Positions 1-64,000 of a stretch of 64,000 nucleotides of DNA are shown one piece after another. A model generated the notes under the pieces. It did no database searches. It was not told the origin of the DNA and saw nothing but the letters and a program-made list of their open reading frames with translations. Every line of letters starts with the position of its first letter. The first letter of the stretch is position 1. The position numbers and the translations under genes were made by a program. The stretch is from IMG/VR virus record IMGVR_UViG_3300023174_002543, positions 303,105 through 367,104 of that record, one strand, 5' to 3'.

Positions 1-46
1 TTTGGTCAATGATTGATACTTGTACGCCTGGTGAATTTAATGCCAT
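1..46 (-). CDS. Tail sheath protein (T4 gp18-like), 5' end only; continues off the window
   Basis: Manual translation MALNSPGVQVSIIDQ..., the typical 'SPGV' N-terminus of sheath proteins; AAGGA RBS and TAAATA late-promoter motif upstream; next to neck genes. Confidence 0.75.
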   Translation of the reverse strand, partial: MALNSPGVQVSIIDQ

Positions 47-163
47 TTTGTTTTCCTTTAAATGTTATGTATAGGGTTCATTCCCGTCATAGTAATATTT
101 AGCATAGGATCGTAAAAATACCCCAATAACCATGCCTTCGAAGGTTATTTGCTAAATAATAGC

Positions 164-505
164 ATGAGACCTATATGCAAGACCTGCAACAAAAATTTTT
201 GTGCTATTAATTATAAACGTGATGATGTTACACACTATCGTAGCGGATGTGATGAGTGTGGTAGAAAGAAGAAAAAGTTAGTAGCTAGGATGCCCGGATG
301 GCAAAAAGCAAATTACAAGAAAAAAACCACATGTGATTTGTGCGGTTTTCATAGTATCTATCCCAGTCAAACATTAGTCTATCACATAGACGGTGATTTG
401 AAAAATGTAAAATTTAACAACCTCAGAACTATATGTTTAAACTGTGTTGAGGTTATTAAACGCAAAGAAGTTACATGGCGTAGGGGTGACTTAGCAGTTG
501 ATTAA
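164..505 (+). CDS. Zn-binding HNH-type endonuclease-like protein
   Basis: Several CxxC pairs and a H-x-DG...N..NLxTxCxNC HNH-like tail; likely ATG at 164, 5 nt after TAAATA. Confidence 0.65.
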   Translation: MRPICKTCNKNFCAINYKRDDVTHYRSGCDECGRKKKKLVARMPGWQKANYKKKTTCDLCGFHSIYPSQTLVYHIDGDLKNVKFNNLRTICLNCVEVIKRKEVTWRRGDLAVD

Positions 506-1126
506 GTGTTCTATTTGACTGTGTAGATTGTCGATAGAGCCATTATTATCAATATAATAGTCATAATTTAACCCCACGCTACTATATTCACTAGCATGAA
601 TTTTAAGTTTATCTAATTTAGATTTGCTCACTGCCCATAATGCATTACCGTCTGGACCTTTATTATAGTTAACTGCGGAATCATACCATTCTGGTCTTTC
701 ACCGCGCTCAACTCGCATAGTTATACCACCTGCATTTTTGATAGCATTAACTTCATTGGCAAAACGACAATCAGTAATTACGATATTATCTTTTGCTTTG
801 CGTAGTTGATTTTCAACGCTTGCTACCCAAATATCATTATGAAACCCGTTACGACAAACTTCTGTTCCCCATTGTTGTAATACCCAGCGCGGGGTAAGTT
901 CAGGCATATTTAAACGCTCACTCCACCATATATCTAGTTGTTCACGCCATTCTCTACTAGACTTTGTAGTACCTTCAAGCAATTCACGATCCCAACCAAA
1001 GACTGCGGCACATGCATCCTTCAATGTACCTGCAAAACTAATACGTTTATATCCGTGAAATGTTGTAAGATAATCTGCAATAGTGTCCTTACCACTACCA
1101 ATAAACCCTGTAATACCTATAATCAT
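491..1126 (-). CDS. Deoxynucleoside monophosphate kinase (T4 gp1-like)
   Basis: IIGITGFIGSGKDT P-loop, PRWVLQQWGTE, ITDCRFANE, HASE motifs; AGGAG RBS supports start at 1126. Confidence 0.9.
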   Translation of the reverse strand: MIIGITGFIGSGKDTIADYLTTFHGYKRISFAGTLKDACAAVFGWDRELLEGTTKSSREWREQLDIWWSERLNMPELTPRWVLQQWGTEVCRNGFHNDIWVASVENQLRKAKDNIVITDCRFANEVNAIKNAGGITMRVERGERPEWYDSAVNYNKGPDGNALWAVSKSKLDKLKIHASEYSSVGLNYDYYIDNNGSIDNLHSQIEHLINC

Positions 1127-1186
1127 AAAACAAAACTCCTGTAATATAATTATACTACAATAGTGTGACAAAAGTAAATGATTAGG

Positions 1187-2026
1187 TTATATTAATTTAG
1201 AAAGATTTGGGTCGGATAAAATAAATTGTTTTGCTTTTTTAATATCCGTTTCACTTACACCTTCCATAGTGTAAACATAACGGGCATCTTCTTCTGATAT
1301 TGGTACTAGTTTGATACTTTCAATCTTATTGTTAAAGTATAAATTTTTAGGCTTTCCACGATGAAGACCATCAACGTCTATCCATTCTATTTGGTCAAAT
1401 GATTTTACACAACAAATATGAGAAATTTCTGTACTGTCTTCTTCTTCAAAATCATCATAATAGTATCCAGTCCATGCACCTAGGGGTAATTTTGTTAGTT
1501 GATGTAGTGCCATAGCAAATGCATCACACATTCCAGACCTATATATTGATTTAGAATCAGATTCATTAACTTGTTTTGGTCTAGTCAACGTGAATCTTAA
1601 TCCATACTCTGGGCTATAATCTTCCTCTGCATCCCAATTTGGTAATAGTCTTTGAACCATTTTTCTATATAGTGCGATACGACTATTCTCTTTTGCGTCA
1701 AATGCAATTTGTTGTACACTATCACCATAGTATTGTAAAAATTCACGCATAATGTCTACTGCGATTGACATTACTTCTGCTGAGTTCCCTGTACCTGTTG
1801 TACCGAATAATTCTAATTTTTCAGGGTCACTTGCTTGTCGCACTAGACGAAATTGTACTTCCCATTTATGTGGTTTATCATCTCTAAAATGGCTAAATGC
1901 TTGCCATACATAGTCTCTATTACCTACAGTAAATTTAGCAATAGCCTCAGTATCAGCCTTGTATTTCCAAGTCCAGTTTTGTTTACCATGTTGGAATAAT
2001 TCAGCAATGAATTCAGTTGCTCTCAT
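1187..2026 (-). CDS. Two-domain putative internal head protein; C-terminal Cys-His-Asp domain
   Basis: Start MRATEFIAE overlaps the upstream stop (TAATG); C-terminal GMCDAFAMALH...H...WIDVDG. Confidence 0.5.
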   Translation of the reverse strand: MRATEFIAELFQHGKQNWTWKYKADTEAIAKFTVGNRDYVWQAFSHFRDDKPHKWEVQFRLVRQASDPEKLELFGTTGTGNSAEVMSIAVDIMREFLQYYGDSVQQIAFDAKENSRIALYRKMVQRLLPNWDAEEDYSPEYGLRFTLTRPKQVNESDSKSIYRSGMCDAFAMALHQLTKLPLGAWTGYYYDDFEEEDSTEISHICCVKSFDQIEWIDVDGLHRGKPKNLYFNNKIESIKLVPISEEDARYVYTMEGVSETDIKKAKQFILSDPNLSKLI

Positions 2027-2787
2027 TAACCTTGAATCCAAGTCAATGGTTGGCTATAGTCTACGTAATTCTTTAAGTCTAATAATAACTGGTCTTGCAT
2101 TGCTTTGGCTTCTGACTTAAGTGCAGTTCCATTTAATGTAGATCCACCACCTGGTCCTGCAATAGTACCAAATTTTTCACGTGCTTCGCCTATAGTTAGT
2201 TTAAGTTGGCTAAGTGTCCAATCTCCAATCCAAACGCCTGCACCCGGGTCTTGTAATAATTCTGACTCAGGTCTTTGAGTATCGGCCCAAACTAATATTT
2301 GTTCACCGGAACCTTTGATGTTTCGTACTAAACGAATTTGTTTTGTTACAGGATTGAATGTGTAAACAATATATCCACCAAACATACGTGCGGCTAGTTC
2401 GATATACCCTGCATAAAAATCATAGGTTGCTAAACCGCCGGCGGCATTATAATTAAGCAAATATGTATTGAGAATAGCACTTGAAAATGGATCAAAACTA
2501 CTAGCAGCTGGTCCTGTTTCTAGACCAATTGTTCTACGAAATACTTGTCTAACATTTATAAATTCAGGAGGCAAGGTATAAGTATCTACCCCTGATTGCA
2601 ACGTCATTAATGTGTATGATTCAACAGTAGCATTTTGAGCACGTTGGCGATATATTTTAACTGAATATCCATACGCAGCCTCAAAGTGCTCAGGACCAAT
2701 TTCTAAATCAATAATACCGTCACCTAAACGATATCGTAAACTTTGATATAATTCTTGTTTAAGTTCTTCTAAACTTTTTGTAGCCAT
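2026..2787 (-). CDS. Neck protein (T4 gp13-like)
   Basis: RYRLGDGIIDLEI N-terminus and KFGTIAGPGG..LNG C-terminal motif typical of gp13. Confidence 0.8.
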   Translation of the reverse strand: MATKSLEELKQELYQSLRYRLGDGIIDLEIGPEHFEAAYGYSVKIYRQRAQNATVESYTLMTLQSGVDTYTLPPEFINVRQVFRRTIGLETGPAASSFDPFSSAILNTYLLNYNAAGGLATYDFYAGYIELAARMFGGYIVYTFNPVTKQIRLVRNIKGSGEQILVWADTQRPESELLQDPGAGVWIGDWTLSQLKLTIGEAREKFGTIAGPGGGSTLNGTALKSEAKAMQDQLLLDLKNYVDYSQPLTWIQG

Positions 2788-2829
2788 GTAAATCTCCAGA
2801 TAATGTATTTATCTGGAGATCCGGGTACA

Positions 2830-3276
2830 TTACAAATCGCCGTCTTTACGATTCTCAGAGTGATATGCATCAAATGAACCACCGGGATAGCGTGATTCTA
2901 GTTTCTTTACATTCTCTGCAATAACTTCATTGGGGTCTAGATTAAGTGCCCTACAAGCATTAATCCAGTACCACATAACATCACCCAACTCTCGTTTCAT
3001 GTGAAACACATTTTCATCAGTTAGTGCTTTACCTTGAAAGAAAATCTTTTTAGGAATCTCAATAAATTCCCCTGACTCAGCAGCAAGTCCTAAACATGCG
3101 GTTAACAATAAAGGAACATTAACGTTAGGTCCATGTTTCATTTGATTATCATTTAAATCTAGTTCATAGTTTGCATCTATGCGATCCAATGTATCTATGA
3201 ATGTAGTTAAATCATTGCTTGCTTGACTTGTCACCGCCTCTACAAAATCCGCGTACTTGTTCAAATCAATATTCAT
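2830..3276 (-). CDS. MazG-like nucleotide pyrophosphohydrolase
   Basis: GLAAESGEF..KK, ELGDVMWY, N..KL..RYP motifs. Confidence 0.85.
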   Translation of the reverse strand: MNIDLNKYADFVEAVTSQASNDLTTFIDTLDRIDANYELDLNDNQMKHGPNVNVPLLLTACLGLAAESGEFIEIPKKIFFQGKALTDENVFHMKRELGDVMWYWINACRALNLDPNEVIAENVKKLESRYPGGSFDAYHSENRKDGDL

Positions 3277-3452
3277 GGCATATTCCAGGCATCAAATACA
3301 ATAACAGTACCTACAAAAATTTGCACAAGACCAGTACTAGGTTGACCATAACCAAGTAAAGACATTATACCACTTAGTATACTAAGTGTACCCAATGAAT
3401 ATCCAATTTTTTTACGGTTTTCAGTAAACCAAAATACAAATTTATCAATCAT
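3273..3452 (-). CDS. Small two-TM membrane protein (59 aa, not in ORF track)
   Basis: MIDKFVFWFTENRKKIGYSLGTLSILSGIM...VFDAWNMP*; ATGA overlaps at both ends; AAGGAG RBS. Confidence 0.7.
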   Translation of the reverse strand: MIDKFVFWFTENRKKIGYSLGTLSILSGIMSLLGYGQPSTGLVQIFVGTVIVFDAWNMP

Positions 3453-3631
3453 TTCAATAACTCCTTAAACATTTGTTTTCTGCCTTGCACACCAATTTGA
3501 TTATCAAATATTTCTTTAACACGTTGCATCATAGCACATGCCAACATTAGCATTTCCTCGTCATTATCAGTTAATTGTATACACTTATTAACTGGTTCCA
3601 TCATTTCTATCATTCGTTTTTCTATATCCAT
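3449..3631 (-). CDS. Hypothetical protein
   Basis: 60-aa ORF translationally coupled to its neighbours. Confidence 0.65.
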   Translation of the reverse strand: MDIEKRMIEMMEPVNKCIQLTDNDEEMLMLACAMMQRVKEIFDNQIGVQGRKQMFKELLK

Positions 3632-4788
3632 TAGAACGCCTTTAAAATAATCATATTTTCATTAAAGCGTCCTGTTGGTACAGTACCTACTGCTTTAATA
3701 TCTTTAAAATATTTACGTGCCGCGGGCTTACTTCCCATAATTTCTTTAATTTGTTCGCCGGGTTTACGTAGTGTTTTAATTTCACTGGTAGTATTATCAA
3801 ATCCAAGAATCGTATTACCTTTTACAGTAAACGCTTTTGAATAATCATCTGCAATATAGTGATGCAATTTACGCCTTGCAGTGTCATAGACCCATGCCTC
3901 GCTTGCACCATGCAACTTAGTTGGATGTACACTAATCAAGTCAAGTTTATTAGCAGGTTCTTTAAACTCTTTCAAGTACTTAAGTTTGCTAACAATCTTT
4001 TCTACAGGCACTGCCTTCTTTTTGCGAGGTGCTTTACTTGCTTTCTTAATGCTAATATAACTATTGAGGTCACTTAGTACCTGTTCAATGAATTTAAGTG
4101 TATTACGTAATTGGACCTTACCTAAATTGCCATAAGCCTCTTTAAGTTCTTTGTCATCAGTTTCGGATACTTCCTCAAATTCTAATTGTTTCTTCTTCCA
4201 TATCTCAACAATCAATGGAATATGTTGTGGCATGACATTAAATTTTGCAACTAAATCAACTGTCTTTTGCGTTACTTTACCTTCAGTAATAAATTCATCA
4301 AAAATGCCTTCAAGTTCACCTGCCGCATCACGTGCTTTTTCACGCATCAATTCCTGAATGTTAGGGCGATTACTAGGTGCTACTTCTTTTTCAATGACTT
4401 CTGGTTTGTTCACTACTTTAACTAGTCGGCTAATTTCATTTTGTAATGTAAGTTCTTCATGCTCGGTTAATTCTAATCCACGCAATGTCATGCGGGCAAG
4501 CCAACACAATGTCATTAAAAATTCTTTTTCATCAACCTTGCGAATAATCTTGGCATCAGACTCACGATTATTGTGGTCTAAATATTGTGCTAGTAGTTCT
4601 TTGGCGTCTTTTTTTCCATAGAAACGATTGTACCATGTAAAACCATATGTAAGTGCGACTGTACGACTTCCGCCCTCAGGTTGAACTGGAAAAAAGGGCT
4701 CGTCACCCATATACTTTGTATCAGCATCACGCGGATTCAATGCTTTGATAAAGTGGTCTGATGTTGCTTTGGGTTTACGTGTTGCCAT
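3631..4788 (-). CDS. Hypothetical protein, probably early
   Basis: Long ORF; start revised to MATRKPK (AGGAG RBS) downstream of a sigma70-type promoter. Confidence 0.75.
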   Translation of the reverse strand: MATRKPKATSDHFIKALNPRDADTKYMGDEPFFPVQPEGGSRTVALTYGFTWYNRFYGKKDAKELLAQYLDHNNRESDAKIIRKVDEKEFLMTLCWLARMTLRGLELTEHEELTLQNEISRLVKVVNKPEVIEKEVAPSNRPNIQELMREKARDAAGELEGIFDEFITEGKVTQKTVDLVAKFNVMPQHIPLIVEIWKKKQLEFEEVSETDDKELKEAYGNLGKVQLRNTLKFIEQVLSDLNSYISIKKASKAPRKKKAVPVEKIVSKLKYLKEFKEPANKLDLISVHPTKLHGASEAWVYDTARRKLHHYIADDYSKAFTVKGNTILGFDNTTSEIKTLRKPGEQIKEIMGSKPAARKYFKDIKAVGTVPTGRFNENMIILKAF

Positions 4789-4813
4789 AAATACTCCTGT
4801 TACGATAAGACAT

Positions 4814-4842
4814 ATTATACGATATATCCTATTTATTGTCAA
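4814..4842 (-). promoter_or_regulatory. sigma70-type early promoter TTGACA(ATAAAT)-17-TATAAT
   Basis: Consensus -35/-10 with 17-bp spacer; member of a 6-copy family. Confidence 0.8.
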
Positions 4843-4908
4843 GCCTAAAAAGGTAATACTTACTTACTACAAATGGGCTGATAAATACTAGATATATCGG
4901 ATACAAAC

Positions 4909-6825
4909 ATGCCTAGACTCTCCTTATACCGTAGTGAAAAATCAAATGATTATAGATTTTTTGACAGAACCATAGCAGAAATGCTAGATGTTGGTGCGAC
5001 TGATTTGTACATTCACAAGTACAAGGGTATCCAAGACAATGGTCCTACTGATAGCTTGAGTACTCCTAGACAAACTAGTACCGATCCAACAAAGATACAA
5101 GACTTATTATTCTTAGAGAATCGTGACCGTGTATATGACAAAGACATTTATAGATTGCGAGGGCACTATAATGTTCAAAACTTGGATTTTGATTTAAGTC
5201 AGTTTGGATTATTCCTCAATAATGATACAATTTTTATCACAGTACATTATAATAAGATGATAGAAATTGTTGGACGTAAATTAATGGTTGGTGACGTTAT
5301 TGAATTACCTCATCTAACAGATTATCATCCATTAAATGAAACAATACCCACTAGTTTACGCAGATATTATCAAATTACAGATGGTAACTTTGCCAGCGAA
5401 GGATTTAGTAATACTTGGTATGCACATTTATGGCGTATTAAATGTGAGCCATTAGTAGATACTCAGGAGTTTAGTAATATTCTTAAGCAACCAACAAGTA
5501 CAGATAATTATCTAGGTGACTGGAATAAGACAGCCACATATGTCCCGGGATATGTAGTTAGTTATGGTAATAAAAATTATATCTCCCAACAAAATGTACC
5601 AGTAGGTACACCTTGTACAAAAATAGATCCATATACAGGGACATACGTAGTTAATTCACCGTTCTGGGCACTAGATACCGCAGACAATTTAAAAGATATA
5701 TTAGGTAGATATAATCAAAACATTGAAGTAAATGACGCACTGGTCGCAGAAGCTACTAGAATTCTTCCTAGTTCAGGGTACGATAGGCGTCAATTATATC
5801 TTGTACCGACTGATCCTAGTACAAGACAGCCGCAATTACCTAAGGGTATATTAACTAGCAAGGGTGCTCCATTAACCGCAACAGTTCAAATGGTTCAAGG
5901 ATCAAGATATAGTCCTAGCCCTGGTATCATTATTGGTGCTGGTGCATTGAAAAACTTTTTAGACCAACCAATCGGCAGTAGTGATTTATTAAAAGCCTTT
6001 ATGAAGATGACATTAGAGGTTGAACAAGTTGAGCCTGATAGATTAGACACTGGTGGTGGCCAAGTGTCAGGTGATTTTGTTATTGCCGCAAGTGCAACTG
6101 CATTAATTGATAGACCATACGGCACAAGTGATAATACATATTCAGTTTCTAGTGATTATCCAAGTAGCATTGTAACCACGGTTGTTGCTCCTGCAGGTGC
6201 TACAGTTATTAATGTATTAGAATCTCCCAAAGATGCACATCCAGGTATTGATTTAACTGCAACCATTACTACATTGAATGGTCAAACCGCTGAAGTATTT
6301 GATACCGGTACAGTAATTGTAAGTAGAGATTTAGTTAATAAAACGTTTACAATAAATAAACCAACATTGTTTGCAATGCCAGTTAACACAACAATTACTA
6401 TTGCGGGTCGTAGTTTTACCGGTACAATAACAGAAGAAATGGATTATCGTGCTGACGCTGATCCAAGATTCAACTATGTTGTAAATTATACTCCAACAGG
6501 ATTTGGTTATTCTGGTGGATACATGACAGGTGACGGGACTGCACCCAATGGATTACCTTTTGAATCAGGAATAACATTTCCTAATAATCCTGCATTAGGT
6601 GATTACTTCTTAAGAACAGATTATCTTCCACAGACTATGTATCGTTATGATGGTAGTTTATGGGTACAAATAAGTAAAAATGTACGTGCTAGTGTTGGAC
6701 CAAATAGTAATCAAACACAAATGGGTTCATTTATTAATAATACTGCAACTACAACGTTGACTGATGGTACTGTAATTCCACAAAGTCAAGCACTATCATC
6801 ACTATTCAAAATAACACCAGATTAA
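4909..6825 (+). CDS. Neck/head-closure protein (T4 gp14-like) with long C-terminal extension
   Basis: LSQFGLF..D.IFITVH, GDVIELPH motifs; upstream of gp15-like gene; ATAAATA upstream. Confidence 0.6.
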   Translation: MPRLSLYRSEKSNDYRFFDRTIAEMLDVGATDLYIHKYKGIQDNGPTDSLSTPRQTSTDPTKIQDLLFLENRDRVYDKDIYRLRGHYNVQNLDFDLSQFGLFLNNDTIFITVHYNKMIEIVGRKLMVGDVIELPHLTDYHPLNETIPTSLRRYYQITDGNFASEGFSNTWYAHLWRIKCEPLVDTQEFSNILKQPTSTDNYLGDWNKTATYVPGYVVSYGNKNYISQQNVPVGTPCTKIDPYTGTYVVNSPFWALDTADNLKDILGRYNQNIEVNDALVAEATRILPSSGYDRRQLYLVPTDPSTRQPQLPKGILTSKGAPLTATVQMVQGSRYSPSPGIIIGAGALKNFLDQPIGSSDLLKAFMKMTLEVEQVEPDRLDTGGGQVSGDFVIAASATALIDRPYGTSDNTYSVSSDYPSSIVTTVVAPAGATVINVLESPKDAHPGIDLTATITTLNGQTAEVFDTGTVIVSRDLVNKTFTINKPTLFAMPVNTTITIAGRSFTGTITEEMDYRADADPRFNYVVNYTPTGFGYSGGYMTGDGTAPNGLPFESGITFPNNPALGDYFLRTDYLPQTMYRYDGSLWVQISKNVRASVGPNSNQTQMGSFINNTATTTLTDGTVIPQSQALSSLFKITPD

Positions 6826-6833
6826 GGTAAACA

Positions 6834-8213
6834 ATGGCACAATATTTTTATGACCAACAGATACGTAGATTTTTGATTCAATTTGCAAGAATCTTTAGTG
6901 ACTGGAATGTAACTAAAGGAAACGATCCTGCAGGAAATCCAATCATTGTGCGTGTACCTATTCAGTATGGTGATCAAAGTCGTCAAACCGCAGTGATTCA
7001 AGCAAACAACAGTTCTAGTACTATGCCAAGCGCACCGATGATTACATATTATATCACCGGTTTAGAATACGACCAAAAGCGTACACAGGATCCATATTTT
7101 ATTGATAAAGTCAGTGTTCGACAGCGCACGTTTAATCAAACAACACAAAGTTATGAACAAACTCAGGGACAAGCATTTACTGTTGAACGTGTTATGCCTG
7201 TGCCATACACACTAAAAGTTACTGTAGATTTTTGGACTAGTAATTATAATCAAAAATTAGAACTCATAGAACAGTTAGGTGTGTTATTTAACCCTGCAAT
7301 GGAAATACAAAGTACAGATAACTTTATTGATTGGACTAGTTTAAGTGTTATATACCAAGATGGATTGACTTTTAGTAGTAGGACTGTGGCACCAACCACA
7401 GGTAATCCAATCGATATTATGACATGGAAGTTCTATATGCCTATATGGTTAAGTACACCTGCTAAAGTTAAGAAACTCGGTGTCATTCATAAAATCATTG
7501 CAAGTATCTTTAAAGGTAATGCACTTACCGATATGCAAGATGACCATTTGTTATTGGGTACAAGACAAAAGATTACACCATACGGATATAAATTATTATT
7601 GATAGGTAATACATTACAGATATTACCAGCTAATCAAACATTCTACCCAGACAATAGCGCAATTGATTTACCACCTAATCCTAATACTGCATTATATTGG
7701 ACTAGTGTATTGAATGTGTATGGCACGGTAAGACCGGGAATCAGCCAAATATGGTTACAGAATCCATATATGGATACTGATATTGTAGGTACTATTAATT
7801 ATAATGCAGACGATGATAGATTATTAATATTCAATATTGATACTGATACATTGCCGTTGAACACCTTAAAATCAGTTGACAGTATTATCAATCCGCAACT
7901 CAAAGGTCCCGGGCATGGTTTGCCTAATGTTGCTTCGGGACAACGGTACCTGATTGTAGAACCTATAGGTAGTACCATTAACGCTAGTGTAGATTATAGT
8001 GTATGGGGTAGTATAGTAGCAAATGCAAATGATATTATTGAGTATAATAGCACAGCTAGTAAGTGGGAAATTAGTTTTGACAGTAGTGCAGAAACTATTG
8101 TCGAATACGTTACTAATCTTACTTCAGGTGTGCAATATAGATTTGCAAATAATACTTGGATGAAATCATTTGAAGGTTGGTATGAAGAAGGTGATTACAA
8201 CATAGTAATTTAA
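6834..8213 (+). CDS. Tail sheath stabiliser/terminator (T4 gp15-like) with C-terminal extension
   Basis: YFYDQQIRRF..QF, RVPIQYG, MPVPY, QKLELIEQ..VLFNP motifs. Confidence 0.75.
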   Translation: MAQYFYDQQIRRFLIQFARIFSDWNVTKGNDPAGNPIIVRVPIQYGDQSRQTAVIQANNSSSTMPSAPMITYYITGLEYDQKRTQDPYFIDKVSVRQRTFNQTTQSYEQTQGQAFTVERVMPVPYTLKVTVDFWTSNYNQKLELIEQLGVLFNPAMEIQSTDNFIDWTSLSVIYQDGLTFSSRTVAPTTGNPIDIMTWKFYMPIWLSTPAKVKKLGVIHKIIASIFKGNALTDMQDDHLLLGTRQKITPYGYKLLLIGNTLQILPANQTFYPDNSAIDLPPNPNTALYWTSVLNVYGTVRPGISQIWLQNPYMDTDIVGTINYNADDDRLLIFNIDTDTLPLNTLKSVDSIINPQLKGPGHGLPNVASGQRYLIVEPIGSTINASVDYSVWGSIVANANDIIEYNSTASKWEISFDSSAETIVEYVTNLTSGVQYRFANNTWMKSFEGWYEEGDYNIVI

Positions 8214-8228
8214 TGGATATATTCATCT

Positions 8229-8660
8229 ATGATAAATCATAGTATGATGAATATTTCAGGTGGTGTTTTCTTTTACGCACAACACACTAAAAGATTTTTA
8301 TACTTGTTACGCAATGATCCTAGGAACGTAGGTAACTGGGGAATTCCAGGTGGAAAAATAGAAGAAGATGAAACATTATTAGATGGTGTTACACGTGAGT
8401 GTATGGAAGAAATAGGTTACTTTCCTAATGACGCTAAACTTGTACCTATACAAAAGTTCATCAATAATAAATTTGTCTATCATACATTTTTCTGCAAGAT
8501 AGAAGAAGAATTTATTCCTATACTTAATAATGAACACAGCGGTTATTGCTGGATAGATTATGAACAGTATCCAAAGCCAATGCATCCGGGATTATTTAAT
8601 ACAATCAACTTTGATGTTGTACAAGATAAATTAAAAGAGTTGGTTAAAAAAGGGTCCTAA
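8229..8660 (+). CDS. NUDIX hydrolase
   Basis: Nudix box GGKIEEDETLLDGVTRECMEEIG. Confidence 0.9.
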   Translation: MINHSMMNISGGVFFYAQHTKRFLYLLRNDPRNVGNWGIPGGKIEEDETLLDGVTRECMEEIGYFPNDAKLVPIQKFINNKFVYHTFFCKIEEEFIPILNNEHSGYCWIDYEQYPKPMHPGLFNTINFDVVQDKLKELVKKGS

Positions 8661-8671
8661 GACCCTTTTTT
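8647..8671. terminator. Bidirectional intrinsic terminator between convergent genes
   Basis: AAAAAGGGTC-CTAA-GACCCTTTTT. Confidence 0.85.
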
Positions 8672-8687
8672 GTTGTGCTTAAATTAA

Positions 8688-9689
8688 TTAAGCGTTGTCA
8701 ATCTTTACAGAAGTATTTAATACTGCAGCATCAAAAGACCACGGTACACTTGAATTAGTAGCAAATTGTGTACCTGTGCCACGTGTTAGTGTACAACGAC
8801 GGGCTCCAATTTTAGTAACAAAATATGTACCGCCTGCGCTATCTGTAGCACCAATAGTCATTTTACCGGTATCTGTTGCTGCAGATGAAGACAATGCGCT
8901 AGACTTTAATTCGCAAATTGCAGTACCCGATGTAGTTTTAACTTTGAAACGTTTGGTGCTACGTTGTTTAATGATATCTGCAGGTTGTGCATTTGTGATA
9001 GCATCAGAAATTTTAGCATAACAGAAAATTGCATTTTCTTGATTAGTACTTGAACCAATTGCACCTGTATCAGCAGTCAACACGATTGTACCTGCTGGCG
9101 GTGTAAAAGCTGCACCGTTAGCTAACGTAACTGTAAATGTTTCACCACCGCCGTAACCAGAACCTTTTTCATTGATAACTGTGTTAACAATTTTTAATTG
9201 AATGTCAACCGTAAATGTGGCTGCTCCGGAACCTGTTCTTCTAGTAAGAGCAACGGTTTGCAAGTCTGTTAACAATGAAGTTGTACTACCCGGGGCTGTT
9301 ACTGTGAATAAAGCATTTGCTGCAGCTAAACTACCAACAGTAACTATTAATCCTGGAATACTAGCATATTCGTATGTTTCACCGGTGACTAGTCCAGCTT
9401 TGCCAGCTCCGGTTGTAACTGCTGCCGCACCAAAGTAGTTTGTCCAAGTTGCTTGGACGCCGCCCGGTAATGTTGGAGCTGGTAATTGTAAGCCTGCTAA
9501 CGGAGCGGCTGCGCCACCTGCTGTTGATAACCATGAACCACGATTAGACCAGTTAATTGATGCAATACCTTCGCCACCGATTTTATCGTCTGCTGGAGTG
9601 ATTTGATTACCATTTTCATCAACAGTTAATTGTTGACCACCGGTACCGATGTTGCGGTTACCGAAATATTTTTGATTGATTTTTGCCAT
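8688..9689 (-). CDS. Virion structural protein (Gly/Ala/Thr-rich)
   Basis: Composition, GSGY motif, late promoter, structured leader, downstream terminator. Confidence 0.6.
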   Translation of the reverse strand: MAKINQKYFGNRNIGTGGQQLTVDENGNQITPADDKIGGEGIASINWSNRGSWLSTAGGAAAPLAGLQLPAPTLPGGVQATWTNYFGAAAVTTGAGKAGLVTGETYEYASIPGLIVTVGSLAAANALFTVTAPGSTTSLLTDLQTVALTRRTGSGAATFTVDIQLKIVNTVINEKGSGYGGGETFTVTLANGAAFTPPAGTIVLTADTGAIGSSTNQENAIFCYAKISDAITNAQPADIIKQRSTKRFKVKTTSGTAICELKSSALSSSAATDTGKMTIGATDSAGGTYFVTKIGARRCTLTRGTGTQFATNSSVPWSFDAAVLNTSVKIDNA

Positions 9690-9782
9690 TTTATTTTTCC
9701 TTTATGTTATGGGCGTTCTAGGCCTACGCAGTGGCGTTCTGCGTAAACTCTCGTTTTAAGAGCGAACTATGTATTTATCTTT

Positions 9783-11408
9783 TTACCCTACAAGCCAATC
9801 AGTGCCGTTACTGAACACTGGCATATTATTTGATCCGGATCCACCCACTTGTGTTCCAAATGTAGTGGTATTAGCATCAGTAATAAATGCTCTAGTGCCC
9901 GCGCCAGCAATTGATGCAGTAGGTAAAACACTAAATATTGTGGGTATAGTTTTGAATGTAGTACCAACGCTAGTGATATTGGGTTGAGCCGCTGTTGTTA
10001 ATACACCAGTAAAATAATTACTAGTTATAAGATTGCCTAAGTTAGCATTGCCTGCACCTATATTTCCTGTTACAGTTAAACTAGTTAATGTACCGACGCT
10101 AGTAATATTAGGTTGTGCAGCATCTGTTACTGCAGCGGCTGAATCAGCAGTAACTGCACTAGTAGCAACAGTGGCTATTGTAGCAGTTCCGGCAGTTCCG
10201 GCACTAGTTGCATATGTAGCATTAGCAACTACACCAGTAATATTAGTACCTGCTATTGATGTTAATCGACTACCATTACCAATAATATAGTTGCCACTGA
10301 TGTTACCGGTAGCAATTACATTACTCGAATTAATATTAGTTGTAACACTTAAATTACCTAAGGTACCAACACTAGTAATATTGGGCTGTGCGGCTGTAGT
10401 AACCGTTCCGGCTATTGTAGCAGAATCAGCGACATTTGCACTATCAACTTGTCCTACTACATTTGATCCATCAATACTATAAGCAGTTTGAGCCTTAGGA
10501 ATTACTCCAGTGAACCCTGGAATATAATTTGCGTTCATAAATGTTTGAACGTCAAGATTACCATATGTAGCAATTCCACCGGCACCTACATCTGATACCC
10601 ATGTAAGATTACCTAAACCATCTGTACGTAACAATTGATTTGGTGTGCCACCACCAATTTTAATATCAGTAATTGAACCTAACACAACGTCACCTGAAAC
10701 TGTTAATTCAGCTAGTGTACCGACAGTTGTGATATTAGGTTGTGCATTTGCAGTTACAGTAATAGCGGTACTTGCTGCAACAGCAGTTAATAAACTACCA
10801 TTACCACTGAAATAATTACTTGTTGTGAGATTACCTAACGTAGCATTACCCGACGTGATGTTACCGGTTACACTCAAACTTACTAATGTACCTACACTAG
10901 TAATGTTAGGTTGTGCATTTGAATTAACAGCAATATTACCAGTAATATTTGTTGCAACTAAATTACCTGTTAAGGTAAGTGTGCTATTTGTTTTATTAAA
11001 CGTTAGGTTACTTACTCCAGTAGCATCACCTGCGTCATTAAATTGAATTTGTGTATTTGAACCACCGGCTAATCCTATGCCGCCACCTGCGCCCACTACC
11101 CAACCTAAATTTCCATTTCCGTCAGTCTGAAGTATATATCCGTTTGTGCCGCCGGCTATCTTAATGTTGCCTACATCTACGTCAATTACACCAGTAAGCT
11201 GACTAGAATTAATATGGCAGTTTGGGCTATCAGTTAATAACTGAGTAAGTGTAGGTTCTATTCCTACAGGAGGATCCAATACAGGATCGTTACCTATATA
11301 AGCATTTCTAGTGTCGGTAGCAAATCCTAATTCACCGATATCTAACTGAGGTAAATCTGATTCTGCGCCCGTGCGAATTTGTATTTTGGAGATTTGTACT
11401 ATTGCCAT
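9783..11408 (-). CDS. Tail fibre protein with repeated AQPNIT(S/T)VGT units
   Basis: N-terminal QISKIQIRTG..LPQLDIGELGFATD fibre-attachment-type domain; five AQPNITxVGT repeats; LQTDGxGNL motifs. Confidence 0.75.
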   Translation of the reverse strand: MAIVQISKIQIRTGAESDLPQLDIGELGFATDTRNAYIGNDPVLDPPVGIEPTLTQLLTDSPNCHINSSQLTGVIDVDVGNIKIAGGTNGYILQTDGNGNLGWVVGAGGGIGLAGGSNTQIQFNDAGDATGVSNLTFNKTNSTLTLTGNLVATNITGNIAVNSNAQPNITSVGTLVSLSVTGNITSGNATLGNLTTSNYFSGNGSLLTAVAASTAITVTANAQPNITTVGTLAELTVSGDVVLGSITDIKIGGGTPNQLLRTDGLGNLTWVSDVGAGGIATYGNLDVQTFMNANYIPGFTGVIPKAQTAYSIDGSNVVGQVDSANVADSATIAGTVTTAAQPNITSVGTLGNLSVTTNINSSNVIATGNISGNYIIGNGSRLTSIAGTNITGVVANATYATSAGTAGTATIATVATSAVTADSAAAVTDAAQPNITSVGTLTSLTVTGNIGAGNANLGNLITSNYFTGVLTTAAQPNITSVGTTFKTIPTIFSVLPTASIAGAGTRAFITDANTTTFGTQVGGSGSNNMPVFSNGTDWLVG

Positions 11409-11416
11409 AATAGTAT

Positions 11417-12103
11417 TTATACAAATTGCGAGTAGTACTGCTCCAATCTAGTAAACCACATATTTGTATATTTGTCGAATTCAGCACCTTCAATGATGAA
11501 TTCCTGATATACAGCATTAGGGTCGCACATAAAAATCACACCCTTACGTATCTTTGTACCGTGAACTTCATTATGTGCATTAGCATAAGCAGCTAATTGC
11601 ACAAAGTAATCATCGATCCATTCACGTTTCTTGGGTTTATTTGTCTGTTTATGATCCATTATTGCTTCGGATCCATCATGCACTCCGCACAAGTCAGTAG
11701 TACCTGCATATATCTTGGGGTAGTATAATGGAACTTCTGTACCCCAGAATTCATCACAGTTCACTAATCCTTGACTAATAATACTCTGTGCCATGCTATG
11801 ACTTTGAATACTATATGGATTACTGCCAGGGTCTCCTGTTTCGCCGTTCTTAATATAGTTCTCAAGCCACTTGTGCATTCGTGTTCCGCGACCTGCAGCT
11901 TCGGTAGTAATTGCTTGTGCTTGAACAGTGCCCACACGTTTGCGCCAGTTTTGTAATGCTTGCTTGCTTTCTTCACTTTTAGTAGCATCAAGTACTGTAG
12001 TGACACTGGGGAGTTTCTCTCCGTCTGGGGTAAGATATCTACGCTTACCTTCTACTTCAACCCTTTGCATGGGTTGATAGATATATTTGTTTGGATTATA
12101 CAT
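11417..12103 (-). CDS. PD-(D/E)xK exonuclease (RecB/Cas4-like)
   Basis: LPSVTTVL, RGTRMH, YAGTTD..DHKQ, QLAAYA. Confidence 0.85.
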   Translation of the reverse strand: MYNPNKYIYQPMQRVEVEGKRRYLTPDGEKLPSVTTVLDATKSEESKQALQNWRKRVGTVQAQAITTEAAGRGTRMHKWLENYIKNGETGDPGSNPYSIQSHSMAQSIISQGLVNCDEFWGTEVPLYYPKIYAGTTDLCGVHDGSEAIMDHKQTNKPKKREWIDDYFVQLAAYANAHNEVHGTKIRKGVIFMCDPNAVYQEFIIEGAEFDKYTNMWFTRLEQYYSQFV

Positions 12104-12114
12104 AATTATAGTCG

Positions 12115-12143
12115 ATTATAGTCAACTATAGACCAACTGTCAA
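12115..12143 (-). promoter_or_regulatory. sigma70-type promoter of the exonuclease gene
   Basis: TTGACA-17-TATAAT, overlapped by three imperfect 10-bp tandem repeats. Confidence 0.65.
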
Positions 12144-12467
12144 CTATATTCGGAAACTCTCGCCGCATCCACAACGATCACGTTCATTTGGATTTTTAAA
12201 GTCAAACCCTTCATTTAATCCATTGCGTGTATAATCTATTGTCATGCCGTTAAGATAGACCATATCTTTAGTAGATATCAATATAATAAAGTCAGGGTAT
12301 GTTATACGTTCATCAAATGGATCAAACTTTACTTCTTTAACATACTCTAACACATATGCTAAACCACTACAACCCGTAGTACGTACACCTATACGTACAC
12401 CTCTATTATGTGTTTTCGTTAATAGTTGTTTGATTTTATCAACTGCAATATCAGTTAAGTAAACCAT
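12144..12467 (-). CDS. iscA: Fe-S cluster A-type carrier (IscA/HesB family)
   Basis: TTGCSGLAY and CGCGESF motifs. Confidence 0.92.
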
Positions 12468-12844
12468 GTTTTTCTTTATAGTTGTTTACAGCTGCTTTGA
12501 TAGCATCTTCTGCAAGTATGCTACAATGTATCTTAACTGGAGGTAATGCTAGTTCTTCGGCGATTTCGGAGTTTTTAATTGATCCGGCTTCATCTAGTGT
12601 TTTACCTTTTACCCATTCTGTGACGAGACTCGAACTTGCGATTGCTGATCCACACCCATATGTTTTAAATCGTGCATCTGTTATTACTCCATCTGTTACT
12701 TTAATTTGTAGTTTCATTACATCGCCGTCAGCCGCATGCCGGAGCACCAACCATCCCGGTGCCGACATGCGCTTCATCCTTGGCGAACGATCCTACATTT
12801 CTTGGGTTTTCATAGTGGTCTATTACTTTATCTGAGTAAGCCAT
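12451..12844 (-). CDS. iscU: Fe-S scaffold IscU, interrupted by a 7-nt stop-containing insert (candidate translational bypass; alternatively a pseudogene or assembly error)
   Basis: True start at 12844 (AGGAG RBS): [18 protein letters not shown]...VGAPACG then TGA (12730-12728). The remainder DVMKLQIKV...[10 protein letters not shown]...LPPVKIHC is in another frame from 12723. Confidence 0.9.
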
Positions 12845-13436
12845 TGTGTTCTCCTAATACTTTGTTTACAATATCTTCTGGTTGGAAGCGATCCCATTTC
12901 GTCCTATTTTCTTCCCCCAGAATCCATTGGAGATTACTTCTACCTCCAATGACTTTTGGATTTATACCTAAATCAAACCCCTGCTTAAAAGGAATAATAT
13001 GATCCAATTGATATTGGTTTTTCATTTTCCCAGTGTCCTTAGGTACTAAACCCTCTTTTTTCATAGCATATCTAGACCTATAGGTTTCTCTCCTACATAA
13101 GTTTCTATATGTTATAAATTCATCATTAATTTCTTTTTTGTGGCGCATGTTGTTGATGCGTCCTTCCCAATTTGGATTATTATGTCCGGTCCACTTGAAT
13201 GATTGAATTGGATTAGACAATCCTTTATTCCAACCTCGGCCCTTTTTTAATCCTTCGGTATTCAATTTAGATTTTTGTTCTTCTGTGAATTTGACACCTT
13301 TATTCCAAGGTTCATATTCTCCTCTGTTCAGGGGATTCTTACATTTTTGTGAGCAGAAATCTAAAAATCTAGGTTTGGTTTCAAACTTTTCATTACAGTA
13401 TCTACAATATTTAATTACACCATACTTGTTTTTCAT
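12828..13436 (-). mobile_element. Free-standing HNH homing endonuclease gene with PWNKG (NUMOD-like) repeats
   Basis: CxxC...FCSxxC, PWNKG/GWNKG, NPNWEG, QLDHIIP...SNLQ...EN HNH motif; own TAAATA promoter; 3' end overlaps the iscU RBS and start. Confidence 0.8.
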
Positions 13437-13466
13437 ACAAGTATTTATCACCTAGGCGTACCCGCA

Positions 13467-13820
13467 TTATCCTAATGGGTTAGGTTTATTTGCTTGTTTA
13501 CTTGCCATTTGTTGCAGGGTCTTTTGATTATCGCCTACTTGCTTTTCTTGGTTACTCATTTGATCCTGCTCTGGCTCTTGACCTTTAAAAATAACTTCGT
13601 TACTATTTAAATCACTAATGATATTACTGAGAGGTTCTTTTTTAACTATGTCAAACAAGTCATCCTTGTCAACAGGAACATCGTGTTTTCTTAATATCTT
13701 TAAAAAAAGTTCTGTTGACAATTTTTGATGCTGGCCCCTATAACGTGATTCTAAATAGCTGGCTACAGCAGTTAGATTGACACGAAGTGGGTCATCATCA
13801 GCAAATTCAAACAATCTCAT
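13467..13820 (-). CDS. Hypothetical protein (MRLFEF N-terminus, possibly head-associated)
   Basis: ORF in late cluster. Confidence 0.6.
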   Translation of the reverse strand: MRLFEFADDDPLRVNLTAVASYLESRYRGQHQKLSTELFLKILRKHDVPVDKDDLFDIVKKEPLSNIISDLNSNEVIFKGQEPEQDQMSNQEKQVGDNQKTLQQMASKQANKPNPLG

Positions 13821-13821
13821 T

Positions 13822-14532
13822 TTAGCGAGTAGGTCTGCCTACGTTTGGCTCTTCTTCTGGTGGCTCTTCTGGAAGCTCTCCGCCACCCATTTCATCACCC
13901 ATTGCAGGTACTTCTTCGTCACTGCCTAATGGTAATTCTTCAGGCATGCCCATGTCACCGCCCATTTCATTACCACCAAAGCCACCACCTTCTCCGGTGA
14001 TAACACCTAATGCTGAACGTAGTCCAGTCTTAGATTGTGCCAATGCAGCTTGTAGTGAGGTCAATGCTTCAGTTACTTGACTTTCAAATTGTTCACTTTC
14101 ATTTGTACCAAATTCTGAACTTACACCTTGAACCACTGCTGGTAATTCTTTTACCAACATATCACTCACACTTTCAATCATCTTTTGCATTTCATCAATC
14201 ATCTCATTAGCTGCCAATACAACTTGTGATTTCTCAACTTCTTCGTTTTCTAATACAATACGTGGATTGTACATTGGAAGAGATTTCAAATCACCATAGT
14301 GATGTGTCAATGCTTGTTCCATGAACATTAGTTTCATGTAACTTGGATTTTGCTCATTTGCAACTCCCTTACTATTTTCTTTCAATTCAGACATTAAACC
14401 CTTGACTTTAGACAACATACGTTTTGTGTCGTAGATGCCCATACCGTCAACATTTAAGTTGGTATTGAAATGCTCTTTCAATGCTTTCTTTGCATTCAAA
14501 GTTGGTTTGTTGTTAAGTTCGTTTAGTTTCAT
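13822..14532 (-). CDS. Hypothetical protein with coiled coil and acidic Gly/Pro tail; possible prohead/scaffold component
   Basis: Composition; TAAATA upstream. Confidence 0.55.
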   Translation of the reverse strand: MKLNELNNKPTLNAKKALKEHFNTNLNVDGMGIYDTKRMLSKVKGLMSELKENSKGVANEQNPSYMKLMFMEQALTHHYGDLKSLPMYNPRIVLENEEVEKSQVVLAANEMIDEMQKMIESVSDMLVKELPAVVQGVSSEFGTNESEQFESQVTEALTSLQAALAQSKTGLRSALGVITGEGGGFGGNEMGGDMGMPEELPLGSDEEVPAMGDEMGGGELPEEPPEEEPNVGRPTR

Positions 14533-14575
14533 AGTTCTTCCTAGAGTGCTAATAATATATTTATCTTTAATTGAA

Positions 14576-15067
14576 TTATTTTGTCAGTTTATCGAATCGT
14601 TGTTCCTGTAGGACTCTGGACAGACCTACAAAATGTTCTAATTCTCTGACAATATTGCTCTTTTTAATCGTTTCTTCATTGAGTTTCGTATATGCTAATG
14701 ACATTGAATCCGTGGTTCTGGTAGATTTTAACAACCGTTTCTGTATTTGGATATGAGAATCTGTACTTGCTAGTAATATATCCAATTCTTCAACTTTCTT
14801 AGCATATAGTATCTTATTGGATTTATCTAATGTAGCCCACATAACTGCATTACGTAAACTGTTAAATCTTTTAGTCGTATATGTATTAAATTTTTCTATT
14901 ATAAAATCACCGGATTTTAGGGTTTTAATTATATATTCATCATACATAATATATCCATTTTCGTCTGGATATATTATGTGCTTTTTAACCTCATTTATAT
15001 TATCTTTATCTAATATACGTTTAAGTATCTTAAACATTCTTTTTTCACTTCTCATGTATAACCTCAA
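14576..15067 (-). CDS. Hypothetical protein
   Basis: ORF fits the minus-strand gene run. Confidence 0.6.
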   Translation of the reverse strand: MRLYMRSEKRMFKILKRILDKDNINEVKKHIIYPDENGYIMYDEYIIKTLKSGDFIIEKFNTYTTKRFNSLRNAVMWATLDKSNKILYAKKVEELDILLASTDSHIQIQKRLLKSTRTTDSMSLAYTKLNEETIKKSNIVRELEHFVGLSRVLQEQRFDKLTK

Positions 15068-15509
15068 AATGTATGTTTTTTAATTCAGGAGTGGTATCTA
15101 AAAAGTTAGGCAGTTTATCCCACTCTGTTCCTACTTTAATCATGGGTACTCCGTCACAATCGTTAAACAAGTTACCCAATTCATTGATCCCATCATCATA
15201 TACTTTATTATGTGGTATAGACATCTCAAAAGACCAACATGTTTGTGCAACATCTTCATTATCAAATAAGAATCCAAATATATCTAACTCACCATCAAAA
15301 ATAATCATGTCTTCTATAGGATCTGTTATATCCTCGGGCTGGCTACGTAACGATAATACTTGTATTATAGTGTCAAAATTAGTCTGTGTATTTCTAGTCT
15401 TTTCCCAACGTTTAGTCTGCTCGGGTGTTCCATTGACGGGAGGTCGTCTGTTCGTGTTACCAGTCTTGGTAATATCAAATAATGTGTAACACTTTAATTT
15501 AAAACTCAT
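15045..15509 (-). CDS. Hypothetical protein
   Basis: ORF with TAAATA 4 nt before the ATG. Confidence 0.7.
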   Translation of the reverse strand: MSFKLKCYTLFDITKTGNTNRRPPVNGTPEQTKRWEKTRNTQTNFDTIIQVLSLRSQPEDITDPIEDMIIFDGELDIFGFLFDNEDVAQTCWSFEMSIPHNKVYDDGINELGNLFNDCDGVPMIKVGTEWDKLPNFLDTTPELKNIHFEVIHEK

Positions 15510-15526
15510 ACAGTATTTATAGAGGT

Positions 15527-15551
15527 AAAAAAACCCGAGAAATTCTCGGGT
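15527..15551 (-). terminator. Intrinsic terminator
   Basis: ACCCGAGA-ATT-TCTCGGGT followed by a U-tract on the minus strand. Confidence 0.8.
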
Positions 15552-15575
15552 CCTTTTATAGTTATTAAACTAAAA

Positions 15576-15992
15576 TTACGCTAATTTGAAACCGTTGTTT
15601 GCAACAGATGCACTTGCTAATGAATAAGAACTGTTAGTGCCGTATGCAGAAACTGTACCTAAGGCCTGAATAGCATCTTCTAAGTCAGAAGCTGTCCATG
15701 CACCAGTTGGGTAAACAGCAATAGACATTGCACCAGAAGCATCTACTTGATAGAAGTGAACAGTAGCCAATTGTGTGATACACTGGATAACTTTTTCTAC
15801 TGCACCGTTTGTGCCTAATTGGTTGTTGTTTGCACTTGTGTACAACTCACCACCTAGGTCCATAGAGAAGAAGTCTAATTTAGGACCAGCGATTTGAACT
15901 GCTGTGCCTAGATTTGCACCACCTGAACCTGCTAATGTGTCGATTGCGAATACTGGTAAAGAATCGCCATGTGTACGTGTTTGAATTGCCAT
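15576..15992 (-). CDS. Probable abundant virion protein (capsid decoration-like)
   Basis: Own late promoter, AAAGGA RBS and own terminator; Ala/Gly-rich 138 aa. Confidence 0.55.
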   Translation of the reverse strand: MAIQTRTHGDSLPVFAIDTLAGSGGANLGTAVQIAGPKLDFFSMDLGGELYTSANNNQLGTNGAVEKVIQCITQLATVHFYQVDASGAMSIAVYPTGAWTASDLEDAIQALGTVSAYGTNSSYSLASASVANNGFKLA

Positions 15993-16070
15993 AATATTTT
16001 TCCTTTAAAAGTTTGAGTCTCATATAGATACTCATACTATTATTTATGCCTAGAAGAAAAAAATGTTGGT

Positions 16071-17255
16071 TTAGCGGCCTAGTAGATTCTGACGGCTGAA
16101 CCCCATTCTGTCTACAAACTTAAACCCATATGCTACATAGCCCTCTTGAGTCTGCGTTCCGTCTTGTAAGTATCCCTTGACTGGACTGTTTTTGCTTGCT
16201 TTGTCTAGTTGTTTAACGACAGGACCTTTTAAGTTATAGATAGCACTCCATATCATAAATGCCCCAATCAACCCTTGCTTATTAATCTCAAAATGTCCGG
16301 GGACTTTCTTGTTAGTAGCTGGATCAACGTATCCAAACATCTTACCCCTAACAGCATCAGTCAATTGCTTACTACTAGCGAACGTCATAAAGTCCTTCAT
16401 TAAATTATTAAAGTTACCCTGTCGTACTTTCTGATTAATAAAACTAGTGAATAAATTGCTGTTTAAGAAACTCTTGCATCCAGCTGGTGCAACTAATAGT
16501 TGGTCTACAGCTTGTCCATATTGTTGAATCAATTGGTCTGCTTTACCTTTCTGTGCTTCACTATATTTTAATTTTGCTTGTATGGGCATTTTACTAGGAA
16601 TAATCGCCACATTTGAACTATTCTGTAACTGTCCTATACTACCATTTAAACTAGTTGCTTCATCTGTGCTAGCGGCATTAGGTTTAATAAATTGATGCAC
16701 TGCGATACCAGCAATTTTACCCTTCATTAATTTACCTACTTCACTATTAACATCTACTGTATAAGTAATTCCGTTTGGATTCGCTTTAAATGTATATAAT
16801 CCGTTATTTTCTTCTAACGGTTGGCTGAACAATAAGTCACCCCAATAATATCCTTGACCCTGGTCTTCTTTACTTAAACCGGGCCATATTTGACTTAGTA
16901 TTTGATGTAATTGTGAGCGGTCAACTCCACGTGCCAAGTCATATTTGCGAAATAATTCAGGAGTATATGCGGTGCGTCCGGATCCGTCACCTTTATTAAA
17001 CATATGCTTATCCATTATTGCAAACTTACCATTGCCACCGCGGCCAAAGATAATTGCAGGATATCCGTCCCATTTAATTGTAACTACATTAGGATTTTGC
17101 ACTGTTGATACAATAGCATTTACTGCTGTTTGTGCATAGCTACTACCACCGATAAAGACTGCATCTTCTGGATGGTCTAAATGCCCCTTAGCTTCTACAA
17201 GCATAGGGGCATTGATGGTTGTTAGGATTTCTAATAATTCACGTATTGAATTCAT
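16071..17255 (-). CDS. Conserved phage protein with KWDG motif (nucleotidyltransferase motif-I-like)
   Basis: HLDHPED, TIKWDGYPAIIFG, WGDLLF, QEGYV, FKFVDR. Confidence 0.55.
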   Translation of the reverse strand: MNSIRELLEILTTINAPMLVEAKGHLDHPEDAVFIGGSSYAQTAVNAIVSTVQNPNVVTIKWDGYPAIIFGRGGNGKFAIMDKHMFNKGDGSGRTAYTPELFRKYDLARGVDRSQLHQILSQIWPGLSKEDQGQGYYWGDLLFSQPLEENNGLYTFKANPNGITYTVDVNSEVGKLMKGKIAGIAVHQFIKPNAASTDEATSLNGSIGQLQNSSNVAIIPSKMPIQAKLKYSEAQKGKADQLIQQYGQAVDQLLVAPAGCKSFLNSNLFTSFINQKVRQGNFNNLMKDFMTFASSKQLTDAVRGKMFGYVDPATNKKVPGHFEINKQGLIGAFMIWSAIYNLKGPVVKQLDKASKNSPVKGYLQDGTQTQEGYVAYGFKFVDRMGFSRQNLLGR

Positions 17256-17974
17256 GGATTAGGTGTATTATTGTATGTTACGTTGCTAGGCGGAGGTGCT
17301 TGTCGTTGTCCACCTGAATAATTAGGAGTAGATTGTGCCGGGGAAGGCGCTGGTGTACTAGACCTACCGCCGTTAGACATTATACTAGAAATAACTTTAG
17401 AATAAGTTTTTGGAGAAATTCTTTGTAATTTCATCAATGACATAGAGATAATATCTGTTAGGTCAATTATATTTTCAGGACTATTTTTCATCCCTCTAAT
17501 TTTACCTAGAATCTGAATAGTCTCAGGATCAAGTTGGGATGAGGCTGCAGGTGCAGTTGGTGCGGCAGCTTGTTGAGTCTGTTGCTGACTGGATCGTTGA
17601 CCACCACTAGGTAGCATCAATGCAATATTATAAACTACACTAGCTAATTGTTGTACTGTTTGTGGACTTGGATTAGCAGTGACCGCTTGTTTAGCATTAT
17701 CTAAACTTTGTTGATATGTTCCAGGTAAATTACTAGCGTCCCAGTTATTTTTTCTAAAATACATATCTAAAAAATCATCTATATTTAAATTAGGATGAAT
17801 TTTATGTTCTCTGTTATATTGTTGTGTGAAAAGTTTGATAAAGTTTTTTTCATGTTCTGGATCAATTCCAGTAGAATTTGAACCGCGCATTTTTTTAAGT
17901 GCATATCCAGCCGCCATTTTCCATGGATCAATTCCTAAAAAGGCTTCATTAACATTAAATTCATTAGATTTCAT
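17252..17974 (-). CDS. Hypothetical protein (MKSNEF..NE N-terminus, Q/P/A-rich linkers)
   Basis: ORF coupled to its neighbours. Confidence 0.65.
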   Translation of the reverse strand: MKSNEFNVNEAFLGIDPWKMAAGYALKKMRGSNSTGIDPEHEKNFIKLFTQQYNREHKIHPNLNIDDFLDMYFRKNNWDASNLPGTYQQSLDNAKQAVTANPSPQTVQQLASVVYNIALMLPSGGQRSSQQQTQQAAAPTAPAASSQLDPETIQILGKIRGMKNSPENIIDLTDIISMSLMKLQRISPKTYSKVISSIMSNGGRSSTPAPSPAQSTPNYSGGQRQAPPPSNVTYNNTPNP

Positions 17975-18209
17975 CGTTTTTCCTTATACTCTTGGAAAAA
18001 CGATCCTGGTCTCTGGATTTAATAGCGTTTAATAATTTGCGTTCAAGTATCGCAGCCTTCTCACTATCATAATGTTTATTAATCATTTCTAATAAATTAA
18101 TAGCACTTGTGATGATGTTGTGGGCACGGCTCTCAATAATGTGCTTAGTGTCACGATTATTACCAATTATTTCTAATTCTTCTAAAAGGCTGCGGGTTTT
18201 CTTTTGCAT
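17964..18209 (-). CDS. Hypothetical protein
   Basis: 81-aa ORF after TAAATA. Confidence 0.65.
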   Translation of the reverse strand: MQKKTRSLLEELEIIGNNRDTKHIIESRAHNIITSAINLLEMINKHYDSEKAAILERKLLNAIKSRDQDRFSKSIRKNDEI

Positions 18210-18232
18210 AATGTAAGATGTCCTACATATAT

Positions 18233-19651
18233 TTATCTTCTATTGTTCTTTAATAATGTATTAATTCTTGCACTAATAGCCGAACCCTCTACTCTTTTCT
18301 CCGGTACATCCACAGTTTCGTGGATTTTCTCATTAACTGACGTAACTGTACTTGAGGGCTTTAATCTACTCATAATGTCATTTCCTGAGGGTTGCGGGGC
18401 AGGACGATAACTATTGCTACCCTCTGGATCCGGATCTGTAATACGCAAAGTGTTCAAATCAAACGCTAATTCAATGTTCTGACCAACCCCTGAACTACTG
18501 CGAGTTTTCATTAATTGCAACTGGTATTGTCCCTTCTCACGCATATGTCTACTTGTGAAAATACCGAACACATTATCCGCGGTATTAATCTTACTAATAC
18601 CACCTGAAATATGACTATGGTCGAACTGAATTTCGTCTACCGCAGTACGATTTAACTGACTGGCCGTTACAAATAATACACGCAATTCTTTTGCTAAATT
18701 ACGCAATTCTTCCGACACATATTTGTCTTTAATAAACAAGTCGCTTGGGCTGACTTTTGCTGAAACTGGCATTAATAAATCCAAATAATCCACACATAAA
18801 AAGTCTAATTTCTTTTTATTTTTAATTTCTAACTCTTTACAATAACTACGCAAGTCATTAACTGTACTTTGTGCCGGTAGATATTTAATTTGCAATCCAC
18901 CTGACTTTTTTGCCAGCATTTTAACTTTCATTTCAACATCGTCAATACTCTTAAAGATATCACGGCTTCCCGTGTCAGTCATCATACCGTCAATACGCAT
19001 AGCACTTAGTTCTTCACTCAATTCTAATGAAATATAAGCACCATTTAATCCTGCTTGACTCCAGTTAACTGATAAGTTTTGCATGAATAATGACTTACCC
19101 GATCCTGAACCACCAGCAAAGATATTCAATTCTCCTCTGTTGAATCCACCATAAAGTTTCGCATCCATGCAGGGCCATCCCGTACTAATTTGTCCGTTAG
19201 AGTTTTTAAGCTGCATAAGCCTCCCCCTCGGGTCAGCAAAGTAATCTGTACCCATGTCTTTTGTTAAACTAATCTGTACCGCATCTTTGATTAGTTTCTC
19301 TACTGGGTTATAATCACCCTTCTCTAATAGGTCAGCACTCTTTAGAATTGCACGTTCCAACTCTTGTCTACGTGTAAACTTCTCAAACTCATCCAAGAAC
19401 CAATCATAGTGACCTTGCTCAAATTCTGTTACTGGTTCTATCTCTACGTTTGTTACTGCAACAACTTGTGCGCTGTCAGGCAACAAGTTATACTTCTCCA
19501 TGTGTTCTTTGAAAAAGCTAGCCACAGGACGTAAACTCTTATCAAAGTTGTCTGGGTTCATTATGTTCATAACCCTTACATACAATTCTGCGTTTGTCAA
19601 CATCATACGCAAGAATAATGTTTGCACATTTACATTATATTCTTCTACCAT
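18233..19651 (-). CDS. Replicative DNA helicase (T4 gp41/DnaB-like)
   Basis: GGSGSGKS Walker A, YISLELSE, VDYLDL, TASQLNR, KTR. Confidence 0.92.
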   Translation of the reverse strand: MVEEYNVNVQTLFLRMMLTNAELYVRVMNIMNPDNFDKSLRPVASFFKEHMEKYNLLPDSAQVVAVTNVEIEPVTEFEQGHYDWFLDEFEKFTRRQELERAILKSADLLEKGDYNPVEKLIKDAVQISLTKDMGTDYFADPRGRLMQLKNSNGQISTGWPCMDAKLYGGFNRGELNIFAGGSGSGKSLFMQNLSVNWSQAGLNGAYISLELSEELSAMRIDGMMTDTGSRDIFKSIDDVEMKVKMLAKKSGGLQIKYLPAQSTVNDLRSYCKELEIKNKKKLDFLCVDYLDLLMPVSAKVSPSDLFIKDKYVSEELRNLAKELRVLFVTASQLNRTAVDEIQFDHSHISGGISKINTADNVFGIFTSRHMREKGQYQLQLMKTRSSSGVGQNIELAFDLNTLRITDPDPEGSNSYRPAPQPSGNDIMSRLKPSSTVTSVNEKIHETVDVPEKRVEGSAISARINTLLKNNRR

Positions 19652-20618
19652 TCATTATCTTTCTTTTTTGCATTTGTATCTTAATCTTACTGTTAGTAGC
19701 ATACTGTAATATGCTTAACAATGTAGGTAGTTTACCATATCTAACCACTGCGTCATTCACATCTTTAACATCATTGTGCCATAACGGTAAACTAACACTA
19801 TACCCTAACTCCAATGCACGGTCAGTCATCTTTAGTCCTGCTTCATCTTGATCTGGAACTACAATGATACGTTTACCTAGACTGTTTAAAATTTCTGCTT
19901 GCCCATCGCTGATATCATCATGCATTACTGCAACACCATCAATACTAATTGCATCGAAAATACCTTCGGTGACTATACACACTTGATAGTCTTGTTTTTG
20001 CTTGTTAGTATTGAACACATAACCAGGTTGCTGGTTATTTAAGTATTTAGGAATCTTATTATCTAAGAATCTACTAGTGTTACCTACGATTCTGTTCTTA
20101 TAATAGTATGGAACTACTATACGATTACTGTTGCGACCTTCGTCATTTGGAGTAACTATAAATCTATAGTTATGTATATCTATCTTGCGTTTTGTTAGAT
20201 AATCTACATATACTTTGTGTTTTGGGTTATTTACATCTAACTCTTCACCTTCAGGTAAAGGTACGTTATTAAATTTACCTGCCACACTATTCTTTTTCTT
20301 TTGTATAGTAAAGTCTAATAAGTCTTTATATTGTAAACTTTCTAAACTCCATCGTTGAATTTCGATTTCATCTACACCCAACCAAGTTAAATATTTTCTA
20401 GTGTTTTGGCTGATCGGTTTACCTAATGTGAAACTACATTTGAAGCCACAATTGAAACAATGCATTACCCAATTCTGACCTTCAAATTTAAGTCCGCCCC
20501 TACTTCTAGTATCGGGTCTATGACCGCCGTGATTAGTACAACAAGTTGCATTAAAACTTGTCCAACCATTATGTGTTTTTTTCTTTTTACTAGGAATTAG
20601 TGATAGGATATCAAACAT
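19635..20618 (-). CDS. DNA primase (T4 gp61-like)
   Basis: Zn finger (..HCFNC), TOPRIM VTEGIFDA, PDQDEAG, KDVND. Confidence 0.88.
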   Translation of the reverse strand: MFDILSLIPSKKKKTHNGWTSFNATCCTNHGGHRPDTRSRGGLKFEGQNWVMHCFNCGFKCSFTLGKPISQNTRKYLTWLGVDEIEIQRWSLESLQYKDLLDFTIQKKKNSVAGKFNNVPLPEGEELDVNNPKHKVYVDYLTKRKIDIHNYRFIVTPNDEGRNSNRIVVPYYYKNRIVGNTSRFLDNKIPKYLNNQQPGYVFNTNKQKQDYQVCIVTEGIFDAISIDGVAVMHDDISDGQAEILNSLGKRIIVVPDQDEAGLKMTDRALELGYSVSLPLWHNDVKDVNDAVVRYGKLPTLLSILQYATNSKIKIQMQKRKIMNGRRI

Positions 20619-20669
20619 ATTACAATTGTAACATAATATCTATCAAAAAGCAATATAGATGGTATAATA

Positions 20670-21419
20670 TTATCTAGCTAAAATAGAAGTCACGTAGCCG
20701 GCTGTTCTATCAAATTGGAATCGTATATATGGATGATATCCAATGGTGTTGTATCCAAGGGTATATGTCACTGGTAAAGCGGGATCCGTAAACGCAATTA
20801 CCTCTATATTATACCAATTTGATATTCCATTGGTAGAACCCTGTATAGTTATTTGACCTACAAATTCTTCGTACCTTACTTGAAAAGTAATCTTAGGGTT
20901 ATAATTGGTAGGAAACACAGAACTATAATATATACCTGTTTGGGCATTTATAGCAGGAACTGTTAATTCCTGTGATAGAACACGTAGAGGATATACGCTA
21001 TTAACAATATCTATTTCACCCCTACCGGTACCGTTTTTATCTATTAGTCCAGGTACGTTTAATCCCAATTCATCAGGTAATTCTAAACTGTAATAGCATT
21101 TTTGTGTGTGTACATTGTTCAAACTATTGGCATTTACTCTGAGTTCAGCAATTCCTGTTACGGCCAATGTGTTTACTAAACTTTGTTGTAACAATATTTC
21201 ATTGTTATCATAACTGATTAATCTAAAGGTTATTTGCTTACCAGTAATGTTGATTGGTTTCTGTTCTTGGTTTAAGAACTGGAATTGTAATCTACTGGCG
21301 CTTCCCTTATGTAGTTTTAATGTTTTAGCGTACACGTTGTCATATCTCCTAGGTGAGGAACCCACTTCAATTACTACTATTTGTCTGGGGACATATTGAT
21401 AAATTTCAGTTGAGTACAA
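20670..21419 (-). CDS. Probable virion/baseplate-associated protein
   Basis: beta-rich 249 aa, TTG start with AGGAG RBS, late promoter. Confidence 0.5.
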   Translation of the reverse strand: MYSTEIYQYVPRQIVVIEVGSSPRRYDNVYAKTLKLHKGSASRLQFQFLNQEQKPINITGKQITFRLISYDNNEILLQQSLVNTLAVTGIAELRVNANSLNNVHTQKCYYSLELPDELGLNVPGLIDKNGTGRGEIDIVNSVYPLRVLSQELTVPAINAQTGIYYSSVFPTNYNPKITFQVRYEEFVGQITIQGSTNGISNWYNIEVIAFTDPALPVTYTLGYNTIGYHPYIRFQFDRTAGYVTSILAR

Positions 21420-21499
21420 TTTCCGGCTCCTGTATAGTATTTATATAAAATAATATATTGGTAAACTACCCAGTATAAATAAAGGGTGCATCTAAAATA

Positions 21500-21880
21500 A
21501 TGATTAATAACGAATTTTTCAAAAAACTCACCGAGAATCACCCCTTTATAACTGTTTGTTCCTATGCTGGTCAAGACTATGTAGGGATAGTTCAAAATAG
21601 GGACGATATTGTCACCACTATCTATGATTATGGTTCTATTATTGATGCAATATTACGTGATAGGTTCTTAGAACTAGGTGATACTTGGTGGTGGGAAAGT
21701 AACAGATTAGTTCCTATTAACATGTTTTTACGACAAGATTGGGATCCCTTTAAACCCTATCTTAGAACATTTAATAACAAAAGCCTTACTGTAGTACATG
21801 GACCAATATGCAGTATGTTAGAATTGAGCAAGCGCAAAAGTAAACGCAAGTCAATAACACTAGTCAAACGAATGTCCTGA
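21500..21880 (+). CDS. Hypothetical protein
   Basis: TATAAATA upstream; 126-aa ORF. Confidence 0.7.
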   Translation: MINNEFFKKLTENHPFITVCSYAGQDYVGIVQNRDDIVTTIYDYGSIIDAILRDRFLELGDTWWWESNRLVPINMFLRQDWDPFKPYLRTFNNKSLTVVHGPICSMLELSKRKSKRKSITLVKRMS

Positions 21881-22441
21881 TTCAAGTAAGTTCATATGAA
21901 CTACTACAAGTTGTGCATAAGCGATAGCATGACTTTTCTTAAAACTATACCCATCACTTCCCTTATCCCATACAGTTTCTGCTACTTCTTTCCAGGATAG
22001 TCCAATCAAATGTTTCTTGCCAGGTCTTAATAGTGCTAAGAACATTGCTAGTCTAGGTATACTATTGATTGGTTCTGGCATCTTTTGTATGCTACTATAA
22101 TGATTACTCAAATGAATAAGTTTTTCTACAAAATTCTTATCATATAGTTTCACCCAATTAGGTTCACGCATCATTTCAATTAGATGATTTTCATCTTTGA
22201 TAGCACTATAAACAAAAACATTCAATAAATCTAACTTGATATATCCTCTATTTTCTGCAACAGTATAATCTATGTTAGCCATATCATTCATGCTATCATA
22301 AGGTATATCAGTTACGTATACACCGGTCGCATGTTTACGAATAGGTTTGACATTACGCATACTTGCAGGTATATGCTGTATATGTTCTAATATACTATCT
22401 CTGTTACCAAAGTCAATATCAATGTCTGAATTGAATTTCAT
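21860..22441 (-). CDS. Minimal DNA polymerase III alpha (DnaE)-like protein, ~193 aa
   Basis: SDIDIDF, KHATGVYV, GYIKLDLL, FLALLRPG, YSFKKSHAIAYA in DnaE order; ATGA-coupled start at 22441. Confidence 0.75.
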   Translation of the reverse strand: MKFNSDIDIDFGNRDSILEHIQHIPASMRNVKPIRKHATGVYVTDIPYDSMNDMANIDYTVAENRGYIKLDLLNVFVYSAIKDENHLIEMMREPNWVKLYDKNFVEKLIHLSNHYSSIQKMPEPINSIPRLAMFLALLRPGKKHLIGLSWKEVAETVWDKGSDGYSFKKSHAIAYAQLVVVHMNLLESGHSFD

Positions 22442-22860
22442 TTGCTTAAGTACTCCGCCGCACGTATACATCTTTCAGCATTATCACCTAAATTACCTAA
22501 ACCTAAATTACACTTGTGGCATAACCATCCTCTAAATTCTTCGGTTTCATGATTATGGTCTGCTACCCACACAGACTTTTTATTTTTACCATACGTAGTT
22601 AGTTCGTCTCCTGTACGTTGGCATACCGGACATTTATGATTAGATTCAACTTTTGGTGCTGACTTTTTAATCTTATTTAGAAGTTTAGTATGTTTTCTTG
22701 CACAATTTCTACATTCGTAACGTAGATATCCTTTACTCCCTTCTTTAGCAAAATATGCAGAATTTGCCGGTAATGTTTGCTTACACATAGTACAAAGTTT
22801 TGTATCCAAAGACCTGTTACTTTGATCCAGCCCGTCGAATAATTCAGTTAACATTTTCAT
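22438..22860 (-). CDS. Endonuclease VII-family HNH nuclease
   Basis: CPVC...DHNH...RGWLCHKCNLGLG. Confidence 0.85.
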   Translation of the reverse strand: MKMLTELFDGLDQSNRSLDTKLCTMCKQTLPANSAYFAKEGSKGYLRYECRNCARKHTKLLNKIKKSAPKVESNHKCPVCQRTGDELTTYGKNKKSVWVADHNHETEEFRGWLCHKCNLGLGNLGDNAERCIRAAEYLSK

Positions 22861-23414
22861 TTTCTAGGTTCTACCAATCCAACTTTAATTAATTTCATAT
22901 ATGCTTGTTGTACAACTATTGCTTGTCGTTCGGCATCTTCTACTGCCTTGTGGCTTGTTACATGACCATCAGATTTAAGTTTAACACCGCATATGTCATA
23001 GATAGTTCTAGTGTCTCTAATATTCCAAAAACTCCATGGTGGCAATTGTTTAAAGTTTCGCCATGCACTTTCCATTACAACAATATCAAAACTAGCGCCA
23101 TTACTCCATACATGACCATTGTTATACTTCCAACACCATTTGTAAAGTGTATCCATGCAATCTTTAAATGACACTCTATCTCTATCACCTAATGCTTCTT
23201 CTTGTGCGGCTTCACTTTGCTCACCCCACCAACGCAATGTATCGTCATTGATAGTACGATTGTACAACTCTGTTTGGTCTTCAATCGTAGGGCGTAACTC
23301 AAGTCTTTCGATAATGCCTTGACCTTTAGGGTCAAACAATACTGCACCGATTGTAAGTATAACACAATCAGGTCCTGTATCTAAACTCTCAATGTCAATC
23401 ATTATATCAGCCAT
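22857..23414 (-). CDS. DEDDh 3'-5' exonuclease (DexA/RNase AS-like)
   Basis: MIDIESL, WSNGASFD, RDTRT, HKAVEDA. Confidence 0.85.
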   Translation of the reverse strand: MADIMIDIESLDTGPDCVILTIGAVLFDPKGQGIIERLELRPTIEDQTELYNRTINDDTLRWWGEQSEAAQEEALGDRDRVSFKDCMDTLYKWCWKYNNGHVWSNGASFDIVVMESAWRNFKQLPPWSFWNIRDTRTIYDICGVKLKSDGHVTSHKAVEDAERQAIVVQQAYMKLIKVGLVEPRK

Positions 23415-23805
23415 TTTGTGTATCCCTTAAATATTTTGCCGCTTTGTCTAATAGTTCGGGGTTGTCTTTGAAATTGCCACATCCCAAATTACATTTTCTA
23501 CACAACCATCCACGAAATGTTTTTTCAATATGATTATGATCCATAACCCACGGTCTACCTTTTTTACGTAATGTTGGATTAATATTTTCATTTAATTGTT
23601 CTTCTGTTTGTTTACATATAGGACAAACATGATTGTCAGGTATAGGTGGTGCAGTTTTTCTTATTTCATTACGTTCTTTAGCTAATGCACTATCACATTC
23701 TCTACAATCAGACCGTAATTTTTTACCCCCACTATCATTGCCAAATTGATTCAATGGTTTGATACATTTGCATCTGTTACAAATCTTTGATATCAATTTT
23801 TCCAT
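23407..23805 (-). CDS. Endonuclease VII-family HNH nuclease (second copy)
   Basis: CPIC...MDHNH...RGWLCRKCNLGCG. Confidence 0.85.
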   Translation of the reverse strand: MEKLISKICNRCKCIKPLNQFGNDSGGKKLRSDCRECDSALAKERNEIRKTAPPIPDNHVCPICKQTEEQLNENINPTLRKKGRPWVMDHNHIEKTFRGWLCRKCNLGCGNFKDNPELLDKAAKYLRDTQNG

Positions 23806-24077
23806 AACTCGTACATAGTTTTAAATTTGTCTTCCCATAGTATGATTGTAACATTTCCTGATACTAAAAGAAAGTCCCAACCTATACCTCTTTCCCCGAA
23901 ATTACGTCTACACCATTTTACAATGATACTTGGGTCTTCTTTTTTACTCTTACAATCATATACATATGATTTTCTGTTTCCCCTACTCATATAAGTACGG
24001 TCAATTATCTCATATTGTATTTCGTCTTCTCTAACTGGTAGTGGTCTGAATGTACCTGTGCTAATTCCTATTGCCAT
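23793..24077 (-). CDS. Small protein, paralogous-array member
   Basis: KWCRRNFG...ILWEDKFKTMYELW. Confidence 0.65.
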   Translation of the reverse strand: MAIGISTGTFRPLPVREDEIQYEIIDRTYMSRGNRKSYVYDCKSKKEDPSIIVKWCRRNFGERGIGWDFLLVSGNVTIILWEDKFKTMYELWKN

Positions 24078-24081
24078 AATT

Positions 24082-24306
24082 TCACCCGTATTTTAATTTA
24101 AACCAAGTACCTAAACTATCTACGTAAAAGGTAAAGATAGAATATCTTTTGCTATCAATCCAATGACCTGACACTGGATCTGTTTTTGGTGGTATATACT
24201 CAAAGTCAAAATGAATTCCTTGAACATATTTCAAATTTCTCAATTCTGACACAATCACCAATGTATCATTAGGTGATTTGTCTACTAATGTAACTACACT
24301 TGTCAT
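24082..24306 (-). CDS. Small protein, paralogous-array member
   Basis: C-terminal FTFYVDSLGTWFKLKYG. Confidence 0.65.
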   Translation of the reverse strand: MTSVVTLVDKSPNDTLVIVSELRNLKYVQGIHFDFEYIPPKTDPVSGHWIDSKRYSIFTFYVDSLGTWFKLKYG

Positions 24307-24539
24307 AAGAATTTTAATGAAAAATAACTTGCTAACTTATCATCTTCAAATGATAGATACCATACTAATGCTACACCGGTTACTGCACGACCGGCTATGC
24401 GTTCTTCTTTACACTTTGCAACCCAACCAACACCACCGATACTTTTCGGTAGATAATGTAATCTAGCCCCGACATTTTTTACTAACCATTGTTCTTCTCT
24501 TGGTCTTAAACTGCGTCCTAATCTTACTGTTGCTACCAT
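24303..24539 (-). CDS. Small protein, paralogous-array member
   Basis: QWLVKNVG...LSFEDDKLASYFSLKF. Confidence 0.65.
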   Translation of the reverse strand: MVATVRLGRSLRPREEQWLVKNVGARLHYLPKSIGGVGWVAKCKEERIAGRAVTGVALVWYLSFEDDKLASYFSLKFL

Positions 24540-24540
24540 G

Positions 24541-24813
24541 TTATTGCCACCTCAGACTAAACCATTCAGCTTCTTTTTTAGATTTGAATATAAATGTTTT
24601 TCCTCTGGATACAAAACCTCTTTTACAATTTTTTGTTACCCAATCTCTAAGTTCAATTGATTTTTCTCTACTTCCCAATGTTAGTAACTCAACTGTGTAC
24701 CAACCGGAGCCAATCAATAATTCTTTCATAATACCAAAGTCCATCTCCTCAGCCATTTCTTTAGCCAAGTCTTCAGTGATTTGTTCTTCTAGTGATGTTG
24801 TTTTTATAGCCAT
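24541..24813 (-). CDS. Small protein, paralogous-array member
   Basis: DWVTKN...FIFKSKKEAEWFSLRW. Confidence 0.65.
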   Translation of the reverse strand: MAIKTTSLEEQITEDLAKEMAEEMDFGIMKELLIGSGWYTVELLTLGSREKSIELRDWVTKNCKRGFVSRGKTFIFKSKKEAEWFSLRWQ

Positions 24814-25040
24814 CTCAAGTTAAAATGAATTGCATCACGCTCGTCTTGAAAATAAAAATCCATATATCCTTCAGTAGGATGTGTGGAATATTTACCTCCA
24901 GGTAAGCCATAGTGTTCAATTGCCCAAGCACATGTTTCGTTCCACTTGGTAATAGTATCCCCTTCTTTCCAAGGTATACGTACCCTAGTAGCCTGCGATA
25001 CGGAGAGTGTCGGTGATTTGTTTTTTAAGTTCTGGTTCAC
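24804..25040 (-). CDS. Small protein, paralogous-array member (start uncertain)
   Basis: WAIEHYG...FYFQDERDAIHFNLRW. Confidence 0.65.
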   Translation of the reverse strand: MNQNLKNKSPTLSVSQATRVRIPWKEGDTITKWNETCAWAIEHYGLPGGKYSTHPTEGYMDFYFQDERDAIHFNLRWL

Positions 25041-25692
25041 GATGAAATTTTAATGCCCACTGTTCTGGATTTATGTAATCAATTACTATTTTAGCATGGT
25101 CTGTGTTTAATGTCTCTAAGAAACGGCTACCGCTATCACTACAATACAACATCCAGGGACTTATTTTACCTGTTGTAATAGCATGACATATCTTGTTTGG
25201 ATTAGCATAGCGTAACACATCATTGGCTTGTATGTGAGCATCTTCAGCCAATATTGCACTATACTCTACACTTCTAGCAAGTGCATCAAACGCATCCTCT
25301 ACTCTTAGATATTCACATAGATATTTTGTATAGTTGTTATCACTAACCCAATTATCTATTTTGATATTGTCTTTTAGTAACCAGTCGATATATCTACTAG
25401 GATTTAGTACATTTACATCTACACAATAGCTACCAAATTTTGCAAACAATGCATAGTAAGGATTACGAATGAATTCCTCATACGTTTTGTTTTTAGTTTT
25501 ACTTGCGCTATGCTTACTGTAGAATTGCAACCATGATTGAAAACCTAAACGATTTCCTGCATGGTCACGATGAAGCCATCGTTGTTTGTATTCGCAAATA
25601 TGACTGAATAATGTTTTTTCACGGACAAACTCTCGCTTACAAAATTCACAACCATACTTAACCGGTTGTTCAATTACCGCTTTCTTTTTCAT
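24985..25692 (-). CDS. Hypothetical protein with N-terminal Zn finger
   Basis: CEFC...SHIC. Confidence 0.65.
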   Translation of the reverse strand: MKKKAVIEQPVKYGCEFCKREFVREKTLFSHICEYKQRWLHRDHAGNRLGFQSWLQFYSKHSASKTKNKTYEEFIRNPYYALFAKFGSYCVDVNVLNPSRYIDWLLKDNIKIDNWVSDNNYTKYLCEYLRVEDAFDALARSVEYSAILAEDAHIQANDVLRYANPNKICHAITTGKISPWMLYCSDSGSRFLETLNTDHAKIVIDYINPEQWALKFHREPELKKQITDTLRIAGY

Positions 25693-26257
25693 ATTTCTTT
25701 ATATCTTCTTCAGTAATTAAGTTAGCCAGTGTTTTGATATCACTGTATTTTAGATTAGGATAAGTCTTTGCTAAAAAATGCATCTTTTTGTGTTCCAAGA
25801 CATATGCCTCGCTTATTGCCATGATATCATCAGAACTATATTTAGGATATATCTTAGTAAAGTAATCAATGATATCACTAATCTTTGCATTGTCACGCAA
25901 ACTAGTAACACCTATTTTAAGATGGGGTATCCACTGGTGATATTGTTTGCCTGCACCTAGACTTGCAGCACAAAACATTAACCACTGTAGTTTAGGATGA
26001 CGTTGTACGTGTTCATTAAACAAATGTTTGTTTACTGCACCATCAGTAGACATTACATAAAATCCTTGCACATCACTTGAACTTTTTACTGTGCTTACCC
26101 AATGTGTCATCATATAGGGTACAAACTTTTTCTTTTGTTCTTCACTTAGTCTGTCATAGTAGCCATAGTCTTTTTTATCAATAGCCAACAATGTTTCAAA
26201 CAAGTCTAAGTCTTGCTTTTGAAACTTTTCATCAACTGATACTTTTTCTTTTGCCAT
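25670..26257 (-). CDS. Probable clamp-loader small subunit (T4 gp62-like)
   Basis: FVPYMMTHW, LQW, QYHQWI pattern, size and replication-gene context. Confidence 0.55.
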   Translation of the reverse strand: MAKEKVSVDEKFQKQDLDLFETLLAIDKKDYGYYDRLSEEQKKKFVPYMMTHWVSTVKSSSDVQGFYVMSTDGAVNKHLFNEHVQRHPKLQWLMFCAASLGAGKQYHQWIPHLKIGVTSLRDNAKISDIIDYFTKIYPKYSSDDIMAISEAYVLEHKKMHFLAKTYPNLKYSDIKTLANLITEEDIKKYEKESGN

Positions 26258-26760
26258 TAGAATGCCTGATTATAATCTACAATTTCACAATTACGACTAA
26301 TCTCTTTTACAAAATAAACACATCTAGGTTTAGGACCATCATCAAGTGGAATACATAAGAATTGACCATTCTTCAATCTAGGTGCATACCAAGTTACATC
26401 ATGGTATATGTTTACAATCTCAATATCTAAGAAACTGGGTCTAAATGCACTAAGTGGATTAAACTCAAATACTTTAAATCCCCTATCATTGATACTAGTA
26501 AGAGGCAATGTTTCTAAGTCACCTATTTCAGGTTCTCCGATTAACACTTGCCAATCAATTGGCATCTTAATTGTTCTATCACCAATCTTCAATACTAGGG
26601 CCGGACTATTAAAACTCTCTAAGAAGATTAACGGTATGTAATGGTAATCAACGTTAGTAGGATTACTGTTATCAAGTATTGCAAATCGTAAATCATCTAT
26701 TTCCTCTGGCAAGGTTTCTAGGTTGTAAAATTCGTTGTTTTCTAAATTCAATATACGCAT
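26257..26760 (-). CDS. Hypothetical protein
   Basis: 167-aa ORF coupled to the downstream gene. Confidence 0.7.
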   Translation of the reverse strand: MRILNLENNEFYNLETLPEEIDDLRFAILDNSNPTNVDYHYIPLIFLESFNSPALVLKIGDRTIKMPIDWQVLIGEPEIGDLETLPLTSINDRGFKVFEFNPLSAFRPSFLDIEIVNIYHDVTWYAPRLKNGQFLCIPLDDGPKPRCVYFVKEISRNCEIVDYNQAF

Positions 26761-26780
26761 GTTGCTATTATAACACTTTC

Positions 26781-28238
26781 TTATTTGTATGTCAATTTTT
26801 CTACGTCAAACGGGTAGTTTGCTTCTTTGTAGAATGCTTTGCGCTGGGTCAAATGACGTTTAGCAAACTTGCATGTACTCGTCATATCCCAGATTTGGAC
26901 AAAGTCTTTGTCTTCCGCTTTCCTAATACCTCGCCCAATAGATTGTATAACCCTAACAAAACTCTTTCCGGGCTCAACAAGAACAAGATTGAAGATCCTA
27001 GGAATATTAATACCCACAGCGGCCACACCATAAGTCGCCACAATAATCTTCCCAGTACTTGTAGCAATTTCGTCATATTCTTCTTTCCTTTCTGTTAATT
27101 TTGTCTCACCTGATATGAACACACTATCGGGTAATCTGTTTACTAATTCTCTACCTGCATTAACTCTGTCAACTAGAATCAATGTATTACCTGTTTCTTT
27201 AATCTCTAAAATCTTTTGTGCAATAGCATCTAATCTATAAGTATCTTCCAATAAATGTTTTAATTCACTTTGGTAATTAGTAAATTCTACATCGTCTTTA
27301 AGTTGCAATATCTTAACATGACACTGTGCTAACACACCCTTTTCTTGCAATTCACTTGCACTTAACTTGCTGATTACAGGACCAAGCGAAACATACAATG
27401 ATTGTGCTTCAAAAATTGCTTTAGGTATTGTCCCAGTCAGTCCCCAACGAATTGGAATATGACTCATCACACCAGTCAATAGTTCTTTCAATACGTCAGC
27501 CTTAGCCATATGCACTTCATCAACCATGATACAAACAACACCTTCAATAAATTCACCTATTGATACTTCAGCGTTACCTGACTTAGTATTCTTCAACATG
27601 TTACCTAGGCTTTGCCATGTACATATTGTATGTGTTTTGCCATACTCTTTTCTATCACCAAAGTATACACCAACGTCTAAACCTAGATTAATATAATCGG
27701 CTTCAGTTTGTACAACTAAACTTTTGTTTGGTACAATAACAATACTACGACCATAATCTTGTACGCTATAACTCAATGCCGCAGTCATCAATGTCTTACC
27801 TGCACCAGTAGCAATTTCTTGTATAGACTGTGGATTAGCCAAGAACTCGTTAACTACCGTTAGTTGATAGTCACGAAACATAACAGGATCACCTGCTTTA
27901 GGATGACCTATAGGCCAACTATGTTTACTGAATGTATCTTCTTCAATTTGCTTAAAGTTGAAAACTGTACTGTATGTTCTTAGGTCGTCTAATTCGATAT
28001 CGTATCCTGCATTCTCGAGGAGGGGCAGAATTTCAGGAAGTAAATTTACATAAGTTGAACCACCTAGACTGAAATAACTGATTTTACCGTTCCAACGACC
28101 GAGTCGGACACTTGGCAGATATCTTGCCCCCGGCTTCTCATATTCGAATTTTTTCATCAATGCTTTGCGTTCAGGTAACTCTAATCCCTCAATCTTTACA
28201 TTGACTTCATCTTTGATAATTAATCTACACTGTTTCAT
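26781..28238 (-). CDS. uvsW: SF2 DNA helicase UvsW-like
   Basis: ATGAGKT, DEVH, TGT, QSIGRGIR, HLTQRKAFY. Confidence 0.88.
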   Translation of the reverse strand: MKQCRLIIKDEVNVKIEGLELPERKALMKKFEYEKPGARYLPSVRLGRWNGKISYFSLGGSTYVNLLPEILPLLENAGYDIELDDLRTYSTVFNFKQIEEDTFSKHSWPIGHPKAGDPVMFRDYQLTVVNEFLANPQSIQEIATGAGKTLMTAALSYSVQDYGRSIVIVPNKSLVVQTEADYINLGLDVGVYFGDRKEYGKTHTICTWQSLGNMLKNTKSGNAEVSIGEFIEGVVCIMVDEVHMAKADVLKELLTGVMSHIPIRWGLTGTIPKAIFEAQSLYVSLGPVISKLSASELQEKGVLAQCHVKILQLKDDVEFTNYQSELKHLLEDTYRLDAIAQKILEIKETGNTLILVDRVNAGRELVNRLPDSVFISGETKLTERKEEYDEIATSTGKIIVATYGVAAVGINIPRIFNLVLVEPGKSFVRVIQSIGRGIRKAEDKDFVQIWDMTSTCKFAKRHLTQRKAFYKEANYPFDVEKLTYK

Positions 28239-29274
28239 ACATTGATTTTACTTTTTGTGGTGCTTCACTGTTTACTAAATGCAGTATCTTATCAGTGAAG
28301 ATAATCGGTGTTGAATTTGTTCTCATATTGTTAGTTAGAAACACACTACACTTAGATTTTTTTATTTCGTCTATATCATACGATTGATACCTATCAACAA
28401 TCATTAAATTTATATGACTGTCCTTTAGGATATTGGTTAATTCAACTGTTATAAATTTATTAAAGTAAGCTGAATTGTACACTACAATTAATTCACATTC
28501 AATTTTCTGCAAGTATTCCACTAACTGTAGCATGTTATCCGATTCTAATGTCGGTTGCACTTCTATTGCAAAATTTATTATTTCTTTACTATAGGATAAA
28601 CTATTCACAACACTATCATCTATCACGATACCATATCTTACTAATTTAGTAAGTGAATATAATGTGATATCATCTAACAAATGATTGACTGCATTATACA
28701 AATGCTCATTTACTGCTATAAGATAGTACATTCCATTTATACAAACTAACGTAGGATTCCAATACTTGTATTTTTCGTAATCACACAAATAGTTAATAGT
28801 TTCCTGAATATCTTTGCTATAGTTAACTACACTAAAATTATTTTCGGTATGTTCTATAACATACTTTAATGTTTCCGCACAATACTCAGTATACCACAAT
28901 CTAGATTCTCTGTTCCATGTGATCGGAAACCTAGACTCCTTTAACCTTAGGATATAGTCCTTTTTATAGGGTGTTCTAATATTAATAATATCGTCATTAG
29001 TTGATATGTGCGCCTCTGTAAATTCCGGGCTACTGATAACAAGAGGACGTGTCCATGGAAGGTTGATTAGGTCCGTTGAAATTAATTCTTTTTTTGCAAA
29101 TTGTCTACTGTAACGTAGGATAATCTTGTCTAATAATTCATTCTGGTTAGTAGTTAACGGTTTGTTTATTTCGTAGATATTATTTAAAAACTTTTTATCG
29201 TAGGTTCCTAAACTAATATGATGTACTAGGTAATGTATTAATTGTTCTTTAGTTGTAGGCTTAGGCGCTTGCAT
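28225..29274 (-). CDS. Hypothetical protein
   Basis: 349-aa ORF. Confidence 0.7.
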   Translation of the reverse strand: MQAPKPTTKEQLIHYLVHHISLGTYDKKFLNNIYEINKPLTTNQNELLDKIILRYSRQFAKKELISTDLINLPWTRPLVISSPEFTEAHISTNDDIINIRTPYKKDYILRLKESRFPITWNRESRLWYTEYCAETLKYVIEHTENNFSVVNYSKDIQETINYLCDYEKYKYWNPTLVCINGMYYLIAVNEHLYNAVNHLLDDITLYSLTKLVRYGIVIDDSVVNSLSYSKEIINFAIEVQPTLESDNMLQLVEYLQKIECELIVVYNSAYFNKFITVELTNILKDSHINLMIVDRYQSYDIDEIKKSKCSVFLTNNMRTNSTPIIFTDKILHLVNSEAPQKVKSMYETV

Positions 29275-29319
29275 ACTATTATTATATACTTATCAAGTTC
29301 AAAATACAAGCAGATAGGT

Positions 29320-29344
29320 AAAAAAAGGGGACACGAAGTCCCCT
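29320..29344 (-). terminator. Intrinsic terminator
   Basis: AGGGGAC-TTCGT-GTCCCCT followed by a U-tract. Confidence 0.8.
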
Positions 29345-29364
29345 GAAAGTTCTATTAGAAGCCA

Positions 29365-30384
29365 TTACGTAGGCTTCACACACGTTGCTTTCGCAAACTC
29401 TCTCCAATTAGTTGGACTAATCTTAACCAAATCTGCAATTTTCAAACACATACGCAAACTGATTTCACGCAAGTTTGTTTTGTGTTCCCACATAAAATCA
29501 AAAATAGAATCAGCAACACCTTGCTCAAACTCATAACGTGCAAACAAATCACTATCACGGTGTACTTGTTTAATACGCAACATTTTGTCACGTTCGCTAT
29601 TGACTGTCAGGTCAAGATAGTGACAACGACTTTGCAATGCATCCAAGTGAGCCTTGATTTTATTACTACGCTTGTCGTTGAAATTCAAGTTTGTAATAAA
29701 GATTACAGAGCCGTTGAAATTGAAAGTATTAGGGATACCTTCTTCACGCAAAATACGTGAATCTTTGTTCCAACTAATACGACGGGTCTTACCTGAATCA
29801 AGCGCACCCTTGAGTACGTTCAATGCATCAGGGTCTTCCCACACATCACAATCGTCAAACACTAAAACATTTTTAGCATCAGAGTATTTGTACAATGTTG
29901 CAAACAAGCCAATACCTGACATAGCACCTTTTACGATATTGAATCGTGTTTTCTTGCCTGCAATTTTGTCAAACAAACTTGCCTTTTCCATTTGTTGTTC
30001 GACACCATAACTCTTACCTACACCCGGAGGGCCTGAAACAATCATAGCACGAATATCAGTATTGATACATGCCTTAGACATTTCATCTAAAATTGCAAAA
30101 CGTGATGCGATACGGTCCATTGCTTGTTCATCAGTTTCTACAGGTGTAGTAACTGGTGCTTGTGCTACTGTAGGTGTAGCATCACCTTCTACAAATTCGA
30201 TTTTATTCATATCTTCTACTAGCACACGCACCTCTCCAATGTTAATGTTAAACTGACCCTCATTCTTTACTGTCACAAACCCACCCTTAGCACCAACTTG
30301 GTAACCCTTGACAAGTGTAAACACTTGATTGTTTACTGCTTGTTTACGATACGAACCTGACACAATGCGAACTTTGCTAGACAT
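29365..30384 (-). CDS. AAA+ ATPase (early)
   Basis: GPPGVGKS Walker A, VFDDCD Walker B, ITN, ALQSR. Confidence 0.8.
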   Translation of the reverse strand: MSSKVRIVSGSYRKQAVNNQVFTLVKGYQVGAKGGFVTVKNEGQFNINIGEVRVLVEDMNKIEFVEGDATPTVAQAPVTTPVETDEQAMDRIASRFAILDEMSKACINTDIRAMIVSGPPGVGKSYGVEQQMEKASLFDKIAGKKTRFNIVKGAMSGIGLFATLYKYSDAKNVLVFDDCDVWEDPDALNVLKGALDSGKTRRISWNKDSRILREEGIPNTFNFNGSVIFITNLNFNDKRSNKIKAHLDALQSRCHYLDLTVNSERDKMLRIKQVHRDSDLFARYEFEQGVADSIFDFMWEHKTNLREISLRMCLKIADLVKISPTNWREFAKATCVKPT

Positions 30385-30414
30385 TTAGACTCCTGTTAAT
30401 TAATCAATACAAGT

Positions 30415-30443
30415 ATTATACAACAATTTGGATTTATTGTCAA
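30415..30443 (-). promoter_or_regulatory. sigma70-type early promoter
   Basis: TTGACAATAAAT...TATAAT, 17-bp spacer. Confidence 0.8.
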
Positions 30444-30643
30444 ATATCGAATGCGTATTCACCCTGAATAGGACCACTGATACCAACCGTACCAAGACCA
30501 AATTCTTTGCTTAGTGTGTGATACACTTTGCGGGCTTCATTTTCATCACAGGCAACAAACAAGCAACCTGATGTAAAACTAGCAATGTTGTTTTTCTGCA
30601 ACACTTTAGCAACTAGTTTTAAAATCTCTTTTTCAGTAAGCAT
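30440..30643 (-). CDS. Small early hypothetical protein
   Basis: Start revised to MLTEKEIL, downstream of the promoter. Confidence 0.6.
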   Translation of the reverse strand: MLTEKEILKLVAKVLQKNNIASFTSGCLFVACDENEARKVYHTLSKEFGLGTVGISGPIQGEYAFDI

Positions 30644-30672
30644 TTGAACCCCTTTAATCAATCTATAAACAT

Positions 30673-30701
30673 AGTATAGCACAATGTCCATTTATTGTCA
30701 A
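30673..30701 (-). promoter_or_regulatory. sigma70-type early promoter
   Basis: TTGACAATAAAT...TATACT, 17-bp spacer. Confidence 0.8.
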
Positions 30702-31567
30702 ATTTTGGCTAGTTTAAAATTCTTAATATTTAAGTATTCAAAATCATCCATGTGTTTGATAAAGGGGAATCCTGAAATTTGTAATACTTTTTTACTATTA
30801 AAAATATCATCCCATACATGCAATAGTGGATTCTTTGGTTCAAGTTGAATTAAAACAGGAGTACTACTTTTTCCCTCAAACCAATACTCCATAACTTTTA
30901 GTCTTTTATTATGTTTTTTTACGATAGTGATTGGTGACAACTCAAATACCGTTTGCTTTCCGTGAAGTTTTTCTAACTTAGCACCTTTAGGTCTATCCTC
31001 TAGTGATAATTTAATTTCTTCAATTTTCATATCATATTCATAAAACTCAGGTAGTCTATAAATGAGAGGTAATAATTCATCGGTAGCTTTATTAGTGTCA
31101 CCATGAATGTATGTGTTTAGGTCTTTTCTAAATGATGTTAACTTGTGACCCTTCAATGTTAGCACCATTATTTTTTTACTATAATAATCACGAATTACTC
31201 TTGCCAATTCTCTGTCATCATTATTAACACTATCAAACAATTTCTTATCTGTTAATTTAGAATATATAAACTCGGCAGGTGTAGTATCTCGTTGTCTTTT
31301 CCAAGCACAACTAACTGCCAATATGTCATCTTCAAATTCATATATTTCATATTTCTTATAGTGATTGTTATACAATAAATCATCTAATGATTGTGCATGG
31401 ATGCCACCGTATCCTGCACCACCGAGAGTGACATTATTCATTGTAACACTGGATTGAGACCAAGTACTTGGATTGGTATTACTAATTGATAGTGATGGAA
31501 TAGGTTGTATGTTCATTTGTTTACCTGTTATTTGAACCATGCCTCGACCTTTATACTTATAGGTCAT
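30698..31567 (-). CDS. Hypothetical protein
   Basis: Likely start MTYKYK at an ATGA overlap with the uvsY stop. Confidence 0.65.
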   Translation of the reverse strand: MTYKYKGRGMVQITGKQMNIQPIPSLSISNTNPSTWSQSSVTMNNVTLGGAGYGGIHAQSLDDLLYNNHYKKYEIYEFEDDILAVSCAWKRQRDTTPAEFIYSKLTDKKLFDSVNNDDRELARVIRDYYSKKIMVLTLKGHKLTSFRKDLNTYIHGDTNKATDELLPLIYRLPEFYEYDMKIEEIKLSLEDRPKGAKLEKLHGKQTVFELSPITIVKKHNKRLKVMEYWFEGKSSTPVLIQLEPKNPLLHVWDDIFNSKKVLQISGFPFIKHMDDFEYLNIKNFKLAKI

Positions 31568-32022
31568 AATGTTACATCTTCCATACCAGCAGTTCTTAAT
31601 CTGACGATATGGCCCATTTGCCATTGCTTGGCTTCAAGACCTTTCATAATGCCTAACCAACGATTACGTAGTAATGCAACTTCATTTATGATAGTCTCAA
31701 AGTCAACAACTTCTTGCTCACCGTCTACATACTTTTCAGCATCACGGCTAGTCAATACTCTATTATACGCTTCTAAATACTTTTGAAAATGCTTTCGGCG
31801 AATTTTCCGTAATTGAATATTAAGGTAATTTAATACCGCTTCAATTTCTTGTAGTTGGTTAAAACGATGTTCGGTGACACCCGGAATCCCTGCAATAAGT
31901 TTTTCAACATTGCCTGAAATCTTTACATCACTTTTGGCAGAAATTAATTCTGCCTCATAGTATGACATAAAATCGGGTATTACACTTAAGTCGTTACTTA
32001 CACGTGTATACCAATTAGTCAT
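31564..32022 (-). CDS. uvsY: Recombination mediator UvsY-like
   Basis: Helical ~150 aa, AEKYVDGE, GLEAKQWQMGHIVRLRTAG; near uvsX. Confidence 0.75.
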   Translation of the reverse strand: MTNWYTRVSNDLSVIPDFMSYYEAELISAKSDVKISGNVEKLIAGIPGVTEHRFNQLQEIEAVLNYLNIQLRKIRRKHFQKYLEAYNRVLTSRDAEKYVDGEQEVVDFETIINEVALLRNRWLGIMKGLEAKQWQMGHIVRLRTAGMEDVTL

Positions 32023-32025
32023 TGA

Positions 32026-32280
32026 TTACCAATCCGAATCTTCGTCCGAATATTCGTCTTCTTCGTCTTCTTCGTAGTCTTCTTCTTGGAAATGTTGTTC
32101 GGCGTAGCCTTTCAAAGCCTTAGTGATATCTTTGTCTTTGAAGGCATCTTTGATATCATCAACTTCATAGTTACTATCCATTAGATAGTTGACCAATGTA
32201 TCTGCGGCCTCACTACGTTCATTCATATCGATATAGTCACGCAATGCATCCCAAACTTCTGTAATTACTAATAAACTCAT
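32026..32280 (-). CDS. Acidic hypothetical protein
   Basis: 84 aa with D/E-rich tail. Confidence 0.65.
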   Translation of the reverse strand: MSLLVITEVWDALRDYIDMNERSEAADTLVNYLMDSNYEVDDIKDAFKDKDITKALKGYAEQHFQEEDYEEDEEDEYSDEDSDW

Positions 32281-33341
32281 TCTGCAGGTTCTCCTTCTGA
32301 AGATGTACTTATCGTTGATTTTGATTTTGAAGTATACTCACTCATTACCTTGTCTAAACAACCGTCTTCATTAGACTCCCATGCTTTGCGAAATAATTTA
32401 ATAATCTCACCGTCATCGGTTGTATAACTTAAACGATTACCCTCTTTGGTTAGTATGCCTGCTTTTTCATACATATCAAGCAAACCACTGTATGGATTCA
32501 TACCTGTTGCATATGGAATCTTAATCTGTAGTGTTTCAAAAGGTTTAGCATAACGTGTTTTCATAATCTTACATGCGGCACGAATACCATTTACTTCTGA
32601 AACTTTATTACCATCCTCATCCTCTTTGAGTTTGAGTTTCTTCATAGCAACTACGATAGAACTTGCATAAACGAAACCTTGACCACCACTGATTTTATCA
32701 TCTGGATCAAACATATCTTGGCTTGCATACGTATGATTAGTAGCAACTAAACCTACATTCAAGCTGCCAAACATATTTACACAATTACGAACAAGTGCAG
32801 TAAGTGCTTTAGGCTTACGACCCATATCACCTTTCAAATCACCTGCATCAAACTGATTAACGTCTGTTGGGGTTAACAACATACCTAAACTATCTAATAC
32901 AAATAATACTTTAGGTCTTTCACCTTCTGCTAATGTTTTATAATCAGCGACAAATTTACTGATTGTCTTAGCTACATCATCAATCATAGCCATATTGAGT
33001 TTCAATAGTTTACTTTCGTCAGTATCTACACCCAATGCTTTTAGCCAGTCTTCATCCAAGGCATTTTCTGTATCAACCAAGATAACAAAGATTCCTTGTT
33101 GCTGTGCATGTCGGACAAGATTGCCTGAACATATATAACTTTTGCCTGAACCACTTTCACCAGCAAATACAGTGACCTTGCCCAAAGGAACGCCTTTGTT
33201 AAAATCACCACTGATAAGATAATTGAGTGCATAATTTCCTGTACTAACCCAGTCCGTAGGATCGTTATATCCGATACTGAGTCCCTCTATTGATTTTGTT
33301 ATTTCTTTTCTAAACTTACTAACGTCAAATGGTTTAACCAA
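32277..33341 (-). CDS. uvsX: RecA-like recombinase UvsX
   Basis: AGESGSGKS, VDTENA, LDSLG, ISGG. Confidence 0.9.
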   Translation of the reverse strand: MVKPFDVSKFRKEITKSIEGLSIGYNDPTDWVSTGNYALNYLISGDFNKGVPLGKVTVFAGESGSGKSYICSGNLVRHAQQQGIFVILVDTENALDEDWLKALGVDTDESKLLKLNMAMIDDVAKTISKFVADYKTLAEGERPKVLFVLDSLGMLLTPTDVNQFDAGDLKGDMGRKPKALTALVRNCVNMFGSLNVGLVATNHTYASQDMFDPDDKISGGQGFVYASSIVVAMKKLKLKEDEDGNKVSEVNGIRAACKIMKTRYAKPFETLQIKIPYATGMNPYSGLLDMYEKAGILTKEGNRLSYTTDDGEIIKLFRKAWESNEDGCLDKVMSEYTSKSKSTISTSSEGEPAE

Positions 33342-33579
33342 TTTTATCCCCTAAATGTTTTCCTGTATGATACGTACTAAATGATTGTTTGTCAAGTAAG
33401 TCGGGGCATTTGTCTGCCAATGAATCCAATTCATAATCATTTGGATAGTGGCGTAATGCACCTCTTGCTCGGTCTCGAACTATACTCGGTACCCTTGGTG
33501 TCTTACCAGGGTCACATAGTTCCTCTAATAGTTTTTTACCTTGCTTGATGGCGCGGTATCTTTCGTCTGGTAGTGTCAT
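33334..33579 (-). CDS. Small protein resembling the BPSL0761 family
   Basis: MTLPDERYRA...RDRARGALRHYP; AAGGAG RBS supports start at 33579. Confidence 0.6.
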   Translation of the reverse strand: MTLPDERYRAIKQGKKLLEELCDPGKTPRVPSIVRDRARGALRHYPNDYELDSLADKCPDLLDKQSFSTYHTGKHLGDKIG

Positions 33580-33626
33580 ATTATACTCCTTAAAGAAGGG
33601 AACTGTTGTTCCCTTCAACCTAGATA

Positions 33627-34619
33627 TTAGGCACTTGCGTTTTGCTTACGAGCACGAATCATTGCTAGAATGTCTTGTGTCTTGTCGCTAGACGCGGCTT
33701 GTGGTACTACTACTGGAGTTGATACTGCTTCTGGTTCATCTTCAGGAATAGACTCTGCTATGGGTGCTTTTGCGGGTGCGCTAGTTTCAGTAGTCGCTGT
33801 TGGTTGTGCCGCGGTTGCTCCTGCAGGTGCCTCTAATCCATAAGGACGATAGTATGCGCCCCAACGTTCATTGTCGTATGGGCGACCATCTACACTTGCT
33901 TCAAACATTTCTTTGATAATACGTAGTTCTGCCTCAGTTGGTTTCTTTGGCAAGAATTCAGTTAGGTTGAATAAACCATGACTATCAATAGCTGCTTGTT
34001 CTAATTCGGTCAATGCAGTTTCTTTACGTGCCCAGTTACTGGTCGAGTAATCTGCATAGCCACCTTTACTTGTTTTCTTAACGTTGAAGTCAAGACCACG
34101 TGTATAGTGTGTTGGAATTTCTTCCATCTCTGGATCCATGATACTTGCTTTGATAATAGCAAAGATTTGTGGACTGATTACAAATCTACGAATTGGATTC
34201 GAAGGAACTTTATCATCACCAATTGGGTTTTGACGAACAAAACCTTGGAATAGATAACTGCGTTTCTTCCAATACTTATTAGCCATTTCTTTTAATGACT
34301 CATCTTTGTACCAAGGACGAACCTCAGCAAGTACTGGACAATTCTCACCATACATTTCCATACATGGAACTTGTACTTGAACTTGTTTTACGTTTGGATC
34401 ACCCTTGACTCCATTGAATGGCAGTTTGATGATTTGACGTTCTACCCAAAAGAAAGTATTTGTACTGTTCGCATCTGGTAGGAAACGAATAGTAGCAGTC
34501 GTGCCTTCGTCCATATTCCAGTGTGGGTAAATTGAGTTGTCAGATTGCTGGCTGCTTGAACCAGTTGACTTGTTTTCTTGCGCTTGAATTCTAGCGCGGA
34601 TTTCTGCTAATGATGCCAT
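33627..34619 (-). CDS. Single-stranded DNA-binding protein (T4 gp32-like)
   Basis: ATIRFLPD, PC...CPV, KYWKKRSY, GYADYSTS. Confidence 0.85.
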   Translation of the reverse strand: MASLAEIRARIQAQENKSTGSSSQQSDNSIYPHWNMDEGTTATIRFLPDANSTNTFFWVERQIIKLPFNGVKGDPNVKQVQVQVPCMEMYGENCPVLAEVRPWYKDESLKEMANKYWKKRSYLFQGFVRQNPIGDDKVPSNPIRRFVISPQIFAIIKASIMDPEMEEIPTHYTRGLDFNVKKTSKGGYADYSTSNWARKETALTELEQAAIDSHGLFNLTEFLPKKPTEAELRIIKEMFEASVDGRPYDNERWGAYYRPYGLEAPAGATAAQPTATTETSAPAKAPIAESIPEDEPEAVSTPVVVPQAASSDKTQDILAMIRARKQNASA

Positions 34620-34773
34620 AATGTTTATATCCTTTTTTCATTAAGTTGGTCTTTGTTTTAATTGTCGCCACACATAATTATGTGACTAACATGTGATAGA
34701 GTATAACATACTTTTCTCTCATGTCAATAGTATTTATCACCGTATAGGGCAAATATATGATGATTTATTGCGT

Positions 34774-36258
34774 TTAGTAACGTATTTGGGAAATATTGTT
34801 TAATGCAGTTTCATATGCATAGATTAGGGATTCATTGAATAATGTCCCTTGTTCTGTGTTTCGATTTCTATATGCATTGAGTAAACGTCTATGGGTAATA
34901 TCAAATTTTTCTCTCACTACCTTGTTTGAAATAACTGCATGGTATTGGTACATTAAATGCATGTCATCCTCAACCATTTGATATAAACCCTCTTCATCAA
35001 TTATAGTACCCATATCATTTGGATATAATTTCTGATATAGATAAACAAATTTTGGTAAGTATGTTTCCAACCATTCCTTTTCTTCTAACGAATAATTATT
35101 TTTTGAGACCCTAGTATCTTCACGCAGGTTTAATGCAGGAATGTTTTCATCTGGGATAGTTTCATCAGGTATATCTAAAGGTAAGTCTGGATTAAATGAG
35201 TTCGGCTCTTGGTTTAATTCTTGATCCAGTTCACTATCAAACTGGGGCGGTTGTTGTCTGGAAGTAGATTGTGCTTTGGATATAACATCAGCAGTTGCAT
35301 CTTGTTTACCTATACTACGCACCAATTCTAATGTATGATTGATTTCATTTTTAGCATCTTCAATTGCGTTAATACTATTGTCCAAGTATGTTTCGTAGTT
35401 ATCAAATTTTTCTAATTTACTTTTGAAACGTTTTAACATTTCGGTTGATTCTTGGTCTACCGTATTAATTTTTTCTTCCATGCCAGCCGCTTGCTGTCCA
35501 AAATCGGTGAATAGTTTTTCAGTAACGTTTTTTGTGTTCTCAATTTCTCTATTCAATTCAGCAAATTTATTGCCCCATGACTGTTGTACATCTTTATTCT
35601 TTGCGATACTTTTTTGGAATCTAAGTTCTTTGGCATCTAATTCACTTTGTGTAGCAGATAATTGATACATAGCCTTATTAAACATTTGGTCACTAACACC
35701 TTGTTTATTTGCTAATAAATTCAATGTACCTTGCATCTTATCAATGCCACTGTCATCTGCTACAAGTTTCATTTGTTGCACTTTGGTTTCTAATTCTTTG
35801 AATTTTTTATCATCAATACTAGGATTATTACGAACTTTTTCTAAATCGGCAAGCATTTGTTCAACTTTATCTGCACTTGCTTTTGCAGCACCTTGTTGTA
35901 TTTCGCCTGCTGGTTTTAGTTTAGCACTTAGGTCTTTTAGTCGTTGCACTTCAATATCAGTTTGTTGTGCTTGAAGTTCATGGTCACGTAGTTCATTACC
36001 TAAATCTTGTAGTGACCTACGTAATTTTTCATTTTCACGTTTTTGTGCGTTGATGACTTTATTTTGGTCGTAATCTAATTTTTCTTGCTTAGATAATTTA
36101 TCTGCAACAAACATAGTCATAGCTTGTTCGGGACTACGATCTGGGAATTTTAATTGTGCTTGTCGTTGGATATCAGTATCTAATGTTAATGGGCGGTCTT
36201 TACCCGCTTCATTAAGCATACTATTAGCCCATGATTCGAACTCACGTATCTCACGCAT
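34774..36258 (-). CDS. Long coiled-coil protein, probably virion-associated
   Basis: Heptad-rich 494 aa. Confidence 0.6.
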   Translation of the reverse strand: MREIREFESWANSMLNEAGKDRPLTLDTDIQRQAQLKFPDRSPEQAMTMFVADKLSKQEKLDYDQNKVINAQKRENEKLRRSLQDLGNELRDHELQAQQTDIEVQRLKDLSAKLKPAGEIQQGAAKASADKVEQMLADLEKVRNNPSIDDKKFKELETKVQQMKLVADDSGIDKMQGTLNLLANKQGVSDQMFNKAMYQLSATQSELDAKELRFQKSIAKNKDVQQSWGNKFAELNREIENTKNVTEKLFTDFGQQAAGMEEKINTVDQESTEMLKRFKSKLEKFDNYETYLDNSINAIEDAKNEINHTLELVRSIGKQDATADVISKAQSTSRQQPPQFDSELDQELNQEPNSFNPDLPLDIPDETIPDENIPALNLREDTRVSKNNYSLEEKEWLETYLPKFVYLYQKLYPNDMGTIIDEEGLYQMVEDDMHLMYQYHAVISNKVVREKFDITHRRLLNAYRNRNTEQGTLFNESLIYAYETALNNISQIRY

Positions 36259-37856
36259 TATTTTAAGCCTGATAATTTTTTGATCCTAGATAATACTGGA
36301 TCAATACTTTCACTTGTACCTACTAATTTACCACGTAGGCCTTTTTGACTACGTTCTGGATTACCTAATATTGTACCACCTGCATTAACTTTAGCAGTCG
36401 CACCTAGTTGACCAACTGCGGCTTGTTGTGGTCCGATATCTTCATTTTGTGGTTGTTGCTGTGGTTGTGTAGCAGGCATGCTACGTTGTGTGGTAGAATC
36501 CCATTGACGATTTGTATTTTTTAAATACTGGTCTCTATCTAATGGATTCATATTTTTAAGACTTGTTCCTTTGCCTTGTTGCTGTTGTTGTCTCATTTTG
36601 GCAAAAACGTCTGCTTCGTGTTTTGCATCAGCAGCCGGATCGTTTGCAAAAGGATCATAAGAACCAGGTTCGCCTTCTACCACACCCTTTTGTTTATCCC
36701 ACTCTTTATCAGTTTTAACGTTGTGTTCTTTGCCACCTTTACCGATATCAGCAACTCTAGTACCAATTGGTTTGTTAGTTTTAACTACTGCTGGATGTGA
36801 CTTTACACCTGGCGCTTTACCATTTGGGAATGCTCTTTCAACATCATGTGAATATACACCCTCTGTAACATCATCAGCCCATGCTTCTAATGCAACTACT
36901 TGTTTAATCTCTTGGTTCTCACTAATAGTTTTGTTCAATCTGTTAAGAATTGGTATAACACTTTCAATGCGTGGATCTAGGCTACTGTTCATAAACATTT
37001 CGCTTAAGTCTTCATCACCTTCGCTCTCCATTAATGGGGGTGCCCAACTCTCAAAGTAATTATTATAACCACGCTTACCAGCTAACTTATGTAATGACTC
37101 ACGCAAACTGATATAGTGTTCGGTACCTGCAGTCACTAAACGTTGTGTATCTTCATTGAATTGTCCATTGCGAGTAGCACGAATGAATCCTGCCATCTTT
37201 GAATATTCTTCACATAGTCCTGTAATATGATTCCACTTGTCATCATTAACTTTGCCACCTTCAGCAATATGTCTTGCATATACTCTTGCCAATCCTGGTT
37301 TAGTAGTAGGTGCTAAAAATCTCTCACCTAGTTGATTTTCAATAAAGATTTGATGAATGTTACGATAACGTTGTTCACCTTCTTCGATTGTACGATTATG
37401 TTTAATGATAATCTTACACTCAGGGATGTTATCACTATAACTGGCTTTCTTACCCATTGGGTGATAGCCTTCTTCTAATTTTTTACTATGTTCTCTTTTA
37501 GCCATATCGTATTCCAAGTTATCCATATCATCTAATTCAAAACTCTTTGTTTTACCAAAGGTCATTTGTCTCAGAGTGGGTATTAAATCATTCCACGTTG
37601 TCTCACCGTGTTCGCTGGTATTAGGGCTGTTCTCTATCTTATCGCTATAGAATACTTTAAGTTGGCCCTCATTATCTAAACTCAATGCGGCTGTACCGTA
37701 GTTTACGTCATCTACTTTAAACTGGAATTCAATAACTTCAGCTTCGTTAGGAACGCTTACTTCTTTACCATTTGTAGATTTAAGTACAGGTTCATAACCA
37801 TTACTCTTAAAGTAATTGTATATGTCGTTTTTAGTTTTGTCTTGGTTTTTTGCCAT
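36258..37856 (-). CDS. Hypothetical protein, probably head-associated
   Basis: 532 aa, late promoter, RIKKLSGL C-terminus, many xxE sites. Confidence 0.6.
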   Translation of the reverse strand: MAKNQDKTKNDIYNYFKSNGYEPVLKSTNGKEVSVPNEAEVIEFQFKVDDVNYGTAALSLDNEGQLKVFYSDKIENSPNTSEHGETTWNDLIPTLRQMTFGKTKSFELDDMDNLEYDMAKREHSKKLEEGYHPMGKKASYSDNIPECKIIIKHNRTIEEGEQRYRNIHQIFIENQLGERFLAPTTKPGLARVYARHIAEGGKVNDDKWNHITGLCEEYSKMAGFIRATRNGQFNEDTQRLVTAGTEHYISLRESLHKLAGKRGYNNYFESWAPPLMESEGDEDLSEMFMNSSLDPRIESVIPILNRLNKTISENQEIKQVVALEAWADDVTEGVYSHDVERAFPNGKAPGVKSHPAVVKTNKPIGTRVADIGKGGKEHNVKTDKEWDKQKGVVEGEPGSYDPFANDPAADAKHEADVFAKMRQQQQQGKGTSLKNMNPLDRDQYLKNTNRQWDSTTQRSMPATQPQQQPQNEDIGPQQAAVGQLGATAKVNAGGTILGNPERSQKGLRGKLVGTSESIDPVLSRIKKLSGLK

Positions 37857-37878
37857 AATTTAAGTCTCAATAAGATAT

Positions 37879-39426
37879 TTATGCGAATACTGCAAAGAAG
37901 GGTAAGGGCATGATAATTTCCTGATGGTCGCGGATATGATTCTCTAAATCCACGTTAAAATCGCTTAATTGTTGCATAACTCTAACTGATAATAATGCGG
38001 CCATAATCAAATCGTCAGTTTCACCTAATTTTGCCTCATAACTAGCACCTTTTGCAACAAAGGTCTTTAATTCTGATATTAGGCTTTTGCTATGTACTTT
38101 AAGTTTCTTACTTTCTAGTAATGACTTGAACTTTGCACAAGCAGTTAATTTACTCTTATTAGTTGTAGTAAATCCCTTGCGTTTCTTTCCGGGCTCACTG
38201 ATAAAGTTACCTACAATGTTTTGCTCACCGTACTCATTTAATGATACTAATGCTGCTTCTCCAACAGAGTTATTCTCAATACTATAATAGATATTTTTTG
38301 GTTCTGTTGTACAGTCAACAATGTACTTGTTAATCTGTGCTATCAATTTAATTTGATTAGGGATATCAGTTTTATTATGCTTCCATTCACCAACTTGAGT
38401 AGTAGTGTTTGCTTCAAATATTTGTATACCTGCTGGATCACCGCCTGTACCAATACTAGGATCTAATGTAACAACATATATGTTGCCCTTTTTAGGTGTC
38501 TTATACCAACGTATTTGTCCTTGACGTAATATAGGCTCAGTACCATCTAATTCAATTAGTGTACTAGGATTGATTAATGTTTCATCAGCGATAATGAATT
38601 CGCAATTCATTTCTCGACGGAATCTATCTTCACCTAGTTGTGAACGCATTTCATCAGCCCACTTTTCATCACGTTCTGGATGTGCATGCCATGTTGCTTT
38701 ATATGCTTTGAATCCGTTTACACCCAAATCAGTTGTATTGCCAAACTCATCTTCGCACTTGTTAGCGCCCTTCCAGATTAAAGCAAATTGGTCTTCGTCA
38801 GAGTTAGGGGTTGATGTGATAATAGCTTTACCACCAGTACTTAATGTTGGTGTAATAGATGTCCAGAATTCTTGTGCGATAGTAGGTCTTACGAATGCAA
38901 ACTCGTCAAGGTATAGTAATGAAATAGATAGACCACGACCTGTATTTTCTGTAGTTGTTGCACTAACAATACGACTACCGTTATCAAATGTTAAACTACC
39001 TTTGTTATAATCAACTGCACCTGCTTTAATATGATCGGGGCAATTTTCGTATGCATAACGAACACGTTGCATAATCTCTTGTGCACCAGCATACTTGTGT
39101 GCTGCAATTAGTACTGTGCTGTCTGGTACAAACATTGCATACCATAGTAAGTAACCTGCGGCACTAGTTGACTTACCTGTTTGTCGAGCCATCAAGTTGA
39201 TACTGAATCTATACTTATGATATGTTTCAATTAATTCACGTTGAAAGTCCCATGGGTGATAGTGCATACTACCGCGTGTTGGGTGCTGTATCATAAAGAA
39301 GTTATCCATGAAGTATAGATAACCTGTATCCGGGTCACAGCATTTGATATAGTCTTCTAAGTCTTTATCAGTCTTAAACTTTGTTTTCTTATAAGGAGTC
39401 TTAACTAGTGTTGGGGTATCTGCCAT
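37879..39426 (-). CDS. Terminase large subunit (T4 gp17-like)
   Basis: ARQTGKS, LLYLDEFAF, TSTPN, TLDPS, IENNSVG, TDDLIMA. Confidence 0.93.
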   Translation of the reverse strand: MADTPTLVKTPYKKTKFKTDKDLEDYIKCCDPDTGYLYFMDNFFMIQHPTRGSMHYHPWDFQRELIETYHKYRFSINLMARQTGKSTSAAGYLLWYAMFVPDSTVLIAAHKYAGAQEIMQRVRYAYENCPDHIKAGAVDYNKGSLTFDNGSRIVSATTTENTGRGLSISLLYLDEFAFVRPTIAQEFWTSITPTLSTGGKAIITSTPNSDEDQFALIWKGANKCEDEFGNTTDLGVNGFKAYKATWHAHPERDEKWADEMRSQLGEDRFRREMNCEFIIADETLINPSTLIELDGTEPILRQGQIRWYKTPKKGNIYVVTLDPSIGTGGDPAGIQIFEANTTTQVGEWKHNKTDIPNQIKLIAQINKYIVDCTTEPKNIYYSIENNSVGEAALVSLNEYGEQNIVGNFISEPGKKRKGFTTTNKSKLTACAKFKSLLESKKLKVHSKSLISELKTFVAKGASYEAKLGETDDLIMAALLSVRVMQQLSDFNVDLENHIRDHQEIIMPLPFFAVFA

Positions 39427-39457
39427 AATAGTATTTAGTAAACACAGGGAACTGTAT

Positions 39458-40921
39458 TTATATTCCGTATTTACTCCGTAGTGCGTTGAAGTTTTGTTGA
39501 ATCTGACTTGCGTTTAATGCTTCTCCGTAGATAGCAACTGCGCCAATATCGCCACGCCAATAGTTGTCTGACCGTGCTACTGCTTCAATTCCACTGTTTA
39601 TAAATTGATAAAATGTTACGCTAGTATTTGGTGTGCCTATCTGGCGTCCGTTGACATAATAAGTTACTACCCCACCGGTGGTTTGTGTTGCAGCTACGAC
39701 TATCCACTGGTTATCTGTCACCGTGAAAGATGCAGATACAGATGGCGCCCATGGAGACGTAGGACCGGTGCTGAAATGCAGTCGCCAAGTAGTTCCTGAT
39801 ATATGATACATGTAGGTATTGAAGTTACGAACATTGGTGCTACCACCAAACAAGTTACGATAAGTAGCATCGGCGGTGTTAGCATTGACAGTTCTAATTG
39901 CAAACATTGCGGTCTTGCCGGTGAGGGCCACATTCATTTTAGATGTGGTTACAGGAGCAAATTGATTAGTACCATTAAAACTAAAATAACTTGCTGTACT
40001 AGCACTAGTAAAAGATGGACCGTTAGTCAAAGTGGCATTGTTTTGATAAGTGCTAAGGTCCGTCCAGGTTGTTCCTGATCCCGAATAGCTTGTAGGATTA
40101 CCTGCATCTAATTGTAGTAGTAATCCTGAAGTAACCATAGAGTATATCCAAGGACGACCTTCAATCAATCCATCAGGATTTGGATTGTCAACTATATCAT
40201 TGTCAGAATACTGTGTTGGCAATTGTGTGATATCATATGTTGCTCTAGGGTTGCCTAATGCGGCTCTATTTGTTTCGGCCAAATCAAGTTTGGCAATCTG
40301 TCTAGCCTCTTTGTCTGCTAGGCCGCCGGTGGCTGGTGTTATAGTCCATTGTGTTGTGGTTGTTTTAGCAACTCTCTGCCAAACACCAGTAGCGTAGATG
40401 CGCCAGTCTTGTTCAACATACGCAGGAAAGGCGCCGCTGGTTCCAGTAACTGTTGTATCGTAAGCATCACCTTCTGTGCCAATACCATCAGTCAGTGTAG
40501 GAGTGTTAGTAAAAGCGTTCCACGTGCCTTTGTATGTTGCGACATTTATTACTGTTTCAATTAGTGGATTAGTGACTGCCCCACAAACGGCCGCGGCTTT
40601 GGCCATATAATTGTCTATTGTAGTATTGCCCTTTATGATGCCAATGCTAGTTCCATACTCATCATACAAGAAGTTGCCTGCTGTTACTGCATAATCACCG
40701 GTCTGATGACTGGTCAATGTGACGGCAGAGCCTATCCCCAACGATGTTACATATAATTTGTATGAGACATCATTTGTTGCCCCCAATGCACCTGCATAAT
40801 TTAAACTCCAAATAGCTGAGTAAGGAGGAACAATCTCAGTATTAGTATGTGGCGGACTAACATTTTTTGTGAGAGTAGTCCCACTTGCTATCATCAGGGT
40901 TGATATTCCGTTTAGTGCCAT
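39458..40921 (-). CDS. Virion fibre/receptor-binding protein with C-terminal LamG/ConA-like domain
   Basis: GLLLQLDAGNPTSYSGSGTTWTDLS...YVNG...IQQNFNALRSKYG. Confidence 0.75.
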   Translation of the reverse strand: MALNGISTLMIASGTTLTKNVSPPHTNTEIVPPYSAIWSLNYAGALGATNDVSYKLYVTSLGIGSAVTLTSHQTGDYAVTAGNFLYDEYGTSIGIIKGNTTIDNYMAKAAAVCGAVTNPLIETVINVATYKGTWNAFTNTPTLTDGIGTEGDAYDTTVTGTSGAFPAYVEQDWRIYATGVWQRVAKTTTTQWTITPATGGLADKEARQIAKLDLAETNRAALGNPRATYDITQLPTQYSDNDIVDNPNPDGLIEGRPWIYSMVTSGLLLQLDAGNPTSYSGSGTTWTDLSTYQNNATLTNGPSFTSASTASYFSFNGTNQFAPVTTSKMNVALTGKTAMFAIRTVNANTADATYRNLFGGSTNVRNFNTYMYHISGTTWRLHFSTGPTSPWAPSVSASFTVTDNQWIVVAATQTTGGVVTYYVNGRQIGTPNTSVTFYQFINSGIEAVARSDNYWRGDIGAVAIYGEALNASQIQQNFNALRSKYGI

Positions 40922-40939
40922 GTTATTTTCCTAATTTAA

Positions 40940-41680
40940 TTATAAACCAAACGCAGTTTTAGCTTCGTTGTAGTTTGTAGTTACAGCAGTTTGGTCTAAC
41001 ACACTATCATATACTCTTACCATAAAATATTTGCCATGTGCAGCATCATTTATTGTGTTTATTGTACCAACGTTGGGGTGTCTGGCACCAATCTGTAAGC
41101 TATTAGTTGATACACCACCTGAAGGTTGAGCAAATGTACCTGAAGATTTTGTTTGTAATGTACCATTTAAATAGAATTTCAATGTTGATCCGGTGACAGT
41201 AATTAGATAGTGATTTCTATTTGCTTTTGCGCCGGATGACAAGGTATAATTCTCAAAAGAACCGGATGGTGATCCAATTGCTAGTATTGTGTCACTGCCA
41301 AAATATGCAAGAAATCCTTTATTAAAGCTATATGCCTCATTACCAAACAAAGTGTTCCAATAACTTGTAGCACTAATACTTGCTACTATTTCAATAGTAA
41401 ATGTTGATGGTAAATTATACGGAATATCAATCATTGCACCGTTAAGACCCGTAGTACCGGTTGTGACTATGCCACCGCCATTAGCTGAGTTATAAGCATA
41501 ATTACCTGTACCTGACTTGCGTAGAGTACCATCGTAACCATTACCTGAAGTGTCTGTCCATGTTGTTCCACTTGATGGAGCTGATTGTAGGTATACTTTT
41601 AGTCCTCCGCCGCCTCCTCCAGAGCTAGCCCCAAATGTGATTCCTGAACCTATTGTTACTCCTGAATATATTATTGTCAT
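40940..41680 (-). CDS. LamG/ConA-like lectin-domain virion protein
   Basis: SGTTWTDTSGNG, KFYLNG, LQIG, VRVYDSVL. Confidence 0.75.
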   Translation of the reverse strand: MTIIYSGVTIGSGITFGASSGGGGGGLKVYLQSAPSSGTTWTDTSGNGYDGTLRKSGTGNYAYNSANGGGIVTTGTTGLNGAMIDIPYNLPSTFTIEIVASISATSYWNTLFGNEAYSFNKGFLAYFGSDTILAIGSPSGSFENYTLSSGAKANRNHYLITVTGSTLKFYLNGTLQTKSSGTFAQPSGGVSTNSLQIGARHPNVGTINTINDAAHGKYFMVRVYDSVLDQTAVTTNYNEAKTAFGL

Positions 41681-41681
41681 G

Positions 41682-41963
41682 TTATTTTCCTATAGGCTTT
41701 TCGCCGGTTAAATATGGTCTACTAAACCATAACTGGAACCATTCTTTAGTTCCAGGTTGTATATTATGTTTTTTCATTAGCTGACCTTTTTCGTTTCCAG
41801 TAATACTAATATTACTTTCTTCTCCTATAACTTGAGGGGTTATTCCGCTTAGTTTTTTAAGGTCTTCTAGTGTTGTGTCAACGTTTTCCTGATGTGACGG
41901 AATGGACTTGAGTTTGTCAAATCCATTCATTAACTGTTTTTGTTTCCATACATCAAAGGACAT
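41682..41963 (-). CDS. Hypothetical protein
   Basis: IQPGTKEWFQLWFS; TAAATA 4 nt before the ATG. Confidence 0.7.
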   Translation of the reverse strand: MSFDVWKQKQLMNGFDKLKSIPSHQENVDTTLEDLKKLSGITPQVIGEESNISITGNEKGQLMKKHNIQPGTKEWFQLWFSRPYLTGEKPIGK

Positions 41964-41980
41964 GATGTATTTAGCTAGAT

Positions 41981-42670
41981 TTACTTGATATCGATAGGTC
42001 TTGTCTTGGTGACAACAACCGCGTAATAGACTTCTGGAATAGTTGCGGCCTCATCATTCTGTGGATTTTTTACAGTTAAATCAAACTTCATGTCGTTGAA
42101 TTTATCGATTCTAAATCCCGTACGTTCTAATAAAGCGGCCAGTTGCACGTGACCCATAACACTATAATGCTCTGTATTGAATTCGTGTTTTCTTTCAGAA
42201 TTAGGGGCAGGTACTTCAATATACATTTTTGCACCCAATTTCATTATTCTATTATACTCAACTAATGTGAAAATAGGATATGGACTACATTGTAACATTT
42301 GTCGCATAAACACGAAATCAATAGTTTCATCATTAAAACCATCTTTTTGTGGTAAAAAGGTCATATCATAATTTCTTACGTTGTGACCTTTTGTTTTACA
42401 TATTTCGGTATCTTTTTCATTTAGTGTGATACCCAACATGTTAGTATAACCCTTGTCTTTCATGTTGTCCATAAAGTAACCCTGACCACAGCCTATATCT
42501 AATATAGCTGCATTTTTAGGAATATCCAATGGATCAATATGCATTTCAATTGATTTATTAGTTACATCTTTGTGGAATTCACTAGTTGGGTCACTTGACA
42601 TGACGGTATAAATCCATTCATTAAAGAATTTAAACTTTACCAAGTCAAGAGTTTTATTTATATCAATCAT
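41981..42670 (-). CDS. Class I SAM-dependent methyltransferase
   Basis: ILDIGCGQG motif I; YIEVP. Confidence 0.8.
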   Translation of the reverse strand: MIDINKTLDLVKFKFFNEWIYTVMSSDPTSEFHKDVTNKSIEMHIDPLDIPKNAAILDIGCGQGYFMDNMKDKGYTNMLGITLNEKDTEICKTKGHNVRNYDMTFLPQKDGFNDETIDFVFMRQMLQCSPYPIFTLVEYNRIMKLGAKMYIEVPAPNSERKHEFNTEHYSVMGHVQLAALLERTGFRIDKFNDMKFDLTVKNPQNDEAATIPEVYYAVVVTKTRPIDIK

Positions 42671-42722
42671 TTATTATCCTATAAGTTAATAATATTACTT
42701 ATCAGGATAACGTGTTATGATT

Positions 42723-43127
42723 TTATTTTTTCTTTATGGCTTTTTTGTCTGACTTTTCAGAACTAAAGCCCTTAAAGCCTAACACAGGACTAACTTTATG
42801 AGTATCATCAAGTTCTTTACTTTTCATGTCACCGTGATTGAGGTCTTTATATGATGCACCAACAGCCTTATATGCTTGCTTTAGCATATCTTGTTCTTCT
42901 TTTGTATAAGGGTGAGCTGTTTTCTTTTTACCAATCCAACTTTTTGCTTTCATGTCTATTGGATCTTTTCCGTTTGCACCAGCAACTGCCATACCTAAAC
43001 GATAAGAAGTATAGTCTGCGGACATAAGTTCTGCATCACCGTACGTGTTTAAACCAGCCGTTGATTGTGATTGTCTTTTAGAAATTTTCTTTTGACTTGA
43101 CTCTGATATGAATTCATTGGCTCTCAT
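42723..43127 (-). CDS. Putative internal head protein (MRANEFISE)
   Basis: N-terminal motif shared with other late ORFs. Confidence 0.55.
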   Translation of the reverse strand: MRANEFISESSQKKISKRQSQSTAGLNTYGDAELMSADYTSYRLGMAVAGANGKDPIDMKAKSWIGKKKTAHPYTKEEQDMLKQAYKAVGASYKDLNHGDMKSKELDDTHKVSPVLGFKGFSSEKSDKKAIKKK

Positions 43128-43128
43128 A

Positions 43129-43941
43129 TTAATTGTTTATTTCGTATGATATTAAATGAACAATAGGGTCTGCAAACTGCGGACTTACCATTATTCTAAC
43201 GTTACTAAAATGAAGGTCAACGTTGTATTTTGTAACTGGGAGACTAGAAAACACAGTACTATGTGCTGTATATCGTAGTACACCTTTATCCCCGGTTACC
43301 ACAATATTAAGTTCTACTGACTGAGTATAATTGGTACTGATATTTCTACTAGAAGCAATTTTGAATTTGCCAGTAGTAAATGTTGCCGCCGGAGTTTCAT
43401 AAATCACTTGATTTATTGTTGCGTCTGGAGTTGTTACTTTAGCTGATCCAATAATAACGTTACCATATGCTAGACTATTACCCAATGCAACATTACCTGA
43501 AGTAATAATATTACCACTGACTTGAATATCATTTAAGCCGGCTAAACTAATCTTAGCACCAGGAGTACCTACAATAGAGAACGTAATAGTGTTACCGGTT
43601 TCAGCAATATTTACATTTCCTACATCAAGTCCTACATTACTTAGATATAATTTATGTATTGGGGAAGGACGTGATCCTATGTTTACATTGGCGCCAGTTA
43701 TTACACCTACATTTGAACCAATTCTAATTGAATTATTACTGAATAATAAATTAGGACTGCCAGTATAAGAATTACCAATTTTGTACTGCAATGAGCCCTC
43801 AATACCCCCCGGGGCTGGGAAGCTAATCGCTGAAAGAGTGCTAAAATTATTGTTAATTTTATCAAAGGCTACACGTAACGGGTCACCTGTACCATCATTT
43901 GCTAATGCACCAATATCAATTAATTCAACTTGTACTGCCAT
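43129..43941 (-). CDS. Baseplate wedge/fibre connector (T4 gp9/gp10-like N-terminus)
   Basis: IDIGALANDGTGDPLRVAFDKINNNF. Confidence 0.7.
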   Translation of the reverse strand: MAVQVELIDIGALANDGTGDPLRVAFDKINNNFSTLSAISFPAPGGIEGSLQYKIGNSYTGSPNLLFSNNSIRIGSNVGVITGANVNIGSRPSPIHKLYLSNVGLDVGNVNIAETGNTITFSIVGTPGAKISLAGLNDIQVSGNIITSGNVALGNSLAYGNVIIGSAKVTTPDATINQVIYETPAATFTTGKFKIASSRNISTNYTQSVELNIVVTGDKGVLRYTAHSTVFSSLPVTKYNVDLHFSNVRIMVSPQFADPIVHLISYEINN

Positions 43942-44024
43942 GTTTTTATTCCATTAATAATATATTTATCTTTTATTGTATGGGCACGATATTCCACTAA
44001 ATATATGACTTTAAAGGAGCTTTT

Positions 44025-44846
44025 ATGCGTAAAATTATGTTGTCATTGGCACTATTAGTAGTAAGTTCAATGACGTTTGCTTGGACACAACGTCCTCCCC
44101 TGGATCCACAATCATGTAAAATACACGCCCCGTATGGATTCCCCCAAGCAATCGGCGTTAATCCTATATGCCGTCAGGCATACTTAGTTGGATACGATGC
44201 TCCGGCAAAACTACCAAGATTTGTTACTTATGAATTAATACCTCAAAATGCATTGGGATGTGTTGCACGTACTAACGCATTTGTTGCAGACCAATCGGTA
44301 GCCGGTGGTGCTAGACCAGATGACTATGCCGGTACAGGATATGATAAAGGTCACATGGTTCCTGATGGTGACTTAAGTTGGGATCAACAAGTAGAATATG
44401 AAAGTTTCTTAATGACTAATATGAGTCCTCAAGCAGGTTCATTAAATCGTGGAATTTGGAAATTATTAGAAACTAGTGTGCGTGGTTGGGCAGTTCAGCG
44501 TAATCAAAGCTATACAATTTATGTTGGTGGAATATACAATGCACAAGACAAAAAAATCGGTCAGGGTGTTGTAGTTCCGCATCAATTTTATAAGATTGTA
44601 ATTAATAATCAAACTAAAGAAGTTGCTGGATGGTTATTCCCACACGTACCGCCCTATCCTAATTTAGGTAATGACTTAACTAAATTTCGTATTCCTATTA
44701 CTGATATTATGAAACAAGCAAGCGTTACGTATGCTTTCCCTCAAGGTGCTATTGAATTATCTCCTGGTAAAGAATGGCCAGTTGACTATGGCGCATTAAC
44801 AAATGCTAAACGTAAAAAATGCGGTAATAATGCATCAAGCGAATAA
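44025..44846 (+). CDS. Secreted sugar-non-specific DNA/RNA endonuclease (NucA/EndoG family)
   Basis: Signal peptide; YDKGHMVP, TNMSPQ...LNRGIW..LE, VPHQFYK. Confidence 0.9.
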   Translation: MRKIMLSLALLVVSSMTFAWTQRPPLDPQSCKIHAPYGFPQAIGVNPICRQAYLVGYDAPAKLPRFVTYELIPQNALGCVARTNAFVADQSVAGGARPDDYAGTGYDKGHMVPDGDLSWDQQVEYESFLMTNMSPQAGSLNRGIWKLLETSVRGWAVQRNQSYTIYVGGIYNAQDKKIGQGVVVPHQFYKIVINNQTKEVAGWLFPHVPPYPNLGNDLTKFRIPITDIMKQASVTYAFPQGAIELSPGKEWPVDYGALTNAKRKKCGNNASSE

Positions 44847-45004
44847 GAGGATATAGTCTACTTTATGTAGGCTCTACTCAATTCTAAATATATGAATGAG
44901 TAGAGAATATACATTGCTTGATTGGATAAGTGATTTGCCACCAAGAGTTTTCTTTTGGGGAGTAGTTGCTATTGTTTTAGGATCGTGGACATTTGCAATG
45001 GCTA

Positions 45005-45835
45005 TTATTTTGATTTATCTTCGTTTTTTCTAAATTCTTCCTCTTCACGCTCTCGTCTTTCTTGGTTAGCTCTTGACCAATTTAAATGTTCTTGTTTTCG
45101 TTCTTGTCGTTTTTTAGCCAATACATCAGGTTCTAATTCAGGCCATCTTACTTTTCTATCGTGTGATATGTAGGCAAACAATGCAACCATTGCAAGCCCT
45201 ACTATTAGTACTGCGCCGGCCCACAATAAATCTTCCATCATGGCTTTCATTTTTTGTCTTTTTCGTTCGGCAATTATTTGGTCAGCACGAACTTTCTTAG
45301 TAAAAAGAACTTTTTGTTCCTTACTAAGTTGTGTCATCATCTCATTGACCTCAGTATATAATGCCCCGAGTTCCGGTGGACTCTGATAAATCATAATCTC
45401 ACGTAATTCAACACCCATTTGGTCTAATTGTTTTTTCATTAAGACACGTTGCAATGCCCTTTTACCTAGACTATCATCACCGGTGTATAATTCTTCACGA
45501 CTTCTACGTTCTTCTTCATCAAGCAATATCATGCACTTATAGTAATTGTCGTAATAGGTACCTAGATGTTCACCTAATTCAGTATAGATACTAGTGGTCT
45601 CACCTTGCTTTTTGTTTAATTCAATTACACGATTTTTTTCTTCTATATATGCATTTTTTTGTGCAGTACTAGCAGGCTTATCCGGTGGGTGTAGTTTATG
45701 AAATTGGTCGTCAAGGTCCTTGAGGACGCCCTTAACATCCCCAGCTGCACTTTTAATATCTTTGTATAGCTGGCACCCCTTCTTAACGGCGGCTACCGCC
45801 CCGTTGGCAAGGGCGAAGAGGGTTAGAGGATCCAC
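45005..45835 (-). CDS. Coiled-coil protein with a C-terminal TM segment
   Basis: GTG start; one hydrophobic segment near the C-terminus. Confidence 0.65.
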   Translation of the reverse strand: MDPLTLFALANGAVAAVKKGCQLYKDIKSAAGDVKGVLKDLDDQFHKLHPPDKPASTAQKNAYIEEKNRVIELNKKQGETTSIYTELGEHLGTYYDNYYKCMILLDEEERRSREELYTGDDSLGKRALQRVLMKKQLDQMGVELREIMIYQSPPELGALYTEVNEMMTQLSKEQKVLFTKKVRADQIIAERKRQKMKAMMEDLLWAGAVLIVGLAMVALFAYISHDRKVRWPELEPDVLAKKRQERKQEHLNWSRANQERREREEEEFRKNEDKSK

Positions 45836-45847
45836 CTTAGTGGCTCT

Positions 45848-46438
45848 TTAAAAGAATAGAAATATACCCTGTGCTGAAAGTAATAATCCTAGACCGGCAA
45901 CAAAGAAACTGCCCCAGAACATTGACATACTAACTGCAAGGATACTTGCTGATAACACAACAATACTTAGTTGGTACATAGTACTTGCATAACCAATCCA
46001 TGGGCTGCGCTTTTTGGCTTCGTCACGTTCAGCTTCTAACTTACGTGCTTTTTCCATTAATTCAACTTTACCTTCACCGGTCTTTGGATCAGATTCATAA
46101 CGGTCGATCTTAGCTTTTAATTTTTCAATTTTATCTACTTGCTTGCGTTCTATAGCATTTTCTAGTGATATTTCAGCTAGTGTTTGTTTGATACTCTTTG
46201 CTTGATAAAACGCCCATACGTTATTTGCTTTGATTGTATTGTTTAATGTTAAACTACTCAATGTACCACCGTACCAGCTATTTACTGCTAATAACAATGC
46301 AAATATAGAAATAACCATACCGGCTTTATCTTTTAGTTTAGCCTCACGTTCGCTACGTGAACCGACCGGCGGCTTAGGTGCATTTGGATCTTTTGGTTGT
46401 TTGTTTACTAAATTCAATACGCTATCTATTAATGCCAT
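45848..46438 (-). CDS. Membrane protein resembling DUF4337
   Basis: TM segment, WAFYQAKSIK, QLSIVVLSAS, TM segments. Confidence 0.65.
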   Translation of the reverse strand: MALIDSVLNLVNKQPKDPNAPKPPVGSRSEREAKLKDKAGMVISIFALLLAVNSWYGGTLSSLTLNNTIKANNVWAFYQAKSIKQTLAEISLENAIERKQVDKIEKLKAKIDRYESDPKTGEGKVELMEKARKLEAERDEAKKRSPWIGYASTMYQLSIVVLSASILAVSMSMFWGSFFVAGLGLLLSAQGIFLFF

Positions 46439-46463
46439 TTTTGACTCCTTTATATATTTTTTA

Positions 46464-46721
46464 TTATGCTAAACTTGCTAAACTAATTAAACCATTTATT
46501 GCGGTATTCATTAATATCAAGTTGTCCTGCTCTACCATATGTTGGTTGATATTTAATTCTCTTTGGATATCTTTAATCAACTCTATATATTCTTCTCTAC
46601 TAATCTCACCCTTCATACACATCTCTGTGTATTCATGTACCTTAGCGGCAGCATCAGTTACATCTGGGTTTCTACTATTTACACTTGCTAATTCTTCTTG
46701 GTGTTGCTGTACTGTGCTCAT
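46464..46721 (-). CDS. Hypothetical protein
   Basis: 85-aa coupled ORF. Confidence 0.6.
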   Translation of the reverse strand: MSTVQQHQEELASVNSRNPDVTDAAAKVHEYTEMCMKGEISREEYIELIKDIQRELNINQHMVEQDNLILMNTAINGLISLASLA

Positions 46722-47125
46722 CTTGGTTTACTCCCCTCACTTTTTTGCATAGTATTTGCGGATTCTTCTATGTTCTTAAATTTAATTTTACAAAACACAG
46801 GACTTACTGTTCCGCTATCATATTTGTCAGATAATCCCTTTACCATATCATTTAGTTCAACTGTTGCCTTTTGCATTGGTTTATTATGTGGTAAGTGTTC
46901 TGCATAGTGCATTAAAAATGAACTAGTGTACGCTAATTCTTTTGCTACCCTTTTAGATTCTACTACGTCACTGCATTTATCTTTAGCAACGCCGGCTTTA
47001 GTTCTAATTTCAGTGATTAATTTATATTCATTACTGTCATACTTCATTAAGTATGCATCTATTGCATCATTAAATGTAGCACATCCCGTTAATAATATTA
47101 CTGCTATTAATAGTAACTTTTTCAT
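46718..47125 (-). CDS. Lipoprotein
   Basis: MKK + hydrophobic stretch + LTGC lipobox. Confidence 0.75.
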   Translation of the reverse strand: MKKLLLIAVILLTGCATFNDAIDAYLMKYDSNEYKLITEIRTKAGVAKDKCSDVVESKRVAKELAYTSSFLMHYAEHLPHNKPMQKATVELNDMVKGLSDKYDSGTVSPVFCKIKFKNIEESANTMQKSEGSKPR

Positions 47126-47409
47126 TTAACGCTTTCAAATATATTTTTCTGTAGTTGGTACCATTCAATCCAGGTATCAAGTTTAACTGCACACTCATAA
47201 TAAGTTGAATAGTTGATTGAAATTGTATTTGATATATCACTTAATTTTGCATCCTCTTTTAGTTTTTGTAAATTAGGACAATTCTCCATTGCTATTTTAC
47301 TAGGACTATCCGGGAAGTTTTGCTTTACAGGAACGGTGGTACTGCATCCTGTGGCTAAGAATGCAAGCACAATAAAAATTAATAATACAAACCATTTAAT
47401 TAAGTTCAT
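47122..47409 (-). CDS. o-spanin (Rz1-like) lipoprotein
   Basis: LATGC lipobox, VPV..FP..P...CP.L, YYECA...WIEW. Confidence 0.7.
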   Translation of the reverse strand: MNLIKWFVLLIFIVLAFLATGCSTTVPVKQNFPDSPSKIAMENCPNLQKLKEDAKLSDISNTISINYSTYYECAVKLDTWIEWYQLQKNIFESVK

Positions 47410-47813
47410 TATTTTCCTTGCTGAGCCATATAATCTGCACCTGATATCGTAGTAACAGGACTGCTTAATTTACGCATTTTTTGCTTTTCTTTTTGATATT
47501 GTTGCCCTGGTTGCATAAAACTCTTACGGTCACTCTTTAATCTATCCATTATGGCACGGACTTGTTCTCTATAGATATCTAATTTACTTTGTAATGGTAA
47601 ACTATCTTGTGGATCTGTTGCCACACCCTTACCAACTAGGTCAGGGCTAATACCGCGTTGTTCTAATTTCTGTAGTAATTCTTCTTTGTATTGTTTTAAT
47701 AATCCCAATTCTTTAGCATCTAAATTACTGCGAACTACTGCCAATTGGTCAGCACTATAGCCACTGTATGGGTTAGAACCACGACCTTCATTAATTATTT
47801 CATTTATTTTCAT
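47409..47813 (-). CDS. Putative internal head protein (MKINEIINE) between the spanin genes
   Basis: N-terminal motif; coupled at both ends. Confidence 0.55.
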   Translation of the reverse strand: MKINEIINEGRGSNPYSGYSADQLAVVRSNLDAKELGLLKQYKEELLQKLEQRGISPDLVGKGVATDPQDSLPLQSKLDIYREQVRAIMDRLKSDRKSFMQPGQQYQKEKQKMRKLSSPVTTISGADYMAQQGK

Positions 47814-48271
47814 TTTTTTGGAGCCTCTGCTGAATCATTGTGTGCTTTAATAAATTCGCTAGGAATTGGACACTCACCGCCGGGTGCGAATTTAGTATCA
47901 TATTTTGTGACTTCACGGTCTATGTACTGTTTAATAACTATCCCTTTTTCTCGGATAATCTTAACTTTTTGTTGTGCTTTATTATCCAGTTTTACATTGG
48001 CCTGTTTAGATTGTTCCTCTGCTATTGCTATTTTAGCCTGCATATCGGCAACACGCTTACGCCATTCCATTTCAGTTCCATATCCACCGGCAAAATATAC
48101 CCCTAATAATATGAACAATAGTGATATGATGCGTATTATTTGCTGATAAGGGACTAAAACTGGGAATAATTTTAGTAAAAAACTAGCCATGTACAGGACT
48201 ATCCCAGTTGCTATAATAGCAAAGATAGTCATGTGTAAATAAAGATCGGGTATAAAGTTGAGTATCCACAT
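47810..48271 (-). CDS. i-spanin (Rz-like)
   Basis: N-terminal TM segments, coiled coil, IKQYIDREV...CPIP.EFIKAHN. Confidence 0.7.
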   Translation of the reverse strand: MWILNFIPDLYLHMTIFAIIATGIVLYMASFLLKLFPVLVPYQQIIRIISLLFILLGVYFAGGYGTEMEWRKRVADMQAKIAIAEEQSKQANVKLDNKAQQKVKIIREKGIVIKQYIDREVTKYDTKFAPGGECPIPSEFIKAHNDSAEAPKK

Positions 48272-48277
48272 ATACTA

Positions 48278-49237
48278 CTATTTAGTATAGAATGTGGAAC
48301 TCCTTATCCAATCGTAGTATAATTTAAATCCGGTTTCTATATCAATTTTGGGAGCAAAATCAAAATCTCTTTGGGCTTTATTAATAGATAATTGGTTTCG
48401 ACTAGGATAAGCAACATCCTTGTCATTTACCTGTAACATTCCACCATTGGCAGTCCCTAGTACTATTTGGGCGGCTTCTAATAATGTACGGCCGTTGCCC
48501 CTAGAAATGTTATATGTCTGATTATCTGTATTTTTACTTAGTGTAGCACTAACGATACCCTCTATAGTATCATCAATGTATGTAAAATCAAGTAATTCAT
48601 TTTGACCATTAACCTGTAATGTTTCCCCTCGTATCGCTGACAAAATAAACTTGCTGACAACTCTGTCTTCCACGTCACATGGGCCATATACAGCAGAAGG
48701 ACGTATAATGGTGTAATCAAAACAGCCACGGCGATGATAGTCTTTAACCAGTTGTTCTCCTGCAAGTTTAAGAATCCCATATTGGCCTTCTGGACGACAG
48801 TTCCAACTTTCATCAGCAGTAGTATTAAATGTGCCATATACCATTGAACTACTTAGATATACAAACTTCTTAACAGTATGCTTTTTTGATAGTTCCAGCA
48901 AGTTGAGTAACCCTTCACTCATTACACGACTTCCCTGCATTGGATTCGTGTTTACTATTTTCTGTCTTGGGAAACTAGCAGTATGCACTACTATGTCAAA
49001 TTTATATGTCTCAAATAGTGCATCAATATTTGGCATACAAATATCCATTGAATGCAAGAATACATTTTCACTTAATTTATTCTTACGTTCATTCATAACG
49101 TAATCTAGTTCTTGTTTAGGAATGACTCCGTAATTAGTTCTGTTATCTGTTATCACCACTGTACACCCTAGCTTGTCAAAACTATTTGCTAAGTTGTGTC
49201 CTATAAAACCCAAACCACCGGTAATTAAAATATTCAT
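48278..49237 (-). CDS. NAD-dependent nucleotide-sugar epimerase/dehydratase
   Basis: ILITGGLGFIG, YLSSSMVYG, YGILK (YxxxK), RPSAVYGP. Confidence 0.88.
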   Translation of the reverse strand: MNILITGGLGFIGHNLANSFDKLGCTVVITDNRTNYGVIPKQELDYVMNERKNKLSENVFLHSMDICMPNIDALFETYKFDIVVHTASFPRQKIVNTNPMQGSRVMSEGLLNLLELSKKHTVKKFVYLSSSMVYGTFNTTADESWNCRPEGQYGILKLAGEQLVKDYHRRGCFDYTIIRPSAVYGPCDVEDRVVSKFILSAIRGETLQVNGQNELLDFTYIDDTIEGIVSATLSKNTDNQTYNISRGNGRTLLEAAQIVLGTANGGMLQVNDKDVAYPSRNQLSINKAQRDFDFAPKIDIETGFKLYYDWIRSSTFYTK

Positions 49238-49476
49238 TCAAACCTCAGTTTATAATAAGTTAATTGATGAGGAGTGAAGTATGCTGTTATGGTATAAAGA
49301 TGCCCATAACCATGAATCAGTCTATGCCACATTGGAGTGGGTGAACTATTTTCCATTACGTATTTACCTGCGGGAGTTTGTTGCCAATCATATATAGGAC
49401 TAGCGACCATTAAGTCCGGATCTTCTACATCACCCATTGGAATTTTATGAACAACATATTCTATTGATTCACTCAT
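49234..49476 (-). CDS. Hypothetical protein
   Basis: MGDVEDPDL...LTYYKLRF. Confidence 0.65.
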   Translation of the reverse strand: MSESIEYVVHKIPMGDVEDPDLMVASPIYDWQQTPAGKYVMENSSPTPMWHRLIHGYGHLYTITAYFTPHQLTYYKLRFE

Positions 49477-50387
49477 ACCGCCATTTGGGCCTTAATTGAA
49501 TCATAAGACTTATAGTCTTCCAACTGAATATCGTTCATGGTAAACTTGTCTATATCTTTAACATTACTATTAAGAAATAATGTAGGCAACGGTAATGGTG
49601 CACGTGTTAATTGTTCACGTACTTGTTCAACATGATTTTGATAGATATGTGTATCACCGGTACTAATGATAAGTTCACCTACTTTTAAATCACATACCTG
49701 TGCAATTAAGTGTGTAAGTAATGCATAACTAGCAATATTGAACGGTAGACCCAAGAATACATCTACACTACGTTGATACATATGACAAGATAATTCTTTA
49801 TTCTTGTTAACATAGAATTGGCTCATAACGTGACAAGGTGGTAATGCCATCTGTTCTAACTCGCCCACGTTCCAAGCACTAAGAATATGCCTGCGCCCAT
49901 TAGGATCTCGTTTAAGTCCTTCTATGAGATTTGCCAATTGGTCAACTGGTTCTGTTGTTAATTTAGCATCAAAATGAGTAACAGCATTATTCTCATGTTC
50001 CACGGTATCAACAGACCGTTTAAGTGTATACTTGTTCCAACTACGCCATTGTACTCCGTATACTCTTCCCAGATCACCTTCAAAGTTTGATTTACCTTGC
50101 CAATATGGTGCAAGTGCATTTGGTGTCCATATAGTCACAGTACCATCTTTAGTGCCATGTGTTATTTCTGCCAGTCTACGCTCATCCCCTGAACCTTCAA
50201 TAAACCAAAGTAGTTCACCTTTACAGGCTCGCCATGCTAATTTTTTGGTAGTGACGGCTGGAAAGCCCCTACGCAAATCAAAGCGAATATTACGTCCAAA
50301 CACACTAATAGTGCCAATGCCAGTTCTGTCATCTTTTGTTTCTCCGTTATCTAAAATGTCTTGTAATAAATCTAAATACTGTTTCAT
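49473..50387 (-). CDS. thyA: Thymidylate synthase
   Basis: DDRTGIGT, GRVYGVQWR, MALPPCH, YQRSVDVFLGLPFN, DTHIY. Confidence 0.96.
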   Translation of the reverse strand: MKQYLDLLQDILDNGETKDDRTGIGTISVFGRNIRFDLRRGFPAVTTKKLAWRACKGELLWFIEGSGDERRLAEITHGTKDGTVTIWTPNALAPYWQGKSNFEGDLGRVYGVQWRSWNKYTLKRSVDTVEHENNAVTHFDAKLTTEPVDQLANLIEGLKRDPNGRRHILSAWNVGELEQMALPPCHVMSQFYVNKNKELSCHMYQRSVDVFLGLPFNIASYALLTHLIAQVCDLKVGELIISTGDTHIYQNHVEQVREQLTRAPLPLPTLFLNSNVKDIDKFTMNDIQLEDYKSYDSIKAQMAV

Positions 50388-50680
50388 AATTTGCCAAGTA
50401 ATCTATCTGTTTCTGGCTGTACTGTTTCAGCAATACTTTCTAAATTCAATACGAATTCAAAGCTGTTGATAAGAGGATCTAACTCATTTAGTTTACGTGA
50501 GATGACCTCTTCAACTTCGTCAGGACTTAATCCTTGTTTAAAAAGTGCTTGTATATTAATAGTATGTTGTTTCTTACCTACCATTCGTACTACAATCTTT
50601 TTAACAAATTGTACAGGAACTCTACTCTTTTCAACATCCTCAAGAATATGTTCCCATTTACTCAAAAAATCGGGTGACAT
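50384..50680 (-). CDS. Hypothetical protein
   Basis: 98-aa coupled ORF. Confidence 0.65.
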   Translation of the reverse strand: MSPDFLSKWEHILEDVEKSRVPVQFVKKIVVRMVGKKQHTINIQALFKQGLSPDEVEEVISRKLNELDPLINSFEFVLNLESIAETVQPETDRLLGKL

Positions 50681-50687
50681 TATTACC

Positions 50688-51377
50688 TTAAGCAGTTACA
50701 GCTGCCTTTGCAGGACGACCACGCTTTTTAGCAACTGGTGCAGTAGTTTGTGTTGCAGTAGTGATACCTAACATATCGTTGGCTTCTTGCTGAAGTCTTG
50801 CACTTTCTGCTAGTAGTCCTTTCGCTTCAGCTTCCATACGTGCCGCTTGTGAACGTAGATTATTTGCTAATGCACTATCACCTAATACACCGTCTGCATT
50901 AGGAATATTAACTGGAGGTGTAGTTTTTGCCGCCTCTTTGTTTCTCATTCTTTGTGCAACTTGTTTAGAACTTTGCAATCCTAAACTTTGATCCATTTCA
51001 GCTAAACGTTGAACTGCTTCTTCACCTTGTTTCATCTCATCTAAGATTTTATTCAACTCATCTAACTTGATGTTAGTAGTTGGACTTGGTGTCATTACAA
51101 CTTGATTGGTTTGTACTTTCTTCAACAATCCTTCTTTATGAAGAACTTGTAAAATAATTTTACCATCATTAGTATGAGTGCGGTTCAATGCATCTGCTAG
51201 GTTTTCACTGTTTTGACCAATATCACTTTCGATACACTTCATTAATGGGTCATGTATATGTCTGTTTAATGATTCAGTATACACTACTAATGCCATGTGG
51301 TCTTCACCTGGTACTTCTCTGAATACGATTGCAACCTTACGGTCACTGATTTTTCCTACGTGTCTTAAAAAACTCAT
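50688..51377 (-). CDS. Hypothetical protein with C-terminal AT-hook-like KKRGRP
   Basis: AAGGAG RBS; coiled coil. Confidence 0.7.
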   Translation of the reverse strand: MSFLRHVGKISDRKVAIVFREVPGEDHMALVVYTESLNRHIHDPLMKCIESDIGQNSENLADALNRTHTNDGKIILQVLHKEGLLKKVQTNQVVMTPSPTTNIKLDELNKILDEMKQGEEAVQRLAEMDQSLGLQSSKQVAQRMRNKEAAKTTPPVNIPNADGVLGDSALANNLRSQAARMEAEAKGLLAESARLQQEANDMLGITTATQTTAPVAKKRGRPAKAAVTA

Positions 51378-51439
51378 AACGTTCTCCTTATGCTTATAAG
51401 CTATGTTGATATTTAATATGATTTTTACTAGTTGTAAAA

Positions 51440-51694
51440 TTAATTACCACCAGACCAACGCAATTCATATATCATTGCTTCTTTTGGGTCTTCAAAATAT
51501 ACGTATGTGTCTTCTATTATAGATAATAGATTAGATGCATCCATAGATGTTCCAAAACGCCCAGCCAATTTCTTTACTACCCAAATATAGGATTCTTCAC
51601 TCATAGGAGTATTAGATTTGATAAAATGTTTTGGTATATTACTTTTTATCTCTCTAATACCAAACCAACTTTGTGGGTCAATTTCTCTTTTCAT
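51440..51694 (-). CDS. Small protein related to the 23.8-25.0 kb array
   Basis: IWVVKKLAGRF...YFEDPKEAMIYELRW. Confidence 0.65.
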   Translation of the reverse strand: MKREIDPQSWFGIREIKSNIPKHFIKSNTPMSEESYIWVVKKLAGRFGTSMDASNLLSIIEDTYVYFEDPKEAMIYELRWSGGN

Positions 51695-51914
51695 CTTTAA
51701 TTAAATTATAAACCATGATTGCTTGATTGAGTATATCACGTAATGCTACGTTTGTCTTAGCCTTTCGGCGAATATTACCCCACAGTTTATCTTCCATTAG
51801 TTGTTCATGTATTGATTTTTTCTTTTCAGAAATGGAAACAAGTTCACGGTCAAGTGAACCTGATTCTCTTTTATAAATAGTTTCTCCTTTATCGGGAGAT
51901 TCAAATATACTCAT
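51678..51914 (-). CDS. Hypothetical protein
   Basis: IFESPDKGETIYKR. Confidence 0.65.
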   Translation of the reverse strand: MSIFESPDKGETIYKRESGSLDRELVSISEKKKSIHEQLMEDKLWGNIRRKAKTNVALRDILNQAIMVYNLIKDEKRN

Positions 51915-52321
51915 CTAGTCAATATGTCTAACATCTTGTATTTTTCGTAGGCGTCTACTGCAGCAGGATTACTATTAGTATTAGTAGGTACTACTTGCCA
52001 CCATAATTGGTCACCACCGTTAAACGGATGTTGGTAACCCATTGCACCAACAAAGGATCTAGGTTGATGAATCTTACCCTTGTACCAAAGTGTTTCTGCT
52101 AACTTTAACACATCTTCTAATTCATAATCACCTAGTTCATAGTTACCGGGCCGTGATGCAAATGGATTACCCTGAGCATGATATGCCTTTACAACATTAA
52201 TAAATTTTTCATAGTCAGGTGCGTCGGTACGTGTTACGATAAACATAACTTCCTTTTCGGACACTTCGTTTGCCATCATACTTTGCAAACAGCCACCCAA
52301 ACTTGTTCCAATGTACATCAT
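51911..52321 (-). CDS. Hypothetical protein
   Basis: Coupled ORF, GKIHQPR motif. Confidence 0.65.
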   Translation of the reverse strand: MMYIGTSLGGCLQSMMANEVSEKEVMFIVTRTDAPDYEKFINVVKAYHAQGNPFASRPGNYELGDYELEDVLKLAETLWYKGKIHQPRSFVGAMGYQHPFNGGDQLWWQVVPTNTNSNPAAVDAYEKYKMLDILTR

Positions 52322-52641
52322 GTTATTACTGCTTTCTTTTCTGCACGGTCGCTATAAATTTTTTTACCATTAACCCGAATAAAATCTACTATACCTTGAG
52401 GTGCAGTTTCAAATGCTAACTTGATTGATTCCTCAGTCAAGTCATCATCTGCATTGAATGAATAAATTTCATAACAACGCTGACTATTAGCCTTAGCCCG
52501 TAGTATCATCATTTGAATGCTAGGAGTGTCAGGTTTTTTCTTTTCGGAAAGAATACTCCACATGTATTCTTTCTCCCACTTATCCGTGTCAAACAAAAAC
52601 TCAAGACCGTACATATCCCACATTGCAAGGTATCGTTTCAT
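52318..52641 (-). CDS. Hypothetical protein
   Basis: MWDMYGLE...LRAKANSQRCYEIY. Confidence 0.65.
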   Translation of the reverse strand: MKRYLAMWDMYGLEFLFDTDKWEKEYMWSILSEKKKPDTPSIQMMILRAKANSQRCYEIYSFNADDDLTEESIKLAFETAPQGIVDFIRVNGKKIYSDRAEKKAVIT

Positions 52642-53801
52642 TTACTTTTCTCTTTTAGTTTTTCTAGTTTATCATATAAATTCAAACCAGTCAAGTTTAT
52701 TTTGTAACTTAGTGCAAGTAATACACCAAAATTTGGTTGTACTTGCATAGCCTCACCCGGATGTTCATTCTTTGACATATCATATATAAAATTAAATTTT
52801 TTATTCTTCATTAATTGCTTTGAACATTTCTCTCCACGGTCTTTTGCAAAATCCCAAAAAGGTGTGTTGAACTTAGAACCAGCATAGTAATGTAACATTA
52901 TCATACTTTCAATTTCACGTAGTATTTCTAAATAAGAAGCATTATAATCTCTGTATGAGGTCTTACCTGACCATATGTCAATAGCTCCTCGATTAATAAA
53001 ATCCATTACTACAATAGATGTTGCTTCCATTGGTTCTAGAAAAAATGACGCATTACCGTTATATATTACCCTCTTAGAAAAATTCTCTTTTCTAATATAG
53101 TTTTTGAAAGTAAATGCATTAGTAACTTCACTCGGAATTAGGTCTAACTCTGCAAATACATTTTTAACATCTTCTTTGACTTCTTCTAATGTATTGATAG
53201 TATGGTTATACATGTAACCAATCGAACATCTGTTTCTTAGAGGAATAGCAAATATCCAACCATATGGTCTGGCTATTGCAAGTGTGTTATTAAACTTTAC
53301 ATTGTCCCAATAGCATTGTGTAACGTAAACTGCATTTACTGAAATGTAGTCTGACATATAAAAGTCATCATAGTTGTCAGGTTTACCGGAACAATCCATA
53401 ATAAAATCGGCATCAATGTCACTATGTGTTACATTTTTATCAATGATTTTAATATCATCTTTCAGGGCATCTATAACATAAGTTTGAAACTTACCAGCAT
53501 TAAAATGATATCCTACATTAGGCGGGTAAAAGGGGTGAATGAAATCTTTACCGCCCCAATTACGTTTATCTATTCCATATTTTATAGTACCATCTAGTTT
53601 TTCTAAATGGTCAAATGTGAAATTTAAATTATGCCATAATGCATTAGGAAAAGTATTAGTTGATCCTTCACCTACCGGTTGTGGTTTTATGGCGGAATCA
53701 AAATATAGTTCTACCTCGCAGTCTTTCATCCATCTATTAAAATGAGAGACTGCGAGAACCCCTGCAGTACCTGCACCTATTACTGCAATCTTTTTAGCCA
53801 T
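52638..53801 (-). CDS. Tryptophan-halogenase-like flavin-dependent enzyme
   Basis: IGAGTAG, VGEGS, TIKYG, DCSG, GWIFAIPL, FLEPMEATS. Confidence 0.75.
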   Translation of the reverse strand: MAKKIAVIGAGTAGVLAVSHFNRWMKDCEVELYFDSAIKPQPVGEGSTNTFPNALWHNLNFTFDHLEKLDGTIKYGIDKRNWGGKDFIHPFYPPNVGYHFNAGKFQTYVIDALKDDIKIIDKNVTHSDIDADFIMDCSGKPDNYDDFYMSDYISVNAVYVTQCYWDNVKFNNTLAIARPYGWIFAIPLRNRCSIGYMYNHTINTLEEVKEDVKNVFAELDLIPSEVTNAFTFKNYIRKENFSKRVIYNGNASFFLEPMEATSIVVMDFINRGAIDIWSGKTSYRDYNASYLEILREIESMIMLHYYAGSKFNTPFWDFAKDRGEKCSKQLMKNKKFNFIYDMSKNEHPGEAMQVQPNFGVLLALSYKINLTGLNLYDKLEKLKEKSK

Positions 53802-55087
53802 TAATTTTCATCATACAATGCGAATGTACCGAATGGGGGATTCGGATTCTTGTCACCATGAATGATCCAAGTAGTATCGCAATAGTCAGGGTCACCCCAA
53901 GAGCCACAGGGATATCCATCAGTAAACACAATCAAACGTTTTGGTTCAATAGCATTTTTCTTCAAGTAATCAAAGATACAATCAAAGTCAGTGCCACCGC
54001 CACCTTGTGGTTCGTAGTTTTCAATACTTTCCATGTTCTCGCTAGAGAAGTCTTGTGGGTTATATGTATCAGTATCAAAACAGAATACGTGAACCTTGTA
54101 GCCATCAAATGCATCCATCATGCCTGCAATTTCACCCAAGAATGCTTGTGCTTGTTTATTACTAATACTACCTGACATATCAAGTGATACAACAACATCA
54201 ATCTCTTCACCCGGTGTCATACCGGGCATGATAGCATCACTATGCCAACCTCTACGTGAGGGGCGCATCCAACTAAAGTCTGTGCGAATAGCACTAGTCA
54301 AATTAGTTTGAATCAGTTCACGCCAGGGCATGACTGGATTAGTATGTTGTTGAATCAATCGTTCAACACCTTTGGGCATTGTACCTGCCTCTGCACTTTG
54401 TGCGGCACTGATAATTGCTTGTTTGATTTCTTGACGGGTACGTTCACGTTCTTCAGGTGTCATTGGTTTCGGGCGTTTACCTTTACCTTTTTTGTCACCA
54501 TCACCTTCGCTATCGCCCTCACCCTCACCATCTTCACCATCCATGTGGTCATCAAGCAATTGGTCAATCAATGAATCAATGTTGATTTTTTGAACATTCT
54601 TCATCAAGTCATCATAGATTTCTTCAGCAGGTTTACCATCATACTTAGTTTCGTACAAGCAAGGGACTGTGGTAATGAATTGACCAACATTGTGTCGTTT
54701 CAAATCTGCATTAACTGCATAGTCATCAGCAATATTCCAGATTTGAGGATCACGTTCATTTCTACGACCCATGTGGTCATATACAACGTGCAATACTTCG
54801 TGACCAAACAAGAATTCAATTTCTTTTGGTTTCAACATTTTGATAAAACGACTATTGTAATAGAATGTAATGCCATCAGTTGCAGCAGTAGCGCACCATT
54901 CATCAGCATTAACCAATTTCATTCGTGTAGCAAGATTACCAAAGAATGAATGACGCAACAATAGACCAATACGTGCGCCTACTAATAGTTCACGTGCTTG
55001 TGCATCAATCTTAGGATCCATTGGACCGATTAGATTATCAAATTTACTACTACGTTTCTTTTTAGTTGGGGCAATTACATCACTCAT
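53801..55087 (-). CDS. vWA-domain protein with N-terminal HExxH metallopeptidase-like domain (DUF2201-type)
   Basis: TAATDG, HEVLH, DMSGSIS MIDAS, GGGGTDF, FTDG. Confidence 0.85.
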   Translation of the reverse strand: MSDVIAPTKKKRSSKFDNLIGPMDPKIDAQARELLVGARIGLLLRHSFFGNLATRMKLVNADEWCATAATDGITFYYNSRFIKMLKPKEIEFLFGHEVLHVVYDHMGRRNERDPQIWNIADDYAVNADLKRHNVGQFITTVPCLYETKYDGKPAEEIYDDLMKNVQKINIDSLIDQLLDDHMDGEDGEGEGDSEGDGDKKGKGKRPKPMTPEERERTRQEIKQAIISAAQSAEAGTMPKGVERLIQQHTNPVMPWRELIQTNLTSAIRTDFSWMRPSRRGWHSDAIMPGMTPGEEIDVVVSLDMSGSISNKQAQAFLGEIAGMMDAFDGYKVHVFCFDTDTYNPQDFSSENMESIENYEPQGGGGTDFDCIFDYLKKNAIEPKRLIVFTDGYPCGSWGDPDYCDTTWIIHGDKNPNPPFGTFALYDEN

Positions 55088-55113
55088 ATAGACTCCTTTA
55101 TTACAATAACTAT

Positions 55114-55142
55114 ATTATACACTATTATTTAATTATTGTCAA
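55114..55142 (-). promoter_or_regulatory. sigma70-type early promoter
   Basis: TTGACAATAATT...TATAAT, 17-bp spacer. Confidence 0.75.
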
Positions 55143-55309
55143 TTCAATCGCAAGCCACGAAATCCAGCATCATATGCAATTCTAGCATAATCGGGTGCGG
55201 AATCAATCTTATAAAATTCCATACCTTGGTCCTTTGTAAGTCCTTTTGCACGGACACGTTGGCCAATTGCGTAAAAATATTTCTTACCTGATAAAGCGGG
55301 GTTTCTCAT
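55139..55309 (-). CDS. Small hypothetical protein (56 aa, not in ORF track)
   Basis: MRNPALSGKKYFYAIGQRVRAKG...DAGFRGLRLN*; AAAGGA RBS. Confidence 0.6.
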   Translation of the reverse strand: MRNPALSGKKYFYAIGQRVRAKGLTKDQGMEFYKIDSAPDYARIAYDAGFRGLRLN

Positions 55310-55321
55310 TTTAAATCCTTT

Positions 55322-55357
55322 AAAAAAAGGGCGGGAACATTCACACTATCCCCGCCC
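55322..55357 (-). terminator. Intrinsic terminator
   Basis: GGGCGGG...CCCGCCC followed by U7. Confidence 0.7.
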
Positions 55358-55391
55358 GTTAAACGGTGTTTGCACACCGGGAGTCTGTGGA

Positions 55392-56492
55392 TCAGTTACC
55401 TGCTTCCACAATATATTTTCCATACTTCTTATGGAATTCGTCAAAGTTTTTCAATTGAGTTGGTTCAATTGGCAACTCATAAGTCTTCAATGCAATCTTA
55501 GCACCCATAACAGTCAACTCTGTTTCAAAGTTGTTCATCATGTAAGTGAAAAAGTTTTCAGCCATAGAGTGGAACTCTTTACTGTTTACTTTCTTATTGT
55601 CTACTGAATCTTTCAATTCATAGCACATTGCAATGGTCAATGCATACATAGCACTAATCTCTTTGATTGCCAAGTCTTTTACTTTACCTGACAAAATATC
55701 GCTAGGCTCGGGCATACGACCTGCAACTTTGCGGTGTGCTGCAAACTTAACTGCAAGACCTTCACCAACTGCACCTGCAATCAAATTGAATTGAGTATCA
55801 ACATCCATGTTAGCCTCGTCATTCAACAAGTCACTAACGAAACACCAACTACGGGGTGTCGCAAATGCACGGCTTGATGATTTAGCATCAAAGTCATACA
55901 TATCATTTTTTGCAAATGACAAATAACCAACAACGTCTTTATGAACATTGTTATTAACAGCCCAAGTCTGCCATGACGTAAAGTCAGGGCGCATTTCTAA
56001 GTGAATAAAACGATTAGCAAGGGGCATCGGCATACGATAAGTAACACCTTTGTCACTATCACGATTACCTGCCGCAACGATAACGACATTATCGGGCAGT
56101 TTGTATTTACCTACTCGACGGTTAAGAACCAATTGATAACCTGCCGCTTGTACAGCAGGGGGTGCTGAGTTCATTTCATCTAAGAATAGGACAATAACAG
56201 GATATTGCTTTGCAAATTCCTCATCAGGCAAGTCTACTGGGGGTGCCCAATCCATCTTACCATTCTCACGATTAAAGAATGGAATACCTCGAATGTCAGT
56301 AGGTTCCATTTGCGCCATACGCAAATCAATGACATGACCTTTTAGTTCTGCAGCAATCTCTGCAACAACATCACTCTTGCCGATTCCGGGAGGGCCCCAA
56401 AGAAAAACGGGACGTTTAGTTTTGAAGGCACTAAGAATTGCTTTTCGGGTTTGCACACTAGTGATTGTGTGATTGTCGCTAACTGATGCCAT
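55392..56492 (-). CDS. MoxR-like AAA+ ATPase
   Basis: WGPPGIGKS, LFLDEMN, AAGN, PLANRF, ATPRSW. Confidence 0.88.
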   Translation of the reverse strand: MASVSDNHTITSVQTRKAILSAFKTKRPVFLWGPPGIGKSDVVAEIAAELKGHVIDLRMAQMEPTDIRGIPFFNRENGKMDWAPPVDLPDEEFAKQYPVIVLFLDEMNSAPPAVQAAGYQLVLNRRVGKYKLPDNVVIVAAGNRDSDKGVTYRMPMPLANRFIHLEMRPDFTSWQTWAVNNNVHKDVVGYLSFAKNDMYDFDAKSSSRAFATPRSWCFVSDLLNDEANMDVDTQFNLIAGAVGEGLAVKFAAHRKVAGRMPEPSDILSGKVKDLAIKEISAMYALTIAMCYELKDSVDNKKVNSKEFHSMAENFFTYMMNNFETELTVMGAKIALKTYELPIEPTQLKNFDEFHKKYGKYIVEAGN

Positions 56493-56534
56493 TTATGACT
56501 CCTTTAAAAATGACTTGTTGACTTAAGAAACTCT

Positions 56535-56563
56535 ATTGTATAGTAAACTTGATTTATTGTCAA
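56535..56563 (-). promoter_or_regulatory. sigma70-type early promoter
   Basis: TTGACAATAAAT...TACAAT, 17-bp spacer. Confidence 0.75.
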
Positions 56564-57015
56564 GCCCTACTCGCTTTTTGGGCAACTGAATTAATCAGTG
56601 CCTCAACCAATTCACCTTCTCTACGAAAGGCTTCACGTTCCCATGGACGTTTCATATATGAAACTGAGTATTGTTTACCTAACCAAAAACGCTTGTGTTT
56701 ACCGTTACGTGAAGGTGTTGCTTTATATTGACCACGCATGTATTGTTTAGCATGAACCATTTCATGTGCCAATGTCATTAGCATTTGTGGCAATTGTAGT
56801 TGACTGTCAACTGCAATAGTAATTTCTTTATCATCCGTTTTGCTTGCAACGCCGTTATTACCGTCACGTTTCCGCAAATTAGGTGCGCTACAAATATAAA
56901 TTGTATATTTAAAATTTGTAAGGTTCAAGTACTTTGCATAAAACTTTGCAGTCTTATAAAGTAATAGAACCTTTTCAGGGTTTGTGTTACCGTGTGCTAA
57001 TACTTCAACTTTCAT
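56560..57015 (-). CDS. Zn metallopeptidase-like protein
   Basis: TLAHEMVHAKQ, PWEREA. Confidence 0.75.
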   Translation of the reverse strand: MKVEVLAHGNTNPEKVLLLYKTAKFYAKYLNLTNFKYTIYICSAPNLRKRDGNNGVASKTDDKEITIAVDSQLQLPQMLMTLAHEMVHAKQYMRGQYKATPSRNGKHKRFWLGKQYSVSYMKRPWEREAFRREGELVEALINSVAQKASRA

Positions 57016-57017
57016 AA

Positions 57018-57293
57018 TTAACCTCGGTTATCACAATATTCAAACAAAATCCATTTAGCACGATTCAGTGCTTGGCGAACATCTTCAATGACCATGAAAT
57101 CATAAGAGCCGCCGTTGTCGTAAGCAATCATTTCCTGACAATCAGACATGAGGCTAGCTGCCATCATAGCAGGACCTGAATGACGAAAAGTAATACTTTG
57201 CTCTACAGCCTCTTTCATCTCGGCTTCAGTAACGCCATACATGCGAATCTCACGTTTTTGTTTGTCTGTCAGTGCATCGTAAACTGCGGTCAT
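57018..57293 (-). CDS. Early hypothetical protein
   Basis: AAGGAG RBS, directly after an early promoter. Confidence 0.7.
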   Translation of the reverse strand: MTAVYDALTDKQKREIRMYGVTEAEMKEAVEQSITFRHSGPAMMAASLMSDCQEMIAYDNGGSYDFMVIEDVRQALNRAKWILFEYCDNRG

Positions 57294-57323
57294 TGCAAGC
57301 TCCTTTAATTAATCAATACATGT

Positions 57324-57352
57324 ATTATAGACTATAATGGATTTATTGTCAA
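57324..57352 (-). promoter_or_regulatory. sigma70-type early promoter
   Basis: TTGACAATAAAT...TATAAT, 17-bp spacer. Confidence 0.8.
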
Positions 57353-57496
57353 ATTATGGGTGGCTACTAGAGCGAAAGTTGTGTTGTATTATTACAACAA
57401 AAAGGTAATACTTCTGTTTGAAAATGGGTATAAATATAATACTAAATGCTAATGCAAATGTATAATTAATCTATATTACAAGGATTGATGTAGGAT

Positions 57497-57751
57497 TTAG
57501 TACATCAACTTAGCCATCAATAACAACTTCTCTAAGTGGTCAATGGCTTTGTTGATTTTATCTTTTTGACTATCACTATATGTAGTCTTGCGGGTGCGTC
57601 TTGCTTCAACTTCCAACTTGCTGAATTCAACGACCATACTGTCAATATTTTTTAACATCTTACGAAGGTCGGGATTATACCCTATACTTTCTAACTGGTT
57701 ACCAAGTGAGTTTTTAACCTCTTCCCAATCTAATGATGTTTCTACTTTCAC
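57497..57751 (-). CDS. Hypothetical protein
   Basis: 84-aa ORF. Confidence 0.6.
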   Translation of the reverse strand: MKVETSLDWEEVKNSLGNQLESIGYNPDLRKMLKNIDSMVVEFSKLEVEARRTRKTTYSDSQKDKINKAIDHLEKLLLMAKLMY

Positions 57752-57760
57752 AAAACATAT

Positions 57761-58759
57761 TTATGTCTTAGACACTAGGTTATCACGAAATATTTTCCAA
57801 GCATTTTCCCAAGACCAACGATAACTACCCTCTAACACTTTGTGTCTAGGTAAAAATAAACAATCAGTTACTGCTTGTTTTAAGTCTTCGTTCATGCACC
57901 CAGTAACACCCTCATCTATTACATCTTCTGGTCCTTGTACTGGATATGCGGCTACTGGTGTACCGCAAGCCATTGCTTCAATCATAACAATACCAAACGT
58001 TTCCCATTTGCTAGGGAATACAAATACGTCTGCGTTTGCATAATATTGCGCTAATTCTACTCCGGTCTTAAACCCAGTAAAGTGTACGTCAGGATATTGT
58101 TTTTTGTAGGTTTCTAACATTGGCCCATCACCTACCATAACTTTGAGATATTTAGGATAATCCATTTCTAAAAATGCTTCTAAATTTTTCTCTTTACTGA
58201 CCCTACTAACACATACTATATATTTGCTGGTTGTTTCTACTCTATGACTTATATTAAATATTGTTCGGTCAACACCACGTGTCCAGGGAATTATTTCGCC
58301 ATCAAATCCATGTGCTTTTAATTCTGCCACCATACTGTCCGTAGTAGTTAAAACTTTTCCACTGTGCTTGTGAAACCATCTTACTAATGGCCAAGTGATA
58401 AACTCAGGAATGCCAAATAATTTTTTTAACCCCTCAGGAAACTTAGTATGATAAGCGGTATTGTGGCGAATACTACCCAATGAAAGATATGTTCTAGCCC
58501 ACAAACCAAGAGGACCCTCTGTGGCGATATGGATATAATCCGGAGATATCTCCTCAATCTTCTTGCCCAAGTTCCTCGGATAGGCAATCTTGACTTCGTT
58601 GTAGCCAGGGCAATCAATGTAGCGGAACCACCCGGGATCCAACACCACAACGTTATAACCGTCACGAACAGCACACGCCTCAATATTTTTGTAGGTCGTA
58701 ACAACACCATTTATTTGCTCCGGTAAATTATCTGTTATAATTAAGATTGTTTTTGACAT
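57761..58759 (-). CDS. GT4 glycosyltransferase, Agt-like diacylglycerol glycosyltransferase
   Basis: PEQINGVVTT, IHIATEGPLG, TAYHTKFPE, RVSKEKN, ETFGIVMIEAMACGTPV. Confidence 0.85.
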   Translation of the reverse strand: MSKTILIITDNLPEQINGVVTTYKNIEACAVRDGYNVVVLDPGWFRYIDCPGYNEVKIAYPRNLGKKIEEISPDYIHIATEGPLGLWARTYLSLGSIRHNTAYHTKFPEGLKKLFGIPEFITWPLVRWFHKHSGKVLTTTDSMVAELKAHGFDGEIIPWTRGVDRTIFNISHRVETTSKYIVCVSRVSKEKNLEAFLEMDYPKYLKVMVGDGPMLETYKKQYPDVHFTGFKTGVELAQYYANADVFVFPSKWETFGIVMIEAMACGTPVAAYPVQGPEDVIDEGVTGCMNEDLKQAVTDCLFLPRHKVLEGSYRWSWENAWKIFRDNLVSKT

Positions 58760-58914
58760 GAACCCTCTACTTTAAAACTTTTAAATTTTAATTCATATTT
58801 CATTGTTGACAATGTTTGTTCGCAACTCTTTTGGTCGTTGAACAATAGTTCTATTCTTCCTGGTCGATCTTGCGGGTTGTTCATGTGTACTGCTATCAAT
58901 ATCATTAACCACAT
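58741..58914 (-). CDS. Small protein (57 aa) overlapping the plcP 3' end; not in ORF track
   Basis: MWLMILIAVHMNNPQDRPGRIEL...CEQ...EGSCQKQS*; AAGGAG 7 nt upstream. Confidence 0.65.
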   Translation of the reverse strand: MWLMILIAVHMNNPQDRPGRIELLFNDQKSCEQTLSTMKYELKFKSFKVEGSCQKQS

Positions 58915-59668
58915 TATCACGCTCCTTAGTCCAAGTTACTATTTCCCAACGACCATCATGGTGTTCTACTAGTGCTGTGCAACTTTCTACCCAGTCACCA
59001 TCATTCATATATGTAATACCATCTATATCTTTTATCTCAGCATGATGAATGTGTCCACAGATAACCCCATCAAAGCCTCTCTTGCGACAATAGCCAGCAA
59101 GATTATGCTCAAACTGAAACATAAAATCCACGGCTTTTTTAACACGATGCTTAAGATACTTAGACAAACTCCAGTAACCAAAACCCATGCGATGACGAAT
59201 CCAATTAAACTTACTATTAAGAGTGAGTATAAAATCATACAACCTATCTCCCAAGAATCCTAACCAAGGAGCTAGGCGTGTTATACCATCAAACAAATCC
59301 CCATGTACAACTAGATAGTGTTTACCATCTGCTCCTATGTGTTCTATTTGATTGTGTATTTCTATTAAGCCAAAACTAAAACCATATGGTATCATTGGTC
59401 TTAAGAATTCATCGTGATTGCCTGCAATGAATATTACTTTTGTACCACGCTTGGCATGACCTAATACTCTGCGTACTACGTTGGTGTGACTTTGTTTCCA
59501 ACGCCATTTGTTTTGTTGAATCTTCCATGCATCAATTATATCTCCTACAAGATATAATGTTTCGCAAGTATTATGTTTAAGAAAGTTGTTAAGGGATTCG
59601 GCTTTACAATCTTTTGTGCCAAGATGTACATCACTAATAAAAATAGCACGATATGTTCTCTGTGTCAT
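58793..59668 (-). CDS. PlcP-like phospholipase C (LpxH-like metallophosphoesterase)
   Basis: ISDVHLG, YLVGDIID, GNHD, HGD, CGHIH, NDGDWVESCTALVEH; adjacent Agt-like gene and Pho box. Confidence 0.8.
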   Translation of the reverse strand: MTQRTYRAIFISDVHLGTKDCKAESLNNFLKHNTCETLYLVGDIIDAWKIQQNKWRWKQSHTNVVRRVLGHAKRGTKVIFIAGNHDEFLRPMIPYGFSFGLIEIHNQIEHIGADGKHYLVVHGDLFDGITRLAPWLGFLGDRLYDFILTLNSKFNWIRHRMGFGYWSLSKYLKHRVKKAVDFMFQFEHNLAGYCRKRGFDGVICGHIHHAEIKDIDGITYMNDGDWVESCTALVEHHDGRWEIVTWTKERDNVVNDIDSSTHEQPARSTRKNRTIVQRPKELRTNIVNNEI

Positions 59669-59701
59669 GTACATATTTATCGGAAAAATCCGTTATAATG
59701 T

Positions 59702-59719
59702 ATGACAATTCTGTGACAC
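59702..59719 (-). promoter_or_regulatory. Pho box (PhoB site) upstream of plcP-agt
   Basis: GTGTCAC-AGAA-TTGTCAT, two half-sites with 11-bp period. Confidence 0.7.
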
Positions 59720-59727
59720 ACGTAGGT

Positions 59728-59747
59728 AGTCCCGGCTAGCCGGGACT
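59728..59747. terminator. GC-rich perfect inverted repeat (probable terminator or processing hairpin)
   Basis: AGTCCCGG-CTAG-CCGGGACT just after the 59757-59981 ORF; no U-tract. Confidence 0.5.
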
Positions 59748-59756
59748 TGGTTAAAA

Positions 59757-59981
59757 TTACTTTCTAGTTCTAGTATTATCTATACTTGGTTCAATCTTGG
59801 GTTCATCTATGGTGTGTACAGGAGGGTTAACATGCCAGCTGTCTAAAGTAAATATACGTATTGGTTTCCAATATTTACTTAGTAAATTATTAATTACAAC
59901 CGCCGCCCCAATTACTACAATAAAACCTAGTGCAGTTAAAATACTACCTGCCAAAAATACTGCTGATTGATCCATGTTCAT
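59757..59981 (-). CDS. Small single-TM membrane protein
   Basis: Hydrophobic N-terminal helix, KYWKP. Confidence 0.65.
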   Translation of the reverse strand: MNMDQSAVFLAGSILTALGFIVVIGAAVVINNLLSKYWKPIRIFTLDSWHVNPPVHTIDEPKIEPSIDNTRTRK

Positions 59982-59992
59982 GATAATGTTCC

Positions 59993-60121
59993 TTAAATAG
60001 TTTCGTAATCTTCTTTACCTACACCGCATTCCGGGCATAGAAAATCTGCAGGCAAATCTTCCCATTTACCTTCTATTTCTTCATCGTGGATATGTCCACA
60101 TACTACGCATACGTGTTCCAT
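59993..60121 (-). CDS. Rubredoxin (42 aa, not in ORF track)
   Basis: MEHVCVVCGHIHDEEIEGKWEDLPADFLCPECGVGKEDYETI*; CxxCG...CPxCG; TAATG-coupled to rubrerythrin. Confidence 0.9.
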   Translation of the reverse strand: MEHVCVVCGHIHDEEIEGKWEDLPADFLCPECGVGKEDYETI

Positions 60122-60585
60122 TATTGAACCTCCTGTAACATTTTTTGATAAGCAGTAGCATGACGTTCTTCAACTCGTTTTAGTGCAGAGAAACGTTTTT
60201 GTGCTTTGTCTAATACTGCCTTAAATTGTTCAGCGTGTTCTTTGCTTTCTGCAATTTGACCACGCATTTCTTGTGCTACTTCATTAGCACCTTCCATCAT
60301 AGCATCTGCTTCCATGTTAGGATACATAACAGTGAATTCTTGTGTTTCACCTTCAATAGCCTTTTCTAAACATTGCACTGTTGTTGGTTTGCCGATTAGT
60401 AATTCTAAATGCCCCCATGCATGTAGGATTTCTTGGTCTGCGGTATGTTCAAAGTGTTTTGCAACATCCTCGAACCCCTCTTCCCTTGCTATTTTTGCAA
60501 AATAACGATACTTGATATGAGCCATACTCTCACCTGCAAGTGCGTATTCTAAGTTTTTTAGTGTCGCTGATTGATTTTGTGACAT
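60121..60585 (-). CDS. Rubrerythrin (short, di-iron domain only)
   Basis: ALAGESMA, EILHA, EGETQE.TVMYP, ESKEHA, VEERHA. Confidence 0.88.
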   Translation of the reverse strand: MSQNQSATLKNLEYALAGESMAHIKYRYFAKIAREEGFEDVAKHFEHTADQEILHAWGHLELLIGKPTTVQCLEKAIEGETQEFTVMYPNMEADAMMEGANEVAQEMRGQIAESKEHAEQFKAVLDKAQKRFSALKRVEERHATAYQKMLQEVQ

Positions 60586-60698
60586 AGTTTTCCTTTATTC
60601 GAACTGAATTCTACTTTATATTGATAGATAAGTCAACAAGTTTTGGATATATTCCCATTTGTATTAATTGTGTCATATTATACGTCATAAATATCATA

Positions 60699-61358
60699 AT
60701 GAGACCCACAATAGCCCTATTCATTGCTGATCCAAAATGCTCAGTTCAGAGCGGAAATGGTATTATAAAAGCATTGGGAGAACACTATAACTTCAAATTA
60801 TTCTCAAAAAATGCATTAGAAGATAATTTCTTCGAGGGAGTAGATATAGTAGCAGTTCCCGGAGGACTCGGAGATAGTGACAGCTACAATACTCTATTGA
60901 AACATAGTGCAAATCGTATCCGTAAATTTGTTAGTAACGGTGGACGATATCTTGGGATATGTATGGGGGCATATTGGGCTGATAGTCACTACTTCAATAT
61001 ACTAGATGATGTTAGGGTAGTTCAATATATCAAACAACCAAATACTTGTACTAGACGACCACATGCTAAAAACATGCCTGTCATGTGGAAGGATCGATAT
61101 GGTATGGTAGAACCATACAAGATGTTTTTTTATGATGGATGTGCATTAGTAGGTGATAATACTAAATTTGAAACCGTTGCGACTTATAGTAACGGTGATG
61201 CGATGGCTATTATACAAAATCGTATAGGATTAATAGGGTGTCATCCAGAAAGTGAACAGTTTTGGTATGATAGTTACAGTTGGATGCGAGGTTACTATCA
61301 CCGCGGCCAACATCATACACTATTATTAGATTTTGTTAATTCTTTGATGAAGAGGTAA
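60699..61358 (+). CDS. Class I glutamine amidotransferase-like (BPL-N-type) protein
   Basis: VPGG, YLGICMGAY nucleophile elbow, GCHPE; start revised to 60699. Confidence 0.8.
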   Translation: MRPTIALFIADPKCSVQSGNGIIKALGEHYNFKLFSKNALEDNFFEGVDIVAVPGGLGDSDSYNTLLKHSANRIRKFVSNGGRYLGICMGAYWADSHYFNILDDVRVVQYIKQPNTCTRRPHAKNMPVMWKDRYGMVEPYKMFFYDGCALVGDNTKFETVATYSNGDAMAIIQNRIGLIGCHPESEQFWYDSYSWMRGYYHRGQHHTLLLDFVNSLMKR

Positions 61359-61479
61359 CTTCCTCTTTCTTCTTTTCCTTGACTACTGGTTCAGGTAAGT
61401 GAGGAGCAATTACATAATAGTTGGCGCCCCACCAACCTAATGCTGACAAAAATCCTATCACAATATATTCTGCTATCAT
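61336..61479 (-). CDS. Small single-TM protein (47 aa, not in ORF track)
   Basis: MIAEYIVIGFLSALGWWGANYYVIAP...; AAAGGA RBS. Confidence 0.6.
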   Translation of the reverse strand: MIAEYIVIGFLSALGWWGANYYVIAPHLPEPVVKEKKKEEVTSSSKN

Positions 61480-61495
61480 ATTAATCCTTTAAATT

Positions 61496-61519
61496 AAAAA
61501 AGGCTCCTAAGAGCCTTTT
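61496..61519 (-). terminator. Intrinsic terminator
   Basis: AAAAGGCTC-TTAG-GAGCC followed by a U-tract. Confidence 0.85.
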
Positions 61520-61536
61520 ATTAGCATGTTCCTAAA

Positions 61537-62088
61537 TTAGAAACTACGTGTGTACTGTAGACGCCATGCATCTTTTTCTTCATCACCATAGCTACGGCTC
61601 CAACGAACTGCAACTGCATCTTGTTTAGTAAGCGCATAACCTACTGCAACGTGACCGCGTGTGGTTCTGAAACTATTACCAGACTCAAACGCATTGCGAT
61701 AACGAGCACCAACATCACCGGTGAAACCAGCTCCAAGAGGAATCTTAACACCACCATCAACTGCATAATGACTAAAGTGGGTACTGCTAGTTACTTTTTC
61801 ACCCAAACGTCCACCTAAATAGAACATATCGAAAGTTCTTTTGACACGTACTTCTAGTCCTTGAGAAATAGAACCACTGCCATATGCAGTTTGACTATTT
61901 TCCATTTTGATGCTGTAATCCATTGCGCCATCCTTAGTGCCGACAACGATTGCTTCTTTAATATTGTTTGCACCAGTTGTACGATTATTTTCATCAGAAT
62001 ATTCCAATGATGCATAGCCACCTGAGGCCATTGCGGAACCTGCAATCAATAAAGTTGCGAATGTTGTTGCTAGTTTTGTAAATCTCAT
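61537..62088 (-). CDS. Outer-membrane beta-barrel (porin-like) protein
   Basis: Signal peptide ending AMA, alternating beta-strand pattern, C-terminal QYTRSF beta-signal. Confidence 0.75.
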   Translation of the reverse strand: MRFTKLATTFATLLIAGSAMASGGYASLEYSDENNRTTGANNIKEAIVVGTKDGAMDYSIKMENSQTAYGSGSISQGLEVRVKRTFDMFYLGGRLGEKVTSSTHFSHYAVDGGVKIPLGAGFTGDVGARYRNAFESGNSFRTTRGHVAVGYALTKQDAVAVRWSRSYGDEEKDAWRLQYTRSF

Positions 62089-62154
62089 TTTATCTCCTTG
62101 TGTGTTAAATGATTATATATTTATAGTTCGAAATATGACAGAAATAATATTGTC

Positions 62155-62463
62155 TTATTCATTACTATTTGGCAGACCGTTGCTATGGCGATCTCGAACT
62201 TCATCCAAATCTTGAAACAATCTATGTTCCTGTACCGTCAACTTATCCTTATGTGTTTTACGCGGATTACCGCATATATAACATTCTGAATTACCACAAT
62301 CCATTGCATGATGTTTTGATAAACGATGTGGTTCTTTTATGACTTTAGGAGTTATGTCACCCGGGATGTGCGATGCTTTAGCAATTTTAACTTGCTTTTT
62401 AATAGCATTCTCATCCTTGAGTAAACGCTTAGAATGTTTGAATTTATCATGTTCGGTGCTCAT
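62155..62463 (-). CDS. Basic hypothetical protein with Cys cluster
   Basis: DCGNSECYICGNPR. Confidence 0.65.
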   Translation of the reverse strand: MSTEHDKFKHSKRLLKDENAIKKQVKIAKASHIPGDITPKVIKEPHRLSKHHAMDCGNSECYICGNPRKTHKDKLTVQEHRLFQDLDEVRDRHSNGLPNSNE

Positions 62464-62483
62464 AGTTCGTATGATATACTAAA

Positions 62484-63194
62484 CTATGTGATTTGTCTAG
62501 CATTAGCTAACCCAAACAACGTGAATATGGTCAACCACATATAACCCACATCAAATTCATACCACTTCTTGCTTAGGCGAGGACTTGCTGGGTTTAAGTG
62601 GTGATTGTTGTGTAATTCTTCACCGCCAATAATAATACCCCAAGGACTAATGTTTCTGCTATCATCTTTAGTTTCACCATTACGATATCCAATCCAATGT
62701 CCAATGCCGTTAATGACGCCAGCTGCCCAGAATGGTATCCATATCATTTGTATGCCCCATATTAATATTCCCCAATATCCAAAGACTACCGTGTTGAACA
62801 AAAAGAGAATGCTAATGCCAGATCTGGAGTAAGGAGTGTATATGTTGTGCTCCATCCAATCAGAAGGAGTACCAACACCATATGTATCAACCATATCTTT
62901 ATCTTTTGATGCTTCATGGTATAATAATGCTCCTTTAAAAAATACTTGTTTAATTCCGTACACATGCGGGCTGTGTGGATCACCCTCTGTATCACTATAT
63001 CTATGATGCTTACGATGTATTGCTACCCATTGCTTGGTGACCATACCTGTGGTTAACCATAACCAAAAGCGCATGAAGTGACTTAGTATAGGGTGAAAGA
63101 TTATTCCTTTGTGTGCCTGACCTCTATGTAAGAATAGGGTGACACAAATGATAGTAATATGTGTTACTATCAATGTATAGATTATATATGTCAT
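62484..63194 (-). CDS. Delta-9-type fatty acid desaturase
   Basis: Three His boxes HRGQAH, HRKHH, HNNHH; GDPHSP. Confidence 0.92.
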   Translation of the reverse strand: MTYIIYTLIVTHITIICVTLFLHRGQAHKGIIFHPILSHFMRFWLWLTTGMVTKQWVAIHRKHHRYSDTEGDPHSPHVYGIKQVFFKGALLYHEASKDKDMVDTYGVGTPSDWMEHNIYTPYSRSGISILFLFNTVVFGYWGILIWGIQMIWIPFWAAGVINGIGHWIGYRNGETKDDSRNISPWGIIIGGEELHNNHHLNPASPRLSKKWYEFDVGYMWLTIFTLFGLANARQIT

Positions 63195-63225
63195 ACTCTA
63201 TTTAGTTAAAAGAGTATGATTTTGG

Positions 63226-63387
63226 TCATTTTTTTAGTTTATTAATTTTAGGATTTTTACAAGCAGTTGTTCGTTTTTTATCAGAATCCAAAAAGGTGTT
63301 GTTGGTTGACCATCGATATTCACCTGATACTTGCTCATATTTACTCGGTTTACCCAAATTGCTATAACATATTGCACGTTCTTGCAT
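63226..63387 (-). CDS. Small hypothetical protein
   Basis: AGGAG RBS before MQERAIC... Confidence 0.4.
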   Translation of the reverse strand: MQERAICYSNLGKPSKYEQVSGEYRWSTNNTFLDSDKKRTTACKNPKINKLKK

Positions 63388-63436
63388 AAGAATTCTCCTA
63401 TACATATATAACGCCGTAACCATGCTTTCCGTTGAC

Positions 63437-63462
63437 AAAATAAAAGGGCAACTAGTGCCCTT
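63437..63462 (-). terminator. Terminator after pqqA
   Basis: AAGGGCA-CTAGT-TGCCCTT followed by TTATTTT. Confidence 0.75.
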
Positions 63463-63469
63463 CCCCATG

Positions 63470-63541
63470 TTATCGGTTAGCGATATACATAGTGATTTCG
63501 AAACCGAAGCGCATATCGCTTGCTGTAGGTTTTGTCCACAT
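63470..63541 (-). CDS. pqqA: Pyrroloquinoline quinone precursor peptide PqqA (23 aa, not in ORF track)
   Basis: MWTKPTASDMRFGFEITMYIANR*, with W-x-x-P, RFGFE and the E-x3-Y core; AAAGGAG RBS; own terminator. Confidence 0.93.
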   Translation of the reverse strand: MWTKPTASDMRFGFEITMYIANR

Positions 63542-63603
63542 AATTTTCTCCTTTTAAGTTATGCACCGTAGTGCATGACTAGTATAACAGATAACTAAAA
63601 TAT

Positions 63604-63649
63604 TGATATAGAGAAAATCATTAATCTGATATAGAGAAAATCATTAATC
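63604..63649. repeat. Perfect 23-bp tandem duplication upstream of pqqA
   Basis: TGATATAGAGAAAATCATTAATC x2 (63604-63626, 63627-63649). Confidence 0.9.
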
Positions 63650-63672
63650 TATGTTAGTGTTTACACTTAGAG

Positions 63673-63695
63673 AAAAAGGCTCCTAAGAGCCTTTT
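63673..63695 (-). terminator. Terminator after tmRNA, same sequence as the one at 61.5 kb
   Basis: AAAAGGCTC-TTAG-GAGCCTTTTT. Confidence 0.85.
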
Positions 63696-64000
63696 CTGAT
63701 TTTCTGTTACGAGGTATGTCTTACCCTAGGATGCTTTTATCAAGCAGCCAATGCGAACTGTGAGTCGTTTGCGTTTACTTTTTTCGCTTCTTCGGCCGGG
63801 CCTAACGTCTTTCTATGCTATGAGCATAGCGACTATTACTTTTCCCCCAACCCTACGGTTTTCACATTACCGTGCTGTCCACTCTGTTACTACTTGCCCT
63901 GTCGAAACTATGCAGGCCCATCATAAACATACTGTTTGGACTTTTATTATGAGCATTGTTATCTCATTCACCAGTAGACATTATGTTTATGGTGGACCTG
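63696..64000 (-). ncRNA. ssrA: Two-piece (circularly permuted) tmRNA gene; acceptor piece truncated by the window edge
   Basis: ...CAGGTCCACCA (64000-63990), 70-nt spacer, GGGCCTG-CATAGTTTCGAC (from 63919), tag ORF ANDSQFALAA** (63772-63737); G3.U acceptor pair. The 3' end of the coding piece is approximate. Confidence 0.9.

What the first reader, a model, noticed from the sequence alone, without database searches (positions are those of the whole stretch)
63696..64000. Phage-encoded circularly permuted two-piece tmRNA
Seen: on the minus strand the acceptor 3' end CAGGTCC-A-CCA comes before the 5' end GGGCCTG...TTCGAC. The two form a 7-bp acceptor stem with the G3.U alanine determinant and discriminator A. 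The 70-nt intervening segment extends the helix (ATAAACATA/TATGTTTAT). The tag frame GCA AAC GAC TCA CAG TTC GCA TTG GCT GCT TGA TAA (ANDSQFALAA) follows a TAAAC resume context, then a terminator. Established: permuted ssrA genes occur in Alphaproteobacteria, some cyanobacteria and some Betaproteobacteria. Inference: the phage supplies its own ribosome-rescue RNA; the permutation may be an independent event or may point to the host.
Basis: partly seen in the sequence, partly recalled or inferred. Interest (0 to 1): 0.75.

Follow-up and report, generated by a model that had tools for sequence, protein, structure and literature searches.

The report
Phage two-piece tmRNA gene, truncated
The last 330 bases of this freshwater jumbo-phage contig hold a real circularly permuted (two-piece) ribosome-rescue RNA gene of the betaproteobacterial type, cut off by the assembly. 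Phage genes of this kind are already known, but this one belongs to a very large, apparently undescribed phage family with some unusual traits.

Summary
On the minus strand, CAGGTCC-A-CCA (64000-63990) precedes a 70-nt spacer, then GGGCCUG...UUUCGAC, the tag ANDSQFALAA (63772-63743) and a terminator. Rfam's permuted-tmRNA model passes its cut-off although the gene is cut (52.1 vs 47 bits). The window is the end of an unclosed 367-kb phage contig, so the T-arm cannot be seen here. Contigs identical to the window over about 130-140 nt continue into a T-arm, inter-piece helix strands and a promoter. They score about 130 bits (RF04321) and 120 bits (RF01850, beta type). At least 150 viral contigs carry the family, and every gene with enough flank is permuted. 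Helices covary and tags are conserved. The phage has no SmpB and no integrase, so it must use host SmpB and AlaRS. The permutation is inherited from the betaproteobacterial lineage, not a new event. Two-piece phage tmRNAs are already published, so this is a new member of a known kind. Extras seen: a D-loop/T-loop tertiary covariation (A·G55) found in no bacterial species genome scanned; protein-coding ORFs inside the spacer in relatives (not here); and a recurrent tmRNA-pqqA pairing hinting at a methylotroph host.

The parts
63994..64000 (-). Acceptor-stem 3' strand CAGGTCC, the last 7 nt of the acceptor piece before ACCA. The rest of the acceptor piece (T-arm, P2 5' strands, promoter) lies beyond the contig end.
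   Evidence: The contig end is shown.
63990..63993 (-). Discriminator A plus the encoded CCA 3' end of the acceptor piece.
63920..63989 (-). Intervening segment of 70 nt, removed on maturation. Arms 63989-63982 and 63931-63924 pair and stack on the acceptor stem. The last 4 nt (TGAT) lie opposite ACCA. There is no credible ORF in this copy.
   Evidence: helix paired in 72-77 of 77 unique segments at 8 positions, with up to 6 pair types; the minimum-free-energy fold reproduces it.
63913..63919 (-). Mature 5' end of the coding piece: acceptor 5' strand GGGCCUG (G1 = 63919, G3.U pair).
63902..63912 (-). D-loop analogue CAUAGUUUCGA. It has UAG where tmRNAs usually have UGG.
   Evidence: UAG goes with T-loop G55 in 53 of 53 genes; UGG goes with U55 in 24 of 24.
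63873..63901 (-). 3' strands of the inter-piece helices: proximal P2 CAGGGCA (63901-63895) and distal P2 CAGCA (63877-63873). They pair with the acceptor piece.
   Evidence: model structure; proximal paired 69-73 of 73; distal with compensatory C-G 46 / U-A 17 / U-G 8.
63779..63872 (-). Pseudoknot-1 region: hairpin CGGU...ACCG plus an expansion of about 60 nt containing a hairpin at about 63830-63813.
   Evidence: (the expansion is shared by 8 relatives, with compensatory changes in the hairpin).
63743..63778 (-). Resume context GUAAAC (63778-63773) and the tag reading frame GCA AAC GAC UCA CAG UUC GCA UUG GCU GCU = ANDSQFALAA (63772-63743).
   Evidence: ANDSQFALAA is the commonest tag of the family; GUAAAC precedes the resume codon in 49 genes.
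63737..63742 (-). Tandem stop codons UGA UAA.
63671..63736 (-). 3' tail with the conserved CCUCGUAACAGAA motif and the terminator hairpin AAAAGGCUC-UUAG-GAGCCUUUU followed by a U run (63695-63672).
   Evidence: (aligned to the terminal hairpin of RF01850).
63605..63650 (-). Perfect tandem duplication of a 23-nt unit between the tmRNA terminator and pqqA. Its role is unknown.
   Evidence: 2 exact copies; 0 expected.
63470..63541 (-). Orphan pqqA (23-aa PQQ precursor peptide with the E-x3-Y motif), followed by a terminator at 63464-63442. It is a neighbour that recurs next to this tmRNA family.
   Evidence: (PF08042, 40.2 bits vs cut-off 21.1), (13 relatives carry it downstream of the tmRNA).

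Best explanation
Window 64000-63671 (minus strand) is the downstream three quarters of a functional two-piece (circularly permuted) tmRNA gene of a freshwater jumbo myophage.

**Layout of the whole gene**, as seen in near-identical relatives: promoter; acceptor piece (P2 5' strands, T-arm, acceptor 3' strand, ACCA); 70-nt spacer; then the coding piece. The coding piece holds the acceptor 5' strand, the D-loop analogue, the P2 3' strands, an expanded pseudoknot-1 region, the tag ORF, a tail and a terminator.

**Proposed mechanism:**
1. One precursor folds so that the spacer's ends extend the acceptor stem.
2. tRNA-type processing frees the spacer: RNase P acts at G1 and 3' trimming exposes CCA.
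3. The two RNAs stay together through the acceptor stem and the P2 helices.
4. Host AlaRS charges the RNA through G3.U and A73.
5. Host SmpB delivers it to ribosomes stalled on broken mRNAs.
6. Translation resumes on GCA and appends ANDSQFALAA, a degradation tag.

The likely benefit to the phage is to keep the ribosome pool free while host mRNA is being destroyed.

**Shown:** the sequence anatomy, family membership, covariation, tag conservation, and the absence of a phage SmpB.
**Inferred:** processing, charging, SmpB use and the benefit to the phage.
For: **Family membership**
- RF04321 scores 52.1 bits against a cut-off of 47 on the cut gene. RF01850 scores 55 bits over model positions 103-331.
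- Relatives matching the window over about 133-140 nt (98.5%, two mismatches) complete the gene. L040 scores 130.7 bits on RF04321 and 120.4 bits on RF01850, promoter included.
- ARAGORN calls permuted tmRNAs in about 80 of 119 viral contigs. All 116 with enough flank are permuted.

**Structure**
- Covariation supports the spacer helix, both P2 helices and the T-arm.
- The D-loop analogue and T-loop co-vary perfectly, 53 + 24 genes with 0 mixed forms.
- The minimum-free-energy fold of the precursor gives the expected architecture, z = -2.9.

**Tag**
- Tags keep the AN(D) start and the (A/L/M)(A/V)A end. ANDSQFALAA is the commonest. It is close to the beta-model consensus frame.

**Phage context**
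- The contig has a tail sheath, TerL, DnaB and 33 tRNAs.
- It has no SmpB and no integrase.

**Why the contig ends here**
- Depth at the tRNA-like domain is about 5,590 against a baseline of about 19 in run X3, and unitigs break there.

**Expression (weak)**
- A metatranscriptome contig is identical to the window-specific region 63752-63852.
- 43 of 113 unique upstream regions in the family have a sigma-70 promoter matching at least 10 of 12 positions, against 1 of 113 in shuffles.
Against: - The acceptor piece of this very phage was not seen. It is inferred from contigs that match the window for only about 130-140 nt and diverge afterwards.
- One contig with the same spacer (L141) has a different, canonical T-arm.
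- RF01850 stays below its cut-off of 84 bits on the cut copy.
- The 3' hairpin of the beta model is not formed in the window.
- No RNA ends, aminoacylation or tagging were measured. The RNA-library contig could be carried-over DNA.
- The host is unknown.
Confidence: 0.87

Rival explanations
1. Dead remnant: in the real phage genome the gene lacks its acceptor piece, so no tRNA-like domain can form and the RNA is inert.
For: The T-arm is not in the record. ARAGORN finds nothing in the window or across the joined contig ends.
Against: - The break coincides with a sequence shared by far more abundant genomes, which explains an assembly stop.
- Zero-mismatch unitigs run 16-28 nt past position 64000.
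- All 116 relatives with enough flank have the acceptor piece.
- The window keeps intact P2 3' strands, the tag, the stops and the terminator, identical or near-identical to complete genes.
Confidence: 0.04
2. Host-derived DNA: an attachment-site fragment of a host ssrA gene, or bacterial DNA mis-joined to the phage contig.
For: - Many mobile elements integrate into ssrA and carry pieces of it (stated in PMC9004378 and PMC11915505).
- The gene sits at a contig end.
- The same tmRNA occurs on contigs binned into two Bacteroidota MAGs.
Against: - The window holds the 5' end, the tag and the terminator, not just a 3' ssrA fragment.
- The phage has no integrase.
- The 19-nt tRNA-like motif is absent from one genome each of 185,579 bacterial and archaeal species. 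The only exceptions are two low-GC, tRNA-rich contigs of about 20 kb that look like mis-binned phage, plus two chance hits.
- At least 150 viral contigs carry the family in many different gene contexts.
Confidence: 0.03
3. The gene is intact but serves a different purpose. It might act mainly as a competitor or modifier of host trans-translation. [quoted passage not shown]
For: - The CDS-less mini-tmRNA of mycobacteriophage DS6A inhibits the host tmRNA (cited in PMC11915505).
- PMC9004378 proposes selective tagging as an alternative role.
- The phage lineage has its own D-loop/T-loop variant and some relatives have long, unusual tags.
Against: The tag is a canonical proteobacterial degradation tag under clear conservation. 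The resume context is intact and all parts needed for normal trans-translation are present. Nothing in the sequence separates this reading from plain rescue.
Confidence: 0.1

Closest known systems
Betaproteobacteria two-piece tmRNA (Rfam RF01850 beta_tmRNA; lineage of Sharkady & Williams 2004, as cited in PMC9004378 and PMC11915505)
   Same: - Gene order is the same: acceptor piece, CCA, spacer, coding piece.
- The promoter position, the P2 helices, the PK1 hairpin, the resume context UAAA-GC, a 10-residue tag of the ANDxxFALAA type, the conserved CCUxGUxAC loop motif and the terminal hairpin are all shared.
- Complete relatives score 110-152 bits against a cut-off of 84.
- Alpha-type bacterial genes score only 45-72 bits on this model.
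   Different: - It is carried by phages, not bacteria.
- It is AT-richer.
- The acceptor stem is GGGCCUG.
- The D-loop analogue has UAG and the T-loop is UGCGAAU instead of UGG and UUCGAUU.
- The middle part of the model's P2 is not paired.
- The window has a PK1 expansion of about 60 nt and lacks the model's 3' hairpin stem.
Two-piece tmRNAs of marine phages (OM43 phage Melnitz, pelagimyophages, cyanophages; PMC9004378)
   Same: Phage-encoded, permuted, aquatic, found in large myophages, placed behind an early-type promoter, with no phage SmpB reported. That paper counts 53 permuted forms among 133 unique phage tmRNAs.
   Different: - Melnitz's gene is of the alphaproteobacterial type and carries a glutamine riboswitch.
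- This one is beta-type, from fresh water, with no riboswitch hit.
- blastn found no match in 50,697 deposited phage genomes.
Caulobacter two-piece tmRNA (Keiler, Shapiro & Williams 2000, cited)
   Same: Proof of principle that a permuted gene gives two base-paired RNAs active in tagging. The processing logic is the same.
   Different: It comes from an independent alphaproteobacterial permutation, with a different pseudoknot content and tag.
One-piece tmRNAs of cluster C mycobacteriophages and other isolates
   Same: Phage-borne ribosome-rescue RNA accompanying a large tRNA set.
   Different: Standard (unpermuted) gene form.

Membership tests
tmRNA (any form) | Alanine-identity acceptor stem: 7 bp with G3.U70, discriminator A, CCA end. 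| tested here: met
   GGGCCUG pairs with CAGGUCC, followed by A and CCA. Aligned as the acceptor stem by RF04321 and RF01850.
tmRNA (any form) | T-arm completing the tRNA-like domain. | not testable with these tools
   It lies beyond the contig end. It is present in all relatives, including L040 and L142, which match the window over about 133-140 nt. Letters of the overhanging unitigs were not shown.
tmRNA (any form) | Internal tag frame starting on an Ala resume codon, ending in a hydrophobic ..LAA-type tail and stop codons. | tested here: met
   GCA...GCU UGA UAA encodes ANDSQFALAA. The same tag is the commonest of the family.
tmRNA (any form) | Pseudoknot 1 just upstream of the resume codon. 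| tested here: inconclusive
   The PK1 hairpin CGGU..ACCG is aligned by both models. The second stem was not modelled. The window has a structured expansion of about 60 nt there.
tmRNA (any form) | A partner SmpB is available. | tested here: not met
   There is no PF01668 match in the 367-kb phage record. The phage would have to use host SmpB. The host was not identified.
Permuted / two-piece tmRNA (RF04321) | The acceptor 3' strand plus CCA is encoded upstream of the mature 5' end, separated by a removable spacer. | tested here: met
   CCA is at 63992-63990, G1 is at 63919 and the spacer is 70 nt.
Permuted / two-piece tmRNA (RF04321) | Score at or above the family's gathering cut-off (47 bits). 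| tested here: met
   52.1 bits although 5'-truncated. Complete relatives score 83-139 bits.
Permuted / two-piece tmRNA (RF04321) | Inter-piece P2 helices hold the two RNAs together. | tested here: inconclusive
   The window holds only the 3' strands (63901-63895 and 63877-63873). In relatives the partners exist and covary, and the precursor fold forms them.
Betaproteobacteria-type two-piece tmRNA (RF01850) | Score at or above the gathering cut-off (84 bits). | tested here: inconclusive
   The window's cut copy scores 55 bits over positions 103-331. Complete relatives sharing its 5' part score 110-152 bits. Alpha-type controls score at most 72 bits.
Betaproteobacteria-type two-piece tmRNA (RF01850) | Residence in a betaproteobacterial chromosome. 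| tested here: not met
   The gene is on a phage contig. The tRNA-like 19-mer was found in no bacterial species genome other than phage-like MAG contigs.
ssrA attachment-site fragment of an integrative element | Only a 3' portion of ssrA, next to an integrase. | tested here: not met
   The 5' end, tag and terminator are all present. There is no PF00589 integrase in the record.

The most novel reading that the evidence does not exclude
This phage tmRNA family may have turned the spacer between the two tmRNA halves into a general expression slot for small genes.

**What is seen in relatives:**
- About 34 of 81 unique spacers hold an ORF of 23-151 aa. This includes all 26 spacers of 138 nt or more.
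- The Shine-Dalgarno sequence starts right after the CCA end.
- In most of them the stop codon lies 1 nt before the mature 5' end, or within about 13 nt of it.
- Unrelated proteins therefore share a C-terminal (V)SL that is encoded by the 3' arm of the processing helix.
- The cargo includes membrane peptides, a GNAT domain and a CxxCxxCC domain.

**Implication:** the tRNA-processing cuts that mature the tmRNA would also release a minimal mRNA.

**Status of the window's copy:** it would be the empty-slot form. I found no report of protein-coding cargo in permuted-tmRNA spacers in the library searched.
Probability: 0.45. Interest if true: 0.7.

Novelty: new member of a known kind. Interest (0 to 1): 0.4.

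Why it matters
**For annotation.** A gene caller will miss this RNA because it is cut, or will call the spurious antisense ORF at 63751-63999. The contig break itself is caused by the element.

**For biology.**
- Beta-type two-piece tmRNAs are very widespread in uncultured freshwater phages (at least 150 IMG/VR contigs). They are also far more abundant in lake metagenomes than any single carrier.
- The family offers a natural experiment on the tRNA-like domain: an A·G55 replacement of the G18·Psi55 contact.
- It also offers a natural experiment on precursor processing: spacers of 25-491 nt are all closed by a covarying helix.
- If the spacer ORFs are expressed as proposed, this would be a new way of packing genes into a structural RNA gene.
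- The tmRNA-pqqA pairing, the 36.5% GC content and the beta-type gene together give a testable host hypothesis: Methylophilaceae-like methylotrophs.

Tried and rejected
- **Joining the contig ends.** I tested whether the record is circular. There is no terminal repeat, the start lies inside a Gly-rich coding region, and ARAGORN finds nothing across the junction.
- **Reading the missing bases from runs.** Zero-mismatch unitigs overrun position 64000 by 16 and 28 nt, but their letters are not reported. The only overhang printed belongs to a variant.
- **Finding the same phage elsewhere.** Three contigs share the exact spacer, but they match the window for only about 130 nt.
- **Finding a bacterial source or host.** An exact 19-mer scan of 185,579 species genomes gave only two phage-like MAG contigs and two chance hits.
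- **Sampling Pseudomonadota.** It served only as a negative control.
- **Deposited phages.** blastn against 50,697 deposited phage genomes gave no match.
- **Family searches in the phage.** SmpB, PqqD, PQQ-dependent dehydrogenase and integrase were all absent.
- **T-loop comparison.** My regex to extract T-loops from the bacterial controls failed. The comparison of T-loops therefore rests on the Rfam consensus lines.
- **PK1 hairpin counts.** My first column indexing for the PK1 hairpin was off by one, so those counts are void.
- **tRNAs in spacers.** tRNA-like T-arm motifs in a few spacers were not called as tRNAs by ARAGORN.
- **Not attempted.** No structure or complex prediction was run, because the object is an RNA.

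Full report
**1. What is in the window**

Read on the minus strand from position 64000, the sequence gives these elements in order:
- CAGGTCC at 64000-63994.
- A at 63993.
- CCA at 63992-63990.
- A 70-nt segment at 63989-63920.
- GGGCCTG-CATAG-TTTCGAC from 63919.
- A stretch of about 140 nt.
- GTAAAC, then GCA AAC GAC TCA CAG TTC GCA TTG GCT GCT TGA TAA. The tag ANDSQFALAA lies at 63772-63743 and the stops at 63742-63737.
- A 60-nt tail and a terminator hairpin at 63695-63674.

The two 7-mers form an acceptor stem with G3.U. The ends of the 70-nt segment, TAAACATA and TATGTTTA, extend that stem.

Rfam's tmRNA_permuted model (RF04321) matches 63740-64000 at 52.1 bits. The gathering cut-off is 47 and E = 2.6e-7 for the whole window. 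This holds even though model positions 1-52 are missing. The Betaproteobacteria two-piece model RF01850 aligns 63671-64000 to positions 103-331 at 55 bits, terminator hairpin included. ARAGORN is silent because the gene is incomplete.

**2. Why it is incomplete**

The window is the last 64 kb of a single 367,104-bp IMG/VR virus record that is classed as linear. Position 64000 is the last base of that contig.
- The contig has no terminal repeat.
- Its first bases lie in a Gly-rich coding region.
- Joining the ends gives no tmRNA.

Laying four public runs on the end shows that the assembler's unitigs break exactly at the conserved tRNA-like domain and at the tag. Word depth there rises from about 19 to 5,590 and 3,616 in run X3. 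The element is therefore shared with genomes that are together hundreds of times more abundant than this phage. That is a sufficient reason for the assembly to stop inside the gene. Two zero-mismatch unitigs continue 16 and 28 nt beyond position 64000, so the DNA does go on.

**3. Completing the gene from relatives**

A second pattern for a sister variant hit 35 more.

L040 and L142 carry the window's 70-nt spacer letter for letter. They match the window over about 133-140 nt (98.5%, two mismatches): the acceptor 3' strand, the spacer, the 5' tRNA-like domain and the P2 strands. Upstream they continue with a TTGACA-17-TATAAT promoter, UGCUG...UGUUCUG, GAC, the T-arm GGGGG-UGCGAAU-CCCCC, and then CAGGUCC-ACCA.

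Scores for complete genes:
- L040 scores 130.7 bits on RF04321 and 120.4 bits on RF01850, against a cut-off of 84. The model aligns even the promoter.
- Other complete relatives score 83-139 bits on RF04321 and 110-152 bits on RF01850.
- As a control, the best RF01850 scores among 151 evenly sampled Pseudomonadota genomes were 45-72 bits. Those genes have alpha-type tags.

The family is therefore of the betaproteobacterial two-piece type. The permutation is inherited, not a new event.

**4. Is the family functional?**

- **Gene form.** All 116 loci with enough upstream DNA have the acceptor piece upstream. No one-piece form was found.
- **T-arm.** It is always paired, with a few double changes.
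- **Proximal P2 helix.** It is paired in 69-73 of 73 unique genes.
- **Distal P2 helix.** It shows compensatory C-G (46) / U-A (17) / U-G (8) at one position.
- **Spacer-flanking helix.** It is paired in 72-77 of 77 unique spacers at each of eight positions, with up to six pair types. The mean is 6.7 contiguous pairs against 2.3 when partners are shuffled.
- **Precursor fold.** Folding the L040 precursor alone gives distal P2, proximal P2, the T-arm, and the acceptor stem stacked on the spacer helix (z = -2.9).
- **Tags.** They vary in the middle but keep the AN(D) start and the (A/L/M)(A/V)A end. ANDSQFALAA is the commonest at 34 loci. GUAAAC precedes the resume codon in 49 loci.
- **Promoters.** 43 of 113 unique upstream regions have a sigma-70 promoter matching at least 10 of 12 positions, ending 7-8 nt before the RNA. 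In shuffles the figure is 1 of 113.
- **Window-specific expansion.** The window's insert of about 60 nt in the pseudoknot-1 region is shared by eight relatives, and its hairpin shows compensatory changes.
- **Transcription (weak).** A freshwater metatranscriptome contig is identical to 63752-63852, which includes that insert. This is only a weak sign of transcription.

**5. Context**

- The contig is a contractile-tailed jumbo phage. It has a tail sheath, TerL, a DnaB-type helicase and 33 tRNA genes at 155-170 kb.
- Its terminase is only about 50% identical to those of the PA5oct group, Phosso and Atu_ph07.
- It has no SmpB and no tyrosine integrase. The RNA must therefore rely on host SmpB and AlaRS, and an attachment-site origin is unlikely.
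- The 19-nt tRNA-like motif occurs in no bacterial species genome. The only exceptions are two low-GC, tRNA-rich contigs of about 20 kb binned into Bacteroidota MAGs, most likely mis-binned phage, and two chance matches.
- No deposited phage genome gives a blastn match.

**6. Mechanism (inferred from established tmRNA biology)**

1. One precursor is made.
2. RNase P cuts at G1 and the 3' end is trimmed to CCA.
3. The spacer is discarded.
4. The two RNAs remain paired through the acceptor stem and P2.
5. AlaRS charges the RNA and SmpB docks it in stalled ribosomes.
6. ANDSQFALAA is appended and the product is degraded.

The benefit to a lytic phage that destroys host mRNA is a free ribosome pool. 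Alternative roles, such as competition with the host tmRNA or selective tagging, cannot be excluded from sequence alone.

**7. Comparison with what is known**

Permuted tmRNA genes in Alpha-, Beta- and Cyanobacteria, and the models used here, are described in PMC11915505. Phage-encoded two-piece tmRNAs are already reported. PMC9004378 describes the alpha-type gene of OM43 phage Melnitz. It counts 53 permuted forms among 133 unique phage tmRNAs, nearly all aquatic. The kind is therefore known, and this is a new member: beta-type, from fresh water, in a jumbo phage, and part of a large uncultured family.

**8. Things found on the way**

(a) **Tertiary covariation.**
- Genes with UAG in the D-loop analogue always have G at T-loop position 55 (53 of 53).
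- Genes with UGG always have U (24 of 24).
- There are no mixed forms, although L141 and L142 share an identical spacer between the two halves.
- The window has UAG, so its unseen T-loop is predicted to be UGCGAAU.
- Caveat: there are essentially two clades, so the counts are not independent events.

(b) **Spacer cargo.**
- Spacers range from 25 to 491 nt.
- All 26 unique spacers of 138 nt or more, and several of 84-117 nt, contain an ORF starting 9-24 nt after the CCA end, behind TAAGGA.
- In most cases the ORF ends at the TGA 1 nt before G1, so unrelated proteins share the ending (V)SL.
- pN/pS is 0.15-0.3 in three ORF families.
- One ORF has a GNAT domain and one a CxxCxxCC domain, both above the Pfam cut-offs.
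- The flanking helix is kept across these ORFs: 22 of 26 have 9 of 9 pairs.
- The tmRNA database paper mentions only a tRNA gene and a repeat element in such spacers.
- The window's own spacer has no credible ORF.

(c) **pqqA.**
- A 23-aa PqqA (PF08042, 40.2 bits) follows the tmRNA at 63541-63470.
- The same peptide gene lies downstream of the tmRNA in 13 relatives.
- No PqqD and no PQQ-dependent dehydrogenase is in the phage.
- Viral pqqA was reported in Lake Baikal T4-like viruses of 35% GC that are predicted to infect Methylophilaceae (PMC7678222).
- Together with the phage's 36.5% GC and the beta-type tmRNA, this suggests a Methylophilaceae-like methylotroph host. That is a hypothesis and was not tested.

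**9. Verdict**

It is a new member of a known kind, of moderate interest in itself. The family-level features, above all the spacer ORFs, are the part worth a specialist's attention.

Noticed in passing
Relatives: e.g. L027:10241-10609(-), L044:3185-3517(-), L003:2967-3227(-), L013:2612-2779(+), L020:3038-3106(+). Window spacer 63920-63989 is empty.: In about 34 of 81 unique spacers of this tmRNA family, a complete ORF of 23-151 aa sits between the two tmRNA halves. The SD sequence comes right after the CCA end. In most of them the stop codon lies 1 nt before the mature 5' end. pN/pS is 0.15-0.3, GNAT and CxxCxxCC domains are found, and the flanking helix is retained.
   Followed up: partly
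window 63902-63912 (D-loop analogue); T-loops in L002-L176: There is perfect co-variation between the D-loop analogue (UAG vs UGG) and T-loop position 55 (G vs U): 53 + 24 unique genes and no mixed forms. It looks like a replacement of the G18.Psi55 tertiary contact. The UAG/G55 form was found in no bacterial species genome.
   Followed up: yes
window 63470-63541 (-): An orphan pqqA (23 aa, PF08042 at 40.2 bits) lies directly downstream of the tmRNA. The same gene follows the tmRNA in 13 relatives. The phage has no PqqD and no PQQ-dependent dehydrogenase. This points to a PQQ-using, possibly Methylophilaceae, host.
   Followed up: partly
window 63605-63650 (-): A perfect tandem duplication of a 23-nt unit (AGATTAATGATTTTCTCTATATC) lies between the tmRNA terminator and pqqA. 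It occurs nowhere else in the window and its role is unknown.
   Followed up: partly
window 63779-63872 (-); L003, L034, L044, L068, L069, L084, L086, L099: A sub-family, including the window, has a structured expansion of about 60 nt in the pseudoknot-1 region, with a covarying hairpin. Most relatives have 83-86 nt from G1 to the resume codon; here it is 147 nt.
   Followed up: partly
window 63866-63906 and 63743-63783 (depth in runs X1-X3): Depth over the conserved tmRNA parts is up to about 300 times the phage's own depth, and unitigs break there. The element is shared by many co-occurring genomes and probably caused the contig to end.
   Followed up: partly
L121 (JBDNIA010000294.1, Crocinitomicaceae MAG) and L123 (NZ_JBBAKG010000090.1, Haliscomenobacter MAG): Contigs of about 20 kb binned into Bacteroidota MAGs carry this phage-type beta tmRNA. 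L123 also carries five tRNA genes and a spacer ORF. They are most likely mis-binned phage contigs.
   Followed up: partly
L128 = G003:C1:131426-134661 (hit at 132926-133161, -): There is a second RF04321 hit (67.4 bits, over the cut-off) on contig 1 of the same Haliscomenobacter MAG. ARAGORN calls only a tRNA-Thr in that locus. Unresolved.
   Followed up: no
relatives L060, L062, L079, L088: Some family members have very long tags of 27-35 residues (e.g. ANANTTVTVSGKNIKFSARTAKESLAV), unlike the usual 10-12 residues.
   Followed up: no
window 9687-9763 (-): Rfam freshwater-2 RNA motif (RF02980), 53.8 bits against a cut-off of 49.9, ending at an AUG with an AAGGA before it.
   Followed up: no
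window 63751-63999 (+): An 83-aa open-ended ORF lies antisense to the tmRNA. It is almost certainly spurious but is liable to be called as a hypothetical protein.
   Followed up: no
G000:C1:155234-170028 (outside the window): A cluster of 33 tRNA genes covers nearly all amino acids. There is no SmpB and no integrase in the 367-kb record.
   Followed up: partly
window 60121-63194: The neighbours include a fatty-acid desaturase (62484-63194), a rubrerythrin-like protein (60121-60585) and a GATase/BPL_N protein (60621-61358). These are possible auxiliary metabolic genes.
   Followed up: no
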